Positions 1 through 64,000 of a stretch of DNA of 64,000 bases are shown here, piece by piece. The stretch is from the NCBI GenBank assembly GCA_041500805.1, contig JBGQMX010000002.1, positions 7,640 through 71,639 of the forward strand. The letters are read 5' to 3'. Under the pieces are notes generated by a model that was not told where the DNA came from, did not search any database, and saw only the letters and a program-made list of their open reading frames with translations. The position numbers and the translations under genes were made by a program. This DNA comes from Methyloceanibacter sp. (GTDB lineage: Bacteria > Pseudomonadota > Alphaproteobacteria > Rhizobiales > Methyloligellaceae). Within the stretch, counting starts at the first letter, position 1; each line of letters starts with the position of its first letter.

Positions 1-315
1 GCGAGCCTGGCGCCCAAGGTCCAAGTCGTGAGGCCGGTTGACGAGATCGAGCCGCCCAAGGCGGGCAACGGAGCCAAGGCTCCTGCGACGCCGGCCGCTG
101 CACCCGCAATCGCTCAAGCCGCGGCGCCTGCGGCCAAGCCGGAGAAGATGGCGGGCACGCCGACGCTGATCACGCCCATCAAAGCCACCTCAGCTCAGGT
201 TCAAGCCGCGACGCAAGCTCAGGCCGCCAAGAGCGGCACGACCGACAAGGCCAAGACGATCCAAGCGGCCGCGCCCGCGGGCGCTGCGGGCCTCCTCAGA
301 ACCGACACCGACTAG
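1..315 (+). CDS. 3' end of a gene entering from the left edge; Ala/Pro/Lys/Gln low-complexity tail, product unknown
   Basis: Frame is open from base 1 (ASLAPKVQVVRPVDEIEPPK...) to TAG at 313-315 and is followed by a hairpin; convergent with tadC. Confidence 0.55.
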   Translation, partial: ASLAPKVQVVRPVDEIEPPKAGNGAKAPATPAAAPAIAQAAAPAAKPEKMAGTPTLITPIKATSAQVQAATQAQAAKSGTTDKAKTIQAAAPAGAAGLLRTDTD

Positions 316-316
316 C

Positions 317-376
317 CAGACGTCAGACGCCAGAATGGCAGAGGCGCCGTTGCGGCCTCTGCTTTCCGACGTCTGG
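317..376. terminator. Hairpin between convergent genes, probable terminator
   Basis: GCAGAGGC(338-345)/GCCTCTGC(355-362) stem followed by TTT, nested in outer CCAGACGTC(317-325)/GACGTCTGG(368-376) arms. Confidence 0.6.
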
Positions 377-413
377 GTTCTGGACTCCAGCGCCCGACAT
401 CCGGCTTCCTACT

Positions 414-1388
414 CTAGCCGCCGCGGATGGCCATGACCTGGATGTAGGCCGGCCCAAGGATCACGATGAACAGAACCGGCAGGAAGAACAAGATCATCGG
501 CACGGTGAGCTTCGGCGGCAGCGAGGCCGCCTTCTTCTCAGCCTCGGCCATGCGCATCTCGCGGCTTTCCTTGGCGAGGACGCGCAAGGCCTGGCCGATC
601 GCCGTGCCGTAGCGCTCGGCCTGGATCAGGCTCATGCCGACCGCCCGCACCACGGGAAGGCCGGTGCGCTTGCCGAAATTCTCATAGGCCTGGCGCCGCT
701 CCTGCAGATAGGAGAGCTCGGCCGTGGTGAGGCTGAACTCCTCGGCGAGCTCGAGCGAGCGGCTGCCGATCTCGGTCGCCACCTTGTTCATGGCCGATTC
801 GATCGACATGCCGGCCTGGACGCAGATCAGCAGCAGGTCGAGGGAGTCGGGGAACACGCGCTTGATCGACTTCTGGCGGCGCTGGATGAGATTGGAGATG
901 AAGATGTTGGGCAGGTAGAAGCCGAAATAGGCCCCGCCGATGGATAGGCCGAGGCGCACGAACGGCGCGAGATGCTGGTCGTTGACGAAGAAGAGATAGA
1001 AGAAGACCAGCCCGAACGTGGCGATCGGCAGGGTGGCGCGGAAGAAGAGGAAGGCCACGACCGGAGCCTGACCGCGCAAGCCCGCCATCTTCAGCCGCTC
1101 GCGCGTGCCTTCGGTCTCGAGCGCCTTGCGCAGATTGAGCTGCTCGACGACCCGCTTCATGAAGCTCTTGGGGTCCTTGCGGAGCCGGCGCTGGTCCTCG
1201 GCAAGGAGCGCAAGGCGCTCGGCGCGCAGGCGCTCCCGCTCGGTCGACACATACTTCATCCGCGCGTCGAGCCGGTCGCCCGACAGAAGCGGCAGCACGA
1301 AGGAGGTGACCGTGGCAAAGGCCGCGACCGCCGCGAGCACCATGACGACGAATTGAGGGTCGAGGATATAGCGCATCAGAGATTGCAT
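414..1388 (-). CDS. tadC: Tad pilus inner-membrane platform protein TadC (T2SSF family)
   Basis: FPDSLDLLLICVQAGMS, AERYGT and AEKKAASLPPKLTVPMILFFLP motifs; start moved to ATG 1388 (MQSLMRY), just after the tadB stop. Confidence 0.93.
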   Translation of the reverse strand: MQSLMRYILDPQFVVMVLAAVAAFATVTSFVLPLLSGDRLDARMKYVSTERERLRAERLALLAEDQRRLRKDPKSFMKRVVEQLNLRKALETEGTRERLKMAGLRGQAPVVAFLFFRATLPIATFGLVFFYLFFVNDQHLAPFVRLGLSIGGAYFGFYLPNIFISNLIQRRQKSIKRVFPDSLDLLLICVQAGMSIESAMNKVATEIGSRSLELAEEFSLTTAELSYLQERRQAYENFGKRTGLPVVRAVGMSLIQAERYGTAIGQALRVLAKESREMRMAEAEKKAASLPPKLTVPMILFFLPVLFIVILGPAYIQVMAIRGG

Positions 1389-1396
1389 GCTCGGGC

Positions 1397-2389
1397 CTAG
1401 TAGTCGAAGTTGATCATCTTGCGCATGACGAGAACGCCGAGAAGCATCCACACCGCGCTCGCCATCAGCATCACATTGCCGAGCTTCTCGTTGAACAGGA
1501 GCGAGATGTAGTCGGGCGACGTGAGATAGACGAGCAGCATGACGCAAGGCGGGAGCGAGCCGATAATCATGGCCGAGGCCTTGGCCTCGGCGCTGAACGC
1601 CCGGACCTTGGCCTGCAAGCGGTAGCGGTCGCGCAGCACCTGGGAGAGATTGCCCAGCGCCTCGGCGAGATTGCCGCCGGTCTGCGCCTGGATGGCGATG
1701 ACGATGGCGAAGAAGTTCACCTCCTGCAACGGCATGCGCTCATACATGCGCTCGAAGGCGCGCGACAACGGCACCCCGACCTTCTGCTGCTCGACGAGAT
1801 CGACGAACTCGCTGCGCACCGGCTCGGGCGTCTCCATGGCGATGATCTGGAGGCAATCGGTGAGCGGGAGGCCCGATTTGACGCCGCGCACGATGATGTC
1901 GATGGCATTGGCGAACTCGATGAGGAACTTGGCTTGGCGGCGCTTAATCATGCGCGCGAGGACCCAGCGCGGCAGCCCGAACCCGCAGGCGAAGGCGGCC
2001 AGCAGCGACACAATCGGCGAGGAGCCGGTGATGAGGACGATGAGCCCGCCGAGGCAACCGGCAGCCAGGCTCAACAGGTAATAGGTGCGCGGCTTGATGC
2101 CGAGGCCGGCGCGAATGAGCTTGGTGCGGAGCGACACCCGCTTGTGGGCCTTCTGCTTGGCCTCGATGTCCTTGATCGAGTCCTGCACCTGCTGCCGGCG
2201 CGTCTGCAAAGGCTGTTGCAGGGCCAGCCGCGTGCGCGACTTGGTTTGGCCAAGCGCCACGTTGGCGACGCGCTTACTCGCCTTGCGCTCGCCGCTCATG
2301 AACGGCATCACCAGCACATAGACGACCCCGCCGACGGCGAGGGCGGCCAGCATCATGGCTGCCAGCTGCACGAGCTCAGGGCTGGGCAA
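1397..2389 (-). CDS. tadB: Tad pilus platform protein TadB (T2SSF family)
   Basis: FANAIDIIVRGVKSGLPL, QTGGNLAEALGNLS and SAEAKASA motifs; TTG start at 2389 preceded by GGAGAG. Confidence 0.92.
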   Translation of the reverse strand: MPSPELVQLAAMMLAALAVGGVVYVLVMPFMSGERKASKRVANVALGQTKSRTRLALQQPLQTRRQQVQDSIKDIEAKQKAHKRVSLRTKLIRAGLGIKPRTYYLLSLAAGCLGGLIVLITGSSPIVSLLAAFACGFGLPRWVLARMIKRRQAKFLIEFANAIDIIVRGVKSGLPLTDCLQIIAMETPEPVRSEFVDLVEQQKVGVPLSRAFERMYERMPLQEVNFFAIVIAIQAQTGGNLAEALGNLSQVLRDRYRLQAKVRAFSAEAKASAMIIGSLPPCVMLLVYLTSPDYISLLFNEKLGNVMLMASAVWMLLGVLVMRKMINFDY

Positions 2390-3887
2390 ATCGCTCTCCC
2401 AAGGGGCGGCCGTGCTCGTCGAGCACCTCGCCCGCGGACAGAATCTCGGTGAGGCGCTTCTCTTCGCCGAAATAGCGCGCCTTATCCCAGAAATGCGGCC
2501 GGGCGATACCGGTCGTACGATGCCGCCCGGAGACGCGCCCGTTGGCGTCCTCGCCGTGGAGCTCGTAGATGAAGAGGTCCTGCAGGGTGACGACGTCGCC
2601 CTCAAGCCCGATGACCTCGGTGACATGGGTGATCTTGCGCGAGCCGTCGCGCATGCGCGACGCTTGGATGATGATATCAACCGAGGACACGATCATCTCG
2701 CGAATGGTCCTGGCAGGAAGGTTATAGCCGCCCATCAGGATCATGCTCTCCATACGGCTGATGCATTCGCGCGGGGAGTTGGAGTGGAGCGTGCCCATGG
2801 AACCGTCATGGCCCGTGTTCATGGCCTGCAGCAGGTCGAAGGCCTCCGGACCGCGTACTTCGCCGACGACGATGCGGTCGGGCCGCATGCGCAGGCAGTT
2901 CTTGACAAGGTCACGCATGGTGATCTCGCCATCCCCTTCGAGGTTGGGCGGGCGCGTCTCCAGGCGCACGACATGCGGCTGTTGCAGCTGCAACTCGGCG
3001 GAATCTTCGCAAGTAATGACGCGCTCGTCGTCGTCGATATAGGCTGTCAGGCAATTGAGCAGCGTGGTCTTACCCGAGCCCGTACCGCCGGAGATGATGA
3101 CATTGCAGCGGACCCGACCGATGATGGCGAGAAGGGTGCGACCTTCGGGCGTGATCGTGCCCAATTTGACGAGCTGATCGAGGGTCAGCCGGTCGCGCTT
3201 GAACTTGCGGATGGTGAGGGTCGGACCGTCGATGGCGAGCGGCGGGGCGATGACGTTGACGCGGCTGCCGTCGGGGAGGCGCGCGTCGCAGATCGGGCTC
3301 GATTCGTCGACCCGGCGGCCGACCTGGCTCACGATGCGCTGGCAGATATTCATCAGCTGGGCATTGTCGGCGAACCGCACATTGGTGGGCTCGACCTTGC
3401 CTTTGACCTCGATATAGACCGTGTCGCAGCCATTCACCATGATATCGGCAATCTCGTCGCGGGCGAGCAGCGGCTCGAGCGGCCCGTAGCCGAGAACGTC
3501 GTTGCAGATGTCCTCGAGCAGCTCCTCCTGCTCGGCGATCGACATCACCACGTTCTTGATGGCGACGATCTCGCTGACGATGTCGCGGATCTCCTCGCGG
3601 GCGGCATCGGGATCGAGCTTGGAGAGCTGGGTCAGGTCGATCGTATCGATGAGCGCGTTGAAGACCGTGGTCTTGACGTCGTAGTACTCCTCGGAGCGGG
3701 CGCGCTCGACCGGCTTGCGCTCGGACTTGGCTGGAACCTGTCCGCCCGGACGCGCTTCGGCTGCGGGCCGCGGCTCGGCGGCGGGGGTCTTTGCCGGAGA
3801 CCCAGGCGAGCGCTGAGGCTCCGGCGCCGGGGCCCGATCGGGCTGCGGTGCAGGGGACGACCCAGACGTGCTCCGTTTGCCGAACAT
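2376..3887 (-). CDS. cpaF: Tad pilus assembly ATPase CpaF/TadA
   Basis: Walker [10 protein letters not shown], Walker [22 protein letters not shown] His box; characteristic MFGKR N-terminus. Confidence 0.96.
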
Positions 3888-3892
3888 GTGCT

Positions 3893-5200
3893 TTACGCGC
3901 GCGTCTTGGTCAGCCTAAGGCGGGCGAGGATTGGCGCCAGCACCGACTGGCGCTCGTTCTTCAGCTCGGATCGGTTGGTCAGCAAGTTGCCAAGGGTGCG
4001 GAAGGCTTCCGCGGCCTTCGACTTGTCCGACACCTCCTCGATCATTTGCCCGTTATTCGCCGCCGTGCCGAACAGCTGGGCGTCGAAGTCGATGACGACC
4101 TTGGGCTCGAGCTCGATGGCGTGGCCGAAGTCCTTCACCGAGATTTCGGGGCGCTTGGGCACGCCCACCTGGTTGAGCACGAGCAAGGGCGCCCGATCGT
4201 TCGGGCGCGAGCCTTTGAGCTGGTCGACCAGGTTCTTCGTGTTGCGCAAATTGGCGAGATCGGGCGCGGCGGTGATCACCACATAGTCGGCCCTGAGCAC
4301 GACCTGCTTCGCCCAGGCGGTCCACAGATGCGGCACGTCGACGGCGATCCACGGCACGTTCTCCCGCACCACGTCGAGGACGGTCTCGCACGAGGAAGGC
4401 TCAAGATCGTAGGGCCGGTCGAGCGTGCCGGGCGCGGCGAACAGGCTCAAATGATCGGAGCAGCGCGACAGGAGCCGGTCGAGCAGCACCTCGTCGAGGC
4501 GCTCGGGCGAGGCGAGCGCGTCGCCGATGCCCTGCAGCGGGTCTTGGTTGAAATCGAGGCCGGCCGTGCCGAACGGCAGGTCGAAATCGGCAATCACCAC
4601 GTCGCTCTTGACCGACGAGGCGATGGAAAACGCGGTGTTATGGCAGACGGTGCTTGAGCCGGAGCCCCCCTTGGCCCCGACAAAGGCGATGACCTGGCCG
4701 ACCGGGCCCGTCTCGGGATCGGTGTAGATGGCCGAGATGCTCTCGATGACCTGCAGCACCCTGACCGGGGCCACGATATATTCGCTGACGCCCCGGCGCA
4801 CCAGCTCGCGATAGAGCAGCACGTCGTTGATATGGCCGATGGCGACGACCTTGGTGCCGGGATCGCAGACCTCGGCGAGACGGTCGAGGTCGCGCAGCAA
4901 CTCCTCGCGGTCGAGCAGGGATTCGATGATGATCAGGTTGGGCGTCGAGGCATTCTTATAGAAGGCGACCGCCGCCTGCACCCCGCCCATCTGCACCGTG
5001 ACGTGGGCCTTGGCGAGGCGCCTGTCCTCCGACGCCTTCTGGATCACGGCCGCGGTATCCTGGTCCTCGCAAAAAGCCTGAATGTTGACGCGCGGGATGG
5101 GCCGCGCGCGCACAGCCTCGTGCGGCGCCTCTGGCGGCCGGTCGAAGGCTTGATCGCTCTCGGCCGCAGAGCTCAGCGAATATGCGGCGTCGCCGATCAC
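3893..5200 (-). CDS. cpaE: Pilus localization protein CpaE/TadZ (receiver-like plus MinD/ParA-like domain)
   Basis: GAKGGSGSST deviant Walker A and DFDLPFGTAGLDFN; GTG start at 5200 overlaps the cpaD stop (GTGA) with GAGG upstream. Confidence 0.92.
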   Translation of the reverse strand: MIGDAAYSLSSAAESDQAFDRPPEAPHEAVRARPIPRVNIQAFCEDQDTAAVIQKASEDRRLAKAHVTVQMGGVQAAVAFYKNASTPNLIIIESLLDREELLRDLDRLAEVCDPGTKVVAIGHINDVLLYRELVRRGVSEYIVAPVRVLQVIESISAIYTDPETGPVGQVIAFVGAKGGSGSSTVCHNTAFSIASSVKSDVVIADFDLPFGTAGLDFNQDPLQGIGDALASPERLDEVLLDRLLSRCSDHLSLFAAPGTLDRPYDLEPSSCETVLDVVRENVPWIAVDVPHLWTAWAKQVVLRADYVVITAAPDLANLRNTKNLVDQLKGSRPNDRAPLLVLNQVGVPKRPEISVKDFGHAIELEPKVVIDFDAQLFGTAANNGQMIEEVSDKSKAAEAFRTLGNLLTNRSELKNERQSVLAPILARLRLTKTRA

Positions 5201-5946
5201 TGGCTGCCTCCGATCTGGCTGATCTCGCTCGCGTTGGCATGCTCCGACTTGTCGCGCTTGGAGATGGTCGGTTCGCCCTTCACATACTTGTCCCACACCA
5301 CGTCGCGGCGCTCGCCAGGACGCGGCGTCTCGCCACGCGGCTCGATCAGGTCCTGCGGATTGGCGACCACGACGGCGAGATTGCGCTGGGTGGCGCAGCC
5401 CATGTTGGGCCAGGGCATGTTCTGGGGGTCGCGCGAGATATTCTCGGACCAGTCCGGGCAATCGGGGGGCACGGCGACATATTGGAGATAAGAGATCCTG
5501 AGCGGCGCGGCAGGATCCCCGCTGGCGAAATAGGGCTCGAGCGTCACCGCAGCCGGGTCGATGCCCGCCCGGCGCATGGCTTTGCGCACCTCGTCATAGG
5601 CGCGCATGGCCGCCCTCTCATTGGCGCCGCCGGAGGGCGCCTTGATCAGCAGCCTGTCTGTGCTTTGCGCCTTGTAGTCCCGAAGGAAGCCATAGAGCTG
5701 GCCCTTCTGCGAGGGGTTGAGCCCCGAGGCGCCGCGATAGACGGCAAGGTCGAGGGTCGCCTCGCCCTGCCTCACGGCAATCGGATGCCGCTCATTCGGA
5801 TTGGCGAGCGTGAAGGGGGCCTGAAATCTTGGGCTGCCCTTCAAGCAACCGCCGACCGAGGTTCCGGCCATGAGAACGGCAAGGAGCGTGAGAGCGGACC
5901 GTGCGGCGCGAGCGAGGACGCGCGACCCTTGAAGCGCTGATGCCAT
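5197..5946 (-). CDS. cpaD: Pilus assembly protein CpaD (probable lipoprotein)
   Basis: Hydrophobic leader ending VGGC; ERHPIAV and NMGCATQRNLAVVVANPQDL motifs; sits between cpaC and cpaE. Confidence 0.9.
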   Translation of the reverse strand: MASALQGSRVLARAARSALTLLAVLMAGTSVGGCLKGSPRFQAPFTLANPNERHPIAVRQGEATLDLAVYRGASGLNPSQKGQLYGFLRDYKAQSTDRLLIKAPSGGANERAAMRAYDEVRKAMRRAGIDPAAVTLEPYFASGDPAAPLRISYLQYVAVPPDCPDWSENISRDPQNMPWPNMGCATQRNLAVVVANPQDLIEPRGETPRPGERRDVVWDKYVKGEPTISKRDKSEHANASEISQIGGSQ

Positions 5947-5961
5947 GATGCTGCTCTCCCC

Positions 5962-7584
5962 CTACTCGACAATAAAGCCAACGTCGCCATCGAAGCGGCC
6001 AACCGGGGCACGCTCAGGATCGCGCCCGTAAATGCGGTTCATTTGCCCGAGCAAGTCCGAGTTCACGTCGGACGCCCAGCCAAAGCCGTCGTCGGGCTGC
6101 GCGAGCTTCGAGCGGGCGACGGGCTTCACGATATAGGGCGTGACGAGCACGACGAGCTCGGTCTCGTTCTTCAGGTAGTCGCGGCTGCGGAACAGCGCGC
6201 CAAGGACCGGGAGGTTCTTCAGTCCCGGATAACCACTCAGGGCCTGCTTCGACTGATCCGACAGCAGCCCGGCCATGACCAGGGAGCCGCCGCTCGGCAG
6301 CTCGACCACGGTCTCGGCGCGGCGCACCTTAAGGGCTGGGATGGCGATATTCGAGAGGATCACCGCACCCTGATTGCTGAGCTCGCTGACTTCCGTCGAG
6401 ACCTTCAGACTGATGCGGCCCTCCGACATGACGACCGGCGTGAAAGCAAGGCCGATGCCGAATTTCTTGAACTCCACGGAGATGGTGCCGAGCTGCTGGG
6501 CGACCGGGATTGGGAACTCGCCGCCAGCCAGGAAATTGGCCGTCTCGCCGGAGATCGCGGTGAGATTCGGCTCGGCCAGCGTGTGCAGCAGGCCATCCTC
6601 TTCAAGCGCCCGCAGCACGGACTGCACGCGGCTTCCGCCGCTCTGCCATTGACCGCCAAAACCCGCCGTGTTGCCCACGGTTGGATTAAGCGGTGCTCCG
6701 GGAACGGCCGGGAAACCTGCGTCGCTCCCTGCCAGGCCGGCGCCCGACAGAAATGGAGCAAGCACGCCTTTGCCGGCGACGTTGATCGGGAAGGGAAGAT
6801 CGCTGAGCGCGGCGAAGGCGAAACTGCCGGAGCTGACCAGCGCATTGAGGTCAACGCCGAGCTGCTTGACGATGTTGCGCTCCATCTCGACCACGGAGAC
6901 CTTGAGCAGCACCTGCTCGCGGCCCTCCACGGTGAGCATGTTGATGACATTGCTCGGTCCGCCGCCGCCGCCGCTGCCACTGCCCGAGTTGGTGCCGGCG
7001 CTGGAGGAGCTGCTATTGTTGATGGTGACGGCGGCGCCTCCGGCGGCGGCCGTGTTGCCGCCATTGCCGCTCTCGCCCAAGAAGCTCATGACGACCTCGG
7101 AGGCGCGCGTGGAATCGAGAGGGCTCGTGACGGTACCCGAGAGCACGACCCGGTCGCCAACCGTCTGCACCTGAATGTGGGAGCCCGGGAGGAGGCGGTT
7201 GAGGAGATCGCCGACAGCTGCGAGGTCGCGCTCGATGGTGACCTCCAGCGTCACCACCGGCCGGCCGTCCTTATCGGTGAACAGGATGTTGGCTTCTCCC
7301 GTCGCCTTGCCGATCAAATAGGCCCGCGTCGCGGTCTGCAGCACAGCATCGATCTGCCCAGGATTGGAGACCATCACCTCGCGCACCTCGCGCGGCAGCT
7401 CGACGATCATCGACTTGTTCAAGCCGAGCGTGATCTGACGCGTCGTCCCGCTCTCGCCGATGCGCAGGAAGGAGCGATGCTCCAGGTCCCCCGCCTCGAC
7501 CGGCGCGACGGCGCCACCAAGGACGAGGCAAGCGGCGGCAAGCGCGACGAGAGCGGCTAGGCGGTTGAAGGGAGAGCGACGCAT
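5962..7584 (-). CDS. cpaC: Tad secretin CpaC/RcpA
   Basis: Signal peptide, pilus-N domain (LGLNKSMIVELP), BON-like region, secretin motifs LAEPNLTAISGETANFLAGGEFP and ETELVVLVTPYIV; start at ATG 7584. Confidence 0.95.
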   Translation of the reverse strand: MRRSPFNRLAALVALAAACLVLGGAVAPVEAGDLEHRSFLRIGESGTTRQITLGLNKSMIVELPREVREVMVSNPGQIDAVLQTATRAYLIGKATGEANILFTDKDGRPVVTLEVTIERDLAAVGDLLNRLLPGSHIQVQTVGDRVVLSGTVTSPLDSTRASEVVMSFLGESGNGGNTAAAGGAAVTINNSSSSSAGTNSGSGSGGGGGPSNVINMLTVEGREQVLLKVSVVEMERNIVKQLGVDLNALVSSGSFAFAALSDLPFPINVAGKGVLAPFLSGAGLAGSDAGFPAVPGAPLNPTVGNTAGFGGQWQSGGSRVQSVLRALEEDGLLHTLAEPNLTAISGETANFLAGGEFPIPVAQQLGTISVEFKKFGIGLAFTPVVMSEGRISLKVSTEVSELSNQGAVILSNIAIPALKVRRAETVVELPSGGSLVMAGLLSDQSKQALSGYPGLKNLPVLGALFRSRDYLKNETELVVLVTPYIVKPVARSKLAQPDDGFGWASDVNSDLLGQMNRIYGRDPERAPVGRFDGDVGFIVE

Positions 7585-7628
7585 CCGGTTGCCTTTTCGT
7601 TGATCGAGCCTGCCACGCACCCGCCTCG

Positions 7629-8420
7629 TCAGTTGATGCCGAAGGCGCGGGAGGGCACGCCGTATTTCAGGAACTTGACCGAGTTGCTGTTGCCGTCGCC
7701 GATCTTGGCGGCCGTCTCTGCCCCCGCGGGAGTCGCGTCGGCGAGACTGCGCAAGGAGAGCGAGATGTCGCCCATCGACTGCGCCAGAGTGAGGATCTCG
7801 GTTTGTCGCGGGGTGAGCTCGAGGGTCGCCGTCTTGCCGGTCGCGATCTTGTCGCCATCCTTGTTCTCAAGCGTCTGGCCAATGGCGAGCACGCGGACAT
7901 TGCGCAGCACCGCCTCGCTCACGGGCTCCTCCTTGGAGCCGACCCGTATCTTGTGCGACAAGATGACGTCGACGCGATCGTTGGGCAGGATGAAGCCGCC
8001 GGCCGAGGTCTCCTCGCGGATCGGCGTGGAGATGGCCCGCATGCCCGCCGGCAGGATGGCGGCCATGACGCCGCCCTCGCTCACCTTGATGAGCTTCTGC
8101 TCCTTGATCGGCTCGCCGGCGATGAAGGGCGCGCGCGCCACCGCGCCGGACAGCTTGGTGGGCGCATCGGGCTGGGCATCGCGCGTGATGAGACCGGGAG
8201 TGACGCCCGCGACCGGCCATTCCTGCCATTTGAGATCGTCGGCTCTAACCGAGTCGCCGAGATTGATGGCGGTCGCGGCGACCAGCACGTCGGTGGCGCC
8301 CACGGTCTTCTCAACCTGCTGCACCTCCCGCGGGCCGCCGACGATCTTCTTGGCAATCCAAGCTGCGCCTATAGCTGCGGTGAGGGCGATGGCGAGAACG
8401 ATGACTCTGGCTCTCTTCAT
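7629..8420 (-). CDS. cpaB: Flp pilus assembly protein CpaB/RcpC
   Basis: N-terminal TM, SAF-like domain, GMRAISTPI...AGGFILPNDRVDVIL and VLRNVRVLAIGQ motifs. Confidence 0.94.
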   Translation of the reverse strand: MKRARVIVLAIALTAAIGAAWIAKKIVGGPREVQQVEKTVGATDVLVAATAINLGDSVRADDLKWQEWPVAGVTPGLITRDAQPDAPTKLSGAVARAPFIAGEPIKEQKLIKVSEGGVMAAILPAGMRAISTPIREETSAGGFILPNDRVDVILSHKIRVGSKEEPVSEAVLRNVRVLAIGQTLENKDGDKIATGKTATLELTPRQTEILTLAQSMGDISLSLRSLADATPAGAETAAKIGDGNSNSVKFLKYGVPSRAFGIN

Positions 8421-8484
8421 GACAGACTCTCTCTTTCGAACGCCCCACGTCCCGCGACGAAGGGTTCACTGTGACTTCGAAATC

Positions 8485-8499
8485 TCAACGCTAAGTTAA
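8485..8499 (-). promoter_or_regulatory. CtrA-like box upstream of cpaB
   Basis: Minus strand TTAA-cttagcg-TTGA; one mismatch to TTAA-N7-TTAA. Confidence 0.55.
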
Positions 8500-8600
8500 T
8501 GGCCGTGCCAAATTGGCCGGCGAAGGCCGGCGGCAAAAAGCCGTGAGGCGCGGCGGCTTAGATGCCCCGCGTCAACCTGCGCACGAAGAAGGGAAGAGGT

Positions 8601-9107
8601 TCAGCCGCCGAGCGCGGCCATAAAGGGCGTGTCGGGATAGACGAGCAATCCGGCCGCGGCGAGCGCAATGCCGTAGGGCACGCCCTCCTTCGGATCGTGC
8701 AGGCGGACGAGCCAGCCCTCCGAGGTGAGCATCGCCGGGAGCGGCACCCTGCGGTAGAACAGGAGCGCCAGGGTCAGCACGCCGCCGATCAAAGCGGTGA
8801 ACAGGCTATAGGTGAGGAGCGCCGCGGGGCCGATCCAGAGACAGGTGGCGGCGAACAGCTTGGCGTCGCCGCCGCCGATCCACCCAAAGGAGAAGAAGGT
8901 AAAGGTCACGATGAGCGCCGCGATCGCGAGCGCGGCGTGAAGGCCGATCTCGGACCAGCCGAGGCCCACCAAGGGTGCGGCCACAAGAAAGCCGGCAACG
9001 AGCACCAGCGCGATCCGGTTCGGCACCGTCATGGTGAAGAGGTCGGTGGCCGCCGCCAAGGCCATGGCGCCGGGAAAGAAGGTGAGCAGGAGGAGGTCCT
9101 TGACCAT
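8601..9107 (-). CDS. cpaA: Prepilin peptidase CpaA/TadV (A24 family)
   Basis: Aspartate motifs ATDLFTM and GGGDAKL; GVPYGIAL C-terminus; start at ATG 9107. Confidence 0.93.
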   Translation of the reverse strand: MVKDLLLLTFFPGAMALAAATDLFTMTVPNRIALVLVAGFLVAAPLVGLGWSEIGLHAALAIAALIVTFTFFSFGWIGGGDAKLFAATCLWIGPAALLTYSLFTALIGGVLTLALLFYRRVPLPAMLTSEGWLVRLHDPKEGVPYGIALAAAGLLVYPDTPFMAALGG

Positions 9108-9162
9108 GTGCTTTGTTGAGCCCTGACCGTTCGTTTGCGCGTGGAGTGTCGCCGCCAAGCCC

Positions 9163-9177
9163 TGAAGGCCACGTTAA
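9163..9177 (-). promoter_or_regulatory. CtrA-like box upstream of cpaA
   Basis: Minus strand TTAA-cgtggcc-TTCA. Confidence 0.5.
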
Positions 9178-9223
9178 TTGGCGCTTGCCGCGTGGGTCGC
9201 AGTGCGAGCTCGGGCGATGGCGC

Positions 9224-9403
9224 CTATCGGCCACTCATGTCGGCCGCGAGCCTTTCCAGCAGGCCGCCGAGCTGGGTCCCGTTCTGGTCAACGACCTGAA
9301 CGATTGCCAAGCCGATGGCGGTGGCGAGGATCCCGTATTCGGTCGCCGTCGCGCCGGTATCGTCGGCGGCAAATCGCCCAATCTGTGCAAGTAGCGTCTT
9401 CAT
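9224..9403 (-). CDS. flp: Flp family type IVb/IVc pilin, divergent sequence
   Basis: 59 aa; leader ending DDTG followed by ATATEYG (E5/Y6 Flp motif); GGGG RBS; directly upstream of cpaA. Confidence 0.85.
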   Translation of the reverse strand: MKTLLAQIGRFAADDTGATATEYGILATAIGLAIVQVVDQNGTQLGGLLERLAADMSGR

Positions 9404-9503
9404 TTCCGCATCCCCTTTGCTCTGGGTGCTCATCACCCTGCCGGCTGCCGGTTCTTGGTCTTTTTTGGCAGTCCTAACGTGCTCCGAGACTAGGGAGGGC
9501 GCG

Positions 9504-9518
9504 TTACATGCAAGTTAA
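9504..9518 (-). promoter_or_regulatory. CtrA-like box upstream of flp
   Basis: Minus strand TTAA-cttgcat-GTAA. Confidence 0.55.
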
Positions 9519-9705
9519 GCCAAATAGACAGGTTCGGCTTATGCTTGCCGAAGCGTATATGGCGCACCCGAAACGACTTCGCGGAATGACGGGCCGCCTC
9601 AGCTTCGCACGACGCTACCGTCCCGCGTCGGTTCAGGCATTTGCCAATCCTTCACCTTTTCCGCGTCTCATGGACCGAACGCAAGCGTAAGGGGACATCG
9701 CGCAC

Positions 9706-10200
9706 ATGGCCTTCCCGTTCAGCCCCAAGCGGCCGTATCGCGGCCTTGTCATCGCATCGCTCCTTGCCATCGGCGCGACCCAGCCCGCTTTGGCCGGAAG
9801 CGACGACATCAGCGTCCTGATCGACCAGGCGACGCTCGTAAAGCTCGACAGGCCCGCCGCCGAGATCGTGGTCGGCAACCCATCGATCGCCGACGTCTCG
9901 GTGCAGAGCGGAAAGATGCTGGTGGTCACCGGCAAATCCTACGGCGAGACCAACCTCATCGTGCTCGATGCCGACGGCAAAATGGTCGTCAACCGAAGGC
10001 TGGTGGTGCAGGAGCCGCGCACCGGCTTTGTGACGGTCTATAAAGGTCCGGCCCGCTTCACCTTGGATTGCGCGCCGAACTGCACGACGCCGCTCGTCAT
10101 CGGCGATGAGCCCGCTTATTTCGACGCCATCTCCAAGCAGATCAAGACCAAGCAGGGGATCAGCCAATCCTCGGCCGAGGGCGACAAGCAGAACGAATAG
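9706..10200 (+). CDS. Secreted stand-alone pilus-formation N-terminal domain protein (secretin N-domain-like)
   Basis: Sec signal (QPALA); IVVGNPSIADVSV...LVVTGKSYGETNLIVLD resembles the CpaC N-domain in this window (VMVSNPGQIDA...YLIGKATGEANILFTD). Confidence 0.8.
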   Translation: MAFPFSPKRPYRGLVIASLLAIGATQPALAGSDDISVLIDQATLVKLDRPAAEIVVGNPSIADVSVQSGKMLVVTGKSYGETNLIVLDADGKMVVNRRLVVQEPRTGFVTVYKGPARFTLDCAPNCTTPLVIGDEPAYFDAISKQIKTKQGISQSSAEGDKQNE

Positions 10201-10233
10201 AAGCAGGTCCTCGCGGGCGTTCGTCTCTGTCCG

Positions 10234-11769
10234 CTATTGCGCGATGCGCAGCTCGTTCAACCCTTGCGCGATATCCTGGAAGATCGACGCAAGCTGATCG
10301 TTGGTGGGCGAGTTGTAAAACATGTCGGGCTTGGTCGCGCAGCTCGTGAGCAGGGTCTGGCTCGCCGAACTCACCTGGAAGCCGATGGTGTAGAGCTGGA
10401 TGCCCTTGGCCTTGATGGCGCTGCACACGGCGAGCGTCTTGGTATCCAGGGTGGCGTTGGCGTTGCTGCCGCTGGTGTTGCCGAGATGGCCGTTCTTGGC
10501 GTAGCCGAAGGCGTTATAGGACGACTTGTCGATCCCGTTGCCGCCTTGGCTTACATCGTTTTCGCCGTCGGTGAGCAGAACCAACGCCTTGACCCATTTC
10601 TGGTCGTCATAGGCCGCGCCCTCGGTAAAGGGTGCCGTCGGCGACAGAACCCTCCAGCCCCACAAGAGGCCGGCCGGGATTGCCGTGTTGCCGTTGGCCA
10701 CCAGCGCGTCGATGGCCGTGGTGATTGTGCTCGCTGTGTTCGTCATCGCCGTGATCTTAGCCGGAGGGCAGTTGTAGTCGGGGCCACTCGAGGAGCCCGA
10801 GAAGCTCTTATATTTGGCGGTATTGCACTGGCGCTTGTCGGCGTCGCTGCTGCCGGTGACGCATTTCGCGCTGCTGTAGCTACCGTCGCTGAGATAGGTG
10901 TTGTTGTAGTTGCCCGACGCCGAGTCAGGCTCGTCCGGCGCGAAATAGGGAACCCATAAGGTGGCGGGCGTGCCGGAGCTCGGCGGATCGTCAGTGAGCT
11001 CATAGCTGCCCCCCCGCTCGCGCACGCATCCCGACCAGCTCCTGCCGATCTTGCTGTAGAGGGTGAGCGCGCTCACGCCATTGGTCTTGTCTATATCCTC
11101 GAAGGCGAGCGGGTGGGTCGTCGCGTTAGACGACGAATAAGTGGCGGTGTCGAGCCAGCCGGAATTGAGCTTGTCGCTGCCGATATTCACGCCGACGGAG
11201 AATGGAACCACGCCGATCCTCAGAGTGTCAGAGGTGGATTTGCCGTCGAAGAGCGTCGACACCATCTGCTTCGCGGCCGCCTTCATAGCGGTGAGCTTGC
11301 CGCCCGACCCCATGGAGCCGGTCGTGTCGAGGACGAGAGCGAGCTCGATGTTGCGCTCCTTCTTGCTGACCTTGGTGGTCGCGCCGACGTTGACCGTGGC
11401 GATATGGGCGAGATTCATGAACGTGGTCGGCACCGAGCCCGACACGGTGACGATGATATCGTCGCCGGAGAAGGTCACGTTGATGGCACCGGCGGTACCG
11501 AGGTCGGACGCGGGGTAATTGGCGTTGAAGAATTGCTGCGCCTTGGTCTTCAAGTCCGCCTGGGAGAGGCCGGGCCACGAGCCGATGGCAAGGGCGGCCG
11601 AGTCGGCGGCGTCGGCCATTCGGTCGCGCACGATGAGCGCGCGCCCATAGTCGACCGCGACACCGATACCGATCAGAATAGGGATGATGGCGAGCCCGAA
11701 CAGGATCGCAACATTGCCCTTGGCGTTGTTGCTGAACCGCCGAAGGCCGCGTCCCGATACTTTACTCAT
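10234..11769 (-). CDS. tadG: TadG-like pseudopilin with vWA domain
   Basis: Pilin-like N-terminus (KG/NVAILFGLAIIP), MIDAS-type LVLDTTGSM, LLTDGEN, IQLYTIGF, ELRIAQ end; ATG 11769 with GGAGG RBS. Confidence 0.88.
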   Translation of the reverse strand: MSKVSGRGLRRFSNNAKGNVAILFGLAIIPILIGIGVAVDYGRALIVRDRMADAADSAALAIGSWPGLSQADLKTKAQQFFNANYPASDLGTAGAINVTFSGDDIIVTVSGSVPTTFMNLAHIATVNVGATTKVSKKERNIELALVLDTTGSMGSGGKLTAMKAAAKQMVSTLFDGKSTSDTLRIGVVPFSVGVNIGSDKLNSGWLDTATYSSSNATTHPLAFEDIDKTNGVSALTLYSKIGRSWSGCVRERGGSYELTDDPPSSGTPATLWVPYFAPDEPDSASGNYNNTYLSDGSYSSAKCVTGSSDADKRQCNTAKYKSFSGSSSGPDYNCPPAKITAMTNTASTITTAIDALVANGNTAIPAGLLWGWRVLSPTAPFTEGAAYDDQKWVKALVLLTDGENDVSQGGNGIDKSSYNAFGYAKNGHLGNTSGSNANATLDTKTLAVCSAIKAKGIQLYTIGFQVSSASQTLLTSCATKPDMFYNSPTNDQLASIFQDIAQGLNELRIAQ

Positions 11770-11948
11770 GCTACACCTCCCGCTCGACACCAAGTCCGGC
11801 GCTCTCCGGGCCGGGACCCAATCTCGCTCATGGGCAATCTAGGACCAAAAATCTTATTTTTCGTATTCCGGTTTACTCAAATAAGTCTAAGATTTATTTC
11901 AAACTTGCTTACCTAAATATTTACCCTAGTTGGATTTAGGGCCCGTTA

Positions 11949-11963
11949 TTTATCCATTTTTAA
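11949..11963 (+). promoter_or_regulatory. CtrA-like box in the AT-rich tadG/tadE divergent region
   Basis: TTTA-tccattt-TTAA, 27 nt upstream of the tadE ATG. Confidence 0.45.
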
Positions 11964-11989
11964 GCGAACCCTCTCTATAGCTGTTTGCC

Positions 11990-12577
11990 ATGAACGAAGG
12001 CTTGGACCAGCCGAAGAGCGAGGCCGCGTCGCGCCGCCGGGAGCGGGGCTGGCGCGGACTTCGTCGTTTCGCCGGCGAGGACAAGGGCGCCTCGGCGCTC
12101 GAATTCGCGCTGATTGCGACCCCCTTGATCCTGGCGCTCCTCGCCGTTCTCGAGGTGGCCGTCGTCTATTTCGCCAATTTCCAGCTAGAGGCCGCCACGG
12201 CGCAAGGCGCGCGCCTGATCCGCACCGGGCAGGCCCAGACGCAAAACTTCGACGCCGGGAAGTTCAAGACCGAGGTGTGCAAGCATGTGAGCGCGCCGAT
12301 CATTTGCGCCAACCTCATGCTCGACGTCCGCCACTATTCCAACTTCGGCGGGGCCGGATCGGACCTGACCAACCCGCTCGATTCGAGTGGCAAGCTCAAG
12401 ACCAATTTCACCTACGATCCCGGCGTCGGCGGCGATGTGGTCGTGGTCAGGGCCTTCTACGAGTACAACCTTACAGCGAAGCTGCCGAAGGGCATCGCCC
12501 TCAGCAACATGGCCAACGGCGACCGGCTGCTCGTCGCCACGGCTGCTTTCCGCAACGAACCTTTCCAGCATCCGTGA
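11990..12577 (+). CDS. tadE: TadE/TadF family pseudopilin
   Basis: KG/ASALEFALIATP prepilin motif; AFRNEPF C-terminus. Confidence 0.9.
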   Translation: MNEGLDQPKSEAASRRRERGWRGLRRFAGEDKGASALEFALIATPLILALLAVLEVAVVYFANFQLEAATAQGARLIRTGQAQTQNFDAGKFKTEVCKHVSAPIICANLMLDVRHYSNFGGAGSDLTNPLDSSGKLKTNFTYDPGVGGDVVVVRAFYEYNLTAKLPKGIALSNMANGDRLLVATAAFRNEPFQHP

Positions 12578-13155
12578 CGGTGCGTAGAGTGGGATCGACC
12601 TCAAAATTGGCGCGCGCGGTTCGGCGGATCGATCGCCTGACGCGCGACAAGCGTGGCGTCTCGGCTGTCGAGTTCGCCCTCATCGCGCCGGTGCTGATAC
12701 TCATGTATGTCGGCGTCGTCGAATGCGGCAACGCACTCACCATCTATCGGCGTACAGCGGATGTGGCGGCCACCGCAGCCGATCTCACGGCGCAGGTGAA
12801 AACGGTGTCGACTGCCGATCTGCAAGACATCGTTGCTGCCTCGAGCAGCATCCTCACGCCCTTTCCAGTCACCCCGCTCAAGATCGTCCTGTCGAGCGTC
12901 GTCGCCGACCCGAACAACAACGGCAAGGTCGCCTGGAGCTACACCAACAAGGGATCCCCGCGCGCCACCAACTCCGCCTACGCAGTGCCGGTTGGCCTCA
13001 CCGAACCCAGCAGCAGCGTGATCGTGGCAGAGATCACGTACTCCTTCACGCCGCTGGTCAATCTCACCACAGTCTTCAGTCCCGGCGCCTTCGACATGAA
13101 GCGCACCTTTTACTCCCGGCCGCGGAAGAGCCTCACGGTGGCGAAGACCAACTGA
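12574..13155 (+). CDS. Second TadE/TadF family pseudopilin
   Basis: RG/VSAVEFALIAP motif; GTG start overlapping the upstream stop (GTGA); YSRPR near the C-terminus. Confidence 0.88.
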   Translation: MTVRRVGSTSKLARAVRRIDRLTRDKRGVSAVEFALIAPVLILMYVGVVECGNALTIYRRTADVAATAADLTAQVKTVSTADLQDIVAASSSILTPFPVTPLKIVLSSVVADPNNNGKVAWSYTNKGSPRATNSAYAVPVGLTEPSSSVIVAEITYSFTPLVNLTTVFSPGAFDMKRTFYSRPRKSLTVAKTN

Positions 13156-13167
13156 GCACGCATCCGC

Positions 13168-14640
13168 TCAGTCATGCCCGGCCTTGTGCCGGGCATCCAT
13201 GACCATCCGGTTCCCTATCGATGCAGGGCGCATGGATTGCCGGGACAAGCCCGGCAATGACGGGGGTGAGGAACCGGCCGCGCGCAACTCGGCGCCGACC
13301 CGCCGCGCCCAGAGATCGTAAGGGTCGGCAGCCTCGACCATGACCCGCAGGCGGTCGCCTTGCTTCAAGTCCGTCGCGCCATTCAAATAGACATTGCCGT
13401 CGATCTCAGGCGCGTCCCAATGGGAGCGCGCGACGGCGCCTTCCTCATCCACCTCATCGACGATCACTTCGATGGTCTGGCCGATGCGGGCCGCGAGCAG
13501 CTCAGCGCTGATCGCCTGCTGGTGCTGCATCAGGCGGCCGTAACGCTCGGCCTTCACCTCCTCAGGGACCTGGCCCGCAAGCGCGTTGGCTGAGGCGCCG
13601 TCCACGTCCTCGTATTTGAAGCAGCCGACGCGCGCGAGCCGCGCCTCGCCGAGCCAATCGAGCAGGAATGCGAAATCATCCTCGGTCTCACCGGGGAAGC
13701 CCACGATAAAGGTCGAGCGGATGGCAAGCTCGGGGCAGAGCCCGCGCCAGCGCGCGATCCGCTCCAAGGTCCTCTCCTGATGGGCGGGGCGGCGCATGGC
13801 CTTCAAGACCTTCGGGCTCGCATGCTGGAAGGGAATGTCGAGATAGGGCAGCACGCGACCGTCGGCCATCAGGGGGAGTACCTGATCGACATGGGGATAG
13901 GGATAGACGTAGTGGAGGCGCACCCACGCGCCCAGGCTGCCGAGCGTCTCGGCCAGAGTGATGAAGCGCGTATCGTAGGTCTGCCCTCGCCATTGGCTCT
14001 CCGCGTGGTGAAGGTCGAGCCCGTAGGCGCTCGTATCTTGCGAGATGACGAGAAGCTCCTCGACGCCTGCCGCAACGAGCCGCTCGGCCTCGCGCAGAAC
14101 CTCGCCGAGGGGCCGGCTCTTGAGGCGACCGCGTAAGCTCGGGATGATGCAGAAGCTGCAGGCATTGTTGCAGCCTTCAGAGACCTTCAAATAGGCGTAG
14201 TGGCGGGGCGTGAGCTTGATGCCTTGCGGCGGCAGCAGATCGAGAAAGGGATCGTGCGGCCGCGGCACGGCCTTGTGCACCTCCTCGACCACGGCCTCGT
14301 ATTGCTGCGGTCCGGTGACGGCGAGCACGCCGGGGTAGCGGGACAGGATGCGGTCGGCCTCGACGCCGAGGCAGCCGGTGACGATGACGCGGCCGTTCTC
14401 GGCCAAAGCTTCGCCGATGGCCTGCAGCGATTCCTCCTTGGCGCTGTTCAGGAAGCCGCAAGTATTGACCACCACGGCGTCGGCGCCCTCATAGCTCGCC
14501 GAGAGCTCATAGCCTTCCGCGCGGAGCTTGGTGATGATGCGCTCCGAATCGACGAGCGCCTTGGGGCAGCCCAGGCTGACGAAGCCAATCTTTGGAGCGC
14601 TGCTTTTGGGCGGGGCGGACTTGGGGCGAGCTGGCGGCAT
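13168..14640 (-). CDS. rimO: Ribosomal protein S12 methylthiotransferase RimO with a repeat-derived C-terminal extension
   Basis: [12 protein letters not shown], radical [15 protein letters not shown] domain with APEIDG; convergent with tadE. Confidence 0.96.
13171..13261. repeat. Palindromic intergenic-type element (GTCATGCCCGGCCTTGTGCCGGGCATC...GATTGCCGGGACAAGCCCGGCAATGAC) inside the rimO 3' end
   Basis: Two GCCCGG-loop-CCGGGC hairpins bounded by GTCAT/ATGAC ends; element type common in Hyphomicrobiales. Confidence 0.85.
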
Positions 14641-14738
14641 GGCGCCGTTATAAGCAGGCCGGAGGCCGTTGTCTGCCGCCCTTTAGCAAATCATCGTCGC
14701 CGGGGTGCGAGCCGTATGGCCGACGCCAAATGCACGCA

Positions 14739-14759
14739 TTCTATTTAACCGAAATAGAA
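14739..14759. promoter_or_regulatory. Perfect 8-5-8 inverted repeat, candidate operator
   Basis: TTCTATTT-aaccg-AAATAGAA in the rimO/amidohydrolase divergent spacer. Confidence 0.55.
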
Positions 14760-14799
14760 CCCATCCGGAGCTACACATCGCGGTTGGCGTTTCGCGGTC

Positions 14800-14887
14800 C
14801 GATGCAAGCCCTCGATGCAAGCATCCCCGATGCAGGCATCAGCGATGCAGGCATCCTCGATGCACGTCGCTCCGATGCAAGCTTGCG
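14800..14887. repeat. Tandem array of six CGATGCA-led units, five at a 15-nt period
   Basis: Unit starts at 14800, 14813, 14828, 14843, 14858 and 14873; three units contain a perfect GATGC-NN-GCATC. Confidence 0.85.
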
Positions 14888-14914
14888 CCGTCAACGGCAG
14901 CCAGGAGCCGTTCA

Positions 14915-16777
14915 ATGTGCAACACGTGCAATCCAAAGCTTTTCACCTTCGTCGTTGAGGAATTCTGGTCACGGCGGAGCCTGCTCAAAGGCGCTGCCGC
15001 CGTGCCGCTCGCCGGCGCGCTCCTGCCCGCCGCCGCGTTCGGGCAAGCCCAGACGCTCCAGTCCGTGGAGGACAGCGCCGCCGCCAGCGGTCTCCAGGCG
15101 CCGCTGCCCGCGACCATTTACGCCGCCAAGACCATCATCACCATGGAGCCGGCGCAGCCGACCGCAACCGCCGTCGCCGTGGTAGGCGACAAGATCGCAG
15201 CCGTCGGCGATCTCGACAGCGTGAAGCAGGCGGTAACCGGGCACAGCGTGACGATCGACGACCGCTTCGCCGACAAAATCATGCTGCCCGGCTTCGTCGA
15301 GCACCATATCCATCCGCTGCTCGGCGCCATGACCATGTCGGCCGAGGTGATCGCCATCGAGGATTGGGCGATTCCCGGCCGCTTTTCCAAGGCCGCCACC
15401 AGCAACGCGGAATACGTCGCCCGGCTCAAGCAGGCGCTGGCTGCCATGGACGGCAAGCCCCGCGACGAGACGCTGTTCACTTGGGGCTATCATCAATATT
15501 TCCACGGCCTGATTAGGCGCCCGCAACTGGACGAGATCAGTCTCGACCGGCCGGTCGTCATATGGCACCGCTCGGCGCATGAGTTCATCCTCAACACCGC
15601 GGCGCTCACCAAATACGGCGTGACCGCGCAGTCACTCGAAGGGCATGGTCTCGCAAGCGAGCAGTGCAGCTTCGCCGATGGCCACTGCTTCGAGAGCGGG
15701 CTTGACCTGATCGTGCCCGCCTTTGCCAAGGACCTGATGACACCGGAGCGGTTGAAGTCCGGCCTCGATACCGTCAAGGCCTACCTGCACGCCAACGGCG
15801 TGACGACCATCGCCGAGCCCGGCGCGCTCGTCACCCCGCAAATCTATGCGTTCTTCGCCGAGGCGCTGAACGACGATGACGTGCCCTTCCGCACCTATTT
15901 CATCCCGGACGGCCACGGCCTTTACGGCAAGCTCAAGCAGGAGAACCGCCTCGCCGACCTGATCTCCGAGACCAAGAAGTTCGACGGCTGGGGGAAGGGC
16001 AAGGTGCAGTGGCTACCGAACCAGATCAAGCTCTTCTGCGACGGCGCGATCTTCTCGCAGCTCATGCAGTTGAAAGATGGCTATACCGACGGCCACCAGG
16101 GCCAATGGATCGCCGTGCCGGACGATTATCGCGCCGCGGTCAAGGCCTATTGGGACGTTGGCTACCAGATCCACACGCATGTGAACGGCGATGCCGGCCT
16201 CGACGTGGTGCTCGGCGCGCTCGAGGAACAGCTGCAGGCCAATCCGCGGCCAGACCACCGCTTCACGATCGTGCATTTCGCCGTCTCGGAGGATGACCAA
16301 GTCGACCGCATCGCGCGAAACGGCGCCGTGGTCAGCGCCAACCCGTATTATGTCAGTTCGCTCGCCGATAAATATTCCGAGATCGGCTTGGGACCCGAGC
16401 GCGCCAACACCATGGTGCGGCTCGGCTCATGCGTGGAACGGGGCCTCCACATCGCGCTCCATTCCGACATGCCGATGGCGCCCGCCTTTCCGCTGCTGCT
16501 TGCCTGGTGCGCTGTCAATCGTACGACGGTTTCGGGGCGCACTGCGGCGCCGGATCAGCGCATTCCGGTCGAGCAGGCGCTCGCAGGCATCACCATCGAG
16601 CACGCTTATATCAATCGGCTGGACGACATGATCGGCAGCATCAAGGCCGGCAAGAAAGCCGACTTCACCATCCTCGAGCAGGACCCGCTGAGCATCGCGC
16701 CGCAAGACCTGAAAGACTTGAAGGTTTGGGGCACGATGTTCGAAGGCCGCGTCTTCCCCGTCACCGCGCCAACTTAG
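14915..16777 (+). CDS. Tat-exported metal-dependent amidohydrolase (YtcJ/Amidohydro_3-like)
   Basis: AGGAG RBS then MCNTC...SRRSLLK twin-arginine leader; PGFVEHHIHP, KLFCDG, HTHVNGD, HSDMP and GSIKAGKKADF motifs. Confidence 0.88.
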   Translation: MCNTCNPKLFTFVVEEFWSRRSLLKGAAAVPLAGALLPAAAFGQAQTLQSVEDSAAASGLQAPLPATIYAAKTIITMEPAQPTATAVAVVGDKIAAVGDLDSVKQAVTGHSVTIDDRFADKIMLPGFVEHHIHPLLGAMTMSAEVIAIEDWAIPGRFSKAATSNAEYVARLKQALAAMDGKPRDETLFTWGYHQYFHGLIRRPQLDEISLDRPVVIWHRSAHEFILNTAALTKYGVTAQSLEGHGLASEQCSFADGHCFESGLDLIVPAFAKDLMTPERLKSGLDTVKAYLHANGVTTIAEPGALVTPQIYAFFAEALNDDDVPFRTYFIPDGHGLYGKLKQENRLADLISETKKFDGWGKGKVQWLPNQIKLFCDGAIFSQLMQLKDGYTDGHQGQWIAVPDDYRAAVKAYWDVGYQIHTHVNGDAGLDVVLGALEEQLQANPRPDHRFTIVHFAVSEDDQVDRIARNGAVVSANPYYVSSLADKYSEIGLGPERANTMVRLGSCVERGLHIALHSDMPMAPAFPLLLAWCAVNRTTVSGRTAAPDQRIPVEQALAGITIEHAYINRLDDMIGSIKAGKKADFTILEQDPLSIAPQDLKDLKVWGTMFEGRVFPVTAPT

Positions 16778-16869
16778 AGCCTCGCGCAGCGTTCAGCGCA
16801 GGATGGTCTTGTCGAGAGCCTCCCGCACGTTCTCTAGTTGCCGGCCAACCCAGCACGGGCCTCCCAACC

Positions 16870-16986
16870 ATGGCCGAAGCCTCAAAGCCAGCGCCCGCAT
16901 CGAGCGGCGGGAGCCAACCGAAAACAGCCTTCGTCTTTGCCGGCGGAGGCAGCTTCGGCGCGGTCCAGGTGGGCGCGGCGCACTAG
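16870..16986 (+). pseudogene. N-terminal fragment of a patatin-like phospholipase
   Basis: 38 codons ending KTAFVFAGGGSFGAVQVGAAH*: the glycine-rich patatin loop, then a stop overlapping the AsmA stop; no GxSxG follows. Confidence 0.7.
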
Positions 16987-19376
16987 CGGAGAATGCGATC
17001 GACGTCAGGGTCGCTAGGCTCGTTGCTGTCGCCTTGATCGGTCTCGCCGGCTTGGGGAGCGGGCTCAGCCTGGGGGGGCTTTGACTTACCGGATTGCTTC
17101 TGGCGTGCCGGAGGCCCACCCTCGCCGCCGCCGCGGGGTCTGATCTGCACATTGCCGAGGAGGCGGCCGATCGCTTCGCCGACCGGTTTCCCCTTGAACC
17201 TCTTCTGTAGCGCGTTGCCGATCTGCTTGACCGTCTTCGAGGCCTGCTCGGGGTTCGCGAACATGCCCTTGATCTCGGGCTTGATCGTGGGATGATCCAA
17301 GGGGCCTTCGATGCGGACCGGCACGCTAATCCCGGCAAGATCGTTGGCCCCGCCCTTCCCTTCTGGCCCGGCCACGATCTCGGGATTGGCCAGCATATCG
17401 ATGCTGCCTTGCACCAGGTTTACGCTGCCCGCCGCCGTCACCTTCAGAAGCGGGCTCGTCATCTTGAGATTGCTCGTCTCGGCAATGCCGTTCTTGATGG
17501 TGAAGCTGCCGCCAAGATCGTTGAACGCCGTCTTGGTGCCGGGGCCCTGGCGCAGCTCCGGAATCTGACCCGCGCCGAGCGAGCTGATGAACTGGGTGAT
17601 GTCGACGCCCTCGATGGAGCCGTCGCTCACGGCGACGCTCCCCTGGCCTTCGAGCGAAGACTTGATCTCTTCGGCGTTGGTCCCGGCGCCGGCGATCTGA
17701 AGCGCAAGCTTGGTGCGGCCTTCGAGCAGGCTGAACTGGGCGGCATCGCTGAGCAGCGTCTTGGCCTGGACGCCGTCAAGGCGGAAGTCGCCCGAGAACG
17801 TGGGAATGGGCTTGGAGACATCGAGCAGGAGCTTGCCACTCGCATGGCCGTCATAAAGCTCCATGCCGCCGAGCGTTGCGTTCAGCACGCCGTCGCGGAA
17901 GGCAAGACCGAGAGAGCTCGGCCCGAGGTCGAGATGCCCCACATGCGTCTTGCGCACGTTCAGATTGACGTCGGCGTCGAAGGCGGCGGGTGAGGCCACC
18001 GGTGCAGGAACGGGGGAAACGGGAGACGCTTGCGGCGGCGCAGGCGGCGCAGCGTCCGCCTGTGCTGAAGGCGGCTCGGCTGCGGCCCTGGCGGCGGGAT
18101 CGGCGTTAGACTGCGGCTCTGCCGCATTTTGGCTTTGGCCCGCAGTCTCGCCCGACGGCGATTGCCGGGGCACGGCGGCGGTCTCGGCTTGCGGCGACGC
18201 GCTTGGCGGGACGGCGGTCTCAGCCGACTGCGGCTTGGCGTTGGCGGCGGGGTCCTTGGCGGGGTTGCTCGATAGGAATGGGTTGAGGTCGAGATTGTCG
18301 AGCGCGAGCGCCGCCCTGATATGCGGTCTTGGGCTTTTAAGGGTGACGACGGCCTCCCCTTGCCCGCTGGCATGCTCGAGCGCGAAGCGGGCCGCGCTGA
18401 AGGTGATCTCGCCTTCCTTCCAGGCGACATGGCTGGCAAGCTCGCCGTCGCCGATGGCCGTCGCCATGGGCGGCTTTTCCCGCATCCAGGCAAGCAAGGA
18501 AGGAATCGAATGGGCCTTAGCCGAAAGCTGGCCCTCGCCGGAAAAGTTCGGCCGGGACGAGACGTTGCCCTCGAACCTCGCAGCGATCGCCGGCGTATCG
18601 AGGGCGAGGGCGAGCCGCGCCGGACGACTCTGGCGGAGATCGGCGGGAGAGGTCAGCGCGAAATCGAAGGCGACCGTCTGCTCCTTCCAATCGAGCTTGC
18701 CGGTGCCGGTGAGCGGATCGGTGAGCGTCGGCAGGCTCAAGCTCGCCACGATATGCTCGATGCGCTTTTCCGTGCCCTTGTCGTCATAGAGGATGACAAC
18801 CGTGCCGTCCTCGATGCGCACGTCTTTCAGCCTCACGTCACGCTGAGGGCGATCGTCGGCGGCGTCGGCCTTGATGACTCCGCGCGACTTCCTCTTCTCG
18901 GCCGCGTCGGCCCGCCGGTCCTCCGAGCCAAGGCGGACCGTCAGCACTGGGCGCTCCAGCACCACGCGCTTGGCGTCGATCTGCCGGCTCAGGAGCTCGG
19001 TCAGGTCGAGATCGAGCACGAGCCTCGCCACCGAAAAATCGGCGGTGCCGGCGCGGCCTTCGGGATCGGTGAAGGTCGCGTCGGTGATGATGATGTGGGG
19101 ACCGGGCGTGAACATGAGCGAGGTCGTGCCGTTGACCTTAAGCTCGCGGCCGGTCTGCTCCTTGATGCGCGCGGCGACACGGTCGCGCACCGCATCCGCC
19201 GAAATGAGCAGATTGACGGCGATCAGCGCGACAACCGCGACGGCCACGACGCCAGCCGCGATCATGAGAGCGAGCTTCATGGGCCCGCTGCGAAGCTTCA
19301 CGAGCCAGCGTCTGGCGCCGTCTTGCGCCGCTCGGGCTTCCGCCGGCGGCGTCTTATGCTTGTTCTGATGTTCCAT
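16983..19376 (-). CDS. AsmA family protein
   Basis: N-terminal TM, RIKEQTGRELKVNG and LTELLSRQI AsmA-N pattern, C-terminal GSFTIKNGIAETSNLKM and SVPVRIEGPLDHP. Confidence 0.88.
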   Translation of the reverse strand: MEHQNKHKTPPAEARAAQDGARRWLVKLRSGPMKLALMIAAGVVAVAVVALIAVNLLISADAVRDRVAARIKEQTGRELKVNGTTSLMFTPGPHIIITDATFTDPEGRAGTADFSVARLVLDLDLTELLSRQIDAKRVVLERPVLTVRLGSEDRRADAAEKRKSRGVIKADAADDRPQRDVRLKDVRIEDGTVVILYDDKGTEKRIEHIVASLSLPTLTDPLTGTGKLDWKEQTVAFDFALTSPADLRQSRPARLALALDTPAIAARFEGNVSSRPNFSGEGQLSAKAHSIPSLLAWMREKPPMATAIGDGELASHVAWKEGEITFSAARFALEHASGQGEAVVTLKSPRPHIRAALALDNLDLNPFLSSNPAKDPAANAKPQSAETAVPPSASPQAETAAVPRQSPSGETAGQSQNAAEPQSNADPAARAAAEPPSAQADAAPPAPPQASPVSPVPAPVASPAAFDADVNLNVRKTHVGHLDLGPSSLGLAFRDGVLNATLGGMELYDGHASGKLLLDVSKPIPTFSGDFRLDGVQAKTLLSDAAQFSLLEGRTKLALQIAGAGTNAEEIKSSLEGQGSVAVSDGSIEGVDITQFISSLGAGQIPELRQGPGTKTAFNDLGGSFTIKNGIAETSNLKMTSPLLKVTAAGSVNLVQGSIDMLANPEIVAGPEGKGGANDLAGISVPVRIEGPLDHPTIKPEIKGMFANPEQASKTVKQIGNALQKRFKGKPVGEAIGRLLGNVQIRPRGGGEGGPPARQKQSGKSKPPQAEPAPQAGETDQGDSNEPSDPDVDRILR

Positions 19377-19439
19377 GGATCCCGGACTAAGGCCCTGACC
19401 TTAGCCCGATAAATAAGGTGAGAATAGGAATTGAGGCTC

Positions 19440-19541
19440 AAGCATGACCCGGAAAAGTTGGAACCGGTTTTCCGAAAAGATCATGCTCAAACAACAAGCT
19501 GGAGCGCTGTCGCGATTCGACTTCAGGCGATAGCGCTCCAG
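19440..19541. repeat. Two-hairpin rhizobial intergenic mosaic-type element
   Basis: AGCATGA...GGAAAAGTTGGAACCGGTTTTCC...TCATGCT, linker CAAACAACAAG, then CTGGAGCGCT...AGCGCTCCAG. Confidence 0.8.
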
Positions 19542-19569
19542 GGGCCCGCGTAGCGACGGCCGGCCTATT

Positions 19570-20679
19570 TCAACGGACCAGGATGGCGTGATTGTCCCAC
19601 TGAAAGCCGGAAGGCTTCCGGTCCATGGTGCCATTGACGTCGTTGGTGGCAAGCCAGCCCTCGCCGCTTGTCAGCAAGAAGCTCGCGCTGTGATGGGTGG
19701 GTGCAAGCCCGCAGCCATCGTTCAGGTCGCAAGCCCCGAGGTAACGCCTTGCCGCCACGTCCCAATAGGTGATGAGGCCGCCCTTGGGCGCCGAGGCCGC
19801 AACGATGCTGCCGCCGCTATCGGCGGCGACCGAGCCGACATAGTTGCGCAAGCCCGCTTGCGTCTCGCTTCCGGCCTCCACGATCACCGGCGTCTCGCCG
19901 CGGCGGTGAAAGCCGACAAGCGGCGGCGCATCCTGCTCGGGTCCCCGATATTGGCAGCCGAACACGACCGTATCGCCAGCCGCGACAGAGAGATGGCGGA
20001 TCGAGAGCTGATGCAGCTCGGGCGCGAGAATATGCTCCTCGAGGAGGTCGCCGGTCGCGGCATCGACATAGACCAGCGACGGCCGCATGTCGGGCAAGTT
20101 CAGCTCCTCGACGCCTCTATCGGGGTGAGTGCGGATGCCGCCATTGGCGATCACCATGGTGCGGCCGTCGGCAAGGAGCGCGATGTCGTGAGGCTCCATG
20201 CCATAGGCGGAGAACTCGCCGATCTGCCGGTAGCCATCGGTCGCGTCGCGCACGCCGATGACGCCTGCCGCGCGCTCATAGTCGTTCTCGGTGGCATAGA
20301 GCAGTCTGCCGTCGGCGGAGTAGACGCCGTGGCCGAAGAAATGGCGGTCGGGCTTAGAGGCGAACCACACCGGCGGGCGGGTTCCGACCGGGACCGCAAC
20401 GCCGAAGCGGCCGGGGCGCCGGGCAAAGGCGACCCATTGGCTGCCGTCGGGGCTGAGCGCCACGTCGTGGCCACGGCCAGGAAGCTCTATCGCGCGCACA
20501 TCGCCATCGAGGCTGAACAAAGCCGCCGAGTAGGTGCCCCTGTCATCCTTGCGCGCCGCGGCGAAGACTTCGGCGCTGAAAGGTCCGGCGCCCAAGGCGG
20601 CGACCGCATCTCCTGGCAGGGCCAGCATGGCGGCGCTGCTCGCGAGGCTCAAGAGAAAGCTCCTTCGGTCGAGCTGCAT
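19570..20679 (-). CDS. DUF1513-family Tat-exported beta-propeller-like protein
   Basis: MQLDRRSFLL twin-arginine leader; RGHDVA, HFFGHGVYSADGRLLYATEND, ANGGIRTHP, LSIRHL and WDNH motifs. Confidence 0.88.
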   Translation of the reverse strand: MQLDRRSFLLSLASSAAMLALPGDAVAALGAGPFSAEVFAAARKDDRGTYSAALFSLDGDVRAIELPGRGHDVALSPDGSQWVAFARRPGRFGVAVPVGTRPPVWFASKPDRHFFGHGVYSADGRLLYATENDYERAAGVIGVRDATDGYRQIGEFSAYGMEPHDIALLADGRTMVIANGGIRTHPDRGVEELNLPDMRPSLVYVDAATGDLLEEHILAPELHQLSIRHLSVAAGDTVVFGCQYRGPEQDAPPLVGFHRRGETPVIVEAGSETQAGLRNYVGSVAADSGGSIVAASAPKGGLITYWDVAARRYLGACDLNDGCGLAPTHHSASFLLTSGEGWLATNDVNGTMDRKPSGFQWDNHAILVR

Positions 20680-20681
20680 GA

Positions 20682-21734
20682 CTAATCTCCATCCATGGCA
20701 TTGAAACCGAAGGCCAGCCCAGCGCCCCGCGAGATCATGTCGCCAGCGGTTTGGCCCGCGCTTTTCAACGAGACGCGCAAGGCTTCGAGCTTGGCGCGCA
20801 AGCCATCGTTCTTGACGACTTCGGCGATCGGCTTGTTCATCCCGCGCAAGACCTCGATGGCGTGGTCGAGGTCGAACAGGATCGAGTCCTCCACCCCGGG
20901 GGATTCTGCCGCCACCACTTGGGCGAACCCGCCATGGGCGAACAGCGCGCGGACGCCTTCGAGATTGCCGGCGGCGTTGGCGAAGGTGAGTCCGCTCCGC
21001 CAGAAGGCCGCAAGCTTGAGCTTGGCTTCCTCGGGCTTCGCTCCGAGCGGCTTCCCGAGCTTCTGATCGCGCACGAGCTCGATGCCCGAGGCGAAGGCCT
21101 TGAACAGATCGAGGGTCACCTCCTTCGAGGCATGGTAGACGGGATCGGACGGGGTGGGGTCGAGATAGACCTTGGTGAAGGGCGCGGCCTCGCTCCACCC
21201 CTCCACCAGCTCCTTGGCGATGGCGTCGACATTGGCGGCAATGCTCGCGGCGAAGCGGCAGCGGAAGGCACCATCGCCTCCACCTTTGGCGAGGGCGTCC
21301 GCGCCGTCGCCATAAAGCAGCTCTTCGAGCGCGGGCAGGCCCTGCAGCGCCACGCTCTTGGCCGCCAGGCTTTGCGGGGTCGTCACCGTTTCGTCCTTGG
21401 TGGCAAGCACATCGCGAACCTGCTTCAGGCCGAGCCCCTTGGGATCCGGCCAATAGAACAGGCGCTCGTAGCGGCGGTCTTGGGTCACCGGACCGAAGCG
21501 CAAGATCTCGACCTTGCTCCAGGCGCCGACCGAGGCGGCGAAGGCCTCCTCGGCGTCTTTGAGGGCGGCGGAAGAAGGCTGCTGGCACAGGGCTTGGACT
21601 TTGGTGCTGAGGGCGCCCGTCGTTTCGGCAAGTGCTGAATAGCCGGGGCGGATGAAATTGCTAAGGGCCGCGCGCGTGATGCCGGCGTAGTCCGTCTCGG
21701 CGTGGCTGGGAGCGATCCACGTCACCGAGGCCAA
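20682..21734 (-). CDS. Imelysin-family (peptidase M75-like) protein; 5' end uncertain, see findings
   Basis: FGPVTQDRRYERLFYWPD and SVALQGLPALEELLY motifs, GFNAMDGD end. A signal-peptide h-region extends upstream of TTG 21734 with no in-frame ATG. Confidence 0.82.
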   Translation of the reverse strand: MASVTWIAPSHAETDYAGITRAALSNFIRPGYSALAETTGALSTKVQALCQQPSSAALKDAEEAFAASVGAWSKVEILRFGPVTQDRRYERLFYWPDPKGLGLKQVRDVLATKDETVTTPQSLAAKSVALQGLPALEELLYGDGADALAKGGGDGAFRCRFAASIAANVDAIAKELVEGWSEAAPFTKVYLDPTPSDPVYHASKEVTLDLFKAFASGIELVRDQKLGKPLGAKPEEAKLKLAAFWRSGLTFANAAGNLEGVRALFAHGGFAQVVAAESPGVEDSILFDLDHAIEVLRGMNKPIAEVVKNDGLRAKLEALRVSLKSAGQTAGDMISRGAGLAFGFNAMDGD

Positions 21735-21770
21735 TACGAGTGCAATCGAGAGGCTCTTGGATGCGGTCCC

Positions 21771-21920
21771 ACCCTCACCCGCCGACCAGCCTGCGGCTGC
21801 TCGGCACCCTCTCCCATCAAGGGAGAGGGGCTGGAGCTTGCGGCTCGCTCCGTTCCCCTCTCCCTCGTGGGAGAGGGTGGCTTGGACCTACGAACCGTGG
21901 GTCCAAGCCGGGTGAGGGGG
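21771..21920. repeat. Cruciform CCCTCTCCC/GGGAGAGGG palindromic element
   Basis: Outer CCCTCACCC/GGGTGAGGG arms; two CCCTCTCCC-loop-GGGAGAGGG hairpins (21807-21829, 21856-21877); extra GGCTTGGACC/GGTCCAAGCC hairpin. Confidence 0.88.
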
Positions 21921-21938
21921 TGACTGGTCAAATGAACC

Positions 21939-23519
21939 TCACAGCGAGCTCACGAAGGCGATCAGGGCGTCGCGGTCGGCCTTCGAGAGCTTGGTGAAGG
22001 CATCGCGCGGGCCTTGCGCTTCCCCGCCATGCCAGAGAATGGCCTCGGTCAAGCTCCGCGCCCGCCCGTCATGCAGAAACAGCGTGTGCCCGCTCACGAT
22101 CTCGGTCAGCCCCACGCCCCAGAGCGGAGGCGTGCGCCACTCATTCCCGCTCGCCTCGCCCTCGGGGCGGTTGTCGGCAAGGCCCTCGCCCATGTCGTGC
22201 AGCAGCATATCGGTATAGGGATAGATGAGCTGATGCGACAAACGCGGCTGGCCGGCCACCTCGCCGGTCACGAATTTCGGCTTGTGGCAGCTTGCGCAGC
22301 CGATCCTGTAGAACAGCTCCTTGCCCTTCAGCACCTCGGGGTCGTCGGGCTTCCGCCGCGCCGGCACGGCGAGGTTCTGCGAATAGAACGCGACCAGCTT
22401 GAACAGGTCATCGCCCACCTCGACATTCTGATATTTCGGCGAGTCGCCGCTCGGCGCGTCGAGGCAGTCCTTCTCCTTGTCAGTGCAGTCGCCCGATCCA
22501 TGCGGGATCATGGTCGTGGACAGGCCGATATCGCCGTTGAAGGCCTCCGCCGCCTGTTGCGCGATGGTCGGCACGCCCGCCTTCCAGCCGAAGCGGCCGA
22601 GCATCACCTTGCCGTGCTCGCGCGACCACACGCGGTTCGGCTTGCCGGAGATGCCGTCCTTGTCGGCGTCGTCGGGATCGGCGTTGCTGAGGATCTGCTC
22701 CTCGGGCACGGCTTCGAGCAGACCGAGGCCGATCATCGGCGGGGCCACGCGCGGTGAGAGCATAATGTCGGGGCTCGTCGGACCGTAGGCGAGGTCGGTC
22801 AAGGCGTAGCTCGGCGTGCGCAAAGACACGCTCTCGCCGCCGGCGAGCTTCACCTTGTGCTCCTTGTAGACGATCTTCAGCTGCCCCTCGGGCTTGAAAC
22901 CCTGGATCGAGAAATTCTGCAGCTGGCCGCCATAGGTCGGATCGGGGATCGAGTTCACGCTATGGGCCTCGAGCTTCGCCTTCTCGTCGTCGGTTGCGGC
23001 GGGGACCGAGAGGCGGACCAGCATCGAGCCTGAATCGTCGGGGATGTCCGACGAGAGCGGAGGATGGCCTCGGCCGTCCTTCAAATGGCAGTTCTGGCAG
23101 GCGCGGGAGTTGAACAGAGGCCCGAGCCCGTCAGAGGCGTCGGTGGAGGACGGCGCTGAGACCCAGTTCTTGCGGAAGATGCCGTTGCCGATCTTGAAGT
23201 CGAGCTCGCGCATGAAGTCCATGTTGCCGGACGAGAGGGAGAAGGCATTGGCGTTGTCGACGCTGCCGCGGGAGGTGGCGCCGCCGCCGGGCTTGGCCTC
23301 GCCCTCTTCCAGCTTGGTGAAATCGGTGGTGGGCGGGAGCACGCTCTCAATCGCCGCCTCAGCCTCGGCTCCATAAGTCTGCCAGCTGCCGACCAGCAGC
23401 GGCAGAGCGGCGCCGAAGGCAATCGCGCCGGCAAGCCGGGCACGGCGTGCCTGCTTCAGCGATGCTTCCTTGGGCGACTCTGCGGCGCGATGGCGGGACC
23501 TGGAATGGGGTGTGTGCAC
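21939..23519 (-). CDS. Di-heme c-type oxidoreductase-family protein (DUF1111-like)
   Basis: Two heme motifs (CQNCH, CASCH); DGLGPLFN, GRFGWKA, WRTPPLWGVG and LHDGRAR...EAILWHGGEA motifs; GTG 23519 with AAGGA RBS. Confidence 0.9.
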   Translation of the reverse strand: MHTPHSRSRHRAAESPKEASLKQARRARLAGAIAFGAALPLLVGSWQTYGAEAEAAIESVLPPTTDFTKLEEGEAKPGGGATSRGSVDNANAFSLSSGNMDFMRELDFKIGNGIFRKNWVSAPSSTDASDGLGPLFNSRACQNCHLKDGRGHPPLSSDIPDDSGSMLVRLSVPAATDDEKAKLEAHSVNSIPDPTYGGQLQNFSIQGFKPEGQLKIVYKEHKVKLAGGESVSLRTPSYALTDLAYGPTSPDIMLSPRVAPPMIGLGLLEAVPEEQILSNADPDDADKDGISGKPNRVWSREHGKVMLGRFGWKAGVPTIAQQAAEAFNGDIGLSTTMIPHGSGDCTDKEKDCLDAPSGDSPKYQNVEVGDDLFKLVAFYSQNLAVPARRKPDDPEVLKGKELFYRIGCASCHKPKFVTGEVAGQPRLSHQLIYPYTDMLLHDMGEGLADNRPEGEASGNEWRTPPLWGVGLTEIVSGHTLFLHDGRARSLTEAILWHGGEAQGPRDAFTKLSKADRDALIAFVSSL

Positions 23520-23529
23520 TCGTCCTTCG

Positions 23530-24963
23530 TCAGAAACTGATGCTGGTGCGCGCGCCCACCACGGCAGCATTCTCGACCGCGCCGTTGCCGTCGTCATTGG
23601 GCACGTTGGCGCCGGGCTGGAAGAAGTATTGGAAATCCGGCTGCAACGTCCAGCCAGGCTTGATTTGATAGGTGTAGCAGATCTCGATCAGCGCCTCGTA
23701 ATTGCGCGCGACCGGCTGATCAAGATCGATATCTAAACCATGCGCCTCGTCGGAGATGCCGGTATAGGCGAAGCCGATGGCGAGCGCATCGGCGGGGCGC
23801 CCAGGGATCATGCCGGTGAAGGTGACGCCGCCATCGGCATAAAAATCGACGACGTTGCGGTCGGATGGCGCGCCGATGACACGGCCGAAAATGCCGACCC
23901 CCACCGGGTCCTTGCTGCCAGGCACGCGCCAGACCAGCTGATCGATGATGCCGTAGAAGCCCCAATCGTTGTCGAGCGGACGGCCCGGATTGCCGGTCAC
24001 GGCGATGGGCGCGCTGCGGGAATCGAAGCGCAGGTGCTCGAAGGTACCGAAATGATTCCACCCGCCGAGCTTCAGCGTGCCAGGGAGGACCTCTTGTTGA
24101 TTGTACTTATAGTCGCCTTCGACCATCAGCAGCGGAGGCGAGTCGAGCCGGAAGTCGAGCCCATCGTTGTTGCACTTCTGCGGGTCGCCGGTGCAGTTGG
24201 GCGGCGCCGAATCGCCGTTATAGACGCCGATCAGAAGCGCAAGCTTGTCAGTCGGATTGATCGCGACGCGCACGCCAGGCGTGGCCAACGGATAGGCCGG
24301 ACCGCCACTTGGCAGGTCGGCGGCGATGATGGTCGGCCAACCCCAGGTGCCATTCAGGAACCAGCCGCCGCCCTGGCTGATGATGAAGTCGGCGTCGGCG
24401 CCAAGCTGCCCGAACTTAATGGCGAGCTTGTCATCGTACAGGTGCTGTTCGAACCAAAGTTCGAACAGGCGGGTGGCGTCCGTCGCCTCGAGATTGCTCA
24501 CCGGCATCAGGCTGAGGATATTGGCGGCGGTGATGCCGTTGCCGTGAATCTGGAAGCCATCGACGTGGAAGCAGAGGCCCTTCCACAGGCCGAGCTTCTG
24601 CATGTCGGCATTGATGTGAAGCTCGAGCACGCCGTCATATTCGACGCCCTGCTTGAAGCCGCCCCAATTGCCGAAGGACTCGCCGTAATAGGTGCCGCCC
24701 ACGCCGATGCCGCCCTTGGCAAGGGCCTGGCGCACACCGCCTGGGTCCATCTTGAAGGCTGCGTCGTCTGGAATTCCGCTATCGGTCACGGCGCAATTGG
24801 CGCTCGCCGCCGTGGGAGCTGCCCAGAGCGAAGCGGCCGTGGAGACGGCGCCGAGGGCGCGCAACAGGCTTGCGCCCCATGCCGGGCCGCGCCCGCCAGA
24901 GCAACGGCTTGAAGAAGATCGCCGTGTTGCAAGATCGTCCGGCGTGATTCGCCTGCCAGTCAC
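23530..24963 (-). CDS. OprB-family outer-membrane porin
   Basis: Signal-like leader; RLFELWFEQ, IKFGQLGADADF, GGPAYPLATPGVR and LQPDFQY motifs; C-terminal aromatic beta-signal (GARTSISF). Confidence 0.9.
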   Translation of the reverse strand: MTGRRITPDDLATRRSSSSRCSGGRGPAWGASLLRALGAVSTAASLWAAPTAASANCAVTDSGIPDDAAFKMDPGGVRQALAKGGIGVGGTYYGESFGNWGGFKQGVEYDGVLELHINADMQKLGLWKGLCFHVDGFQIHGNGITAANILSLMPVSNLEATDATRLFELWFEQHLYDDKLAIKFGQLGADADFIISQGGGWFLNGTWGWPTIIAADLPSGGPAYPLATPGVRVAINPTDKLALLIGVYNGDSAPPNCTGDPQKCNNDGLDFRLDSPPLLMVEGDYKYNQQEVLPGTLKLGGWNHFGTFEHLRFDSRSAPIAVTGNPGRPLDNDWGFYGIIDQLVWRVPGSKDPVGVGIFGRVIGAPSDRNVVDFYADGGVTFTGMIPGRPADALAIGFAYTGISDEAHGLDIDLDQPVARNYEALIEICYTYQIKPGWTLQPDFQYFFQPGANVPNDDGNGAVENAAVVGARTSISF

Positions 24964-25011
24964 GATTGAAGCCCCCCAAGGCTTTGCTTCAGTTCAGTTT
25001 CGTAGCATTTT

Positions 25012-25026
25012 TGTTATGTTATAACA
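25012..25026. promoter_or_regulatory. Zur-type operator (perfect 6-3-6 inverted repeat)
   Basis: TGTTAT-GTT-ATAACA, about 50 nt upstream of the porin start, in an AT-rich patch. Confidence 0.7.
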
Positions 25027-25050
25027 CATGCCTTAACCCTGCTCCCCGCG

Positions 25051-26385
25051 TCAATGCGGTTCTCCACCTCCATCGCTCGCGGCTTTGCTCTCCTGTGGCA
25101 CCTTCGCCGGATTGTCGAGGCTGTCGGAGCCTTCGAACTGGATCGCCTTGAGATCGAGGGTAGCGACGGCGCGCTCGAGCGACTTCGTCTGGTCGAGAAG
25201 GGAATCGATGGCGTGCTGCACGACAGCGTTGCCCGCGTCGTTCCCCTCGCCGATCATCTGGTCGTAGGACTCGGTGGTCAGCGCGCGGAGATAGAGCGTA
25301 TTCATCGCACCCATGGTCGCGTCGAGCTTCGCGCGTATCTCGGCATCGACCTCAGGCGCCTTCGCCTTCACGAGATCGGACACGCTCGGGCCCTGCACCA
25401 GAGACCCGTCGGCACGGCGATAGCGGCCGATATAGACGTTACGGATGCCGAGCGCGTCGAAGAAGTGCGAGGCATGCGTGTTGTCGGAGAAGCAGTCATG
25501 CTCCTCCTCGGGATCGTGGATCATGAGGCCGAGCTTCATGCGCTCGCCGGCGAGCTCGCCGTAAGAGAGGCTGCCGAGCCCGGTCATGATGGCGACGAGC
25601 CCATCCTGGTCTTTGCCGTCCATCAGCTTCTTGCGCGCCGCGCCGTCGGGGCCCCACTGGGCCGCCATAAAGGCGAGATCGTCGACGAGAAGATCGGTGA
25701 CGGTGCTGAGATATTGAGCGCGCCGCGCGCAATTCCCGTTGGTGCATTTCTTGGCGTCGTAATCGCTTGCCGGGCGATGGCCGTTGCCGGGACCGGTGCC
25801 GTTCAGGTCTTGGCCCCACAGCAGAAACTCGACGGCGTGGTAGCCGGTGGCGACATTGGCCTCCACGCCTCCGGCCTCTTGCAGCTGGCCGGCGAGGAGC
25901 GCCTTGGTGATCTTGGTGGCGTTGAGCTTCTTGCCGCCGATAGTCAGGGAAGGGTTGGCGATGACATTGGCGACATAAAGCTCGTTCTCAGGGGAGTCAG
26001 CCCCATAGGACGGGGCGACATAGTCGATCAGCCCCTCATCCAGCGGCCAGGAGTTCACCCTGTCTTGCCAGTCGTCGACGATGGCGTTGCCGAAGCGGTA
26101 GGCTTCGGTCTGCATGTAGGGGATGCGGGCGGCGATCCAGGCGGCGCGGGCGGAGCGAAGATTGTCCTCGGTCGGCTTGGCGAGGACGGCGTCGACCGCG
26201 AGCTTCAGCGTTCTGGCGGTATCGAGGGAGTCCGAGTAGCCGGCCTCGGCCATGTCGACGTAGGTCTTCAGCACATCCTTGGGTGTGGGCTCGGCCACGG
26301 CGGGCGAGATCCCAACTCCAGTCGCAAGGCCTAGGCAGAGAGTGGCAGCGGCGAACGGCCGGGCCATCGTCAATCGTCCAAACAT
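25051..26385 (-). CDS. Imelysin-family protein (IrpA/iron-regulated protein A-like)
   Basis: Sec signal (PAVA); VNSWPLDEGLIDYV, TGYHAVEFLLWGQD and EEEHDCFSDNTH motifs; start at ATG 26385. Confidence 0.92.
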   Translation of the reverse strand: MFGRLTMARPFAAATLCLGLATGVGISPAVAEPTPKDVLKTYVDMAEAGYSDSLDTARTLKLAVDAVLAKPTEDNLRSARAAWIAARIPYMQTEAYRFGNAIVDDWQDRVNSWPLDEGLIDYVAPSYGADSPENELYVANVIANPSLTIGGKKLNATKITKALLAGQLQEAGGVEANVATGYHAVEFLLWGQDLNGTGPGNGHRPASDYDAKKCTNGNCARRAQYLSTVTDLLVDDLAFMAAQWGPDGAARKKLMDGKDQDGLVAIMTGLGSLSYGELAGERMKLGLMIHDPEEEHDCFSDNTHASHFFDALGIRNVYIGRYRRADGSLVQGPSVSDLVKAKAPEVDAEIRAKLDATMGAMNTLYLRALTTESYDQMIGEGNDAGNAVVQHAIDSLLDQTKSLERAVATLDLKAIQFEGSDSLDNPAKVPQESKAASDGGGEPH

Positions 26386-26629
26386 CGGCACCCCTTCGCC
26401 GGGGCTCCCGCCCGGTCTTCGCCAGCGAAGCCGCCAGCAGGCGACAGGAATGCGGCGGCCCTCGGGCCGAAACCGTCGGACCGCCGCAAGTTGAGATGAG
26501 GAAGCGTCCGCTTGGTTGGCCTTGGACGCTTCAGGCCTCCGGGCTGGGCAGCCGGATGCCTTGTCAAAGCCATAGCGCAAACAGTAACATGCACGTAGTG
26601 AACTCTTTTCAGCGGAATTGTTGCATACC

Positions 26630-27550
26630 ATGCACTTAAAGGAAGTCGATGCCAATCTGCTCGTGACGCTGGACGCGCTGCTCGTGGACGCAAGCGTGAC
26701 CCGCGCCGCCGAGCGGCTGGGGAGAAGCGCCTCGGCCATCAGCCATGCGCTGGCCAAGCTCCGCGAAATCTTCGCCGACGAGCTCTTCGTCCGCGCGGGT
26801 CAGCGTCTCGTGCCGACCGCCAAGGCCCTGGAGCTTGCGCCCACCGTCCATGTGATCCTGGCCGGCATGGAAAGCCTGCTCAGGCCGAGCCAGCCGTTCG
26901 ACGCATCGCTTGCCATGCGCGACTTCGCCATGGCCGCGAGCGAGGCGGGCGAGCTCATTCTGGTGCAGCCGCTTCGCCAGCGCCTGCAACATCTTGCACC
27001 GAGCGTGCATGTCGACTGGATGCCGTCCCATCGCGACGAGAGTTCCGACGCGCTCCGCCACGGCCGTTGCCATTTCGTGATCGACATCGAGGGAGCGAGC
27101 GTTCCGGCGGCTGACATCCGCGTGCTCAAGCTGTTCGACGACCGGCTCGCCACGCTCGGCCGCCCGGGGCATCCTTTCGCTCAGCGGAAGCCCAAGGCCG
27201 CCGCCTTCGCCGCCGCTGACCATATCGCGGTGAATTCGCTTCCCGCCATCGAGCTGATCGACCGCGAGCTTGCCGCGGGAAAGCTCAGCTGCAGCATCGT
27301 CTCGCGCGTTTCCTCGGTACTGGTCGGCCTTTTGCTCGCGCTCAACAGCGACGCGCTGCTCACGCTGCCGGCGTCCCTGGCGCTGATCATCGAGAAGCAG
27401 TTCGGGCTTGTCCGCATTTTCCAGCCGTTCGGCCCGATCGCTTTCCCGTTAAGGCTGCTCTGGCATTCAAGCTATGACCGCGACGAGTGCCATGAATGGG
27501 TGCGCGGCGAGCTGGTCGGTCTCGCGCGGGAGATCGAAAGCGCCGCTTGA
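26630..27550 (+). CDS. LysR-family transcriptional regulator (NodD/LeuO/MexT-like subgroup)
   Basis: DANLLVTLDALLVDASVTRAAERLGRSASAISHALAKLR HTH; LFVRAGQRLVPT; divergent from the imelysin cluster. Confidence 0.92.
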   Translation: MHLKEVDANLLVTLDALLVDASVTRAAERLGRSASAISHALAKLREIFADELFVRAGQRLVPTAKALELAPTVHVILAGMESLLRPSQPFDASLAMRDFAMAASEAGELILVQPLRQRLQHLAPSVHVDWMPSHRDESSDALRHGRCHFVIDIEGASVPAADIRVLKLFDDRLATLGRPGHPFAQRKPKAAAFAAADHIAVNSLPAIELIDRELAAGKLSCSIVSRVSSVLVGLLLALNSDALLTLPASLALIIEKQFGLVRIFQPFGPIAFPLRLLWHSSYDRDECHEWVRGELVGLAREIESAA

Positions 27551-27561
27551 GGGTGATCGGT

Positions 27562-27750
27562 ATGAGAGAAGCCCTCCAGCGGCTCACCGCCTTCCGTCTT
27601 CTCGCCGCCTTCTGTCTTCTCACCGCCTTCAGTCTTGGCGTTTTCAGTCTTGGCATTGCCATCGCTCTGGCGATCAGCGCGATCCTGGCGGAAGCCTTGA
27701 TTCGCAAGGCTGCCGAGCTCTATGGCTGGCCGCCGCTAGGCGCTGGCTGA
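27562..27750 (+). CDS. Small hydrophobic hypothetical protein (62 aa) built partly from 18-nt tandem repeats
   Basis: GAGGG upstream; long hydrophobic stretch; repeats at 27586-27654. Confidence 0.45.
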   Translation: MREALQRLTAFRLLAAFCLLTAFSLGVFSLGIAIALAISAILAEALIRKAAELYGWPPLGAG

Positions 27751-27845
27751 TTGAAGTCAGGCCCGCTGCCTCTGGCTTCCGTCACAATGCTCGATTACCA
27801 TGTGGGTCAAGCCCGTCTGCCGAGGATGGGACCGGGAGGATGTCA

Positions 27846-30800
27846 ATGTTTGCATGGTTCCGCGCCGGCCTCGTCGCCGCGCTGTTTGTTGTCGTCACCA
27901 CCCCCACCCAAGCCGCCCAGAAGACCTTCCAGGACGACGCTCTCGACGATGCCGCGATCACGCTCGAGGCCGACCTCAAGGATGAGGCGGGGACCGTGGA
28001 GAAGCCGGTCATCAAACTGAAGCAGGAGGGCGACGCGCTCATCCGGGGGCAAGACCTCGCAGGCGCCGCCGATGTCTATGTCCAGATCGTGACCGTCACG
28101 CCCAACGACGCCAAGGCCTGGCGCAGGCTCGCCGACATCTGGCTCCTCATTCCACCAAGCGACAATGACGACGGCTCGACGCGCTTCGAGCGGGCGCGGA
28201 CCGCGGCCTATATCGCCTATCAACGGGCGACCGCGCCTGACGAGGAGGCTGCAGACTTAATCACCCTCGCCAACGCCTTCGGCAAGCGCGAGGAGTGGCG
28301 GTCGGCGCTGAACGCGCTCAAGCTTTCGCTTAAGCTGCACGAGACGCCTGAGCTTAGAGCCCAATACGATGCGCTGCGCGAGAAGTACGGCTTCCGCGTC
28401 GCCGATTTCAGCGTCGATTCCGATGCGGCGTCCCCACGCGCCTGCTTCCAGTTCAGCGAGGCGTTGCCCAAGCGCACCGATTTTTCGCCTTACGTGGCGG
28501 TGGCCGGCCAGGACAAGCCGGCGCTCTCGGTCGACGACAAGCAGATCTGCGTCGAAGGGCTGAAGCATGGCGACAACTACGCGATCACGCTTCGCGCAGG
28601 GCTTCCTTCCACGGTCGACGAGGACCTGCTCAAGGACGCAGAGTTCAACATCTATGTGCGTGACCGGAGCCCCTCGGTGCGCCTGTCCGGCAAGGCCTAT
28701 GTGCTGCCGAAGACGGGCCAACAGGGCATCCCGCTCATCACCGTCAACACCGACACGGTCAAGGTGACGATCTACCGGATCGGCGACCGCAGCCTGCTCG
28801 ACAACGTGCTCGGCTACGATTTCGAGCGCAACCTCCAGGGCTACACTCTCGACGAGATCGCCGACCAGAAGGGCGAGAAGGTGTGGACGGGCGAGCTTAA
28901 GGTGGAGAAGGAGCTGAACGCCGAGATCACCACCGCTTTCCCCGTCACTGAGGCGCTCCCCACCATGGAGCCAGGCGTCTACCTGCTCGCGGCGCAACCC
29001 GGCAACGTGGCGGGCGACGACTATGGCGAACGCGCCACCCAGTGGTTCATCGTCTCCGATCTCGGGCTCGCGGCCTTCTCCGGTACCGACGGCATCCATG
29101 CCTTCGTCAACTCGCTCGCGAGCACCGCACCGCTCGGGGGCGTCGAGCTTCGCCTGCTTGCGCGCAACAACGAGGTGCTCGCCGTCAAGAAGACCGACGC
29201 CGACGGCACGGTGACCTTCGAGCCCGGGCTTGCCCGCGGCGAAGGCGGCCTCTCTCCCGCCCTGCTCGTCGCCTCCGGCGACGGCGGCGACTACGCGTTC
29301 CTCAATCTGAAGCAGTCGGCGTTCGATCTGACCGACCGCGGCGTCGCCGGGCGCGACGTTCCGCAAGGGCTCGATGCCTTCGTCTTCACCGAGCGCGGCG
29401 TCTACCGCACCGGCGAGACCGTGCATGTGACGACGCTGCTGCGCAACGCAGCAGGCGTCGCCGTGCCCGACGTAAACTTGACGCTCGTCACCGAGCGCCC
29501 CGACGGAGTGGAATATCGCCGCAGCGTCGTCGCCGACCAGGGCCTTGGCGGCCGCTCCCTCGACGTGCCTATCATCTCCTCGGCCCCGACCGGGACCTGG
29601 CGCGTCGCCGTCTATTCGGACCCGAAGCAGCCCTCGATCGGCGAGGTGAGCTTCCTGGTCGAAGACTACGTTCCCGATCGGCTGGAATTCGATCTCACCA
29701 CGACGGCAACCAGCATCTCGCCGACGGAACCCGCGGAAGTCACCGTTGACGGCCATTTCCTCTATGGCGCGCCGGCTTCAGGCCTCGACATCGAAGGCGA
29801 GATCAATATCGCCAAGGCCGCCGAGCGGCCGGGCTACCCGGGCTATTCGTTCGGTCTCGATGCAACCGACCAGGCCGACCAAGATGAAGACGTCGGCACC
29901 GAGAGCATCCCGCTTACCGATCTGCCGCAGACCGACGACACCGGCAAGGCGACGTTTACCGTCGACCTCGCCAAGGTCCCGGCCTCGACCAAGCCGCTCG
30001 AGGCCAATATCGTGGTCCGGCTTGCCGAGCCGGGCGGCAGGGCGATCGAGCGGAAGCTCACCCTTCCCATCACGCCCAAGGCAGCGATGATTGGCGTGAA
30101 GCCGCTCTTCTCGGGCCGGTCGCTCAGCGATAACGACACGGCGAGCTTCGATGTCGCCCTGGTTGCGCCAGACAGCAAGGCCATCGCCGCCACCGGGCTC
30201 AAATGGCAGCTGCTCAGCGTCGAGTCCAAATATCAGTGGTACCGCAACAACGGCTATTGGAATTACGAACCCATCAAGGTGACCCGCCGGGTCGCCGACG
30301 GCACCGTCGACGTGGCACCCGACAAGCCCGGCAAGATCTCCGTTCCCGTCACCTGGGGCCGCTACCGGCTCGAAGTGGCAAGCCCCGACCCGCAAGGACC
30401 GGAGACCACCATCAACTTCGATTCCGGCTGGTATGCAGAAGCCTCGGCCGACACGCCGGACCTGCTTGAGATCGCTCTCGACAAGCCCGAATATAAGCCC
30501 GGCGACACCATGACCGTCGCCGTCACCGCGCGAAGCGCGGGCAAAGTGACGCTCGCCGTGATCGGCGACCGGCTGATCACCACCACCACAACGGATGTCG
30601 AGCCCGGTCTCGTCAAGCTTCCCCTCACCGTGGGCAACGACTGGGGCACCGGCGCCTATGTCCTCGCCACCCTCAGGCGTCCGCTCGACGCGGCCGAGAA
30701 GCGCATGCCGGGCCGCGCCATCGGCGTGCAGTGGTTCAGCGTCGACAAAGCGGCGCACACCATCGGCATCGCCATGGACCTGCCCGGGCTGATCCGCCCG

Positions 30801-33068
30801 GAGACGACGCTCCGCGTGCCGGTCAAGCTTTCCGGGCTCTCGCCCAACGAGGAGGCGCGCATCGTCGTCTCCGCCGTCGATGTCGGCATCCTCAATCTCA
30901 CCAACTACAAGGTGCCCGACCCCGACGACTATTATCTCGGCCAGCGCAAGCTCTCCTCCGAGGTCCGCGACCTTTACGGGCAGCTGATCGACGGCATGCA
31001 AGGCACCAAGGGGCAAATCCGCTCAGGCGGCGACATGGGCGAGGCCGAGCTTCAGGGAAGCCCGCCGACCCAGCCGCCGCTTGCGCTTTATTCCGGCATT
31101 GTCGCCGTCGGCCCCGACGGCACCGCCGAGGTCAGCTTCGCCATTCCGGGCTTCACCGGCACCGTGCGGGTGATGGCGGTCGCCTGGAGCAACGACAAAG
31201 TAGGCCACGCCTCGAGCGACGTGGTGGTACGCGATCCGGTCGTGGTCACGGCCACGCTGCCGCGCTTCCTGCTTACCGGCGACCAGAGCACGCTCCGCCT
31301 CGACCTCGACAATGTCGAGGGGGAGACCGGCGACTACCAGATCACCGTCACCACCGACGGGCCCTTGGGCATCGAAGGCACCGCCAAGACCATCGCGCTC
31401 GAGGCCAAGAAACGCGGCGCGGTCACTCTGCCCGTCTCTGCCACGGGCGTGGGGTCGGGCACGGTGGCGGTCGCGGTCAGCGGCCCCGGGGGCTTTACGG
31501 TCGCGCGGGCATATCCGCTGACGGTGAGGCCCGCGACGCAAATCCTCGCGCGCCGCACGGTGAAGCCGCTCGCTCCCGGCCAGAGCATCACCCTGTCGGG
31601 CGACGTCTTCAGCGACCTCGTGAAGGGCACGGGCAAGGTCTCGCTCTCGGTGACGCCGTCGGCCGCGCTCGACGTGGCGACTTTGCTCGCCGCCCTCGAC
31701 CGCTATCCGCTCGGCTGCACCGAGCAGATCGTGAGCCGCGCCCTGCCGCTGCTCTATGTCAACGAGCTGTCGCTCGATGCGCAGCTCGCGGTGGATACCG
31801 GCGTCGATGAGCGCATCGCCAAGGCGATCGAGACGGTGCTGGCGCGGCAAGGCTCGGAAGGCGCCTTCGGGCTTTGGTCGCCCGGCGGCGGCGACGATGC
31901 CTGGCTCGACTCCTATGTGACGGACTTTCTGACACGGGCGCGCGCCCGCGGCTTCTCCGTCTCCGACGACCAGTTCAAGCAGGCGCTCGATCGCTTGCGG
32001 AACTATGTGAGCACGGCGCCCGACGTCTCCACCGACGGTGGGCTCGCGCTCTCCTACGCACTCTACGTGCTCGCCCGCAACGGCATGGCGCCGGTCGGCG
32101 ACCTCCGCTACATCGCCGACGTCAAGCTCAGCGATCTTGCGACCCCGACCGCCAAGGCCGAGATCGCCGCGGCGCTCGCCATGCTGGGCGACAGGGTCAG
32201 GGCGGAGAAGGCGTTCGAGGCCGCGCTCGGCGCGTTGCCGAAAGACCCCAAGGCCGAGAACGGCCGCACCGACTTCGGCTCGGCCTTGCGCGACGCCGCC
32301 GCCGTGGTCACGCTGGCCGCCGAGGGCGACGCTCCGAACGTGATCCTGACCAGCGCCACGCAGCGGATCGACGCCGCGCGCAACGTGGTCAGATATACCT
32401 CGACGCAAGAGGACGCCTGGCTCGTGCTCGCCGCGCGCGCGCTCGGCAAGCAAGGCGTGAGCCTCGCGGTCAACGGCGGCGGCCAAGAGGGCCCGCTCTA
32501 CCGCACCTTGAGCGAGGCGCAGCTCGCGACGACCCCGCTGACGGTGACCAATAGCGGACAGACGTCGCTCGACGCCGTCGTCTCGGTGAGCGGCGCGCCG
32601 ACCACGCCGGAGCCCGCCGCCGAGCACGGCTTCAAGATCGAGCGCAGCTTCCACACGCTCGACGGCGCCGATGCCGACGCAACCAAGGCGAAGCAGAACG
32701 ATCGCTTCGTCGTGGTGTTCACGGTGACCGAGCCGCAGCCCGAATTCGCGCGCGTGGCGCTCACCGACTACGTGCCGGCGGGCTTCGAGATCGACAATCC
32801 ACATCTCGTCTCCTCGGGCGACACGGGCACGCTCGGCTGGATCGAGAATGCAGGCTCGCCGGTCTACACCGAGTTCCGCGACGACCGCTTCACGGCGGCG
32901 TTCGAGCGGCGGACGGGCGACCCCACGGTCTATACGGTGGCCTATGTGGTCCGCGCGGTCTCGCCTGGGACCTACGTGCTGCCGCAGGCGGTGGTTGAGG
33001 ACATGTATCAGCCCGACCGCTTCGGCCGCACCGGCACCGGCGAGGTCACCGTCGCACCGGCAGAATGA
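27846..33068 (+). CDS. Bacterial alpha-2-macroglobulin
   Basis: Thioester motif YPLGCTEQ; FTERGVYRTGE, WFIVSDLG and VEDMYQPDRFGRT motifs; GGAGG RBS (ATG 27846, alternative 27840); upstream of pbpC. Confidence 0.95.
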   Translation: MFAWFRAGLVAALFVVVTTPTQAAQKTFQDDALDDAAITLEADLKDEAGTVEKPVIKLKQEGDALIRGQDLAGAADVYVQIVTVTPNDAKAWRRLADIWLLIPPSDNDDGSTRFERARTAAYIAYQRATAPDEEAADLITLANAFGKREEWRSALNALKLSLKLHETPELRAQYDALREKYGFRVADFSVDSDAASPRACFQFSEALPKRTDFSPYVAVAGQDKPALSVDDKQICVEGLKHGDNYAITLRAGLPSTVDEDLLKDAEFNIYVRDRSPSVRLSGKAYVLPKTGQQGIPLITVNTDTVKVTIYRIGDRSLLDNVLGYDFERNLQGYTLDEIADQKGEKVWTGELKVEKELNAEITTAFPVTEALPTMEPGVYLLAAQPGNVAGDDYGERATQWFIVSDLGLAAFSGTDGIHAFVNSLASTAPLGGVELRLLARNNEVLAVKKTDADGTVTFEPGLARGEGGLSPALLVASGDGGDYAFLNLKQSAFDLTDRGVAGRDVPQGLDAFVFTERGVYRTGETVHVTTLLRNAAGVAVPDVNLTLVTERPDGVEYRRSVVADQGLGGRSLDVPIISSAPTGTWRVAVYSDPKQPSIGEVSFLVEDYVPDRLEFDLTTTATSISPTEPAEVTVDGHFLYGAPASGLDIEGEINIAKAAERPGYPGYSFGLDATDQADQDEDVGTESIPLTDLPQTDDTGKATFTVDLAKVPASTKPLEANIVVRLAEPGGRAIERKLTLPITPKAAMIGVKPLFSGRSLSDNDTASFDVALVAPDSKAIAATGLKWQLLSVESKYQWYRNNGYWNYEPIKVTRRVADGTVDVAPDKPGKISVPVTWGRYRLEVASPDPQGPETTINFDSGWYAEASADTPDLLEIALDKPEYKPGDTMTVAVTARSAGKVTLAVIGDRLITTTTTDVEPGLVKLPLTVGNDWGTGAYVLATLRRPLDAAEKRMPGRAIGVQWFSVDKAAHTIGIAMDLPGLIRPETTLRVPVKLSGLSPNEEARIVVSAVDVGILNLTNYKVPDPDDYYLGQRKLSSEVRDLYGQLIDGMQGTKGQIRSGGDMGEAELQGSPPTQPPLALYSGIVAVGPDGTAEVSFAIPGFTGTVRVMAVAWSNDKVGHASSDVVVRDPVVVTATLPRFLLTGDQSTLRLDLDNVEGETGDYQITVTTDGPLGIEGTAKTIALEAKKRGAVTLPVSATGVGSGTVAVAVSGPGGFTVARAYPLTVRPATQILARRTVKPLAPGQSITLSGDVFSDLVKGTGKVSLSVTPSAALDVATLLAALDRYPLGCTEQIVSRALPLLYVNELSLDAQLAVDTGVDERIAKAIETVLARQGSEGAFGLWSPGGGDDAWLDSYVTDFLTRARARGFSVSDDQFKQALDRLRNYVSTAPDVSTDGGLALSYALYVLARNGMAPVGDLRYIADVKLSDLATPTAKAEIAAALAMLGDRVRAEKAFEAALGALPKDPKAENGRTDFGSALRDAAAVVTLAAEGDAPNVILTSATQRIDAARNVVRYTSTQEDAWLVLAARALGKQGVSLAVNGGGQEGPLYRTLSEAQLATTPLTVTNSGQTSLDAVVSVSGAPTTPEPAAEHGFKIERSFHTLDGADADATKAKQNDRFVVVFTVTEPQPEFARVALTDYVPAGFEIDNPHLVSSGDTGTLGWIENAGSPVYTEFRDDRFTAAFERRTGDPTVYTVAYVVRAVSPGTYVLPQAVVEDMYQPDRFGRTGTGEVTVAPAE

Positions 33069-35290
33069 GCAAAGGTTCTAAGGCTGCTACAAACTCCGCG
33101 CTCCCCCCTTGTGGGGGAGCACGCTCGCTCCCTGAGCTGTCGGAGGGGGGTGAACCTCCTGCTCGGAACCAGCGGCCCACCCCCCTTCCTACCCTCCCCC
33201 ACAAGGGGGGAGGGGGGAGCTTGGGGAGGCGACTCACGATCACGGCGGTCGCCGCAGTGTGGGTCGTTGCGGCGGTCGCGGGCGGGGTTGCGGGCCTGTT
33301 CCAGGCCTTCGGCCCAGCGCCCCTTGGGCGCAATCTCGAAGTCTCGACCCTGGTCCTCGACCGGAACGGCAAGCTGCTCCGCCCCTATCTCACCAGCGAA
33401 GGCCGCTGGCGGCTTCCCGCGACGCGGGAGGAAGTCGACCCGCGCTTCCTCGACGCCCTGCTTATCTATGAGGACAAGCGCTTCTGGCATCATCCGGGCG
33501 TCGATCCGCTCGCGCTCATGCGGGCGGCCTACCAGCTCGTCACCCATGGCCGCATCGTCTCGGGCGGCTCGACCATCACCATGCAGGTCGCCCGCCTGCT
33601 CGAGCCGAGAGCCAAGCGCTCGCTGCACGCCAAGCTGCGGGAGGCCGTGCGAGCGCTCGAGCTCGAATGGGCGTTGAGCAAGGACGAGATCCTCGGCCTC
33701 TATCTCACGCTCGCTCCTTATGGCGGCAATCTCGAAGGGGTGCGGGCGGCCTCGCTCGCCTATTTCGGCAAAGAGCCGCGCCGGCTCACGCTTGGCGAAG
33801 TGGCTCTCCTCGTCGCCCTGCCGCAATCGCCGGAGGTCCGCCGGCCTGACCGGTCGCCAGCGGCGGCCAAGCGCGCGCGCGACCGCGTGCTCGACCGCAT
33901 CGCCGGCCATGGACTCTTCAGCGACGCCGAGATCGCGCGCGCCAAGGAAGAGCCGGTGCCGCAAGGCCGCAAGGCCATGCCGCTCGTTGCGCCTCACGCC
34001 GCCGACGAGGCGGTGACGGCTTCGCCCAAGGAGCATGTGCTGCGGCTCACCATCGACGGCCGCCTGCAGAAGGGCCTCGAGGGCCTCGCCCGCGACCGGG
34101 CGCAGGCGCTTGGGCCCGATCTGTCCGTGGCCATGGTCGTCGTCGACAATGCCACCGGCGAGGTGCTGGCCCGTGTCGCCTCTCCCGACTATTTCGACGA
34201 GCGCCGGGCGGGCCAAGTGGACCTCACGCAAGCCGTCCGCTCGCCTGGCTCGGCACTGAAGCCCTTCATCTACGGCCTCGGCTTCGAGGACGGGCTGATC
34301 CACCCCGATACGCTCATCGAGGACAGGCCGATCCGCTATCGCGGCGGCTATGCGCCGGAGAATTTCGACCTCACCTACCAGGGCACGGTGACTGTGCGCC
34401 GCGCGCTGCAATTGTCGCTGAACGTGCCGGCTGTCGCCGTGCTCGAGGAGGTCGGCCCGAGCCGGCTGATCGCGCGGCTGGCGCAAGCCGGCGCACCGCT
34501 CGTGCTGCCGCGGCGCGAGGCGCCGGGCCTTCCGCTCGCCCTCGGTGGCGTGGGCGTGAGGCTCGCAGACCTCACCATGCTCTATGCCGGGCTCGCGCGT
34601 CAGGGCACCGTGGCGCCGCTCGTGGAGCGCCTCGATGCGCCGCCACTGCCGCCCAAGCGCCTGATCGAGCCGGTCGCCGCCTGGTACGTCGCCAATATCC
34701 TGCTTGGCACGCCGCCGCCCGAGAACGCTGCCGGCGGGCGCATCGCCTTCAAGACCGGCACGAGCTACGGCTATCGCGACGCCTGGGCGGTCGGCTTCGA
34801 CGGCAAGCATACCATCGGCGTCTGGGTGGGGCGCCCCGACGGCGCTCCCGTCACCGGTCTCGCCGGGCGAGTCACCGCCGCACCCATTCTGTTCGATGCC
34901 TTTGCCAGGCTGCCGCAACCGCTGCAGCCGCTGCCGCCGGCGCCGAAAGGCGCGCTGGTCGCGACCACCGCCAAGCTGCCGCCGCCGCTGCAGCGCTTCA
35001 CCTCGCGGGCAGAAGCGGGCGAAGCCATGACGCCCAAGGTGCACATCGTGTTTCCGCCCGATGGCGCGAGCCTCGAGCTGTCGGCTGCCAAAGGCGAGGC
35101 GCCCGACCCCATCGCCATCAAGATCGCCGGCGGCACGCCCCCGCTCAACGTCCTCCTGAACGGCATGCCGCTCAGCGCCAAGCAGTCCGCGCGAACGCTG
35201 TTCTTCGAGCCTGACGGGCCGGGCTTCGTGCGGCTGACGGTGACCGACGCGACCGGAGCCGCCGACAGCGTCGTGGTGCGGCTGCAATAG
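33065..35290 (+). CDS. pbpC: Penicillin-binding protein 1C
   Basis: Transglycosylase EDKRFWHHPG and SGGSTITMQVARLL motifs; transpeptidase SALK, SLN and KTGT; ATGA-coupled to the A2M stop. Confidence 0.95.
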   Translation: MSKGSKAATNSALPPCGGARSLPELSEGGEPPARNQRPTPLPTLPHKGGGGSLGRRLTITAVAAVWVVAAVAGGVAGLFQAFGPAPLGRNLEVSTLVLDRNGKLLRPYLTSEGRWRLPATREEVDPRFLDALLIYEDKRFWHHPGVDPLALMRAAYQLVTHGRIVSGGSTITMQVARLLEPRAKRSLHAKLREAVRALELEWALSKDEILGLYLTLAPYGGNLEGVRAASLAYFGKEPRRLTLGEVALLVALPQSPEVRRPDRSPAAAKRARDRVLDRIAGHGLFSDAEIARAKEEPVPQGRKAMPLVAPHAADEAVTASPKEHVLRLTIDGRLQKGLEGLARDRAQALGPDLSVAMVVVDNATGEVLARVASPDYFDERRAGQVDLTQAVRSPGSALKPFIYGLGFEDGLIHPDTLIEDRPIRYRGGYAPENFDLTYQGTVTVRRALQLSLNVPAVAVLEEVGPSRLIARLAQAGAPLVLPRREAPGLPLALGGVGVRLADLTMLYAGLARQGTVAPLVERLDAPPLPPKRLIEPVAAWYVANILLGTPPPENAAGGRIAFKTGTSYGYRDAWAVGFDGKHTIGVWVGRPDGAPVTGLAGRVTAAPILFDAFARLPQPLQPLPPAPKGALVATTAKLPPPLQRFTSRAEAGEAMTPKVHIVFPPDGASLELSAAKGEAPDPIAIKIAGGTPPLNVLLNGMPLSAKQSARTLFFEPDGPGFVRLTVTDATGAADSVVVRLQ
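33101..33220. repeat. Cruciform CTCCCCCCTTGTGGGGGAG palindromic element, in frame inside the pbpC 5' end
   Basis: Terminal hairpins are exact reverse complements (CTCCCCCCTTGTGGGGGAG / CTCCCCCACAAGGGGGGAG); inner GGAGGGGGGT/ACCCCCCTTCC arms. Confidence 0.88.
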
Positions 35291-35711
35291 CGGCTCGGTG
35301 CCGCTATTGCGATTTTCTGCTCGACTGCGGCACGCCATTTTACCGAAAAGAAGCCAGTCGCAGGCGCCCGCGTCCTGATGCCACAGCCCGCGGCCTAGAG
35401 AAGCCAGGCGCGCATTGCGTTGCGGTAGCGCTTCAGCCGCGCACACATTTCCCAGAGATTTACCAAGGGATTTTATGCTGGGCCGGATTGTTGCAGCGCG
35501 ATAAAGACGCCGCGGGGCACCGGGTCGCGGCTCAACCAACGTGGCCGCGACACTGTGCGCACTTCCCCGTCAAACGCCCGCCCAAAACAGCCACCAAGAG
35601 TTCTGCCGCGTGTCTGGGCGGTGTCTTGGCCACGCGCACCAAGAGGGCCGGCGCCGTCCGGCTTTTGGTGTTGCGCCTCATTCAATCGCGGCAAAAAAGG
35701 AGGAGAATCCA

Positions 35712-35870
35712 ATGAAGAATTTCCTTTCGCTGGTCGTTGCTTTCGGTCTTGCAGCCGGAGCGGTCGCCCCTGCATTCGCAGCCGAAGCTCCAAAAAACAA
35801 GGCTGACTGCGAGAAGGCCAAAATGAAGTGGGACGAGACGACCAAGAAGTGCACCAAAGGGGCTATGTAA
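35712..35870 (+). CDS. Small secreted Lys-rich two-Cys protein (52 aa)
   Basis: Strong AGGAGG RBS; Sec signal ending PAFA; mature part AEAPKNKADCEKAKMKWDETTKKCTKGAM. Confidence 0.8.
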   Translation: MKNFLSLVVAFGLAAGAVAPAFAAEAPKNKADCEKAKMKWDETTKKCTKGAM

Positions 35871-36021
35871 CCCACTTCAGCTTGCAGCTCGGACAATGAG
35901 CGCCTCGGGCTTTAACACCATGGCCGATGCTGAAAAGCACATGGCCGAGTGCAACGCTTAAGTCTCGATCTAACCCCGGACGCGGACGCCCGGCCTTTAA
36001 GCCGAGCGCCCGGTCCATTAG

Positions 36022-36068
36022 CCGCCCCAAAGCCCCTCCGACTGCGACGTCCAAGGGCTTTGGGGCGG
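36022..36068. terminator. 14-bp stem hairpin downstream of cysA and the small gene
   Basis: CCGCCCCAAAGCCC(36022-36035)/GGGCTTTGGGGCGG(36055-36068), followed by TTTAAT on the + strand. Confidence 0.6.
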
Positions 36069-36077
36069 TTTAATCTA

Positions 36078-37136
36078 TCAGCTCAGATTCGTTTGGGTAG
36101 TAGCCGGATAGAGGCGATAGCGGCGCGGCAGGACCGCGAGCCGTCCCGAGAGATTGAGACTGTAATCGGCGGGCAGCTCGATCTCGATGCGATCCCCGCG
36201 CCCCCCGACCTCAAGATCGACGCGGCGCGCCCCGCCGTGACGCCTCAGCCCCTGAACCACGCCCGGGATGGCGCCGGGTAGATCGTTGCCGATCTCGACG
36301 TCATGCGGACGGAAGAAGAGGCTTGCCGGACCTGAGGGCACGCCGGCCGCAGCAAGATCGAGCGGGCGCTCATCGAGCCAGACCTTGCCTTGCTCGATCC
36401 GCACCGGCAGCACGCTCGATTCCCCGATGAAGGAGAACACGAAGGGCGAGTTCGGCTCGTCGTAGATCTCGTCGGGCGTGCCGATCTGCTCGATCTTGCC
36501 TTCGCTCATCACCACCACGCGGTCGGCGAGCTCGAGCGCCTCCTCCTGGTCGTGGGTGACGAACACGGTGGTGTGCCCGGTCTTGTTGTGAATCTCCAGA
36601 AGCCAGCGGCGAAGGTCCCGGCGCACCTTGGCGTCAAGCGCACCGAATGGCTCGTCCAGCAGAAGCACGCGCGGCTCGATGGCCAAGGCGCGGGCAAAGG
36701 CCACGCGCTGGCGCTGCCCGCCCGAGAGTTGCGACGGGTAGCGCTTCTCCAGCCCCGTAAGCTGCACGAAGTCGAGCAGCTCGAGCGCGCGCCGTTTGAT
36801 CTCTTTCCGGCTCGGGCGCCGTGGGCGTGGCCGCACGCGCAAGCCGAAGCCGATATTTTCGAGCACCGTCATATGGCGGAAGAGCGCGTAGTTCTGGAAC
36901 ACCAGCCCGACATTACGCTCCTGCACGGTGAGCTTGAGCGCGTCCTCGCCGTCGAACAGCACCCGGCCGGAGGTCGGAGCGTCGAGACCGGCGAGGATGC
37001 GCAACAGCGTGGTCTTGCCCGAGCCGGAGGGCCCCAGCAGCGCCACGAGCTCGCCCGCACCGATGTCGAGGGAGACCCCATGCAGAGCCGGCGTCGTGCC
37101 GAAAATTCTGACGACGTTCTCGACCGATACGTCCAC
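36078..37136 (-). CDS. cysA: Sulfate ABC transporter ATP-binding subunit
   Basis: GPSGSGKTT, LSGGQRQRVA, LLLDEPF and VTHDQEEA motifs; TOBE-like end; GTG 37136 chosen, with an alternative start at 37220. Confidence 0.95.
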   Translation of the reverse strand: MDVSVENVVRIFGTTPALHGVSLDIGAGELVALLGPSGSGKTTLLRILAGLDAPTSGRVLFDGEDALKLTVQERNVGLVFQNYALFRHMTVLENIGFGLRVRPRPRRPSRKEIKRRALELLDFVQLTGLEKRYPSQLSGGQRQRVAFARALAIEPRVLLLDEPFGALDAKVRRDLRRWLLEIHNKTGHTTVFVTHDQEEALELADRVVVMSEGKIEQIGTPDEIYDEPNSPFVFSFIGESSVLPVRIEQGKVWLDERPLDLAAAGVPSGPASLFFRPHDVEIGNDLPGAIPGVVQGLRRHGGARRVDLEVGGRGDRIEIELPADYSLNLSGRLAVLPRRYRLYPATTQTNLS

Positions 37137-37244
37137 GGTCCTATCCCATGGTGATGCCGTTTCCCCGCGGTCCCACCCGGCGGCCGGAGAATTCACCTCA
37201 TTTGCTACCCGAGCGTCCACGATTTTCTAGGCCTTTCTCTTGAC

Positions 37245-37291
37245 GCATGATCTTGTCCGAAAAGTCTGCAACTTTTCGGGATCATGCTCTA
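37245..37291. repeat. Single-hairpin member of the rhizobial mosaic-type repeat; supplies the cysW stop codon
   Basis: GCATGATC-TTGTCCGAAAAGTCTGCAACTTTTCGG-GATCATGC-TCTA; same family as 19440-19490 in the opposite orientation. Confidence 0.8.
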
Positions 37292-38173
37292 ATGCCGGCG
37301 GGAGGCAGCGATCTGATCCGCGTAGCGCCACTCGAGCGCTACCTTGATGACAAGCGTAATGAGGGCCAGCAGCGCGAGCAGAGAAGCGACCGCGAAGGCC
37401 GCCGCGAAATTGTACTCGTTATAGAGAATCTCGACATGCAGCGGCATGGTGTTGGTCTTGCCTCTGATATGGCCCGAGACCACCGACACGGCACCGAACT
37501 CGCCCATGGCGCGGGCGTTGCAGAGGACCACGCCATAGAGCAGCGCCCAGCGGATATTGGGCAGCGTCACCTTGAAGAAGGTCTTCCACCCACTCGCGCC
37601 GAGGGACAACGCAGCCTCCTCATCCTGCGTTCCCTGCTCCTGCATCAGCGGCACGAGCTCGCGGGCGACGAAGGGGAAGGTGACGAAGATGGTGGCCAGC
37701 ACGATGCCGGGCAAGGCGAAGATGATCTGGATGTTTTCGCTATGCAGATAGGCGCCGAAATAGCCCTGAGCGCCGAACAAGAGCACATAGATGAGCCCCG
37801 AGATCACCGGCGAGACCGAGAAGGGAAGGTCGATCAGGGTATTGAGCACGCTCTTGCCCTTGAATTCGAACTTGGCGATGGCCCAGGCGGCGGCGAGGCC
37901 GAACACCACATTGGCGGGAACGGCGATGGCCGCCACGAGAAGGCTGAGCCTGATCGCAGCGAGCGCGTCAGGCTCGGTGATGGCGGCGAAATAAGCGCCG
38001 ATGCCAGCACGGAATGCTTCGACGAACACCGCCGCGAGCGGCATCAATAGGAACAACACGAGAAAGGCAACCGAGACCCCGATCAAGATGAGCCGGACGG
38101 GCCATTGCTCGGTGGTGACGGTCGTGCCGCGTTGCTCGGTGACAAGCAGCGGGGCGATGGCGCCATCGGTCAT
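37289..38173 (-). CDS. cysW: Sulfate ABC transporter permease CysW
   Basis: [25 protein letters not shown] and [18 protein letters not shown] motifs. Confidence 0.95.
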
Positions 38174-39024
38174 TGGCCAAATCTCCGCCGCTGCCAGGCC
38201 TGCACGAGGTGCACCAAGAAGAGCAGGCTGAAGGAGATCAAGAGCATCGCCGTGCCGATGGCGGTTGCCTGCGGATAGCTGAACTCCTCAAGCCTGATGA
38301 TGATGAGGAGCGGCGCGATCTCGGAGATGAAAGGGAGATTGCCGGCAATGAAGATGACCGAACCATATTCGCCGACAGCGCGCGCAAGCGCCAAGGCAAA
38401 GCCCGTCAGGATCGCCGGCAACAAAGCGGGCAGCATGACGCGGAAGACGGTCTGCCGCCGGTTGGCACCAAGCGTCGCCGAAGCCTCCTCGAGCTCGCGG
38501 TCGAACTCTTCCAGCACCGGCTGCACGGTGCGGACCACGAAGGGCAGCCCGATAAAGATGAGCGCGATGGTGATCCCAAGCGGGGTGTAGGCGATCTTGA
38601 TGCCGAGCGGAGCGAACCAGCTGCCGATCCAGCCATTGGGCGCGTAGAGAGAGGCGAGCGCGATACCGGCAACGGCGGTCGGCAGCGCGAAAGGAAGATC
38701 GACGAAGGCATCCAATAACCGCCGGCCCGGGAAGCGATAGCGGACCAGCACCCAGGCGATGATGGCGCCGAACACCGCGTTGACGGTCGCGGCGAACAAG
38801 GAGGTGAGGAAGCTCAGGCGCAAGGCAGCCAGCGTGCGCGGGGCGGTGACGATGTCCCAAAAGCCGGCAAACCCGAGGGTCGCCGACTTCAGCACCATCG
38901 CCGCAAGCGGAATGAGAACGATCAGGCCGAGATACGTCAAAGTGAAACCGAGCGCCAACCCGAAACCCGGGATGGCGCTCGGTCGCTTCAACGCAAGGCC
39001 GCGGGCGCCGGCCATATGCGTCAA
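38170..39024 (-). CDS. cysT: Sulfate ABC transporter permease CysT
   Basis: [31 protein letters not shown] and [16 protein letters not shown] motifs. Confidence 0.95.
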
Positions 39025-39025
39025 C

Positions 39026-40051
39026 TCAGTTCGTCGACTTCGGCTGGTAGACCTGGTCGAAGATGCCGCCTTCGCCGAAATGCTTAGGCTGCGCCTTCTC
39101 CCAGCCGCCGAACAGCGGGTCGTCGATCGACACGAGCTTCACGTCGGGGAAGCGCGCGAGGTCCTTGGGATCGGCGGATTTGGGATCGGACGGGCGATAG
39201 TAGTTATGGGCGATGAGCTTCTGGGCTTCCGGCGTGTAGAGGAAGCTCAGATAGGCTTCGGCGACTTTCCGCGTGCCCTTGGAGTCGACCACCTCGTCGA
39301 CGACGGCGACGGGCGGCTCGGCCTTGATCGAGAGCGACGGGACGACGATCTCGAACTTGTCGGCGCCAAGCTCGTCAAGCGCGAGGAAGGCCTCGTTCTC
39401 CCAGGCAAGCAGGACGTCGCCGATGCCGCGCTGGGCGAAGGTCGTGGTCGAGCCGCGCGCGCCGGTGTCAAGCACGGGCACGTTGGCGTAGAGGTTCTTG
39501 ATGAACTCCTTGTCCTTGTCCTCGCTGTGGCCGTACTTCTCGTCGGCATAAGCCCAGGCCGCGAGATAGTTCCAGCGCGCGCCGCCGGAGGTCTTGGGAT
39601 TGGGCGTGATCACCGCGACGCCCTTCTTGACCAGGTCATCCCAGTCGTTGATCTTCTTGGGGTTGCCCTTGCGCACCAGGAAAACGATGGTCGAGGTGTA
39701 GGGCGAGGAATTGTTGCCGAGGCGCTTCTGCCAGTCGGCCTTGATCTTGCCGGACTTGGCGATCTCGTCGATGTCGCCCTGGAGAGCCAGCGTCACGACA
39801 TCGGCCTGCAGGCCGTCGATGACGGCGCGGGCCTGCTTGCCTGAGCCGCCATGGGACTGCTCGATCGCCACGGTCTCTCCGGTCTTGGCCTTCCAATCCT
39901 TGATGAAGGCCTCGTTGACCGCCTTGTAGAGCTCCCGCGTCGGATCATAGGAAACGTTGAGAAGGGTCGTGTCGGCGAGCACGGCGCCCGCTGTCAGCGT
40001 GGTCAAGATGAGAGCCGCGCCGGCGGCAAGGGTGCTTCGAAGTCTGGTCAT
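39026..40051 (-). CDS. sbp: Periplasmic sulfate-binding protein
   Basis: Sec signal; [36 protein letters not shown] and DTGARG motifs. Confidence 0.96.
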
Positions 40052-40083
40052 CGCTGATCTCCTCTGTGATAACACCATTAACC

Positions 40084-40108
40084 CTATCTAGTTGATAGTG
40101 TTTATCAA
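40084..40108. promoter_or_regulatory. Overlapping inverted repeats upstream of sbp, candidate Rrf2 operator
   Basis: CTATC-tagtt-GATAG (40084-40098) and TTGATA-gtgtt-TATCAA (40092-40108). Confidence 0.5.
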
Positions 40109-40228
40109 GGGGGGACCGTACCATATTTTTTCAGGCTGGAAGGCGCCCCAGCCTAGAGAACATCCAGGCGAGGGAATTTGTTTCCAGGAGCAGGGGCCCT
40201 GGCTGGCATTTCAGAGGGTCAAGGAAGC

Positions 40229-40675
40229 CTAAGAGACGGGCTCGACAGCTCCGACCGCAACGCTTTCGCGCCCGGCAATGGCGTCGGCAATAGTGGTGCG
40301 GTCGAGGACCGCGCGGGCGGAGTTGGTTACCAGGGCAAAGACGTGCCTAATCTCGCAGTCCTCCTCGGTACGGCAGTCGACGCAGCGGCGATAGGCTATG
40401 CGGCTCAGGCAGGGCAAGGGCGCCAGCGGGCCGTCGAGGATGCGCAAGACCTGCCCGAAGGTGATCTGGTCGGCGGGCATGAGGAGCGCATAGCCGCCAA
40501 GCTTGCCTCTTCGGCTCATGACGATGCCATGGCGCTTCAGCTCAAGCAGGATCTGCTCGAGGAACTTACGCGGGATTTTCTCTTGGGCCGCGATCTCGCC
40601 GATCATCATCGACTCCCCCGCGCGGGCAAGCGCGACGAGGGCGCGGAGAGCATATTTTGCTTTTTGCGAGATCAT
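40229..40675 (-). CDS. Rrf2-family transcriptional regulator
   Basis: MISQKAKYALRAL, IPRKFLEQIL and SRRGKLGGY winged HTH; C-x8-C-x2-C-x5-C cluster. Confidence 0.92.
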   Translation of the reverse strand: MISQKAKYALRALVALARAGESMMIGEIAAQEKIPRKFLEQILLELKRHGIVMSRRGKLGGYALLMPADQITFGQVLRILDGPLAPLPCLSRIAYRRCVDCRTEEDCEIRHVFALVTNSARAVLDRTTIADAIAGRESVAVGAVEPVS

Positions 40676-40768
40676 CTTTGGGGATGGCCCCTTATCTTTA
40701 TCGATATGATCGGGATATAGCGGCTAAGTGCCGGCGAAGCAATGTGCGTTGAGGCGAGTGCCGTGCCT

Positions 40769-42259
40769 TCAGGAGCTCTTGGGGGCTCGCGGCGCGGCCG
40801 CGCGGGACTTCGGCGGCGCGGCGGCGCGCTCGGATCGTGCCCGCATGAAGGCATCAAAGAGCTCATCGGGGGTGATCGTCGCCTTGTCGCTGCGGCGCAG
40901 AGCCTTGGGTAACGGCGCAGAGCCGGGCTTCCCCTCCACGGCTTCGGCGGTCACGACCGTTGCAACTTCCTGCGGTGTGACGGTCACGGTCTTGCGTCCG
41001 GCACTCACGAATCGTCCGGCAACTTGCGCGACCGGGAGGACCAACGCCGCCTTGCGATAGATGTCGTACCAGAAGGGGGCGCCAAGACCGATAAGCGCGC
41101 CCGCCAGAAGGGTGGAGAAGAACCACCACCAGCCACTCCCACGCGAGAAGACCCATTTGAGCCAATGTGGCTGGTACACGAGCCAATCGAGCGGCAGCGC
41201 ATAACTGCTCAAGTGCACCTTAAAATAATCGCCCATCTTCGGAATGCGATCGGCTTCGTTTTCGACGTAGCAATTCGTCCGGTCCGCCTCGACGGCGCCG
41301 CAGAACGGGAAATAATCCCGGCCGATCGGGACGCCCTGCTCATTGAGCTTGGCCAAAGTTGCCTTGGTCTGCTCAAGAGCCTTCGTCAATTGCGCACTGG
41401 CATCTTCGGGGGCCGTCGTGTCCTTTGGGGCCCCTGGCGCGGCCACAGAAGGGGCGGCGTCATTCTCGGCCTGTGCTTTCTGTAAGGTCTCGAAAGACTG
41501 ACGGACCTGCTCCGATGCAGCGGGATTGAGCACCAGGGTCCTAAAGACGCGCACGGCATCAACGTTGACCACGAAGGCGAGCGCAATCGAGACGACGACT
41601 GAGATCGCCCAGGCGCGGCGCGCGAAGTAATCGCTCGCCGCCTCCCCATAGCGCTCGAACTGATAGGCCACAGTCCGAAGCACGGTCCTCAACTTCGCCT
41701 CGTCAAAGGCTGCGAGCTTCTCGCCGGCGTCGGTATTGGCGAGCTGCTCGACGAACTGTAGCGTGTCGATGTTTTCGAAGTCGTAGGTGACCACGCGGCG
41801 CCGGAGCCAATCCACGGCGCGGTCAAAGGCGTTGAGCGGAGCTGACCAGCCGAAGTTCGGATTGCGCATCAGCTGTTCGGCGAACTGCGCCGCAGCCACC
41901 TTCCCTGCAACATAGTCGAGAGGCTCTTCCTCATCCTGATGCGCCGCGTCCCGAGCGGCGCTCACCATGCTTTTCCGAATCGAGCCGTCGGACTCTTGCC
42001 CGAGGCTCTTGGCAGCCGCCGTGAGACTCGCTCCGGCCTTGACCGCCGCGGTGATCTCCTTGGATGGGGCTTGCTCCAGATGCTCGCCGACGAGGTCGCG
42101 AAGCGCCGTCTCATAGAGGCGTTCGAGCATCTCCTGGAGGCCGGCACGGCGCTTGCGAAGGACCTTTTGCACCGTCTCGACGATGACCGTGACCAGCGTA
42201 GCAAGCATGATCATGATGGCGGCAAAGGCCAGGATGGCCGTGAGCAAGTCGAGCATCAA
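40769..42259 (-). CDS. Hypothetical multi-pass membrane protein with an LGAPFWYD motif
   Basis: 496-aa ORF with GGGGG RBS; three hydrophobic segments; FVVNVDA and GALIGLGAPFWYD motifs. Confidence 0.75.
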   Translation of the reverse strand: MMLDLLTAILAFAAIMIMLATLVTVIVETVQKVLRKRRAGLQEMLERLYETALRDLVGEHLEQAPSKEITAAVKAGASLTAAAKSLGQESDGSIRKSMVSAARDAAHQDEEEPLDYVAGKVAAAQFAEQLMRNPNFGWSAPLNAFDRAVDWLRRRVVTYDFENIDTLQFVEQLANTDAGEKLAAFDEAKLRTVLRTVAYQFERYGEAASDYFARRAWAISVVVSIALAFVVNVDAVRVFRTLVLNPAASEQVRQSFETLQKAQAENDAAPSVAAPGAPKDTTAPEDASAQLTKALEQTKATLAKLNEQGVPIGRDYFPFCGAVEADRTNCYVENEADRIPKMGDYFKVHLSSYALPLDWLVYQPHWLKWVFSRGSGWWWFFSTLLAGALIGLGAPFWYDIYRKAALVLPVAQVAGRFVSAGRKTVTVTPQEVATVVTAEAVEGKPGSAPLPKALRRSDKATITPDELFDAFMRARSERAAAPPKSRAAAPRAPKSS

Positions 42260-42475
42260 CCCCCCCTATGCGGCGCTCAATGCTTCTCCAGCGGCCGAGA
42301 CGATTTCGCGTTTTTGCTTCTTTGCGAGGCCGAGACCCTCACTATGCTCCCGGACATCTCCCGGTTGCAATAGGCTGCGCCGCACGTTCAAAAGCCCCTA
42401 GCCCCAGGATTTAGGCGAGGCCGGTCTCAGCCCAAGCCCTTGACGAGAGCGGCACCCGTGCCCAACAAACAGAGC

Positions 42476-43873
42476 ATGGCGCAAGCCCCCCATAAGAAGT
42501 TGCCCAAGAAGCTCCATATCAAGACCTTCGGCTGCCAGATGAATGCGTACGATTCCGAGCGCATGGCCGAGGCGCTTGAGCCGCAAGGCTACGCCCTCAC
42601 CCACGATCCGGCCGAGGCCGACCTCGTCATCCTCAACACCTGCCATATCAGGGAGAAGGCGGCGGAGAAGGTCTATTCGGAGCTCGGACGGGCGCGCTTG
42701 GCGAAGGAGCACCGCAAGAGCCGAGGGCTCGACACCCTGATCGCGGTTGCGGGCTGCGTCGCACAGGCCGAGGGGCGTGAGATCATCGCCCGCGCCCCTG
42801 CCGTGGATATCGTCGTCGGCCCGCAGAGCTATCATCGCTTGGCGCATCTCGTGGAGGAAGCCGCCGCGACCGGCAGGGGTCTTGTCGCGACGGAGTTCCC
42901 GGCGGAGGAGAAGTTCGCCCATCTGCCCGAGCGGCCTAAGGGGAAGGCGAGAGCCTCGGCCTTCGTCACCGTGCAGGAAGGCTGCGACAAATTCTGCACC
43001 TTCTGCGTCGTGCCCTATACAAGGGGCGCGGAATTCTCACGCGCGCCCTCCGAGATCATCGCCGAGGTGGAACGGCTCGCGGCAACCGGGGTGCGCGAGA
43101 TCACGCTGCTCGGGCAGAACGTGAATGCCTATCATGGGGCCGGTCCCGACGGGTTGGCATGGCCGCTGGCGAGGCTCCTGAGGCGCCTGGCGGAAATCGC
43201 CGCGATCGATCGGCTTCGCTACACGACGAGCCACCCTCTCGACATGGACGACGAGCTGATCGCGCTGTTCGGCGAAGAGCCGAAGCTCATGCCCTATCTG
43301 CACCTCCCCTTCCAGGCGGGCTCGGACCGCATCCTTGCGGCGATGAACCGCAAGCATAGTGCCGCCAAGTATGAGGCGCTGATCGGCAAGGTGCGGCAGG
43401 CGCGGCCCGATATCGCGCTGTCCACCGACATTATCGTGGGCTTTCCAGGCGAGACCGATGCGGATTTCGAGGAGACCTTGGCGCTTGCCGCCCGTGCCCG
43501 CTTCGCCCAGGCCTTCTCTTTTAAATATAGCGCGCGGCCGGGAACGCCCGCGGCAAGCCTTGAGGGCCAGGTGCCGGAGGCGGTGAAGCGGGAGCGCCTC
43601 TATGCCGTGCAAAGCCTGCTCGACGGCGACCGCCACGCCTTCGACCGGGCCACCGTCGGCCGCAGCCTCGAAGTCCTGTTCGAGGGCCGGGGAAGGAAAC
43701 CAGGTCAGATCGCCGGGCGTTCTCCTTATCTACAGGCGGTTCACGTGGAGGGGCCCGAGGGACTGATCGGCCGGATCGCGGCGGTTGACATCTTGGCCGC
43801 CAGCCCGAACAGTCTCACCGGTGTCATAAAATCGGGGTTTGAATGGCGCGGGCCAGTTCAGGCGGCCGTGTGA
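42476..43873 (+). CDS. miaB: tRNA-i6A37 methylthiotransferase MiaB
   Basis: [22 protein letters not shown], radical [15 protein letters not shown] domain. Confidence 0.97.
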
Positions 43874-44940
43874 CCAACAAGGCCAGCATTCGGAAAGCAT
43901 CATTGGCACGCGGGCGCGGAGCGGCTCTGAAGCGCGCGAGCGCCGCGCAAGCCAATGGAGGCGGGGAGCCGACCGTCGTATTTTTCGACGACATGCGGCT
44001 CGTGCGCGATCTCCTTGGCGACTATGACGCAAATCTTGCCGTTCTCGAGGACCGCCTCGGGATCGAGGCGGTGGTCAACGGCAACGCGGTCAGCCTGCGG
44101 GGGCCTGAAGCCTCCTGCGCCACGGCGAAGTCGGTGCTCGAGCAGCTTTACGGCCGGCTCGCGCAGGGCGAGATGATCGGGGTCGGTGAAGTGGTCGGCG
44201 CCATCCGCCATGCCCGCACCGTCGAGCCCGGCGAAACCTCAGAGCCGGGCGCCGAGCATCCCGAGGCGCAGCAGATCCGCACGCGCCAGCGTCTGATCAC
44301 GGCGCGGACGCCCCGGCAAAGCGCCTACCTCAAATCTCTCGAGCGGAACGACCTCGTCTTCGCCACCGGCCCCGCCGGCACCGGCAAGACCTATCTCGCG
44401 GTCGCCTTCGCCGCGGCGTGTCTCGAAAGCGGGAGATGCGACCGGCTCATCCTGTCGCGGCCGGCGGTCGAGGCCGGCGAGCGGCTCGGCTTCCTTCCCG
44501 GCGACATGCGGGAGAAGGTCGACCCCTATCTGCGGCCGCTTTACGATGCGCTTTACGACGTGCTGGCTCCGGAGCGGGTCGAGCGCGGGCTGGCCACCGG
44601 CGTGATCGAGATCGCGCCGCTTGCCTTCATGCGCGGCCGCACACTTTCCAATGCCATCATCATCCTCGATGAGGCGCAGAACTGCACGCCGATCCAGATG
44701 AAGATGTTCCTCACGCGGCTCGGCGACCAGAGCAAGATGATCGTCACCGGCGACCCGACGCAGGTCGATCTGCCGCCCGGCAAGGACTCAGGGCTGCTCG
44801 AGGCGATCGGCATCCTGCAGGGCATCGAGGAGATCGACCATATCGCCTTCACGAAGGGCGACGTGGTCCGCCGCGAGCTCGTCGGCAAGATCGTCGACGC
44901 CTATGAATCCGCTCCATTGCGCGGTGAGCGCCATGGCTGA
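43870..44940 (+). CDS. phoH: PhoH-family ATPase (YbeZ-like)
   Basis: [15 protein letters not shown]...[22 protein letters not shown] and ILDEAQN motifs; GTG start overlaps the miaB stop. Confidence 0.94.
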
Positions 44941-45481
44941 CGGTGGCCCTAGACGCAAGAGTGCCGCGCCTTCCTCTGCCTTGAGGCTCGAGGTCGAAAT
45001 CGTCTGCCATGGAGCGGCCTGGCGAGCGGCCGAAATAACCGACGCCATGCTTGAGAAGGCCGCCCGCGCAGCCTTTCTCGCCGCGCCCCCTGCCCGGCCA
45101 GGAACCTATGCGGTCGACATCCTCCTCACCGACGATGAAGAGATGCGAGCGCTGAACCGCACCTGGCGCGGCAAGGATGCTCCGACCAACGTGCTGTCGT
45201 TTCCCGTGAGCGAGGGGGTGAGCGAGCCCGGCCCTATCGGGGACGTCGTGCTCGCCTACGAGACGACGCACAAGGAAGCGCGCGACGACGGCCTCGCTCT
45301 TGCCGACCACGTGTCCCACCTCGTGGTCCACGGCGTGCTGCATCTCCTCGGCTTCGATCACGAGACGGACGACGAGGCCGAGCGGATGGAAGATCTCGAA
45401 AGAACGGTGCTCGCCTCTCTCGGTATCGCCGACCCATATGCGGAGGAGAAAGAGGCAGGCGCTGCGGAGGTGTCACCATGA
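44933..45481 (+). CDS. ybeY: rRNA maturation endoribonuclease YbeY
   Basis: LNRTWRGKDAPTNVLSF and HLVVHGVLHLLGFDH motifs. Confidence 0.96.
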   Translation: MADGGPRRKSAAPSSALRLEVEIVCHGAAWRAAEITDAMLEKAARAAFLAAPPARPGTYAVDILLTDDEEMRALNRTWRGKDAPTNVLSFPVSEGVSEPGPIGDVVLAYETTHKEARDDGLALADHVSHLVVHGVLHLLGFDHETDDEAERMEDLERTVLASLGIADPYAEEKEAGAAEVSP

Positions 45482-46464
45482 GCAACGCCCCCATCGCCGA
45501 GAACGAGCTTCAGCCCGAGGAGGCGCGGCCGGCCGACGAGGAGGTCTCCTGGTTCGAGCGCTTGCTTGCGACCTTCGGCCTCGGCGAGGAGCCCGATCTG
45601 CGCGAGCTGATCGAGGACGCTCTCGCCCGCAGCAAGAGCGACGCCTTGAGCGCGCAGGAGCGCACCATGCTGCGCCGCATCCTGCACTTCGGCACGCTCA
45701 CGGTCGAGGACGTCATGGTGCCGCGCGCCGATATCATTGCGGTCGACGATACCGTCACCGTCGATGACCTGATGCGCGTCTTCCGCCAGGCCGAGCATTC
45801 GCGGGTGCCGGTTTATCACGAGACGCTCGACGATCCGCGCGGCATGGTCCATATCCGCGACCTGATGTCGTGGATCACCGCTCAGGCGGAGGCTGGCGGA
45901 ACTGGCAGCCTCGATCTCGGCAAGGTCGATCTTGCGCGCACCGTCGCCTCCATCAACATCACACGTGAGATCCTTTACGTGCCGGGATCGATGTCGGTGG
46001 TCGATCTCCTGCTCAAGATGCAGACGACGAGGCTCCATCTCGCTCTCGTCGTCGATGAATATGGCGGCACCGACGGGCTGGTCTCCATCGAGGACCTGAT
46101 CGAGGAGGTGGTTGGCGAGATCGCCGACGAGCACGATGTCGAGGACGAGCCGCTGATCCGGTCCGATCCCCGCCTCGGCCTCATCGCCGACGCGCGGACC
46201 CCGGTCGAAGAGCTCGAGCAGCATCTTGGGGTCGAGCTCGTCTCGGGCGAGCAGGAGGAAGACATCGATACTCTCGGCGGCCTCGTCTTCTCCATTGCCG
46301 GCCGCATCCCAGCCCGAGGTGAGCTTGTGCGTCACCCAAGCGGCATCGAGTTCGAGGTGCTCGAGGCCGATCCGCGCCGGATCAAGAAGCTGCGCATCCA
46401 CCTCCCTCAAGCGCCGGGCGAAACTCTAACCGGTGCAGCAAAGCCCGAAAGCCAGAAGCCTTAA
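45478..46464 (+). CDS. corC: HlyC/CorC family CBS-domain protein
   Basis: VEDVMVPRADI, HSRVPVY, VVDEYGGTDGLVSIEDLIEEVVGEIADEHD and CorC_HlyC domain (TLGGLV). Confidence 0.93.
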   Translation: MSNAPIAENELQPEEARPADEEVSWFERLLATFGLGEEPDLRELIEDALARSKSDALSAQERTMLRRILHFGTLTVEDVMVPRADIIAVDDTVTVDDLMRVFRQAEHSRVPVYHETLDDPRGMVHIRDLMSWITAQAEAGGTGSLDLGKVDLARTVASINITREILYVPGSMSVVDLLLKMQTTRLHLALVVDEYGGTDGLVSIEDLIEEVVGEIADEHDVEDEPLIRSDPRLGLIADARTPVEELEQHLGVELVSGEQEEDIDTLGGLVFSIAGRIPARGELVRHPSGIEFEVLEADPRRIKKLRIHLPQAPGETLTGAAKPESQKP

Positions 46465-46487
46465 TGAGGCCGCACCGCTTGCTCTCC

Positions 46488-46570
46488 CCTCCCCCCTTGT
46501 GGGGGAAGGATAGGGAGGGGGATCGGCAACCGTCGGAGATTTCCGGAGGAGCGGTTCACCCCCCCTCGGG
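46488..46570. repeat. Truncated copy of the 33101-33220 cruciform element at the corC/lnt junction
   Basis: CCTCCCCCCTTGTGGGGGAAGGATAGGGAGGGGG closely matches the reverse complement of 33181-33213; right arm reduced to GGTTCACCCCCCCTC. Confidence 0.8.
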
Positions 46571-46582
46571 CCAGGAGGGGAC

Positions 46583-48226
46583 ATGCTGAGCACGAGGTGG
46601 GGGACCTTGGAACGCGCTGCCACTTGGGTCGCGGGCCTGAAGGGCGCCCGCCGCGCCGTCTTTGCCGTGCTGCTCGGCATCTTCTCCGTGCTCGCCTTCG
46701 CTCCGGTGCATGCCTGGCCCGTGCTGTTCCTCACCTTCGGCGGGCTGGTCTGGCTGCTCGACGGCTGCCATGCGAGTCACTTAAGCCTCGCCCCGAGGTT
46801 GAAATGCGCGAGCCTTATCGGCTTCTGGTTCGGCTTCGGCTACTTCCTCGCCGGCCTCTATTGGATCGCCGAGGCCTTTCTCGTGGAGCCATGGCGCCAC
46901 GGCTGGATCATCCCTTTCGCCATGACGGCGCTGCCCGGAGGGATGGCGCTGTTCTTTGCGGCGGCATGCGCCCTTGCCATGCTTCTGTGGCTGCCGGGAG
47001 TAGGCCGCGTCTTCGCTCTGGCCATCGCCTTCGGCCTTGCCGAGTTCGCCCGCGGCCATGTCCTCACCGGGCTCCCCTGGAACCTTGTGGGCTACGGACT
47101 GCTCGGCAACGGGCCCATGATGCAGCTCGCGGCCCTGTTCGGCGTCTATGCCCTGAGCCTCATCGCCGTTCTCCTCTTCGCAAGCCCCGCCGCCATAGCG
47201 GCACCAGAGGGCTCAAACCTTGCCGGAGACAGAGGGGCCGTGGCGCTCGCCTCAACCCTCCTCGTTCTGCTCGGACTTGGGGCTCTGTGGGGGGAGCGGA
47301 GGCTTGTCGAGGCCGACAGCGGCAGCACCGGCGTTCGCCTCAGGATCGTCCAGGCCGATATCGACCAAGCCAACAAGTGGCGCCCGGAGAACAGCGCCGA
47401 GATCTTCACCGTCTATCTCGATCTCACCAAGTCGGGCCCCTCGGGTCTCGATGGCATCACTCTCGTCATCTGGCCCGAGACGGCGGTGCCCTTTCTCCTC
47501 GACGAAGCCACCGACGCGCTTCTCGCCATCGGCGAGGTGCTGCCAGAGGGGACCTCACTCTTGGTGGGCTCGGCGCGGCTCGTCGAGGAACGGGACGCAG
47601 GCGAGATCGTCACCACCCGTATTTATAACAGTCTGCTCGTGATCGACGACACGGGCCGCGTGCTCTCCGGCTACGACAAGATCCACCTCGTCCCGTTCGG
47701 CGAGTATCTCCCCTTCCAGGACTTCCTCGAAAATCTCGGCGTGATGCAGCTGACCGGGGTGCGCGGCGGCTTCAGCGCCGGCACCGGCCCGCGCCTCCTG
47801 CAAATTCCTGGAGCGCCGCCGGCAAGCCCCCTCATCTGCTACGAGATCATCTTCCCCGACGACGTGACCGAGCCTGGGGCAAGGCCGGGCTGGCTCCTCA
47901 ACATCACCAACGACGCCTGGTTCGGCTCGAGCGCCGGCCCCTATCAGCACTTCCATCAAGCTCAAGTCCGCGCCGTCGAGCAGGGCTTGCCGGTGGCCCG
48001 CGCCGCCAATACCGGCATCTCGGCGGTGATCGACCCTTACGGCCGAATTCTCGCCGAGATCGGTCTCGGCGAGAAAGGCGTCATCGAGGCGGACCTGCCC
48101 AAAGTGGGCCCGCCGACTCCCTTCGTGCAGTTGGGAAGCATTATCGAAATCTCGATGATGGCGCTCGCTTTTGCGGGCTGGCTCGCCTGTCGCGTGCAAC
48201 CAGTTCGGCTGCATCTGTTAACATGA
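46583..48226 (+). CDS. lnt: Apolipoprotein N-acyltransferase
   Basis: Multiple TMs; catalytic WPETA (E), YDKIHLVPFGEY (K) and ICYE (C); NITNDAWF; RAANTGIS. Confidence 0.96.
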   Translation: MLSTRWGTLERAATWVAGLKGARRAVFAVLLGIFSVLAFAPVHAWPVLFLTFGGLVWLLDGCHASHLSLAPRLKCASLIGFWFGFGYFLAGLYWIAEAFLVEPWRHGWIIPFAMTALPGGMALFFAAACALAMLLWLPGVGRVFALAIAFGLAEFARGHVLTGLPWNLVGYGLLGNGPMMQLAALFGVYALSLIAVLLFASPAAIAAPEGSNLAGDRGAVALASTLLVLLGLGALWGERRLVEADSGSTGVRLRIVQADIDQANKWRPENSAEIFTVYLDLTKSGPSGLDGITLVIWPETAVPFLLDEATDALLAIGEVLPEGTSLLVGSARLVEERDAGEIVTTRIYNSLLVIDDTGRVLSGYDKIHLVPFGEYLPFQDFLENLGVMQLTGVRGGFSAGTGPRLLQIPGAPPASPLICYEIIFPDDVTEPGARPGWLLNITNDAWFGSSAGPYQHFHQAQVRAVEQGLPVARAANTGISAVIDPYGRILAEIGLGEKGVIEADLPKVGPPTPFVQLGSIIEISMMALAFAGWLACRVQPVRLHLLT

Positions 48227-48373
48227 ACAGGTGAATCGTCGGCTGCGGCTCCTGCGTGCTTGACGAGGCTAGACCGCACCCCTATGAACCATTCGCGAAG
48301 GGGACCATTTTCATCGAGATTATGCGTCAGCTTCTTTTCTTTTTCGAACCTCTTAATTGTCACGAGCGAGCGA

Positions 48374-48790
48374 ATGGCAGGCAAAAAGCCTAACCCCGTT
48401 GACACACATGTCGGGAGCCGGGTGCGACTACGCCGAATGTTGCTTGGCATGAGTCAGGAGCGTCTCGGCGAGGGCATGGGACTCACATTTCAGCAGGTGC
48501 AGAAATATGAGAAGGGCGTGAACCGCATCGGCGCGAGCCGGCTGTTCCAGATCTCGAAGATCCTCGATGTCCCCGTTCAGTTTTTTTTCGAGGAGGCGCC
48601 GCACACCGGCGACGGGGGCACCGCGCGGGGAATGGCCGAACCCGATTCCGAGGCCTTCATCCTCGAATTTCTGAATAGCCGTGAAGGGCTTGAGCTGAAC
48701 CGCGCCTTTGTCAAGATCGGCGATGCAAAGGTTCGCAAGAGCGTCGTCGACCTGGTGCGGGCCTTGAGCGCGCGCCCCGCCACTCCCTAA
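48374..48790 (+). CDS. XRE-family HTH regulator, conserved between lnt and metK in alphaproteobacteria
   Basis: [18 protein letters not shown]...[22 protein letters not shown]. Confidence 0.9.
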
Positions 48791-48897
48791 TTCCAGGCGT
48801 CGGACGGGCAGGCTTGACCGCCTGCCCCATGGTTTGCGAGAACCGCCTGCGGCCATTGTGGGCCGCTCGGCTTTCCGTTGCAACAGGGGGTGCTCAA

Positions 48898-50124
48898 GTG
48901 TCCCGGGCAAATTACGTCTTCACCAGTGAATCCGTGTCGGAAGGTCATCCCGACAAAGTGTGCGACCGCATCTCCGACGCGGTGGTCGATCTCTATCTCG
49001 CCGCCGATCCTTATTCGCGCGTGGCCATTGAGACCCTGGTCACGACCAACCGCATCGTGATGGCGGGCGAGGTACGTGGGCCCGAGACCGTGACGCCGGA
49101 GCTCATCGAGGACGCCGCGCGGCGCGCCGTGCGCGAGATCGGCTACGAGCAGAAGGGCTTCCACTGGAAGCACTGCGAGTTTCAATACTACGTGCACGAG
49201 CAGTCCGCCGACATCGCCCGCGGCGTCGATGCCGACACCGAGTCCAAGAAGGACGAGGGCGCGGGCGATCAGGGCATCATGTTCGGCTTTGCCTGCCGCG
49301 AGACCGAGCCGCTCATGCCGGCACCGATCTTCTATGCCCACCGCATCCTGCACGAGATGGCGAAGGCGCGGCACACCGGCCGCACCCCCGAGCTTGGGCC
49401 CGACGCCAAGAGTCAGGTGACGCTGGCCTACGAGAACGGCAAGCCGGTGCGCGCGGAGGCGATCGTGGTCTCCACTCAGCATGGCGAGGATGTGAGCCAG
49501 GAGCGCGTCAGGGAGATCGTGCGGAGCTTCGCCGACGAGGTGCTGCCGCAGGGCTGGATCGGCCGCGATACCAAATTCTACGTCAACCCCACGGGGCGCT
49601 TCGTCATCGGCGGCCCCGATGGCGACGCGGGCGTCACCGGACGCAAGATCATCGTCGATACTTACGGCGGCGCGGCACCCCATGGCGGCGGCGCCTTCTC
49701 CGGCAAGGACCCGACCAAGGTCGACCGCTCAGCGGCTTACGCCGCGCGCTATCTCGCCAAGAACGTGGTGGCGGCAGGACTCGCCGACCGCTGCACGCTG
49801 CAGGTCGCCTACGCCATCGGCGTCTCGCAGCCGCTCTCGCTCTATGTGGACCTGCATGGCACGGGCTCGGTCGCCGAGGAGGCCCTCGAAGAGGCGCTCC
49901 GGCGCGTGATGGACTTAAGCCCGCGCGGCATCAGGGAGCATCTCGGTCTTTCGCGCCCGATCTACGAGCGCACGTCGTCTTACGGCCATTTCGGACGCCA
50001 GCCCGACAATGACGGCGGCTTCTCCTGGAGCGGTTGGACCTCGTCGAGCCGATCCGCGCCGAGCTCACTTAGCCGGGACCTCTCTCCTCTTGTCGTCGCC
50101 CGGCTTGACCAGGCGATCCAGTAA
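48898..50124 (+). CDS. metK: S-adenosylmethionine synthetase with an apparent one-base deletion near the 3' end
   Basis: [35 protein letters not shown] and YGHFGR motifs; GTG 48898; the expected C-terminus lies in another frame, ending at TAG 50070-50072. Confidence 0.95.
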
Positions 50125-50223
50125 CCAATCGCGGTAGTATCAATCGCAAGGCCGGTGGTTACTGGATGCCCGCCGGAGCTTGTCATCGGGCCGGCCAAAG
50201 GCCGGGCCGTTGGCGGGCATGAC
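50092..50223. repeat. Palindromic element of the GTC(G/A)TCGCCCGGCTTGACC...GGGCATGAC type
   Basis: 12-bp inner arms ATCCAGTAACCA(50116-50127)/TGGTTACTGGAT(50156-50167) plus terminal hairpins; related to 13171-13261. Confidence 0.8.
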
Positions 50224-50257
50224 GATAGTGGGTGGATTGGCACACGAGAGTCGCCCA

Positions 50258-50944
50258 ATGAGCGAGGTCAGACCGCTCAGGTCCTATGGCAGGCGCAAGG
50301 GCAAGCCCTTGAGCGCGCGCAAGGAGCGCCTCATCGAGGACCTGCTGCCGCTTCTCCGCCTCGAACTCGGCGAGCCTGCTCCCGGCCATTTGCAGGACCT
50401 TTTCCCAGTCCCCGTCAGGGAGGTTTGGCTCGAGATCGGCTTCGGCTCCGGCGAGCACCTCCTCTTTCAGGCGGAGCACAACAAAGACATCGGCTTCATC
50501 GGCTGCGAGCCGTTCGTCAACGGGCTCGCGAGCCTGCTTGGCGCGATCGAGACCCAAGCGCTTGCGAACATCCGGGTCCATGACGGCGATGCGCGCGAGG
50601 CGCTTCCCTGGCTTCCCGATCGCTCGATCGCCCGCGGCTTCATTCTGTTCCCCGACCCCTGGCCGAAGAAGCGCCAGCTGAAGCGGAGGCTCATCTCGCC
50701 CGCCACCGTCGGGGAGCTCGCGCGCGTGCTGGCACCTGGCGCCGAGCTCAGATTTGCGAGCGACAGCGGCGACTATGCCGCGCAAGCGCTTCTCCTCATG
50801 CGCCAAAGCGGCGAATTCGCCTGGCCGGCCGAGCAGGCGCGCGACTGGCAGGAACGGCCCGCCGACTGGCCCGAGACCCGCTATGAGCGGAAGGCCTTGA
50901 GCGAGGGTCGGAAGCCTGTCTATCTCAGCTTCAGGCGGCTCTAA
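50258..50944 (+). CDS. trmB: tRNA (guanine-N7)-methyltransferase
   Basis: LEIGFGSGEHL, FIGCEPF, FPDPWPKKR and TRYERKA motifs. Confidence 0.95.
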   Translation: MSEVRPLRSYGRRKGKPLSARKERLIEDLLPLLRLELGEPAPGHLQDLFPVPVREVWLEIGFGSGEHLLFQAEHNKDIGFIGCEPFVNGLASLLGAIETQALANIRVHDGDAREALPWLPDRSIARGFILFPDPWPKKRQLKRRLISPATVGELARVLAPGAELRFASDSGDYAAQALLLMRQSGEFAWPAEQARDWQERPADWPETRYERKALSEGRKPVYLSFRRL

Positions 50945-50958
50945 CCTCGGAGGGCGGA

Positions 50959-51390
50959 ATGCGCGTGATGGTGTTGGCTTTGACGATCATGCTCATGCCT
51001 ATCGCGGCCCTGGCCGGGACCGATGTCACCGCCACCTGCTATAAGGACTGCGAGAGCGCGACCCATTCCAACCCCGAATATAAAGCGTGTCTTGCCCGCG
51101 CCGCCGACAAGGCCGATGCCGCCCTCAATGCTGCGTTCAAGGCGCTGCAGGACAAGGTCCGCGCCGCGGGGAAGGATATGGGCCAGAGCCCCGACACCCA
51201 GCTCGGCGACCTCAGGGACGCGCAGAAGAAATGGATCGCCTATCGCGACGACAATTGCACCTTCGAGGACAGCCTCGCCTTTGGCGGCACGGCGATCGGC
51301 GGCAACTACTCCTCCTGCCTCTGCGCGCTGAGCTATGAGCGGGTCGACGACTTCGCCCGCATCCAGAAGGAGGTCATCGGCGGGCCTTGA
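50959..51390 (+). CDS. Secreted LprI/DUF1311-like protein
   Basis: Sec signal; C...ADKADAALNAAFK...LRDAQKKWIAYRDDNC pattern; several Cys. Confidence 0.78.
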   Translation: MRVMVLALTIMLMPIAALAGTDVTATCYKDCESATHSNPEYKACLARAADKADAALNAAFKALQDKVRAAGKDMGQSPDTQLGDLRDAQKKWIAYRDDNCTFEDSLAFGGTAIGGNYSSCLCALSYERVDDFARIQKEVIGGP

Positions 51391-51426
51391 CCGCTCCGGG
51401 GCCCCCTTTTTGCGGTCTGCGAAACG

Positions 51427-51455
51427 CTTGAAACCCTGAAAAAAGCACGTATATT
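51427..51455 (+). promoter_or_regulatory. Sigma70-type promoter of the rimP-nusA-infB operon
   Basis: CTTGAA-N17-TATATT, matching the rhizobial CTTGAC-N17-CTATAT type. Confidence 0.65.
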
Positions 51456-51483
51456 ACCGGCGAACTCATGATTGGTTTGATCA

Positions 51484-51514
51484 GGAGTGGGCTTGCCGCC
51501 CGCTCCTTTTTGTT
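51484..51514 (+). terminator. Intrinsic terminator-like hairpin within the rimP leader
   Basis: GGAGTGGGC-ttgcc-GCCCGCTCC followed by TTTTTGTT, between the promoter and rimP. Confidence 0.7.
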
Positions 51515-51561
51515 AGGCACCTTGCTTCCTCGCGCGCGTCGGGGAGTTGTAGCCGCAATCG

Positions 51562-52119
51562 ATGTGGAGCCCTGCCGTCAACGCCGATCGCCGCTTTACC
51601 AGTGAGACGGGGCCGGCGCGGACTGTCGCCGATCTCGCCGAGCCCGTGCTCGAGGAGCTCGGCTTCCGCTTGGTGCGGGTCAAAGTCTCGGCGCGCGACG
51701 GAGGCACGGTGCAGATCATGGCCGAGCGGCCGACGGGCGAGATGACCGTGGAGGATTGTGCTCTGATCAGCCGGAGGCTGTCGCCGGTGCTGGACACTTA
51801 CGATCCGATGCCGGGACACTATCGTCTCGAGGTCTCCTCTCCCGGCATCGACCGGCCGCTGGTACGCCCGAGCGACTTTGCGTTATGGGCGGGTCATGAA
51901 GCCAAGGTAGAGCTGAAGGAGCTGGTCGACGGACGCAAGCGCTTCAAGGGCGTGATCGAGGGCGTGGTCAAGGACGAGGCGCGCCTCAGGATCGAGCTCG
52001 AAGGCAAGGCCGAGCCCGTGGTGATCGGCCTTCCCTTCTCGCTCATCAGCGAGGCGAAGCTCGTGGCCGGCACGGAGAGCTTCAAGGCCCATCTTTCGGG
52101 CAAGAAGCCCGCACATTGA
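51562..52119 (+). CDS. rimP: Ribosome maturation factor RimP
   Basis: VQIMAERP, YRLEVSSPGIDRPL, GRKRFKG and ISEAKLV motifs. Confidence 0.95.
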   Translation: MWSPAVNADRRFTSETGPARTVADLAEPVLEELGFRLVRVKVSARDGGTVQIMAERPTGEMTVEDCALISRRLSPVLDTYDPMPGHYRLEVSSPGIDRPLVRPSDFALWAGHEAKVELKELVDGRKRFKGVIEGVVKDEARLRIELEGKAEPVVIGLPFSLISEAKLVAGTESFKAHLSGKKPAH

Positions 52120-52181
52120 AATGAGAGCGGAGCGCGCGCGAGCGCGGCCCCGCAAGACCGTAACGATTGGAGGCAATGACG

Positions 52182-53846
52182 ATGGCTCAGGCAGGCGTAA
52201 GCGCCAACAGGCTGGAGCTCCTGCAGATCGCTGACGCGGTCGCGCGCGAGAAGTCGATCGACCGCCAGGTGGTCATCAGCGCCATGGAGGACGCGATCCA
52301 GAAGGCCGCGAAATCCCGCTACGGCAGCGAGAACGAGATCCGGGCCGAGGTCGACCCCAAGACCGGCGAGATCAGGCTCGCCCGCCTGCTCGAAGCGGTC
52401 GAGACGGTCACCATGGAGGCGACCCAGATCTCGCTCGCCGAAGCCCGCCGCCGCAATCCAGCAGCACAAGTCGGCGACTTCATCGCCGAGCCCCTGCCCC
52501 CGCTCGATTTCGGCCGGGTGGCGGCGCAGAACGCGAAGCAAGTGATCGTGCAGAAGGTGCGCGAGGCCGAGCGCGAGCGCCAATATGACGAGTACAAAGA
52601 CCGCGTCGGCGAGATCGTCAACGGCATCGTCAAGCGGGTCGAATACGGCAATGTCATCGTCGACCTCGGCCGCGCCGAGGCCATCGTGCGCCGCGACGAG
52701 ACGCTGCCGCGCGAGAACTTCCGTTATGGCGACCGCATCCGCGCCTTTGTCTATGACGTCCGCTGCGAGCAGCGGGGCCCCCAAATCTTCCTCTCGCGCA
52801 CGCATCCGGAGTTCATGGCCAAGCTGTTCGCGCAAGAGGTGCCCGAGGTCTATGAGAGCATCGTCACCATCAAGTCGGTAGCGCGCGATCCGGGAAGCCG
52901 CGCCAAGATTGCGGTGGTGTCGCGCGACGCCTCCATCGATCCCGTGGGCGCCTGCGTCGGCATGCGCGGCAGCCGCGTCCAGGCGGTGGTCAACGAGCTG
53001 CAAGGCGAGAAGATCGACATCATCCAATGGTCGCCCGATGCGGCGACCTTCATCGTCAACGCGCTGGCGCCGGCCGAAGTAGTCAAGGTCGTGCTCGACG
53101 AGGACGCCGAGCGCATCGAGGTCGTCGTGCCGGATCCGCAACTGTCATTGGCCATCGGCCGAAAGGGTCAGAATGTTAGACTCGCCTCGCAACTCACCGG
53201 CTGGGACATCGACATCATGACGGAGGCCTCCGAGTCCGAACGCCGCCAGGCCGAGTTCGCCGAGCGCTCGGCGACGTTCATGGAGGCGCTCGACGTCGAT
53301 GAGGTGATCGCGCAGCTCCTCGCCTCCGAGGGCTTCTCATCGGTCGAGGAGGTGGCCTTGGTCGAGCCGTCGGAGATTGCCTCGATCGAAGGCTTCGACG
53401 AGAACACCGCCGCCGAGATTCAGACCCGTGCACGCGAGCATCTGGAGAAGATCGAGGCCGAGCTTGACGCCAAACGCAGGGCGCTCGGAGTCGCCGACGA
53501 GCTTGCCGAGGTCCCCGGCCTCACCACGGCGATGCTCGTCACCTTGGGCGACAAGGGCATCAAGACCGTCGAGGACCTCGCCGATTGCGCCACCGACGAC
53601 CTGGCTGGCTGGAGCGAGCGCAAGGACAAAGAGACGATCCGCCATGACGGAATTCTCGACAGCTTCGGTCTGACCAAGCCCCAGATCGAGGACTTGATCC
53701 TTGCTGCGCGCGTCAAGGCGGGGTGGATCGAGGAATCCGCACTCGCGCCTGAGCCTGAGGAAGGCGAGGGCGAAGGCGAAGGCGGCGCAGCTCCCGAGGC
53801 CGGCGCTCCCTCGGGGGACGAGCCTACGCTCGGCGCAGGCAACTGA
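52182..53846 (+). CDS. nusA: Transcription factor NusA
   Basis: ANRLELLQIADAVAREK, FGRVAAQNAKQVI, ARDPGSRAK, DPVGACVGMRGSR and AIGRKGQNVRLASQL motifs; alternative ATG at 52176. Confidence 0.97.
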   Translation: MAQAGVSANRLELLQIADAVAREKSIDRQVVISAMEDAIQKAAKSRYGSENEIRAEVDPKTGEIRLARLLEAVETVTMEATQISLAEARRRNPAAQVGDFIAEPLPPLDFGRVAAQNAKQVIVQKVREAERERQYDEYKDRVGEIVNGIVKRVEYGNVIVDLGRAEAIVRRDETLPRENFRYGDRIRAFVYDVRCEQRGPQIFLSRTHPEFMAKLFAQEVPEVYESIVTIKSVARDPGSRAKIAVVSRDASIDPVGACVGMRGSRVQAVVNELQGEKIDIIQWSPDAATFIVNALAPAEVVKVVLDEDAERIEVVVPDPQLSLAIGRKGQNVRLASQLTGWDIDIMTEASESERRQAEFAERSATFMEALDVDEVIAQLLASEGFSSVEEVALVEPSEIASIEGFDENTAAEIQTRAREHLEKIEAELDAKRRALGVADELAEVPGLTTAMLVTLGDKGIKTVEDLADCATDDLAGWSERKDKETIRHDGILDSFGLTKPQIEDLILAARVKAGWIEESALAPEPEEGEGEGEGGAAPEAGAPSGDEPTLGAGN

Positions 53847-53870
53847 TGAGCCCGGCAGGAGATTTGACGT

Positions 53871-54545
53871 TTGCGGCAAGCGGCGGCGGAGCAAGAGCGC
53901 GAGCAGGATGAAGAGGCGGATAGCGTCCGCCGCTGTGCCCTGACGCGTGCCCGCCGGCCTAAGGACGAGCTCATCCGCTTCGTACTCGGCCCAGACGGCG
54001 TGATCGTCCCGGATATCAAGGAAAAGCTGCCCGGCCGGGGCGTATGGCTGACCGCGGCGCACGATCGCGTGGCGGAGGCGGGAAAACGCAACGTTTTCGC
54101 CAGAGCGCTGAAGGCGAAAGCCCAGGTACCGGAAGGGCTTGCGGCCCAGGTCGACAAGCTTCTCGCCGATGCAGCTCTTTCCGCCCTGGCGCTGGCCAAC
54201 AAGGCGGGGGAGGCCGTGTTCGGCAGCGCCAAGATCGAGGAGGCCATCGCCAAAGGCCGGGTTCTCGCCCTGATCCATGCCCGGGACGCGGCGGAAGACG
54301 GCTGCCGCAAGCTCGACGGCAAATTCCGTGAAATGAGAGGCGAAACGCCCCTTCCGGCGGTGCGCGCCTTCATTGCGGATGAATTGGGTTTGGCATCAGG
54401 CCGGGCAAATGTGATACATGCTGCGCTAATCCAGGGCGGAGCGGCTCTCAGATTTCTCGCGGCAGCCTCGCGCTTAGAGCGCTACCGCGAGGGCAGCGCC
54501 GCATTCGCAAACCTGAACGGATCGGATACGAACACGAATGAGTGA
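53871..54545 (+). CDS. YlxR/DUF448 RNA-binding protein fused to an L7Ae-like domain
   Basis: RRCALTR...[10 protein letters not shown]...PGRGVWL; LALANKAG; GRANVIHAA; sits between nusA and infB. Confidence 0.88.
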
Positions 54546-57024
54546 GACGAACGAGACTGAAGGCAAAGCCGCCCGTGGCGGGGGCAAGATGACGCTCAAC
54601 GTGCGCCGGACCGTGGAGTCCGGCCATGTGCGCCAGAGCTTCAGCCATGGGCGCTCCAAATCCGTCGTGGTCGAGAAGAAGAAGCGGCGGGTGATGGGTT
54701 CGGGCGCAGCGCCTCAACCCGTCGAGGAGCCGGCGCCGAAGCCCGCACCACGCGTGGCAGAGGTCGCCCCCAAGCCTCAGCTCGAGGAGCCGCGTCCCCG
54801 GGGTCTCGTGCTCCGCCAGCTTTCCGATGACGAGAAGGACGCGCGCACCCGCGCGCTGCTCGATTCTCGCCAGCGCGAGGCCGATGAGCGCGCCAAGGCC
54901 GAGCAGGCCGCCGTGGTCGAGGTGGTCACGCAAGAGCAGCGGACGAAAGAGCTCAAAGACGCCGAAGAGCGCAAGATTAAAGAGGATGCCCGGCACGAGG
55001 CCGAGGCCAAGGCTCGCAAAGTCGGCGAGGAGACCGTCCGCAAGCACCTCCTGAAGGAGGAGGTGGAAGAGCCTGCCCGCACGCCCGACGCCCGCCACAA
55101 GAAGAGCCCCGTCGCCCCGCGGCGCGGCGACGAGCGCCGGGTCCGCGGGCGCCTCACCATCACCAATGCGCTCGATGAGGAGCAGCGCCAGCGGAGCCTT
55201 GCCTCGCTGAAGCGCCGCCAGGAGCGCCAGAAAAAGCAGATCACCGGACCGCAGGCGCAGCTGAAAATCCAGCGCGACGTCGTGGTGCCCGAGGTCATGA
55301 CCATTCAGGAGCTCGCCAACCGCATGGCCGAGCGCGGCGTCGACGTCATCAAGTTCCTGATGCGGGACGGCGAGATGCGCAAGATCACCGACGTGATCGA
55401 CGCCGACACCGCCCAGCTCGTCGCCGAGGAATTCGGGCATACGGTCAGGCGCGTCTCCGAGGCCGACGTCGAGGAAGGCTTCATCGGCGAGGAAGACCAC
55501 GCCGAGGACCTGCAGCCGCGCGCGCCGATCGTCACCATCATGGGCCATGTCGATCACGGCAAGACCTCGCTGCTCGATGCCATCCGCACCACCAATGTCG
55601 TCAGCCAGGAGGCCGGCGGCATCACCCAGCATATCGGCGCCTACCAGGTGGTGACGCCGCTCGGCAACAAGATCACGTTCATCGACACTCCGGGCCACGA
55701 GGCCTTCACCGCCATGCGCCAGCGCGGCGCTCAGGTGACCGACATCGTGGTGCTGGTGGTGGCCGCCGACGACGGGGTCAAGCCGCAGACGGTCGAGGCC
55801 ATCAATCATGCCAAGGCCGCCGGCGTTCCGATGATCGTGGCCATCAACAAGATCGACAAGCAAGGCGCCGACCCGCAACGCGTGCGCACCGAGCTGCTCA
55901 GCCAGGAGATCGTGGTGGAAAGCCTCGGCGGCGAGACGCTGGAGGTCGAGGTCTCGGCGTTGAAGAAGACGGGTCTCGACAAGCTGCTCGAAGCGATCGC
56001 GCTGCAGGCCGAGGTGCTGGAGCTCACCGCCAACCCCAACCGCGCCGCGGAAGGCGTGATCGTCGAGGCCAAGCTCGAGCGCGGACGCGGGCCGGTCGGC
56101 ACGGCGCTGATCCAGCGCGGCACGTTGCATGTCGGCGATCTCGTGGTGGCCGGCTCGGCCTATGGCCGCGTTCGCGCGCTGATCAACGAGCTCGGCGAGC
56201 AGGTGACAAGCGCCGGTCCCTCGGTCCCGGTCGAGGTGCTCGGCTTCGACTCAGCGCCGGAAGCGGGCGACCAGTTCGCCGTGGTGGAGAACGAGGCCCG
56301 GGCGCGCGAGATCACCGATTACCGCATGCGCGAGCGGCGCAAGCGCTTGGCCGTGGCCGGTCAGCGCGGCAGCCTCGAGCAGATGATGAACAATCTGAAG
56401 ACCGCCGGCACCAAGGAGTTCACGCTCCTCGTCAAAGGTGACGTGCAGGGCTCGGTCGAGGCCATCGTTGCGGCGCTCGACAAGATGGGGACCGACGAGG
56501 TTAGGGCCCGGATCATTCATGCAGGCGTCGGCGGTATCACCGAGTCCGATGTCGGGCTCGCCGCGACGTCGGGCGCCGTGGTGCTCGGCTTCAATGTGCG
56601 CGCCAACGCGCAGGCCCGCGAGGCGGCTGAGCGCGATGGCGTCGAGATTCGCTATTACGCCGTGATCTACGACCTGGTCGACGAGGTGAAGCAGGCCATG
56701 TCGGGCCTGCTCGCGCCCACGCGGCGCGAGACCTTCCTCGGCAATGCCGAGATTTTGGAGGTGTTCGCCATCTCCAAGGTGGGCAAGGTCGCCGGCTGCC
56801 GCGTCACCGAGGGCAAAGTCGAGCGTGGCGCCCATGTGCGGCTGATCCGCGACAACGTGGTGATCCACGAAGGCAAGCTTTCGACCTTGAAGCGCTTCAA
56901 GGACGAGGTGCGCGAGGTGATCGCTGGCCAGGAATGCGGCATGGCGTTCGAAGGCTACCAGGACATGCGGGCTGGCGACGTCATCGAGTGCTTCGATGTC
57001 GAGCACGTCCAGCGCACGCTCTGA
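54538..57024 (+). CDS. infB: Translation initiation factor IF-2
   Basis: [34 protein letters not shown] and KGDVQGS motifs. Confidence 0.98.
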
Positions 57025-57204
57025 GTTTCCAAGGGTGACAAGGCCGATCGTGCGACGGCTCAACTCTGCCGACGCGTCGCGGATGCGCAGCATCGCGGCG
57101 ATGCTGCCGCCGCCCGAATGGCGCGGTGAGGATGTCCCGAGACTTGCCCATTTCGCCCGCGCGCTGGCCGATCCCGCCGTCTACTTGCGGGGAGGATAGT
57201 TAGC

Positions 57205-57600
57205 ATGACGCGGGCGAAGCCAGCTTCCGCCAAGGCCCCCAGTCAGCGCCAGCTGAAAGTGGGCGAGCTGATCCGGCACGCTTTGTCGGAGATCTTTACG
57301 CGCGGCGAGATCGTGGACGAGGTGTTGAGCCGGTACTCGCTCACCGTGCCCGAGGTGCGCATGACGCCCGACCTCAAGCTCGCCACGGCCTTCATATTCC
57401 CGCTCGGCGGCGAGGGGGCGAGCGAGGTGGTCGCTCACCTGGAAAAGCACAAGCGTTTCCTGCGCGGCGAGGTGGCGAAGCGGATCAGCATGAAATTCAT
57501 GCCTGAGCTTCGCTTCAAGATCGATACCTCCTTCGAGACCTCGCGGCGCATCGACGAGCTGCTGGCCTCGCCCAAGGTCGCCCGCGACCTCGACGACTAG
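57205..57600 (+). CDS. rbfA: Ribosome-binding factor A
   Basis: SQRQLKVGELIRHAL, EVRMTPDLKLA and PELRFKID motifs. Confidence 0.96.
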   Translation: MTRAKPASAKAPSQRQLKVGELIRHALSEIFTRGEIVDEVLSRYSLTVPEVRMTPDLKLATAFIFPLGGEGASEVVAHLEKHKRFLRGEVAKRISMKFMPELRFKIDTSFETSRRIDELLASPKVARDLDD

Positions 57601-57626
57601 CACACCCTAGAACAAGCGAGACGGCG

Positions 57627-58553
57627 ATGGCGCGGCGGCGCAAAGGCTTACCCGTTCATGGCTGGCTCATCTTCGACAAGCCGCAAGGCATGACCTCGAC
57701 GCAGGCCGTGTCGCGGGTGAAGCGGCTTTACGAGGCGGCGAAGGCGGGACATGCCGGCACGCTCGATCCGCTCGCCACTGGCGTGCTGCCGATCGCGCTC
57801 GGCGAAGCGACCAAGACCGTGCCGTTCGTGGTCGAGGGGAGCAAGGAGTACCGCTTCACGGTCCGCTTCGGCGCCGAGACCGATACCGACGACGCCGAGG
57901 GCTCTGTCGTGGCGACGAGCGATGCGCGGCCGACCCGCGCCGAGATCGAGGCGGCCCTTCCCCGCTTCACCGGCGAGATTGTCCAGGTGCCGCCGCGCTT
58001 CTCGGCGCTCAAGGTCGATGGCGCCCGCGCCTACGATCTCGCCCGCGAGAACGAGGAGTTCGAGCTCGCGCCGCGCCGCGTGTCGATTTCGCGGCTGGAG
58101 CTCATCGCCCATCCCGACCCGGACCATGGCGTGATCGAGGCCAGTTGCGGCAAGGGCACCTATGTGCGGGCGCTGGCGCGCGATCTCGGCCGGGAGCTCG
58201 GCTCGCTCGGCCATGTCGAGGCCTTACGGCGCACCCGCGTCGGCTCTTTTGGCGAGGAGCGCGCGATTTCACTCGCCACGCTCGAGGCGCTTTCCGAGGG
58301 AGCCGCAGGCCGGGAGGCGCTGGCCGGCGTGCTGCTGCCCGTCGAGACGGCGCTCCACGACATCCCGGCCCTTGTCGTCAACGATTCCGATGCGGCTAGG
58401 CTCCGGCGGGGCCAGCCGGTATTATTGCGGGGACGGGACGCCCCAATTTTCAGTGGAACCGTCTACGCCACGTCGCGTGGCACGCTGGTGGCCCTCGGCG
58501 AGGTGAGCGAGGGGGAGCTCAAGCCCCGACGCATCTTCAATCTGCCGTGCTGA
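57627..58553 (+). CDS. truB: tRNA pseudouridine(55) synthase
   Basis: DKPQGMTS, KAGHAGTLDPLATGVL, VPPRFSA and CGKGTYVR motifs. Confidence 0.97.
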   Translation: MARRRKGLPVHGWLIFDKPQGMTSTQAVSRVKRLYEAAKAGHAGTLDPLATGVLPIALGEATKTVPFVVEGSKEYRFTVRFGAETDTDDAEGSVVATSDARPTRAEIEAALPRFTGEIVQVPPRFSALKVDGARAYDLARENEEFELAPRRVSISRLELIAHPDPDHGVIEASCGKGTYVRALARDLGRELGSLGHVEALRRTRVGSFGEERAISLATLEALSEGAAGREALAGVLLPVETALHDIPALVVNDSDAARLRRGQPVLLRGRDAPIFSGTVYATSRGTLVALGEVSEGELKPRRIFNLPC

Positions 58554-58579
58554 AGCACGCGCATTCTAGGGAGGACCGA

Positions 58580-58861
58580 ATGACCAGGGTCTTGATTGCC
58601 GCAATAGCGTTGCTCTTTTGCGTAAACTTGGCGGCAGCGGCCACAGGGGACCGTTGCAAGGTGACCGACCCGACGGGCACGCCGCTCAACGTGCGCAACG
58701 GCCCCAATGGGAAAATCACCGGCACGCTCGCCAACGGCACGCTCGTCTCAATCACGGAATACGCGGACGATGCGAACGGGAAACCATGGGTGGATGTTGC
58801 CGACTACAAGACGAAGAAGATAATCGGCTGGGTTTTCCGCGAGTTCGTCTCCTGCTTCTGA
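58580..58861 (+). CDS. Small secreted bacterial SH3-like domain protein
   Basis: GGAGG RBS; Sec signal; PLNVRNGPNG...W...GWVFREFVSC, with Cys near both ends of the mature chain. Confidence 0.78.
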   Translation: MTRVLIAAIALLFCVNLAAAATGDRCKVTDPTGTPLNVRNGPNGKITGTLANGTLVSITEYADDANGKPWVDVADYKTKKIIGWVFREFVSCF

Positions 58862-58949
58862 CGCGCGGCCCGGCCCAGTAAATTCCGCTGGCCTCGCGCC
58901 AATAATCCCTATATTGCAGCGATTGCGCGGGCGCCGTCTTAACGGCTCG

Positions 58950-59025
58950 CACGCGTATTGAACCGACCGCGCTGGACGACATCCCGGCCCGGCCCTGACA
59001 GACCCCTAACAGCAAGGATCATCCG
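58950..59025 (+). promoter_or_regulatory. rpsO 5' leader, candidate S15 autoregulatory RNA
   Basis: Contains GCTGGACGACATCCCGGC, which I recall as conserved upstream of alphaproteobacterial rpsO; boundaries approximate. Confidence 0.5.
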
Positions 59026-59295
59026 ATGTCGATCAGCGCTGAGCGCAAGCAAGAGCTCATCAAGGAATATGCGACCAAGTCTGGCGATACCGGCTCGCCA
59101 GAGGTGCAGGTCGCGATCCTGACCGAGCGGATTACCAATCTCACCGAGCATTTCAAGACGCACGGCAAGGACAATCATTCGCGCCGGGGGCTGCTCAAAA
59201 TGGTCAGCCAGAGGCGCCGGCTGCTCGATTACGTCAAGTCCACCGACGCGGACCGTTACCAGAAGCTCATCAACCGGTTAGGCATCCGCCGGTGA
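59026..59295 (+). CDS. rpsO: 30S ribosomal protein S15
   Basis: [29 protein letters not shown] and LGIRR motifs. Confidence 0.98.
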
Positions 59296-59413
59296 CAGCC
59301 ACCGTCAAGGCGAGCCATCGCGCGGTCGAGCTTGCGAATTACCGAACGGGCCAGCCCTTCGCCGTCAGGCGACTGGAGCGGCCTTACCCTTCCCCAAGCA
59401 TTGGGACACCAAC

Positions 59414-61537
59414 ATGTTTCAGAAACACACCGTAGAAATCGAATGGGCGGGACGCCCGCTCAAGCTCGAGACCGGCCGCATCGCGCGCCAGTCCGATGGC
59501 GCCGTGCTTGCCACCTATGGCGGGACCAGCGTCCTTGCCACCGCCGTCGCCGCCAAGGAGCCGAGGGCCGGCATCGACTTCTTCCCGCTGACCGTGAACT
59601 ATCAGGAGAAGACCTTCGCCGCGGGCAAGATCCCCGGCGGCTATTTCAAGCGCGAAGGGCGCCCGACCGAGAAGGAAACCCTGACCTCGCGCCTGATCGA
59701 CCGGCCGATCCGGCCGCTATTCGCCTCAGGCTTCAAGAACGAGACGCAAGTCATCGCCACCGTGCTCTCCCACGACATGGAGAATGATCCCGACGTCGTG
59801 GCGTTGATCGCGGCCTCCGCCGCGCTCACCATCTCCGGCATTCCCTTCATGGGGCCGATCGCCGCCGCGCGCGTCGGCTATATCGACGGCAAACATGTGC
59901 TGAACCCGATGATCGACGAAATGCGGGAAAGCACGCTTGACCTCGTCGTGGCCGGCACTGCCGATGCCGTGCTGATGGTCGAATCGGAAGCCAAGGAATT
60001 GGCCGAGGACGTCATGCTCGGCGCCGTGATGTTCGGCCACAAGCACTTCCAGCCGGTGCTCAACGCCATCGTCAAGCTCGCCGAGCGCGCCGCCAAGGAG
60101 CCCTGGGAGATAAAAGTCCTGGAAAGTGCCGAAGTTCTCGTCGGCAAGGTGCGCGCGGTGGCCGAGCAGGATTTGCGCGAGGCCTACACCATCGCCGGCA
60201 AGCACGAGCGCCGCGATCGCGTGGCAGCGATCAAAGACAAGGCGCTTACCGCGCTGGTCCCGGCGGATGACGACGGAACGATGGCCGCGAAAGTGGCCAG
60301 CGCCTTCAAGGAGGCGGAGAAAGACGTCGTGCGCTCAAGCATCCTCAATACGAAGAAGCGCATCGACGGGCGCGACCTGTCAACGGTCAGACCGATCTCT
60401 TGCGAGGTCGGCATTCTTCCCCGCACCCATGGCAGCGCTCTCTTCACCCGCGGCGAGACCCAGGCGCTCGCCGTCGCCACGCTCGGCACCGGCGAGGACG
60501 AGCAATATGTCGATGCCCTGCAGGGAACCTACAAAGAGACCTTCATGCTGCATTACAACTTCCCGCCCTACTCGGTCGGCGAGGTTGGCCGCATGTCCTC
60601 TCCCGGAAGGCGCGAGATCGGTCACGGCAAGCTCGCCTGGCGGGCCATCCACCCCGTGTTGCCGGACCGCGAGCAGTTTCCCTATACCATCCGCATCGTG
60701 TCGGAGATCACCGAGTCGAACGGCTCCTCCTCCATGGCCACGGTGTGCGGCTCCTCGCTCGCCATGATGGACGCCGGCATTCCGCTCAAGCGGTCGGTCG
60801 CGGGCATCGCCATGGGCCTGATCAAGGAGGATCAGCGCTTCGCCGTGCTGTCCGACATCCTCGGCGACGAGGACCACCTCGGCGACATGGACTTCAAGGT
60901 CGCCGGCACGTCGGAGGGCGTGACCTCGCTGCAGATGGACATCAAGATCACCGGCATCACCGAGGAGATCATGAAGGTCGCGCTCGACCAGGCGCGTGAC
61001 GGCCGCCTGCATATCCTCGGCGAGATGGACAAGGCGCTTAACACGGCGCGGCCAGAGCTTGGCGAATATGCGCCGCGCATCGAGACGATCCACATCCCGG
61101 TCGACAAGATTAGGGAAGTGATCGGCTCGGGCGGCTCGGTGATCCGCGAGATCGTCGCGGAATCGGGCGCCAAGATCGACATCTCCGACGATGGGACCGT
61201 CAAGATCGCCTCGGCCAATGCCGAGTCGATCCGCGCCGCGATCAATCGCATCAAGAGCATTACCTCCGAGCCGGAGGTCGGCGAGATCTATCAGGGCAAG
61301 GTCGTCAAGGTGATGGAGTTCGGGGCTTTCGTGAACTTCTTCGGCCCGAAGGACGGCCTCGTGCATATCTCGCAGCTCGCGGACGGACGGCCCAAGGCCG
61401 TCACCGACGTCGTCAAGGAAGGCGACTCGGTGTGGGTGAAGCTGCTCGGCTTCGACGACCGCGGCAAGGTCAGGCTGTCGATGAAGGTGGTCGATCAGAA
61501 GACCGGACACGAGCTCGAGAAGGCCAGCGCCGAATAA
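59414..61537 (+). CDS. pnp: Polyribonucleotide nucleotidyltransferase
   Basis: [37 protein letters not shown] and GDMDFKVAG motifs; KH and S1 domains. Confidence 0.98.
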
Positions 61538-61562
61538 TACGGGGGGCCTTTAGCCCCCATCA

Positions 61563-61766
61563 TCATTCAGCCTTGTCGTCCTTGAGGCATTTGGTGGCGA
61601 TGACGAGGTATTCGTCCTTGTGCTGACCTTGCCACTCCTCCGACTTGGCCCGGGCCACCCCGTTGCAGCTCATCACGTCCTCGAAGGTCACCTCGGGCAG
61701 AGAGACCTCCGAGCAGGTGTGAGGCTCGGCCACAAGACACGCAATGATCACGAGATGGGCAGCCAT
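61563..61766 (-). CDS. Small hypothetical four-Cys protein (67 aa)
   Basis: GGAGG upstream; hydrophobic N-terminus (HLVIIACLV); four Cys; convergent with pnp. Confidence 0.6.
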   Translation of the reverse strand: MAAHLVIIACLVAEPHTCSEVSLPEVTFEDVMSCNGVARAKSEEWQGQHKDEYLVIATKCLKDDKAE

Positions 61767-61881
61767 CGACGGTATTTCCTCCATTCGACATCTCAACCGC
61801 CGCGCGATCCTAGTTGCGCGCGGGCGGTCTCACAACAATTTCCGTGCTTTATAGCCGAAAAGGCCGCACCCGGCTCAACGC

Positions 61882-62763
61882 CTATTGCGCGGCCTCCCGC
61901 GGCGCTTTCTCGACGGCCGCCTCGGCCTCCTCGCTTTGCTCCATGGTCTTGAGCGCGGCCAGATGCGGCATGGCAATGGTCGAGTAGCCGCAATCCACGA
62001 AATGCACCTCGCCCGTGACGGCGCCTGACAGGTCCGACAGGAGGTAAAGCGCGGCACCGCCCACCTCGTCGAGGGTCGGCGAGCGGCGCATCGGCGCGTT
62101 GCGCTGCTGATAATGGAGCAGCGTGCGCGCTTCCGAGATGCCGGCGCCGGCGAGCGTGCGCATCGGCCCCGCCGACAGCGCATTCACCCTGATCCCTTGC
62201 GGGCCGAAATCGGAGGCGAGATAGCGGACGGAAGTCTCGAGCGCCGCCTTGGCCACGCCCATGACGTTGTAGCAGGGCACCACGCGCGTCGCTCCGCCAT
62301 AAGTGAGCGTCAGCAGCGAGCCGCCGGACGGCATCAGGTCAGCGGCGAGCTTGCAGATCTCCGTAAACGAGAAGCAGGAGATCACCATGGTGTGCTCGAA
62401 GTTCTTGCGGGTCGTGTCGGCATAGCGGCCACGGAGCTCGTTGCGGTCGGAGAAGGCAAGTGCATGCACCACGAAATCGAGCGAGCCCCACTTTTTCCGG
62501 ATCACGTCGAACACGTGCTCGACGGTCTTGAGGTCCTCGACGTCGGCCTTCTCGATGATCTTTGCGCCTATGCCTTCGGCGAGCGGGACGGCGCGGCGTC
62601 CGAAGGCGCCGCCCTGATAGCTGAAGGCAAGCTCGGCGCCATGGCCGTGCAGCACCCGCGCAATGCCCCAGGCAATGGAGCGGTCGTTGGCGACACCCAT
62701 CACCAACCCCCTCTTCCCGGCCATCAACGGCGCGGGCTCGGCGATATCTCTTGTTGTTGCCAT
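61882..62763 (-). CDS. fabI: Enoyl-ACP reductase (NADH)
   Basis: GKRGLVMGVANDRSIAWGIA, catalytic YNVMGVAK and IRVNALSAGPMRTLA motifs. Confidence 0.96.
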   Translation of the reverse strand: MATTRDIAEPAPLMAGKRGLVMGVANDRSIAWGIARVLHGHGAELAFSYQGGAFGRRAVPLAEGIGAKIIEKADVEDLKTVEHVFDVIRKKWGSLDFVVHALAFSDRNELRGRYADTTRKNFEHTMVISCFSFTEICKLAADLMPSGGSLLTLTYGGATRVVPCYNVMGVAKAALETSVRYLASDFGPQGIRVNALSAGPMRTLAGAGISEARTLLHYQQRNAPMRRSPTLDEVGGAALYLLSDLSGAVTGEVHFVDCGYSTIAMPHLAALKTMEQSEEAEAAVEKAPREAAQ

Positions 62764-62808
62764 GGTTGTTACTCTGGTTGTGGGTTGACCCGCGTCGGCT
62801 CCCGTCCC

Positions 62809-64000
62809 TTAGCCCTCCACCCGGCGGAATACGAGTGTGGCGTTAGTGCCGCCAAAACCGAAGCTGTTCGACATCACGGCGTTAATGGCGACATTGTCCC
62901 GGCGCTTGCGCACGATGGGCATGTCGGCAACGGCGGGATCGATGGTCTCGATATTGGCGGACTCGCAAATGAAGCTGTTATTCATCATCAGCAGCGAATA
63001 GATCGCCTCATGCGCCCCGGCGGCGCCGAGCGAATGGCCGGTCAGCGACTTGGTCGCGCTGATGGGCGGGCATTTCTCGCCGAACACCGCGCGGATCGCC
63101 TCGATCTCGCGCAGATCGCCGATCGGCGTCGAGGTGGCGTGCGGATTGATGTAACCGATCTCGCCGTCGACGTTCTGCATCGCCATGCGCATGCAGCGCA
63201 CGGCACCCTCGCCGGAAGGCTGCACCATGTCGTAACCGTCGGAGGTGGCGCCGTAGCCGACAAGCTCGCCATAGAGCCGCGCGCCGCGGGCCTTCGCATG
63301 CTCGAGCTCCTCGAGCACGACGACGCCCGCGCCTCCGGCAATGACGAAGCCGTCGCGGTTCACGTCATAGGCGCGGCTCGCCACCGCGGGCCGGTCGTTG
63401 AAATCCGACGACATGGCGTTCATGGCGTCGAACAGGACGGACAGGGTCCAGTCGAGCTCCTCGCCGCCGCCGGCAAAAACGATGTCCTGCTTGCCCAATT
63501 GGATGAGCTCAGAGCCATTGCCGATGCAGTGGGCGGATGTCGAGCAGGCCGAGGAGATCGAATAGCTCACGCCCTTGATGTGATAGGGCGTGGAGAGCGT
63601 CGCCGAGTTGGTCGAGCACATGGCCTTCGGCACCTCGAAGGGCCCCACTTTCTTCGGGCCCTTCTCGCGGGTGATGTCGGCGGCCTGCACGATGGCGCGG
63701 GTCGAGGGGCCGCCTGAGCCCATGATGAGCCCGGTCTTCTCGTTGGAGACGTCGCCCTCCTCGAGGCCCGCGTCGCGGATCGCCTGCTCCATGGCGATGT
63801 AGTTCCAGGCGGCGCCCGCTCCCATGAAGCGGCGCACCTTGCGGTCGATCATCGCTTCCCAATCGAGGTTGGGCGCGCCATGCACCTGGCAGCGGAAGCC
63901 GAGCTCGGCATATTTGTCGGCCTTGACGATGCCGGATTTCGCCTCGCGCAGGGAGGCGAGCACCTCCTGGGCGCTGTTGCCGATGGAGGACACGATGCCC
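62809..64000 (-). CDS. fabB: Beta-ketoacyl-ACP synthase I, 5' end beyond the window
   Basis: Frame open to the edge (GIVSSIGN...); [11 protein letters not shown] active Cys, [16 protein letters not shown] and [10 protein letters not shown] motifs. Confidence 0.95.

Follow-up and report, generated by a model that had tools for sequence, protein, structure and literature searches.

Bacteria that have no ZnuD-type TonB receptors are usually assumed to take zinc and cobalt across the outer membrane through "non-specific porins". For manganese, MnoP of Bradyrhizobium japonicum is a proven Mn2+ channel with an OprB-type barrel, a 675-aa fusion of an N-terminal OMP_b-brl domain and a C-terminal OprB domain (PMC4827864). 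Mutants in OprB-domain porins of Anabaena have an altered tolerance to Zn, Mn and Cu (PMC9705863). A core sequence for proteobacterial Zur sites, GTTA-N5-TAAC, has been published (PMC4176598), and Zur boxes of Paracoccus have been validated by EMSA (PMC5387054). The four-gene periplasmic module represented by PA4370-PA4373 and VC1264-VC1267 is already known and widespread; it has in common with the locus described here the four protein families and their order, the split of the imelysins into GxHxxE and GxxxxE types, the two CxxCH motifs of the di-haem protein and an exported DUF1513 protein. What is new is a channel gene with predicted control elements of its own inside this module, in one methylotroph lineage only.

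Gene content of the locus

Within the window, the 64,000-nt stretch of DNA that was analysed, five minus-strand genes encode an imelysin, an OprB-fold porin, a di-haem DHOR/DUF1111 protein, another imelysin and a DUF1513 protein, each of which was confirmed by Pfam; the cluster is flanked by genes for AsmA and alpha-2-macroglobulin. The initial annotation had described five co-oriented genes with a divergent LysR and had noted that the cluster contains neither a TonB-dependent receptor nor an ABC permease, and the gene content of the locus bears out both statements. The LysR-family regulator (26618..27550, plus strand; Pfam HTH_1 and LysR_substrate) lies divergent from imelysin-1 at every in-module locus, an arrangement that one further family of the order also has (L076, 74% identity).

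Imelysin-1 (25051..26385, minus strand; PF09375, E 3e-80) has a likely ATG at 26385 within an open reading frame of 25051-26757. It is of the PA4370/IcmP type, with GYHAVE as its GxHxxE motif and a Sec signal peptide. Directly ahead of it is a structured 5' leader (26386..26568, minus strand) in which three stems are followed by an invariant CUUCCUCAUCUCA(A/G)CCUUGCG. The RNAalifold structure for 14 loci has 28 pairs, and compensatory double changes occur at 10 of these. We rejected the idea that this leader is a widespread riboswitch: it has no match in Rfam, and covariance model R1 recovered it in the same genus only when 40 order-wide loci were covered. The operon head has this leader and a conserved promoter region on the LysR side, and no obvious iron box was noticed there.

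The gene for DHOR (21939..23519, minus strand; PF06537, E 9e-98; open reading frame 21939-23597) has a likely GTG start at 23519, which is 10 nt past the porin stop and behind an AAGGA Shine-Dalgarno sequence. The spacing in relatives is likewise 10–14 nt, and the family sample retains this coupling at 23 in-module loci. The protein has two CxxCH motifs, CQNCH and CASCH. A palindromic REP-like repeat (21780..21900) has been inserted after the DHOR stop, ahead of imelysin-2; relatives have a gap of 0–11 nt at this junction or inserts of their own. Imelysin-2 (20682..21734, minus strand; PF09375, E 3e-45) is of the PA4372/IPPA type, with GLPALE as its GxxxxE motif. Its 5' end is disrupted in this assembly, where no ATG, GTG or TTG was found before the signal-peptide core in the reading frames examined; in several relatives a proper start lies at the DHOR stop or overlaps it, with a signal peptide behind it.

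The last gene, for DUF1513 (19570..20679, minus strand; PF07433, E 2e-107), starts 2 nt past the imelysin-2 stop, and its product has an N-terminal RRSFL Tat motif. An AF2 model of the protein is a seven-bladed beta-propeller (pLDDT 80, pTM 0.81), built on a shallow alignment because the homologue search gave only close relatives with 71–89% identity. The top 50 Foldseek matches to this model are generic seven-bladed propellers only. A role as an AztD-like zinc chaperone was rejected, since there was no sequence match in the PDB and AztD lay outside these top 50 matches; in addition, NF038015, the AztD model, had no match anywhere in the genome.

The OprB-fold porin and its distribution

The second gene of the cluster (23530..24963, minus strand) encodes a 477-aa outer-membrane channel with a single OprB domain that covers profile positions 1-372 of 372 (PF04966, E 1.4e-80). 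Its GTG start at 24963 corresponds to a homologous ATG in relatives and has a conserved GGGGG Shine-Dalgarno sequence ahead of it; the start is followed by a long signal region, and the mature N-terminus is near NCAVTD. The AF2 model (pLDDT 88) is a barrel of 16 strands as assigned by DSSP. Of the PDB structures, P. putida OprB matches it best (4GEY; Foldseek E 6e-32, TM 0.84), at 22% identity. At the level of sequence, the comparison with the sugar porin gave a phmmer E of 3e-9. Conserved residues that other homologues lack, 5 Cys, 4 His and 7 Asp among them, mark the clade to which the porin belongs, which also has a short Cys-containing N-terminal extension. No other OprB gene is present in the genome, whose other general porins are two Porin_4 and several OMP_b-brl proteins; with these available, a specialised role of the OprB-fold channel is plausible. 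We found no sugar transport or catabolic genes beside the porin or at any of the approximately 90 homologous loci examined. A sugar porin was rejected on this context and on the distance in sequence. The control elements and the metal genes beside related copies, both described below, make it very probable that the protein is a metal-cation channel.

The porin occurs at the locus in approximately 25 genomes, all from the Methyloceanibacter-like genus of the window and its close kin, and none of the 39 DHOR loci sampled across the order outside the genus carries it. Metagenome bins with frameshifts are the source of many of the loci studied. Most of the order-wide loci (35 of 39) have the canonical arrangement imelysin-DHOR-imelysin-DUF1513; the other four are partial and also have no porin. 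The porin is a lineage-specific insert between imelysin-1 and DHOR and not a general part of the module. Synteny of the porin, on which the initial annotation had staked its reading, is found in these approximately 25 genomes and is absent everywhere else sampled. The proposal that a mid-module OprB protein supplies the outer-membrane entry step agrees with the tight, 10-nt coupling to DHOR. In two genomes that have lost the module (L133 and L135) the porin persists between lysR and asmA, and copies are found in other contexts too. We also considered a simple history in which the porin moved from an azt operon into the module. This is weakened by the family tree, where in-module, azt-linked and dispersed paralogues are interleaved, and by the genome G575, which has both kinds.

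Control elements and neighbouring metal genes

In the 88-nt spacer between imelysin-1 and the porin there is a predicted Zur box, TGTTAT-AAC-ATAACA (25012..25026; core GTTAT-N3-ATAAC), which lies 49 nt ahead of the porin start. The box fits both the proteobacterial Zur core and the Paracoccus boxes, and its perfect form is present as a single copy in the 3.06-Mb genome versus 0.33 expected by composition. The best copy with one mismatch in the same genome lies approximately 10 nt upstream of zur-aztABC. Here, the gene behind the box encodes a Fur-family protein, one of three Fur paralogues in the genome, whose assignment as Zur is by best match and context with a score below the NCBIfam equivalog cut-off; aztA, aztB and aztC follow. 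The porin and zur-aztABC thus have the motif in common and are predicted to be co-regulated. Upstream of zur-aztABC the motif was also found in L015, L045, L047, L051 and L127, with a further occurrence in L045 between zur and a znuA-like gene, and in L049 it is upstream of a COG0523 GTPase gene.

The spacer is otherwise unalignable among relatives, and the box and the Shine-Dalgarno/start region stand out as its only conserved blocks, as in a footprint. In the first set of loci the box was perfect in 10 of 14 and had one mismatch in an eleventh. In the family sample, a box with at most one mismatch was seen at 7 of the 25 at-locus porins and a box with two mismatches at one more. Another six of these 25 porins have a cobalamin riboswitch in the same spacer instead of the Zur box (87.9–124 bits at five of them and 79 bits in L133), and the two states are interleaved on the porin tree. 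Neither element was seen at the in-module porins L116, L119-L121, L146 and L148. There is no clean sigma-70 match at the Zur box of the window, and a scan for sigma-70 promoters and terminators gave nothing useful there or inside the cluster. Box and riboswitch are pointers to zinc and to cobalt/B12, and not to iron.

In three genomes, a porin of the same clade has zinc uptake genes beside it. The gene order is zur-aztABC-porin in L015, the porin is divergent from zur-aztABC with a box common to both in L127, and L145 has a porin-znuA pair. More distant homologues lie beside NikR (L018, L020), beside CbiM (L024), directly behind an Nramp/MntH gene in the same order (L059), or beside DyP with or without a cupredoxin (L065, L060, L063, L069, L017, L019). 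Metal genes are neighbours at many of the approximately 90 homologous loci, and at the others the neighbours are unrelated genes that are not sugar genes; most paralogues in the genus and many of the distant homologues are among those with non-metal neighbours.

The initial annotation had proposed a metal-import porin in a module associated with iron limitation. That this is a metal channel and not a sugar porin agrees with the Zur box or riboswitch, the zinc-gene neighbours and the 10-nt coupling to DHOR; that it is a general part of the module does not hold, with 0 of 39 order-wide DHOR loci carrying it. The link to iron is not upheld, as the predicted control elements of the porin are a Zur box or a B12 riboswitch and not iron boxes. 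The suggested change in the redox state of the metal by the di-haem protein does not follow for zinc, the metal indicated by the regulation of the porin, because Zn2+ is not redox-active.

Interpretation and comparison with known systems

We give a probability of roughly 0.6 to the reading that the porin is a regulated outer-membrane channel for Zn2+ and Co2+, an analogue of MnoP that has its own operator inside the module and feeds AztABC. Predicted control by a Zur box or a B12 riboswitch makes the channel resemble a regulated zinc/cobalt pore, not a sugar porin or a part of an iron system. When zinc is plentiful, Zn-Zur would occupy the box and block an internal promoter. Under zinc shortage, the channel would be made, and Zn2+ and the similar-sized Co2+ would diffuse into the periplasm, from which zinc would be taken up by AztC and AztAB, de-repressed by the same regulator. 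For the inner-membrane step that is missing from the cluster, a plausible candidate is AztABC, whose genes lie at another place in the genome behind the same box. Because DHOR follows the channel gene after only 10 nt, with no terminator between them, the same signal should raise DHOR, imelysin-2 and DUF1513, which the porin promoter would also drive; imelysin-1 would retain its separate LysR-linked promoter with the structured leader. Zinc regulation does not explain why an insertion inside an operon for redox proteins is kept in approximately 25 genomes. A bolder version, which we consider a long shot, is that DHOR, imelysin-2 and DUF1513 were recruited with the channel into a response to zinc/cobalt starvation. 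Thiol or organic ligands would come in through the channel, their Zn or Co would be released oxidatively by the di-haem enzyme, and the imelysin and propeller would pass the metal to AztC; in a broader view, the "carbohydrate-selective" OprB-like porins of Alphaproteobacteria would be a family of individually regulated outer-membrane channels, each specific for a metal (Zn, Co, Ni, Mn).

Unlikely, but the strongest of the other readings, is a single import machine for iron or another redox-active metal, in which the porin gives entry, the imelysins bind the metal and DHOR alters its redox state. The porin-DHOR coupling kept at 23 in-module loci would fit such a machine, as would the Fur regulation of the module in Pseudomonas and Vibrio (PMC3143127) and the co-fitness of its genes in transposon screens (bioRxiv 10.1101/072470). 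Homologous porins elsewhere in Alphaproteobacteria beside DyP peroxidases and a cupredoxin, which are EfeB/EfeO-like parts, also favour it and make the porin and a periplasmic haem peroxidase a recurrent pairing. However, a metal-specific machine of this kind sits poorly with modules elsewhere in the order that have no porin (0 of 39), with a porin that outlives the module in L133 and L135, with control by elements that are not iron boxes and with same-clade copies beside zur-aztABC.

Cobalamin riboswitches often control corrinoid uptake genes. This would suit a channel that passes a small organic metal chelate or corrinoid precursor and not free cations, with DHOR, imelysin and DUF1513 processing the ligand in the periplasm. 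The riboswitch and the Zur box each stand upstream of the porin, DHOR, imelysin-2 and DUF1513, and the nearest folds to DUF1513 include propeller subunits that partner haem proteins (1JJU_B, 5C2V_B). We nevertheless think this very improbable: cobalamin is large for an OprB-type barrel of 16 strands, chelate biosynthesis genes were not found nearby, and L133 retains the porin alone with a riboswitch. That the protein is an ordinary OprB porin, whether carbohydrate-selective or for general diffusion, and that its position and the palindrome are incidental, is hardly to be expected either. The Pfam family name and the OprB-like fold (TM 0.84) fit this, as do the many paralogues with unrelated neighbours, but the identity to the sugar porin is just 22%, sugar genes were not found nearby and the genome has other porins. 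Moreover, the box is footprinted and common to zinc genes, and riboswitches take its place in sister species.

If the zinc/cobalt channel is correct, a channel family whose members have a Zur box, a cobalamin riboswitch or a neighbouring NikR, CbiM or MntH gene would mean that passive metal entry is specific and regulated. The imelysin/DUF1111/DUF1513 module, long unexplained, would gain a new condition, zinc or cobalt/B12 limitation, with half of the operon behind those switches. These data also caution against transferring the annotation "carbohydrate-selective porin".

Compared with PA4370-PA4373 and VC1264-VC1267, the locus differs by the porin inserted after the first gene and by an internal predicted Zur box or B12 riboswitch, which replaces or adds to the reported Fur control (PMC3143127). 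Pseudomonas OprB (4GEY/4GF4) has the same Pfam family and 16-stranded fold (TM 0.84), but is only 22% identical, and our porin is without a sugar-uptake context and has the Cys, His and Asp residues of its own clade and the N-terminal Cys extension. The cyanobacterial Slr1908 (iron) and Alr2231 (zinc tolerance) are likewise OprB-domain barrels implicated in the passage of transition metals (PMC9705863); they are from another lineage, and cyanobacterial OprB-domain porins have SLH domains (PMC4827864). Zur regulons with AztABC(D) or ZnuABC use an operator of the same type, GTTA-N5-TAAC (PMC4176598, PMC5387054), and AztABC is the inner-membrane partner family in common. In contrast to the passive channel proposed here, ZnuD/ZnuK-type systems use an energised, TonB-dependent receptor. 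AztD was not found in this genome.

The closest likeness is to MnoP. Both are OprB-type barrels from Alphaproteobacteria of the same order, and each is predicted to have a metalloregulator in common with an inner-membrane transporter for the same metal. MnoP is co-regulated with mntH and the regulator is reportedly Mur. The present porin has one OprB domain in 477 aa, unlike the two-barrel fusion of about 675 aa, has a predicted Zn/Zur or B12 riboswitch link where MnoP has manganese, and is encoded within an imelysin/DHOR operon. A regulated Zn/Co channel would extend the single proven case, that of MnoP for manganese.

The porin as an addition to a known module

The ORF list and Pfam scans bore out five co-oriented genes with a divergent LysR gene (26618–27550). 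All five lie on the minus strand, in the order imelysin-1 (25051–26385; PF09375, E 3e-80, GYHAVE motif), OprB-family porin (23530–24963; PF04966, E 1.4e-80, whole model covered), DHOR/DUF1111 (21939–23519; PF06537, E 9e-98, CQNCH and CASCH), imelysin-2 (20682–21734; PF09375, E 3e-45, GLPALE motif) and DUF1513 (19570–20679; PF07433, E 2e-107, RRSFL Tat motif), and the cluster is flanked by AsmA and alpha-2-macroglobulin genes. The order imelysin (EfeO-like)–DUF1111–imelysin–DUF1513 has already been described (Xu et al. 2011, PMC3143127; Price et al., bioRxiv 10.1101/072470). PA4370–73 and VC1264–67 are Fur-regulated (Xu et al. 2011), and the module genes are co-fit, with their function left unsettled (Price et al.). 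The four-gene module is known and the porin is the new part.

Of 120 further genomes sampled from the order, 66 had a DHOR homologue, and 40 such loci were fetched (L numbers denote loci from other genomes). The placement of the porin within the module, as in the initial annotation, held for the genus and its kin, including the single same-genus genome of this sample (L073), but not beyond: most of the 39 loci outside the genus had the canonical four-gene arrangement, and none had an OprB homologue within ~6 kb. A public-genome scan gave 14 loci with the porin-bearing module, several named Methyloceanibacter sp. The family sample had porin homologues in 30 of the 36 genomes from the genus itself, in 5 of the 6 from two sister genera and in none of the 18 from six other genera; in such counts related genomes are not independent observations. 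Forty loci of the family sample comprised 23 in-module porins, 2 porins alone, 2 beside zinc-uptake genes and 13 elsewhere. Many of the loci compared in this work lie in metagenome bins with frameshifts, and some porins were stitched from separate matches. Together, these data indicate a genuine insertion that is inherited and confined to its lineage. At L013, L073, L121, L122, L146 and L148, imelysin-2 and DUF1513 are lost, leaving imelysin-1–porin–DHOR–asmA.

The porin/DHOR gap is 10 nt, with AAGGA inside, and the imelysin-2/DUF1513 gap is 2 nt; the imelysin-1/porin and DHOR/imelysin-2 spacers are 88 and 204 nt. A terminator scan within the cluster gave nothing convincing. The longer spacer holds a palindromic REP-like element (21735–21945, minus strand), and imelysin-2 lacks an in-frame start codon ahead of its signal-peptide core, so its product may stay unexported, the gene may have decayed, or the assembly may be wrong here. 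In several relatives imelysin-2 starts at or overlaps the DHOR stop and has a normal signal peptide; inserts at this junction also occur in L004, L005, L007 and L011, some translated in frame. Structure prediction gave a seven-bladed propeller for DUF1513, with only generic neighbours in a structure search; a resemblance to the zinc chaperone AztD failed.

Predicted control by zinc and cobalamin

The imelysin-1/porin spacer contains a palindrome, TGTTAT-AAC-ATAACA (25012–25026), whose core GTTAT-N3-ATAAC is present a single time in the 3.06-Mb genome, where 0.33 copies would be expected. The genome also has four one-mismatch cores. One of them sits ~10 nt ahead of a 135-aa Fur-family gene, and aztA, aztB and aztC come after that gene. 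This gene, one of three Fur paralogues, has Zur as its best NCBIfam match, and its identity as Zur rests on that match and its context. Five relatives carry a recurrent variant, GTTATGTTATATC, directly before zur; in relatives we also found a second box between zur and a znuA-like gene, and a perfect box ahead of a COG0523 GTPase gene with znuB/C-like genes alongside. In alignments of the spacer, only the box and the Shine-Dalgarno/start region are conserved. The motif is identical to GTTA-N5-TAAC, the proteobacterial Zur core applied to Caulobacter (PMC4176598), and resembles EMSA-validated Paracoccus boxes (PMC5387054). From its uniqueness, the zinc genes of relatives, the conserved footprint and the published motif, we conclude that the box is a predicted Zur operator.

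Sister species have a second, independent control element: in the L010 spacer the box is replaced by a cobalamin riboswitch (L010:3254–3464; RF00174, 111 bits). At five further orthologous porins of the lysR/asmA site, a riboswitch (79–124 bits) lies on the porin strand ~190 nt upstream: L123:7502–7727, L136:5689–5899, L142:7560–7769, L144:7579–7789 and the porin-only locus L133:5635–5845. Box and riboswitch genes are interleaved on the porin tree, with L134 next to L142/L144 and L124 next to L133, which argues that the control element was exchanged repeatedly. Some in-module porins have neither. Both kinds of element, zinc repressor sites and B12 riboswitches, typically regulate genes for the uptake of divalent metals. 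In the literature searched, we found no B12 control of an OprB-type porin, nor of DHOR, imelysin and DUF1513 genes lying behind one.

The imelysin-1 5' leader (26386–26568, minus strand, ~180 nt) is conserved. It forms three predicted stems, each backed by covariation, and contains the invariant stretch CUUCCUCAUCUCA(A/G)CCUUGCG. It had no match in Rfam, was seen only inside the genus and is a candidate lineage-specific cis-regulatory RNA.

The porin and the neighbours of its relatives

The porin is the only OprB in its genome, where two Porin_4 proteins and a number of small barrels of the OMP_b-brl type are also encoded. The two Porin_4-family genes are in tandem (contig C1:57875–60559, ~515 aa each) and probably encode the general diffusion porins of the organism. 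The AF2 model of the OprB protein (pLDDT 88, 16 strands) has the same fold as the solved sugar porin 4GEY (TM 0.84), but the sequences are distant (phmmer E 3e-9, 22% identity). Its clade is set apart from other homologues by 78 conserved positions, among which are five Cys, four His and seven Asp, and has a short Cys-containing N-terminal extension.

At L015 the porin gene ends the series zur–aztA–aztB–aztC–porin, and a variant of the box precedes zur; this Zur is 72% identical to that of the window's genome, and the porin falls inside the 100/100 clade of the module porins. At L127 the porin and zur-aztABC diverge from either side of a box, and at L145 a ZnuA-family gene directly follows the porin. 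Among distant homologues (33–43% identity), same-strand neighbours include NikR immediately upstream (L018:7374–7832, L020:7209–7706), CbiM immediately downstream (L024:9405–10091) and Nramp/MntH immediately upstream (L059:5303–6730, same order), pointing to members of the porin family dedicated to nickel, cobalt and manganese. CopD or TonB adjoins two others (L061, L057), and the remaining loci have unrelated genes. No sugar-uptake genes lay beside porin homologues at any locus examined.

A DyP peroxidase gene alone adjoins the porin at L017, L019, L060, L063 and L069; L065 has DyP downstream and a cupredoxin gene upstream. This arrangement amounts to an EfeB/EfeO-like gene group that brings a porin of its own. 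At these six loci, from other Alphaproteobacteria, DyP lies ~1 kb after the porin and has a ~250-aa N-terminal extension. In an unrelated proteobacterial bin, GTTATAACGTAAC (L023:1380–1392) lies ~140 nt upstream of the start of a distant homologue (36% identity), possibly another Zur-controlled member. At L094 (genome G440, another family of the order), the gene directly after a porin-less canonical module belongs to COG0523 and shares 82% identity with the L049 gene that has a Zur box; a znuA-like/ABC cluster comes next. Here module and zinc genes may be linked a second time, independently.

Proposed role and comparison with known systems

The whole case is comparative. We propose that the channel would act as a passive Zn2+/Co2+ entry pore, repressed by Zur and, in sister species, by B12, and would work with AztABC. 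Because the porin/DHOR junction is only 10 nt, DHOR, imelysin-2 and DUF1513 should be co-induced; they could be partners in zinc/cobalt handling or passengers. Porins kept without the module (L133 and L135, where only lysR–porin–asmA is left) and canonical modules without the porin argue for passengers, whereas the recurrent pairing of the porin family with periplasmic haem peroxidases, DHOR here and DyP elsewhere, argues for a functional tie. The gene arrangement in the initial annotation is confirmed, and its reading, a candidate undescribed metal-import system in which the porin gives entry, imelysins bind the metal and the di-haem protein changes its redox state, is partly supported.

As a comparison, MnoP, our proposed analogue of the channel, also has an OprB-type barrel (PMC4827864), and in Anabaena, mutating OprB-domain porins changes how well cells tolerate Zn, Mn, Cu and Co (PMC9705863). 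A putative OprB-type metal channel and a predicted member of a Zur/B12 regulon are of known kinds, and what appears to be new is the insertion into a known module.

Follow-up and report, generated by a model that had tools for sequence, protein, structure and literature searches.

A predicted Zur operator ahead of an OprB-family porin gene and imelysin/DUF1111/DUF1513 module genes in Methyloceanibacter

The porin locus and its palindrome

The window analysed here, a 64-kb stretch of DNA from a Methyloceanibacter genome, carries on its minus strand a set of genes whose order, by Pfam assignment, is imelysin, DUF1111, imelysin and DUF1513, all encoding exported proteins, with an OprB porin gene inserted behind the first imelysin. 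The palindrome TGTTATGTTATAACA lies at 25012-25026, between imelysin-1 and the gene for the OprB-family porin, both of which are on the minus strand. The features of the locus are listed below in the order of transcription of the cluster, preceded by the divergent regulator gene.

26618-27550, plus strand: LysR-type regulator, divergent from imelysin-1 (Pfam HTH_1 and LysR_substrate)
26426-26570, minus strand: conserved structured 5' leader of imelysin-1, with three hairpins, separate from the Zur box
25051-26385, minus strand: imelysin-1 (Pfam Peptidase_M75, 271 bits), the gene upstream of the box
25012-25026, minus strand: Zur box, a predicted operator reading TGTTATAACATAACA on the coding strand, called from the genome scan and conservation
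24972-24977, minus strand: porin ribosome-binding site GGGGGG, 8 nt ahead of the GTG start at 24963
23530-24963, minus strand: OprB-family outer-membrane porin (Pfam OprB, 272 bits), first gene of the predicted Zur-controlled unit
21939-23597, minus strand: di-haem oxidoreductase, DHOR/DUF1111 (Pfam DHOR, 328 bits)
20682-21734, minus strand: second imelysin, IPPA-like (Pfam Peptidase_M75, 155 bits)
19570-20607, minus strand: DUF1513 protein (Pfam DUF1513, 359 bits), last gene of the unit

The palindrome is a perfect 6-3-6 repeat that also satisfies the pattern GTTA-N5-TAAC, and it is the sole match to TGTTAT-N3-ATAACA with up to two mismatches in the 64-kb window; the chance expectation from the shuffled window is 0.09 matches, with one match in 9 of 100 shuffles. 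It is located inside the 87-nt spacer that runs from the imelysin-1 stop codon to the porin GTG start, and its end is 48 nt from the porin start codon, a distance of 21-87 nt in relatives. A preliminary description of this DNA had reported a TGTTAT-GTT-ATAACA box between the first imelysin and the porin, together with a TTGACG hexamer further upstream. The position of the box is exact and the Pfam matches identify the flanking genes as described, and the hexamer is present on the coding strand at 25054-25049, 22 nt ahead of the box.

The OprB domain of the porin is full-length, covering profile positions 1-372 of 372 in PF04966 at 272 bits, and the arrangement of CCTTGGGGGGC, then 7-8 nt, then the start codon is kept across the porins of relatives. 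The open frame of the DHOR gene overlaps the 3' end of the porin gene, and the same overlap is seen in relatives. Between the DHOR stop codon and imelysin-2, at 21766-21924, there is a nested palindromic (REP-like) element, and the 5' end of imelysin-2 is disturbed; the frame retains its signal-peptide core, and from an upstream TAG to the TTG at 21734 it offers no start codon. This gene may be damaged at its 5' end, or its start codon may be unusual.

At the head of the cluster, the divergent arrangement of the LysR gene and imelysin-1 is conserved in the genus together with a motif in the spacer between them (26571-26640), where a genus-wide conserved block, AATTCTGCTGAAAAGAGTTCACT, is flanked by TGCAT repeats. 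This block is probably a LysR binding site and would constitute a third input at the cluster head. The imelysin-1 leader is strongly conserved across the genus, with 17 of its 31 pairs showing compensatory changes, and nothing in Rfam matches it. It includes an invariant unpaired UUCCUCAUCUCAAC, its last hairpin resembles a weak terminator, and the leader occurs in one copy in the genome and was not seen in 20 other genera; it is possibly a new cis-regulatory RNA. The preliminary description had found no Irr box at the cluster head, and the observation extends to the entire window, in which the Irr-type box TTTRGAA-N3-TTCYAAA has no occurrence with up to three mismatches. No iron-type box was found at the cluster in this search with the Irr pattern, and no other result shows the iron control that a dual Fe/Zn switch, as suggested in the preliminary description, would require.

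Zur sites in the genome and in the genus

Textbooks already describe Zur boxes and the autoregulation of zur-znu operons. The GTTA-N5-TAAC pattern is a conserved feature of Zur sites in many proteobacteria (PMC4176598), and the window box is similar to a 15-bp palindrome to which Paracoccus Zur binds (PMC5387054). The TGTTAT-N3-ATAACA core that had been put forward as typical of proteobacterial Zur boxes is consistent with this literature, as the box matches the GTTA-N5-TAAC of those sites (PMC4176598).

We scanned the Methyloceanibacter assembly (3.06 Mb in 201 contigs, 64% G+C), which is 93% complete, so that the scan may overlook further Zur sites. With at most one mismatch allowed there is one further site beyond 25012-25026, the sequence TGTTATGTTATATCA on contig C18, whose end is 6 nt ahead of the ATG of zur, the gene for a 135-aa Fur-family protein. 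A weight matrix scores the porin and zur sites at 29.1 and 26.4 bits and the next best site in the genome at 15.6, and both the two-site count and the score gap are far above chance. A reversed-pattern control returns 0-1 matches per genome, and the E. coli-derived search motif quoted in PMC6103462 agrees with the porin box at 17 of 20 positions and with the zur box at 18 of 20. The weaker matrix matches (C106:1889, C67:10100, C60:11575 and C17:20741) were rejected as Zur sites and taken as chance occurrences, their neighbours being unrelated (a Bmp-type binding protein, Clp_N, a glyoxalase, a sulfotransferase and a lytic transglycosylase). No Zur regulon beyond the porin and zur operators is detectable in this genome.

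The 135-aa protein has Zur as its best NCBIfam match, and its PDB relatives at E < 0.01 are all Zur (7dh7, 4mtd, 3mwm, 7vo0 and 2o03). It is one of three Fur-family paralogues in the genome, the usual number. Downstream of zur the operon continues with an ABC ATPase, an ABC-3 permease and a ZnuA/AztC-type binding protein, the last being the only ZnuA-family member found in the assembly. A genome scan had been proposed as a check on the box, and its outcome is that the same box heads the genome's own zur-ATPase-permease-ZnuA/AztC operon. The box at the zur promoter is invariant in 30 of 30 genus relatives, and in all 30 the promoter reads CTTGAC-N17/18-TATATC with the box covering the spacer and the -10. 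The zur ATG is only a few bases past TATATC in 30 of 30 genomes (G000 contig C18:13713-13740; L001:6714-6740), which suggests a leaderless and autoregulated zur. In one relative (G001:C18:186102-186341, 189329-190614; L022/L029) part of a second zur-like gene lies about 3 kb from a porin copy that several stop codons interrupt.

Porin orthologues in an imelysin-1/porin/DHOR arrangement are spread across Methyloceanibacter, and two independent searches, when pooled, yielded 45 distinct loci with imelysin-1/porin synteny. The box is present in the spacer of 28 of these, scoring at least 22 bits in 27 and 15.7 bits in the remaining one, and its orientation relative to the porin is identical in all 28; one box-bearing locus, L076, is that of M. 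superfactus R-67175, with the box CGTTATAACATAACA. An alignment anchored on the box gives 1.5-2 bits per position within it and less than 0.5 in the flanks, so as to define an island of 15-16 nt, and the box centre (AAC/GTT) is fixed within the genus. Conservation ahead of orthologous porins had also been named as a check, and the outcome is favourable, the box being kept in 28 of 45 loci with diverged flanks. No other box of 14 bits or more was seen in the 7.4-kb loci that were read, the region upstream of imelysin-1 included, and the predicted Zur control is therefore internal to the cluster. In the porin tree the boxed loci are basal and widespread, with the other states scattered among them. 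There are 13 loci of the 45 with neither a box nor a riboswitch, several with spacers of only 78-135 nt, so that transcription from the imelysin-1 promoter can by itself suffice for the porin.

Motif identity, position, conservation, the coherence of the regulon and the presence of a Zur orthologue are established by these comparisons. The box is most likely a genuine Zur operator, and one that likely acts on an internal promoter.

The internal promoter and how Zur would act

The elements of the candidate promoter are as follows.

25049-25054, minus strand: TTGACG, probable -35, overlapping the TGA stop codon of imelysin-1
25023-25028, minus strand: TGTGTT, candidate -10, composed of the first 4 nt of the box and the 2 nt ahead of them

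The relatives provide the clearest view of this promoter. In 17 of 28 loci an exact TTGAC precedes the box at a distance of no more than 40 nt, where 0.02 would be expected per window (binomial P ~4e-22, relatedness ignored), and in 16 of the 28 it is followed at 16-20 nt by a -10-like hexamer that overlaps the box edge. The TTGACG hexamer of the preliminary description thus gains support as a -35 from the 16 of 28 loci that have TTGAC at promoter spacing. At least nine loci have the TTGAC beyond the imelysin-1 stop codon, by 11-76 nt, where it cannot be put down to coding constraint. The -10-like hexamer consists of the two bases before the box and its first four, and reads NA(C/T)GTT in relatives, where the base directly before the box is A (1.6 bits); an A at -11 is a critical promoter position. 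In the window genome this base is G, and the promoter is non-consensus, with TTGACG, a 20-nt spacer and TGTGTT. The internal promoter is probably weak in the window genome because of the G in place of A before the box and the 20-nt spacer, and a simple sigma-70 scan reported no promoter at the box.

An alternative -10 could be read as TGnTATAAC at 25026-25018. We rejected the TATAAC inside the box as a partner of TTGACG, from which it is spaced by 25 nt in the window; in relatives it has no -35-like hexamer 16-19 nt before it, with a mean of 2.3 of 6 matches compared to 2.5 in controls.

The palindrome is, in our interpretation, the operator for the genome's own Zur and would overlap an internal sigma-70-type promoter in the 87-nt spacer. 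The -35 would be TTGACG at 25054-25049, the -10 would run into the left edge of the box, and transcription is predicted to start inside the box, with about 50 nt of 5' UTR. Bound to the box, a Zur dimer would then span roughly -10 to +5, the geometry seen at Caulobacter Zur-repressed genes, in which operators lie over the -10 or between the -35 and the -10 (PMC4176598). When zinc is sufficient, zinc-loaded Zur dimers on the box would block RNA polymerase, and bound Zur would probably impede transcription reading through from imelysin-1 as well. Under zinc scarcity, Zur would leave and the porin, DHOR, imelysin-2 and DUF1513 genes would be transcribed; the zur-ABC transporter operon, which has the box over its own -10, would be released simultaneously. 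Zur binding, promoter activity, the transcription start and zinc responsiveness are what we infer from motif, position and conservation. We regard it as highly probable that the box is a functional Zur operator that makes the porin and downstream genes zinc-repressed, and, within that reading, it is rather likely that it acts at a true internal promoter.

The principal alternative is that Zur binds the box where there is no internal promoter and serves as a roadblock or gate on a transcript from the imelysin-1 promoter, in which case expression of the four genes behind the box would depend on zinc shortage together with the signal at the cluster head (LysR and the structured leader). A terminator scan found no terminator-like site after imelysin-1 as far as the porin, and this leaves room for read-through with Zur acting also as a roadblock; moreover, the 13 orthologous loci lacking any spacer element must be co-transcribed, and the window genome's own promoter elements are weak. 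Set against this are the exact TTGAC at promoter spacing in 16 of 28 loci, with at least nine outside the imelysin-1 reading frame, the conservation as a -11 A of the A before the box, the overlap of the same box with the -10 at the zur promoter, and the presence in riboswitch-type loci, described below, of their own TTGACA ahead of the riboswitch. We therefore consider a roadblock operating in place of an internal promoter to be unlikely.

A second alternative, that the palindrome is a chance AT-rich sequence or a site for Fur/Mur, Irr or the neighbouring LysR and is unrelated to zinc, derives some plausibility from the likeness of AT-rich palindromes across Fur-family boxes. It is nonetheless very improbable, given that there are just two such sites in 3.06 Mb, both at promoter positions, that the partner site is on zur itself, with further ones on ZnuD-like receptors in relatives, that the phylogenetic footprint of the box is strong, that the reversed pattern is all but absent from each genome, and that a conserved LysR-type motif is located elsewhere, at the cluster head. 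That Zur activates at this box, with expression of the unit at high zinc as for the zinc-export operons of Xanthomonas and Caulobacter, is the least credible reading of all, for although Zur can activate from sites upstream of the -35 (PMC4176598), the box here comes after the TTGAC -35 and is only 21-87 nt away from the start codon, which is the geometry of repressed genes, and the unit encodes an uptake-type porin and periplasmic proteins but no exporter.

Cobalamin riboswitches, ZnuD-like receptors and the role of the porin unit

In some sister species the spacer between imelysin-1 and the porin is occupied by a different regulatory element, a full cobalamin riboswitch (RF00174, 111-122 bits), which is present at L008, L009 (the same as L081), L014 and L016. 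These riboswitch-type spacers have their own TTGACA upstream of the riboswitch. A fifth species, L139 (100-300), retains only the 3' half of the riboswitch, and the riboswitch locus L014 has a decayed box of 12.6 bits just past the imelysin-1 stop codon. In genome G062 a second porin paralogue is present elsewhere in the genome with its own B12 riboswitch (L142:3001-3200, 113 bits). The window contains no match to RF00174 at Rfam gathering or E-value thresholds, and the only strong cobalamin riboswitch of the window genome precedes DUF1636-CobW of the B12 pathway. The association of a B12-controlled OprB porin with DHOR, imelysin and DUF1513 suggests uptake of cobalt or a corrinoid.

Two of the riboswitch-type genomes, G017 and G021, possess extra Zur boxes, located before a TonB-dependent receptor and before a DUF1826 gene. 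The receptor has ZnuD as its best NCBIfam match, at 264 bits (in G017 at L129:1945-4386). ZnuD-like receptors are found in only 6 of 61 genus genomes, which comprise three of the riboswitch type, one with the partial riboswitch, one without either element and one boxed, and a Zur-boxed ZnuD-like receptor is present in four of the five riboswitch-bearing genomes, counting the partial type. All five receptor loci with an available upstream region (L129, L132, L133, L134 and L135) have one or two boxes, and the boxes before these receptors are often two in tandem. A search of the window genome (the 93% complete assembly) returned no match to a ZnuD-like receptor.

A strict complementarity between ZnuD and the boxed porin does not hold, since both occur in G062, where ZnuD is split into three pieces, and since G068 combines ZnuD with a porin that has neither box nor riboswitch. 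The receptor distribution, uncorrected for relatedness, suggests that the boxed porin unit may be an outer-membrane zinc route where ZnuD is absent, and from the same distribution, likewise uncorrected, the porin unit may serve more than one divalent metal. The unit would most likely form the outer-membrane and periplasmic leg of zinc acquisition, a part that in some sister species would be played at the outer membrane by the ZnuD-like TonB-dependent receptor with its Zur box. That zinc is the substrate we infer from regulation alone.

Comparison with characterized zinc-uptake systems identifies both familiar and unfamiliar aspects. As with E. coli znuABC, Caulobacter znuK/L/GHI and the znuA/zur and aztABCD genes of Paracoccus denitrificans, there is an AT-rich inverted repeat with a GTTA-N5-TAAC core, the box is predicted to lie over the -10 of genes for zinc uptake, and zur and an ABC importer are under the same box (PMC4176598, PMC5387054, PMC6103462). 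Unlike those systems, the predicted target is an OprB porin with three genes of the imelysin/DUF1111/DUF1513 module, and only two operators are detected. Neisseria ZnuD and Caulobacter ZnuK/L/M provide precedents for an outer-membrane leg of zinc uptake under Zur control, which is predicted here to be direct, but the Methyloceanibacter unit would employ a passive OprB-type porin with periplasmic partners instead of an energised TonB-dependent receptor. Cyanobacterial OprB-domain porins (Anabaena Alr2231 and others) have been implicated in the passage of zinc, manganese, copper, cobalt or iron rather than in sugar uptake (PMC9705863); in contrast to the Anabaena porin-like genes, none of which was found to be Zur-regulated among those studied (PMC9705863), the Methyloceanibacter porin is a predicted direct Zur target.

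The module itself has been associated with iron. Fur regulates the imelysin/DUF1111/imelysin/DUF1513 operon of P. aeruginosa and V. cholerae, for which a role in iron uptake is proposed (PMC3143127), and ferrous iron uptake has been proposed for the EfeO-like/DUF1111/EfeO-like/DUF1513 operon (PMC3143127; bioRxiv 10.1101/072470), although Price and co-workers note that the substrate of the EfeO-like/DUF1111/DUF1513 operon is not certain (bioRxiv 10.1101/072470). The Methyloceanibacter cluster has the same four families in the same order as the PA4370-73 type of module, and differs from it by the inserted porin and by the placement of the last four genes behind a Zur box. In 20 other Hyphomicrobiales genera the canonical four-gene cluster is present with no porin, and GTTA-N5-TAAC is absent from these clusters in 19 of the genera, with one isolated match; DUF1513 is found in about half of the sampled Hyphomicrobiales genomes. 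Two of these 20 genera have a bacterioferritin gene in the porin slot between imelysin-1 and DHOR (L150:2949-3623 and L158:3144-3680).

Among distant OprB porins a Zur-like core was found upstream of only one, L101, in a proteobacterial MAG, where GTTATAACGTAAC (L101:1379-1393) is about 131 nt upstream of the start of a porin with 36% identity. Zur-controlled OprB porins may, to judge from this sequence, also occur outside the genus. A literature search found no link of imelysin, DUF1111 or DUF1513 with Zur, and no porin with a cobalamin riboswitch.

A broader interpretation, which we offer tentatively, is that the porin-DHOR-imelysin-DUF1513 unit could be a TonB-independent route for zinc, and not for iron, over the outer membrane and periplasm, carrying cobalt or a corrinoid in the riboswitch species, and that its input would have been swapped repeatedly within the genus between Zur, a cobalamin riboswitch and neither, with Zur control tending to go where a ZnuD-like receptor is present. 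If this is true, the substrate range of the widespread imelysin/DUF1111/DUF1513 module would be reassigned. Zur boxes are known, and what is new is the target, an OprB porin and module genes as a predicted member of the Zur regulon. The module has been classed as iron uptake mostly through Fur regulation in two gamma-proteobacteria and its substrate is unsettled, and the combination of a Zur operator here with a cobalamin riboswitch in sister species presents a testable handle on whether zinc, cobalt or iron is transported. The locus is also a natural case in which a single promoter slot has exchanged one regulatory input for another, and it suggests that in bacteria lacking ZnuD zinc may cross the outer membrane through a porin, independently of TonB.
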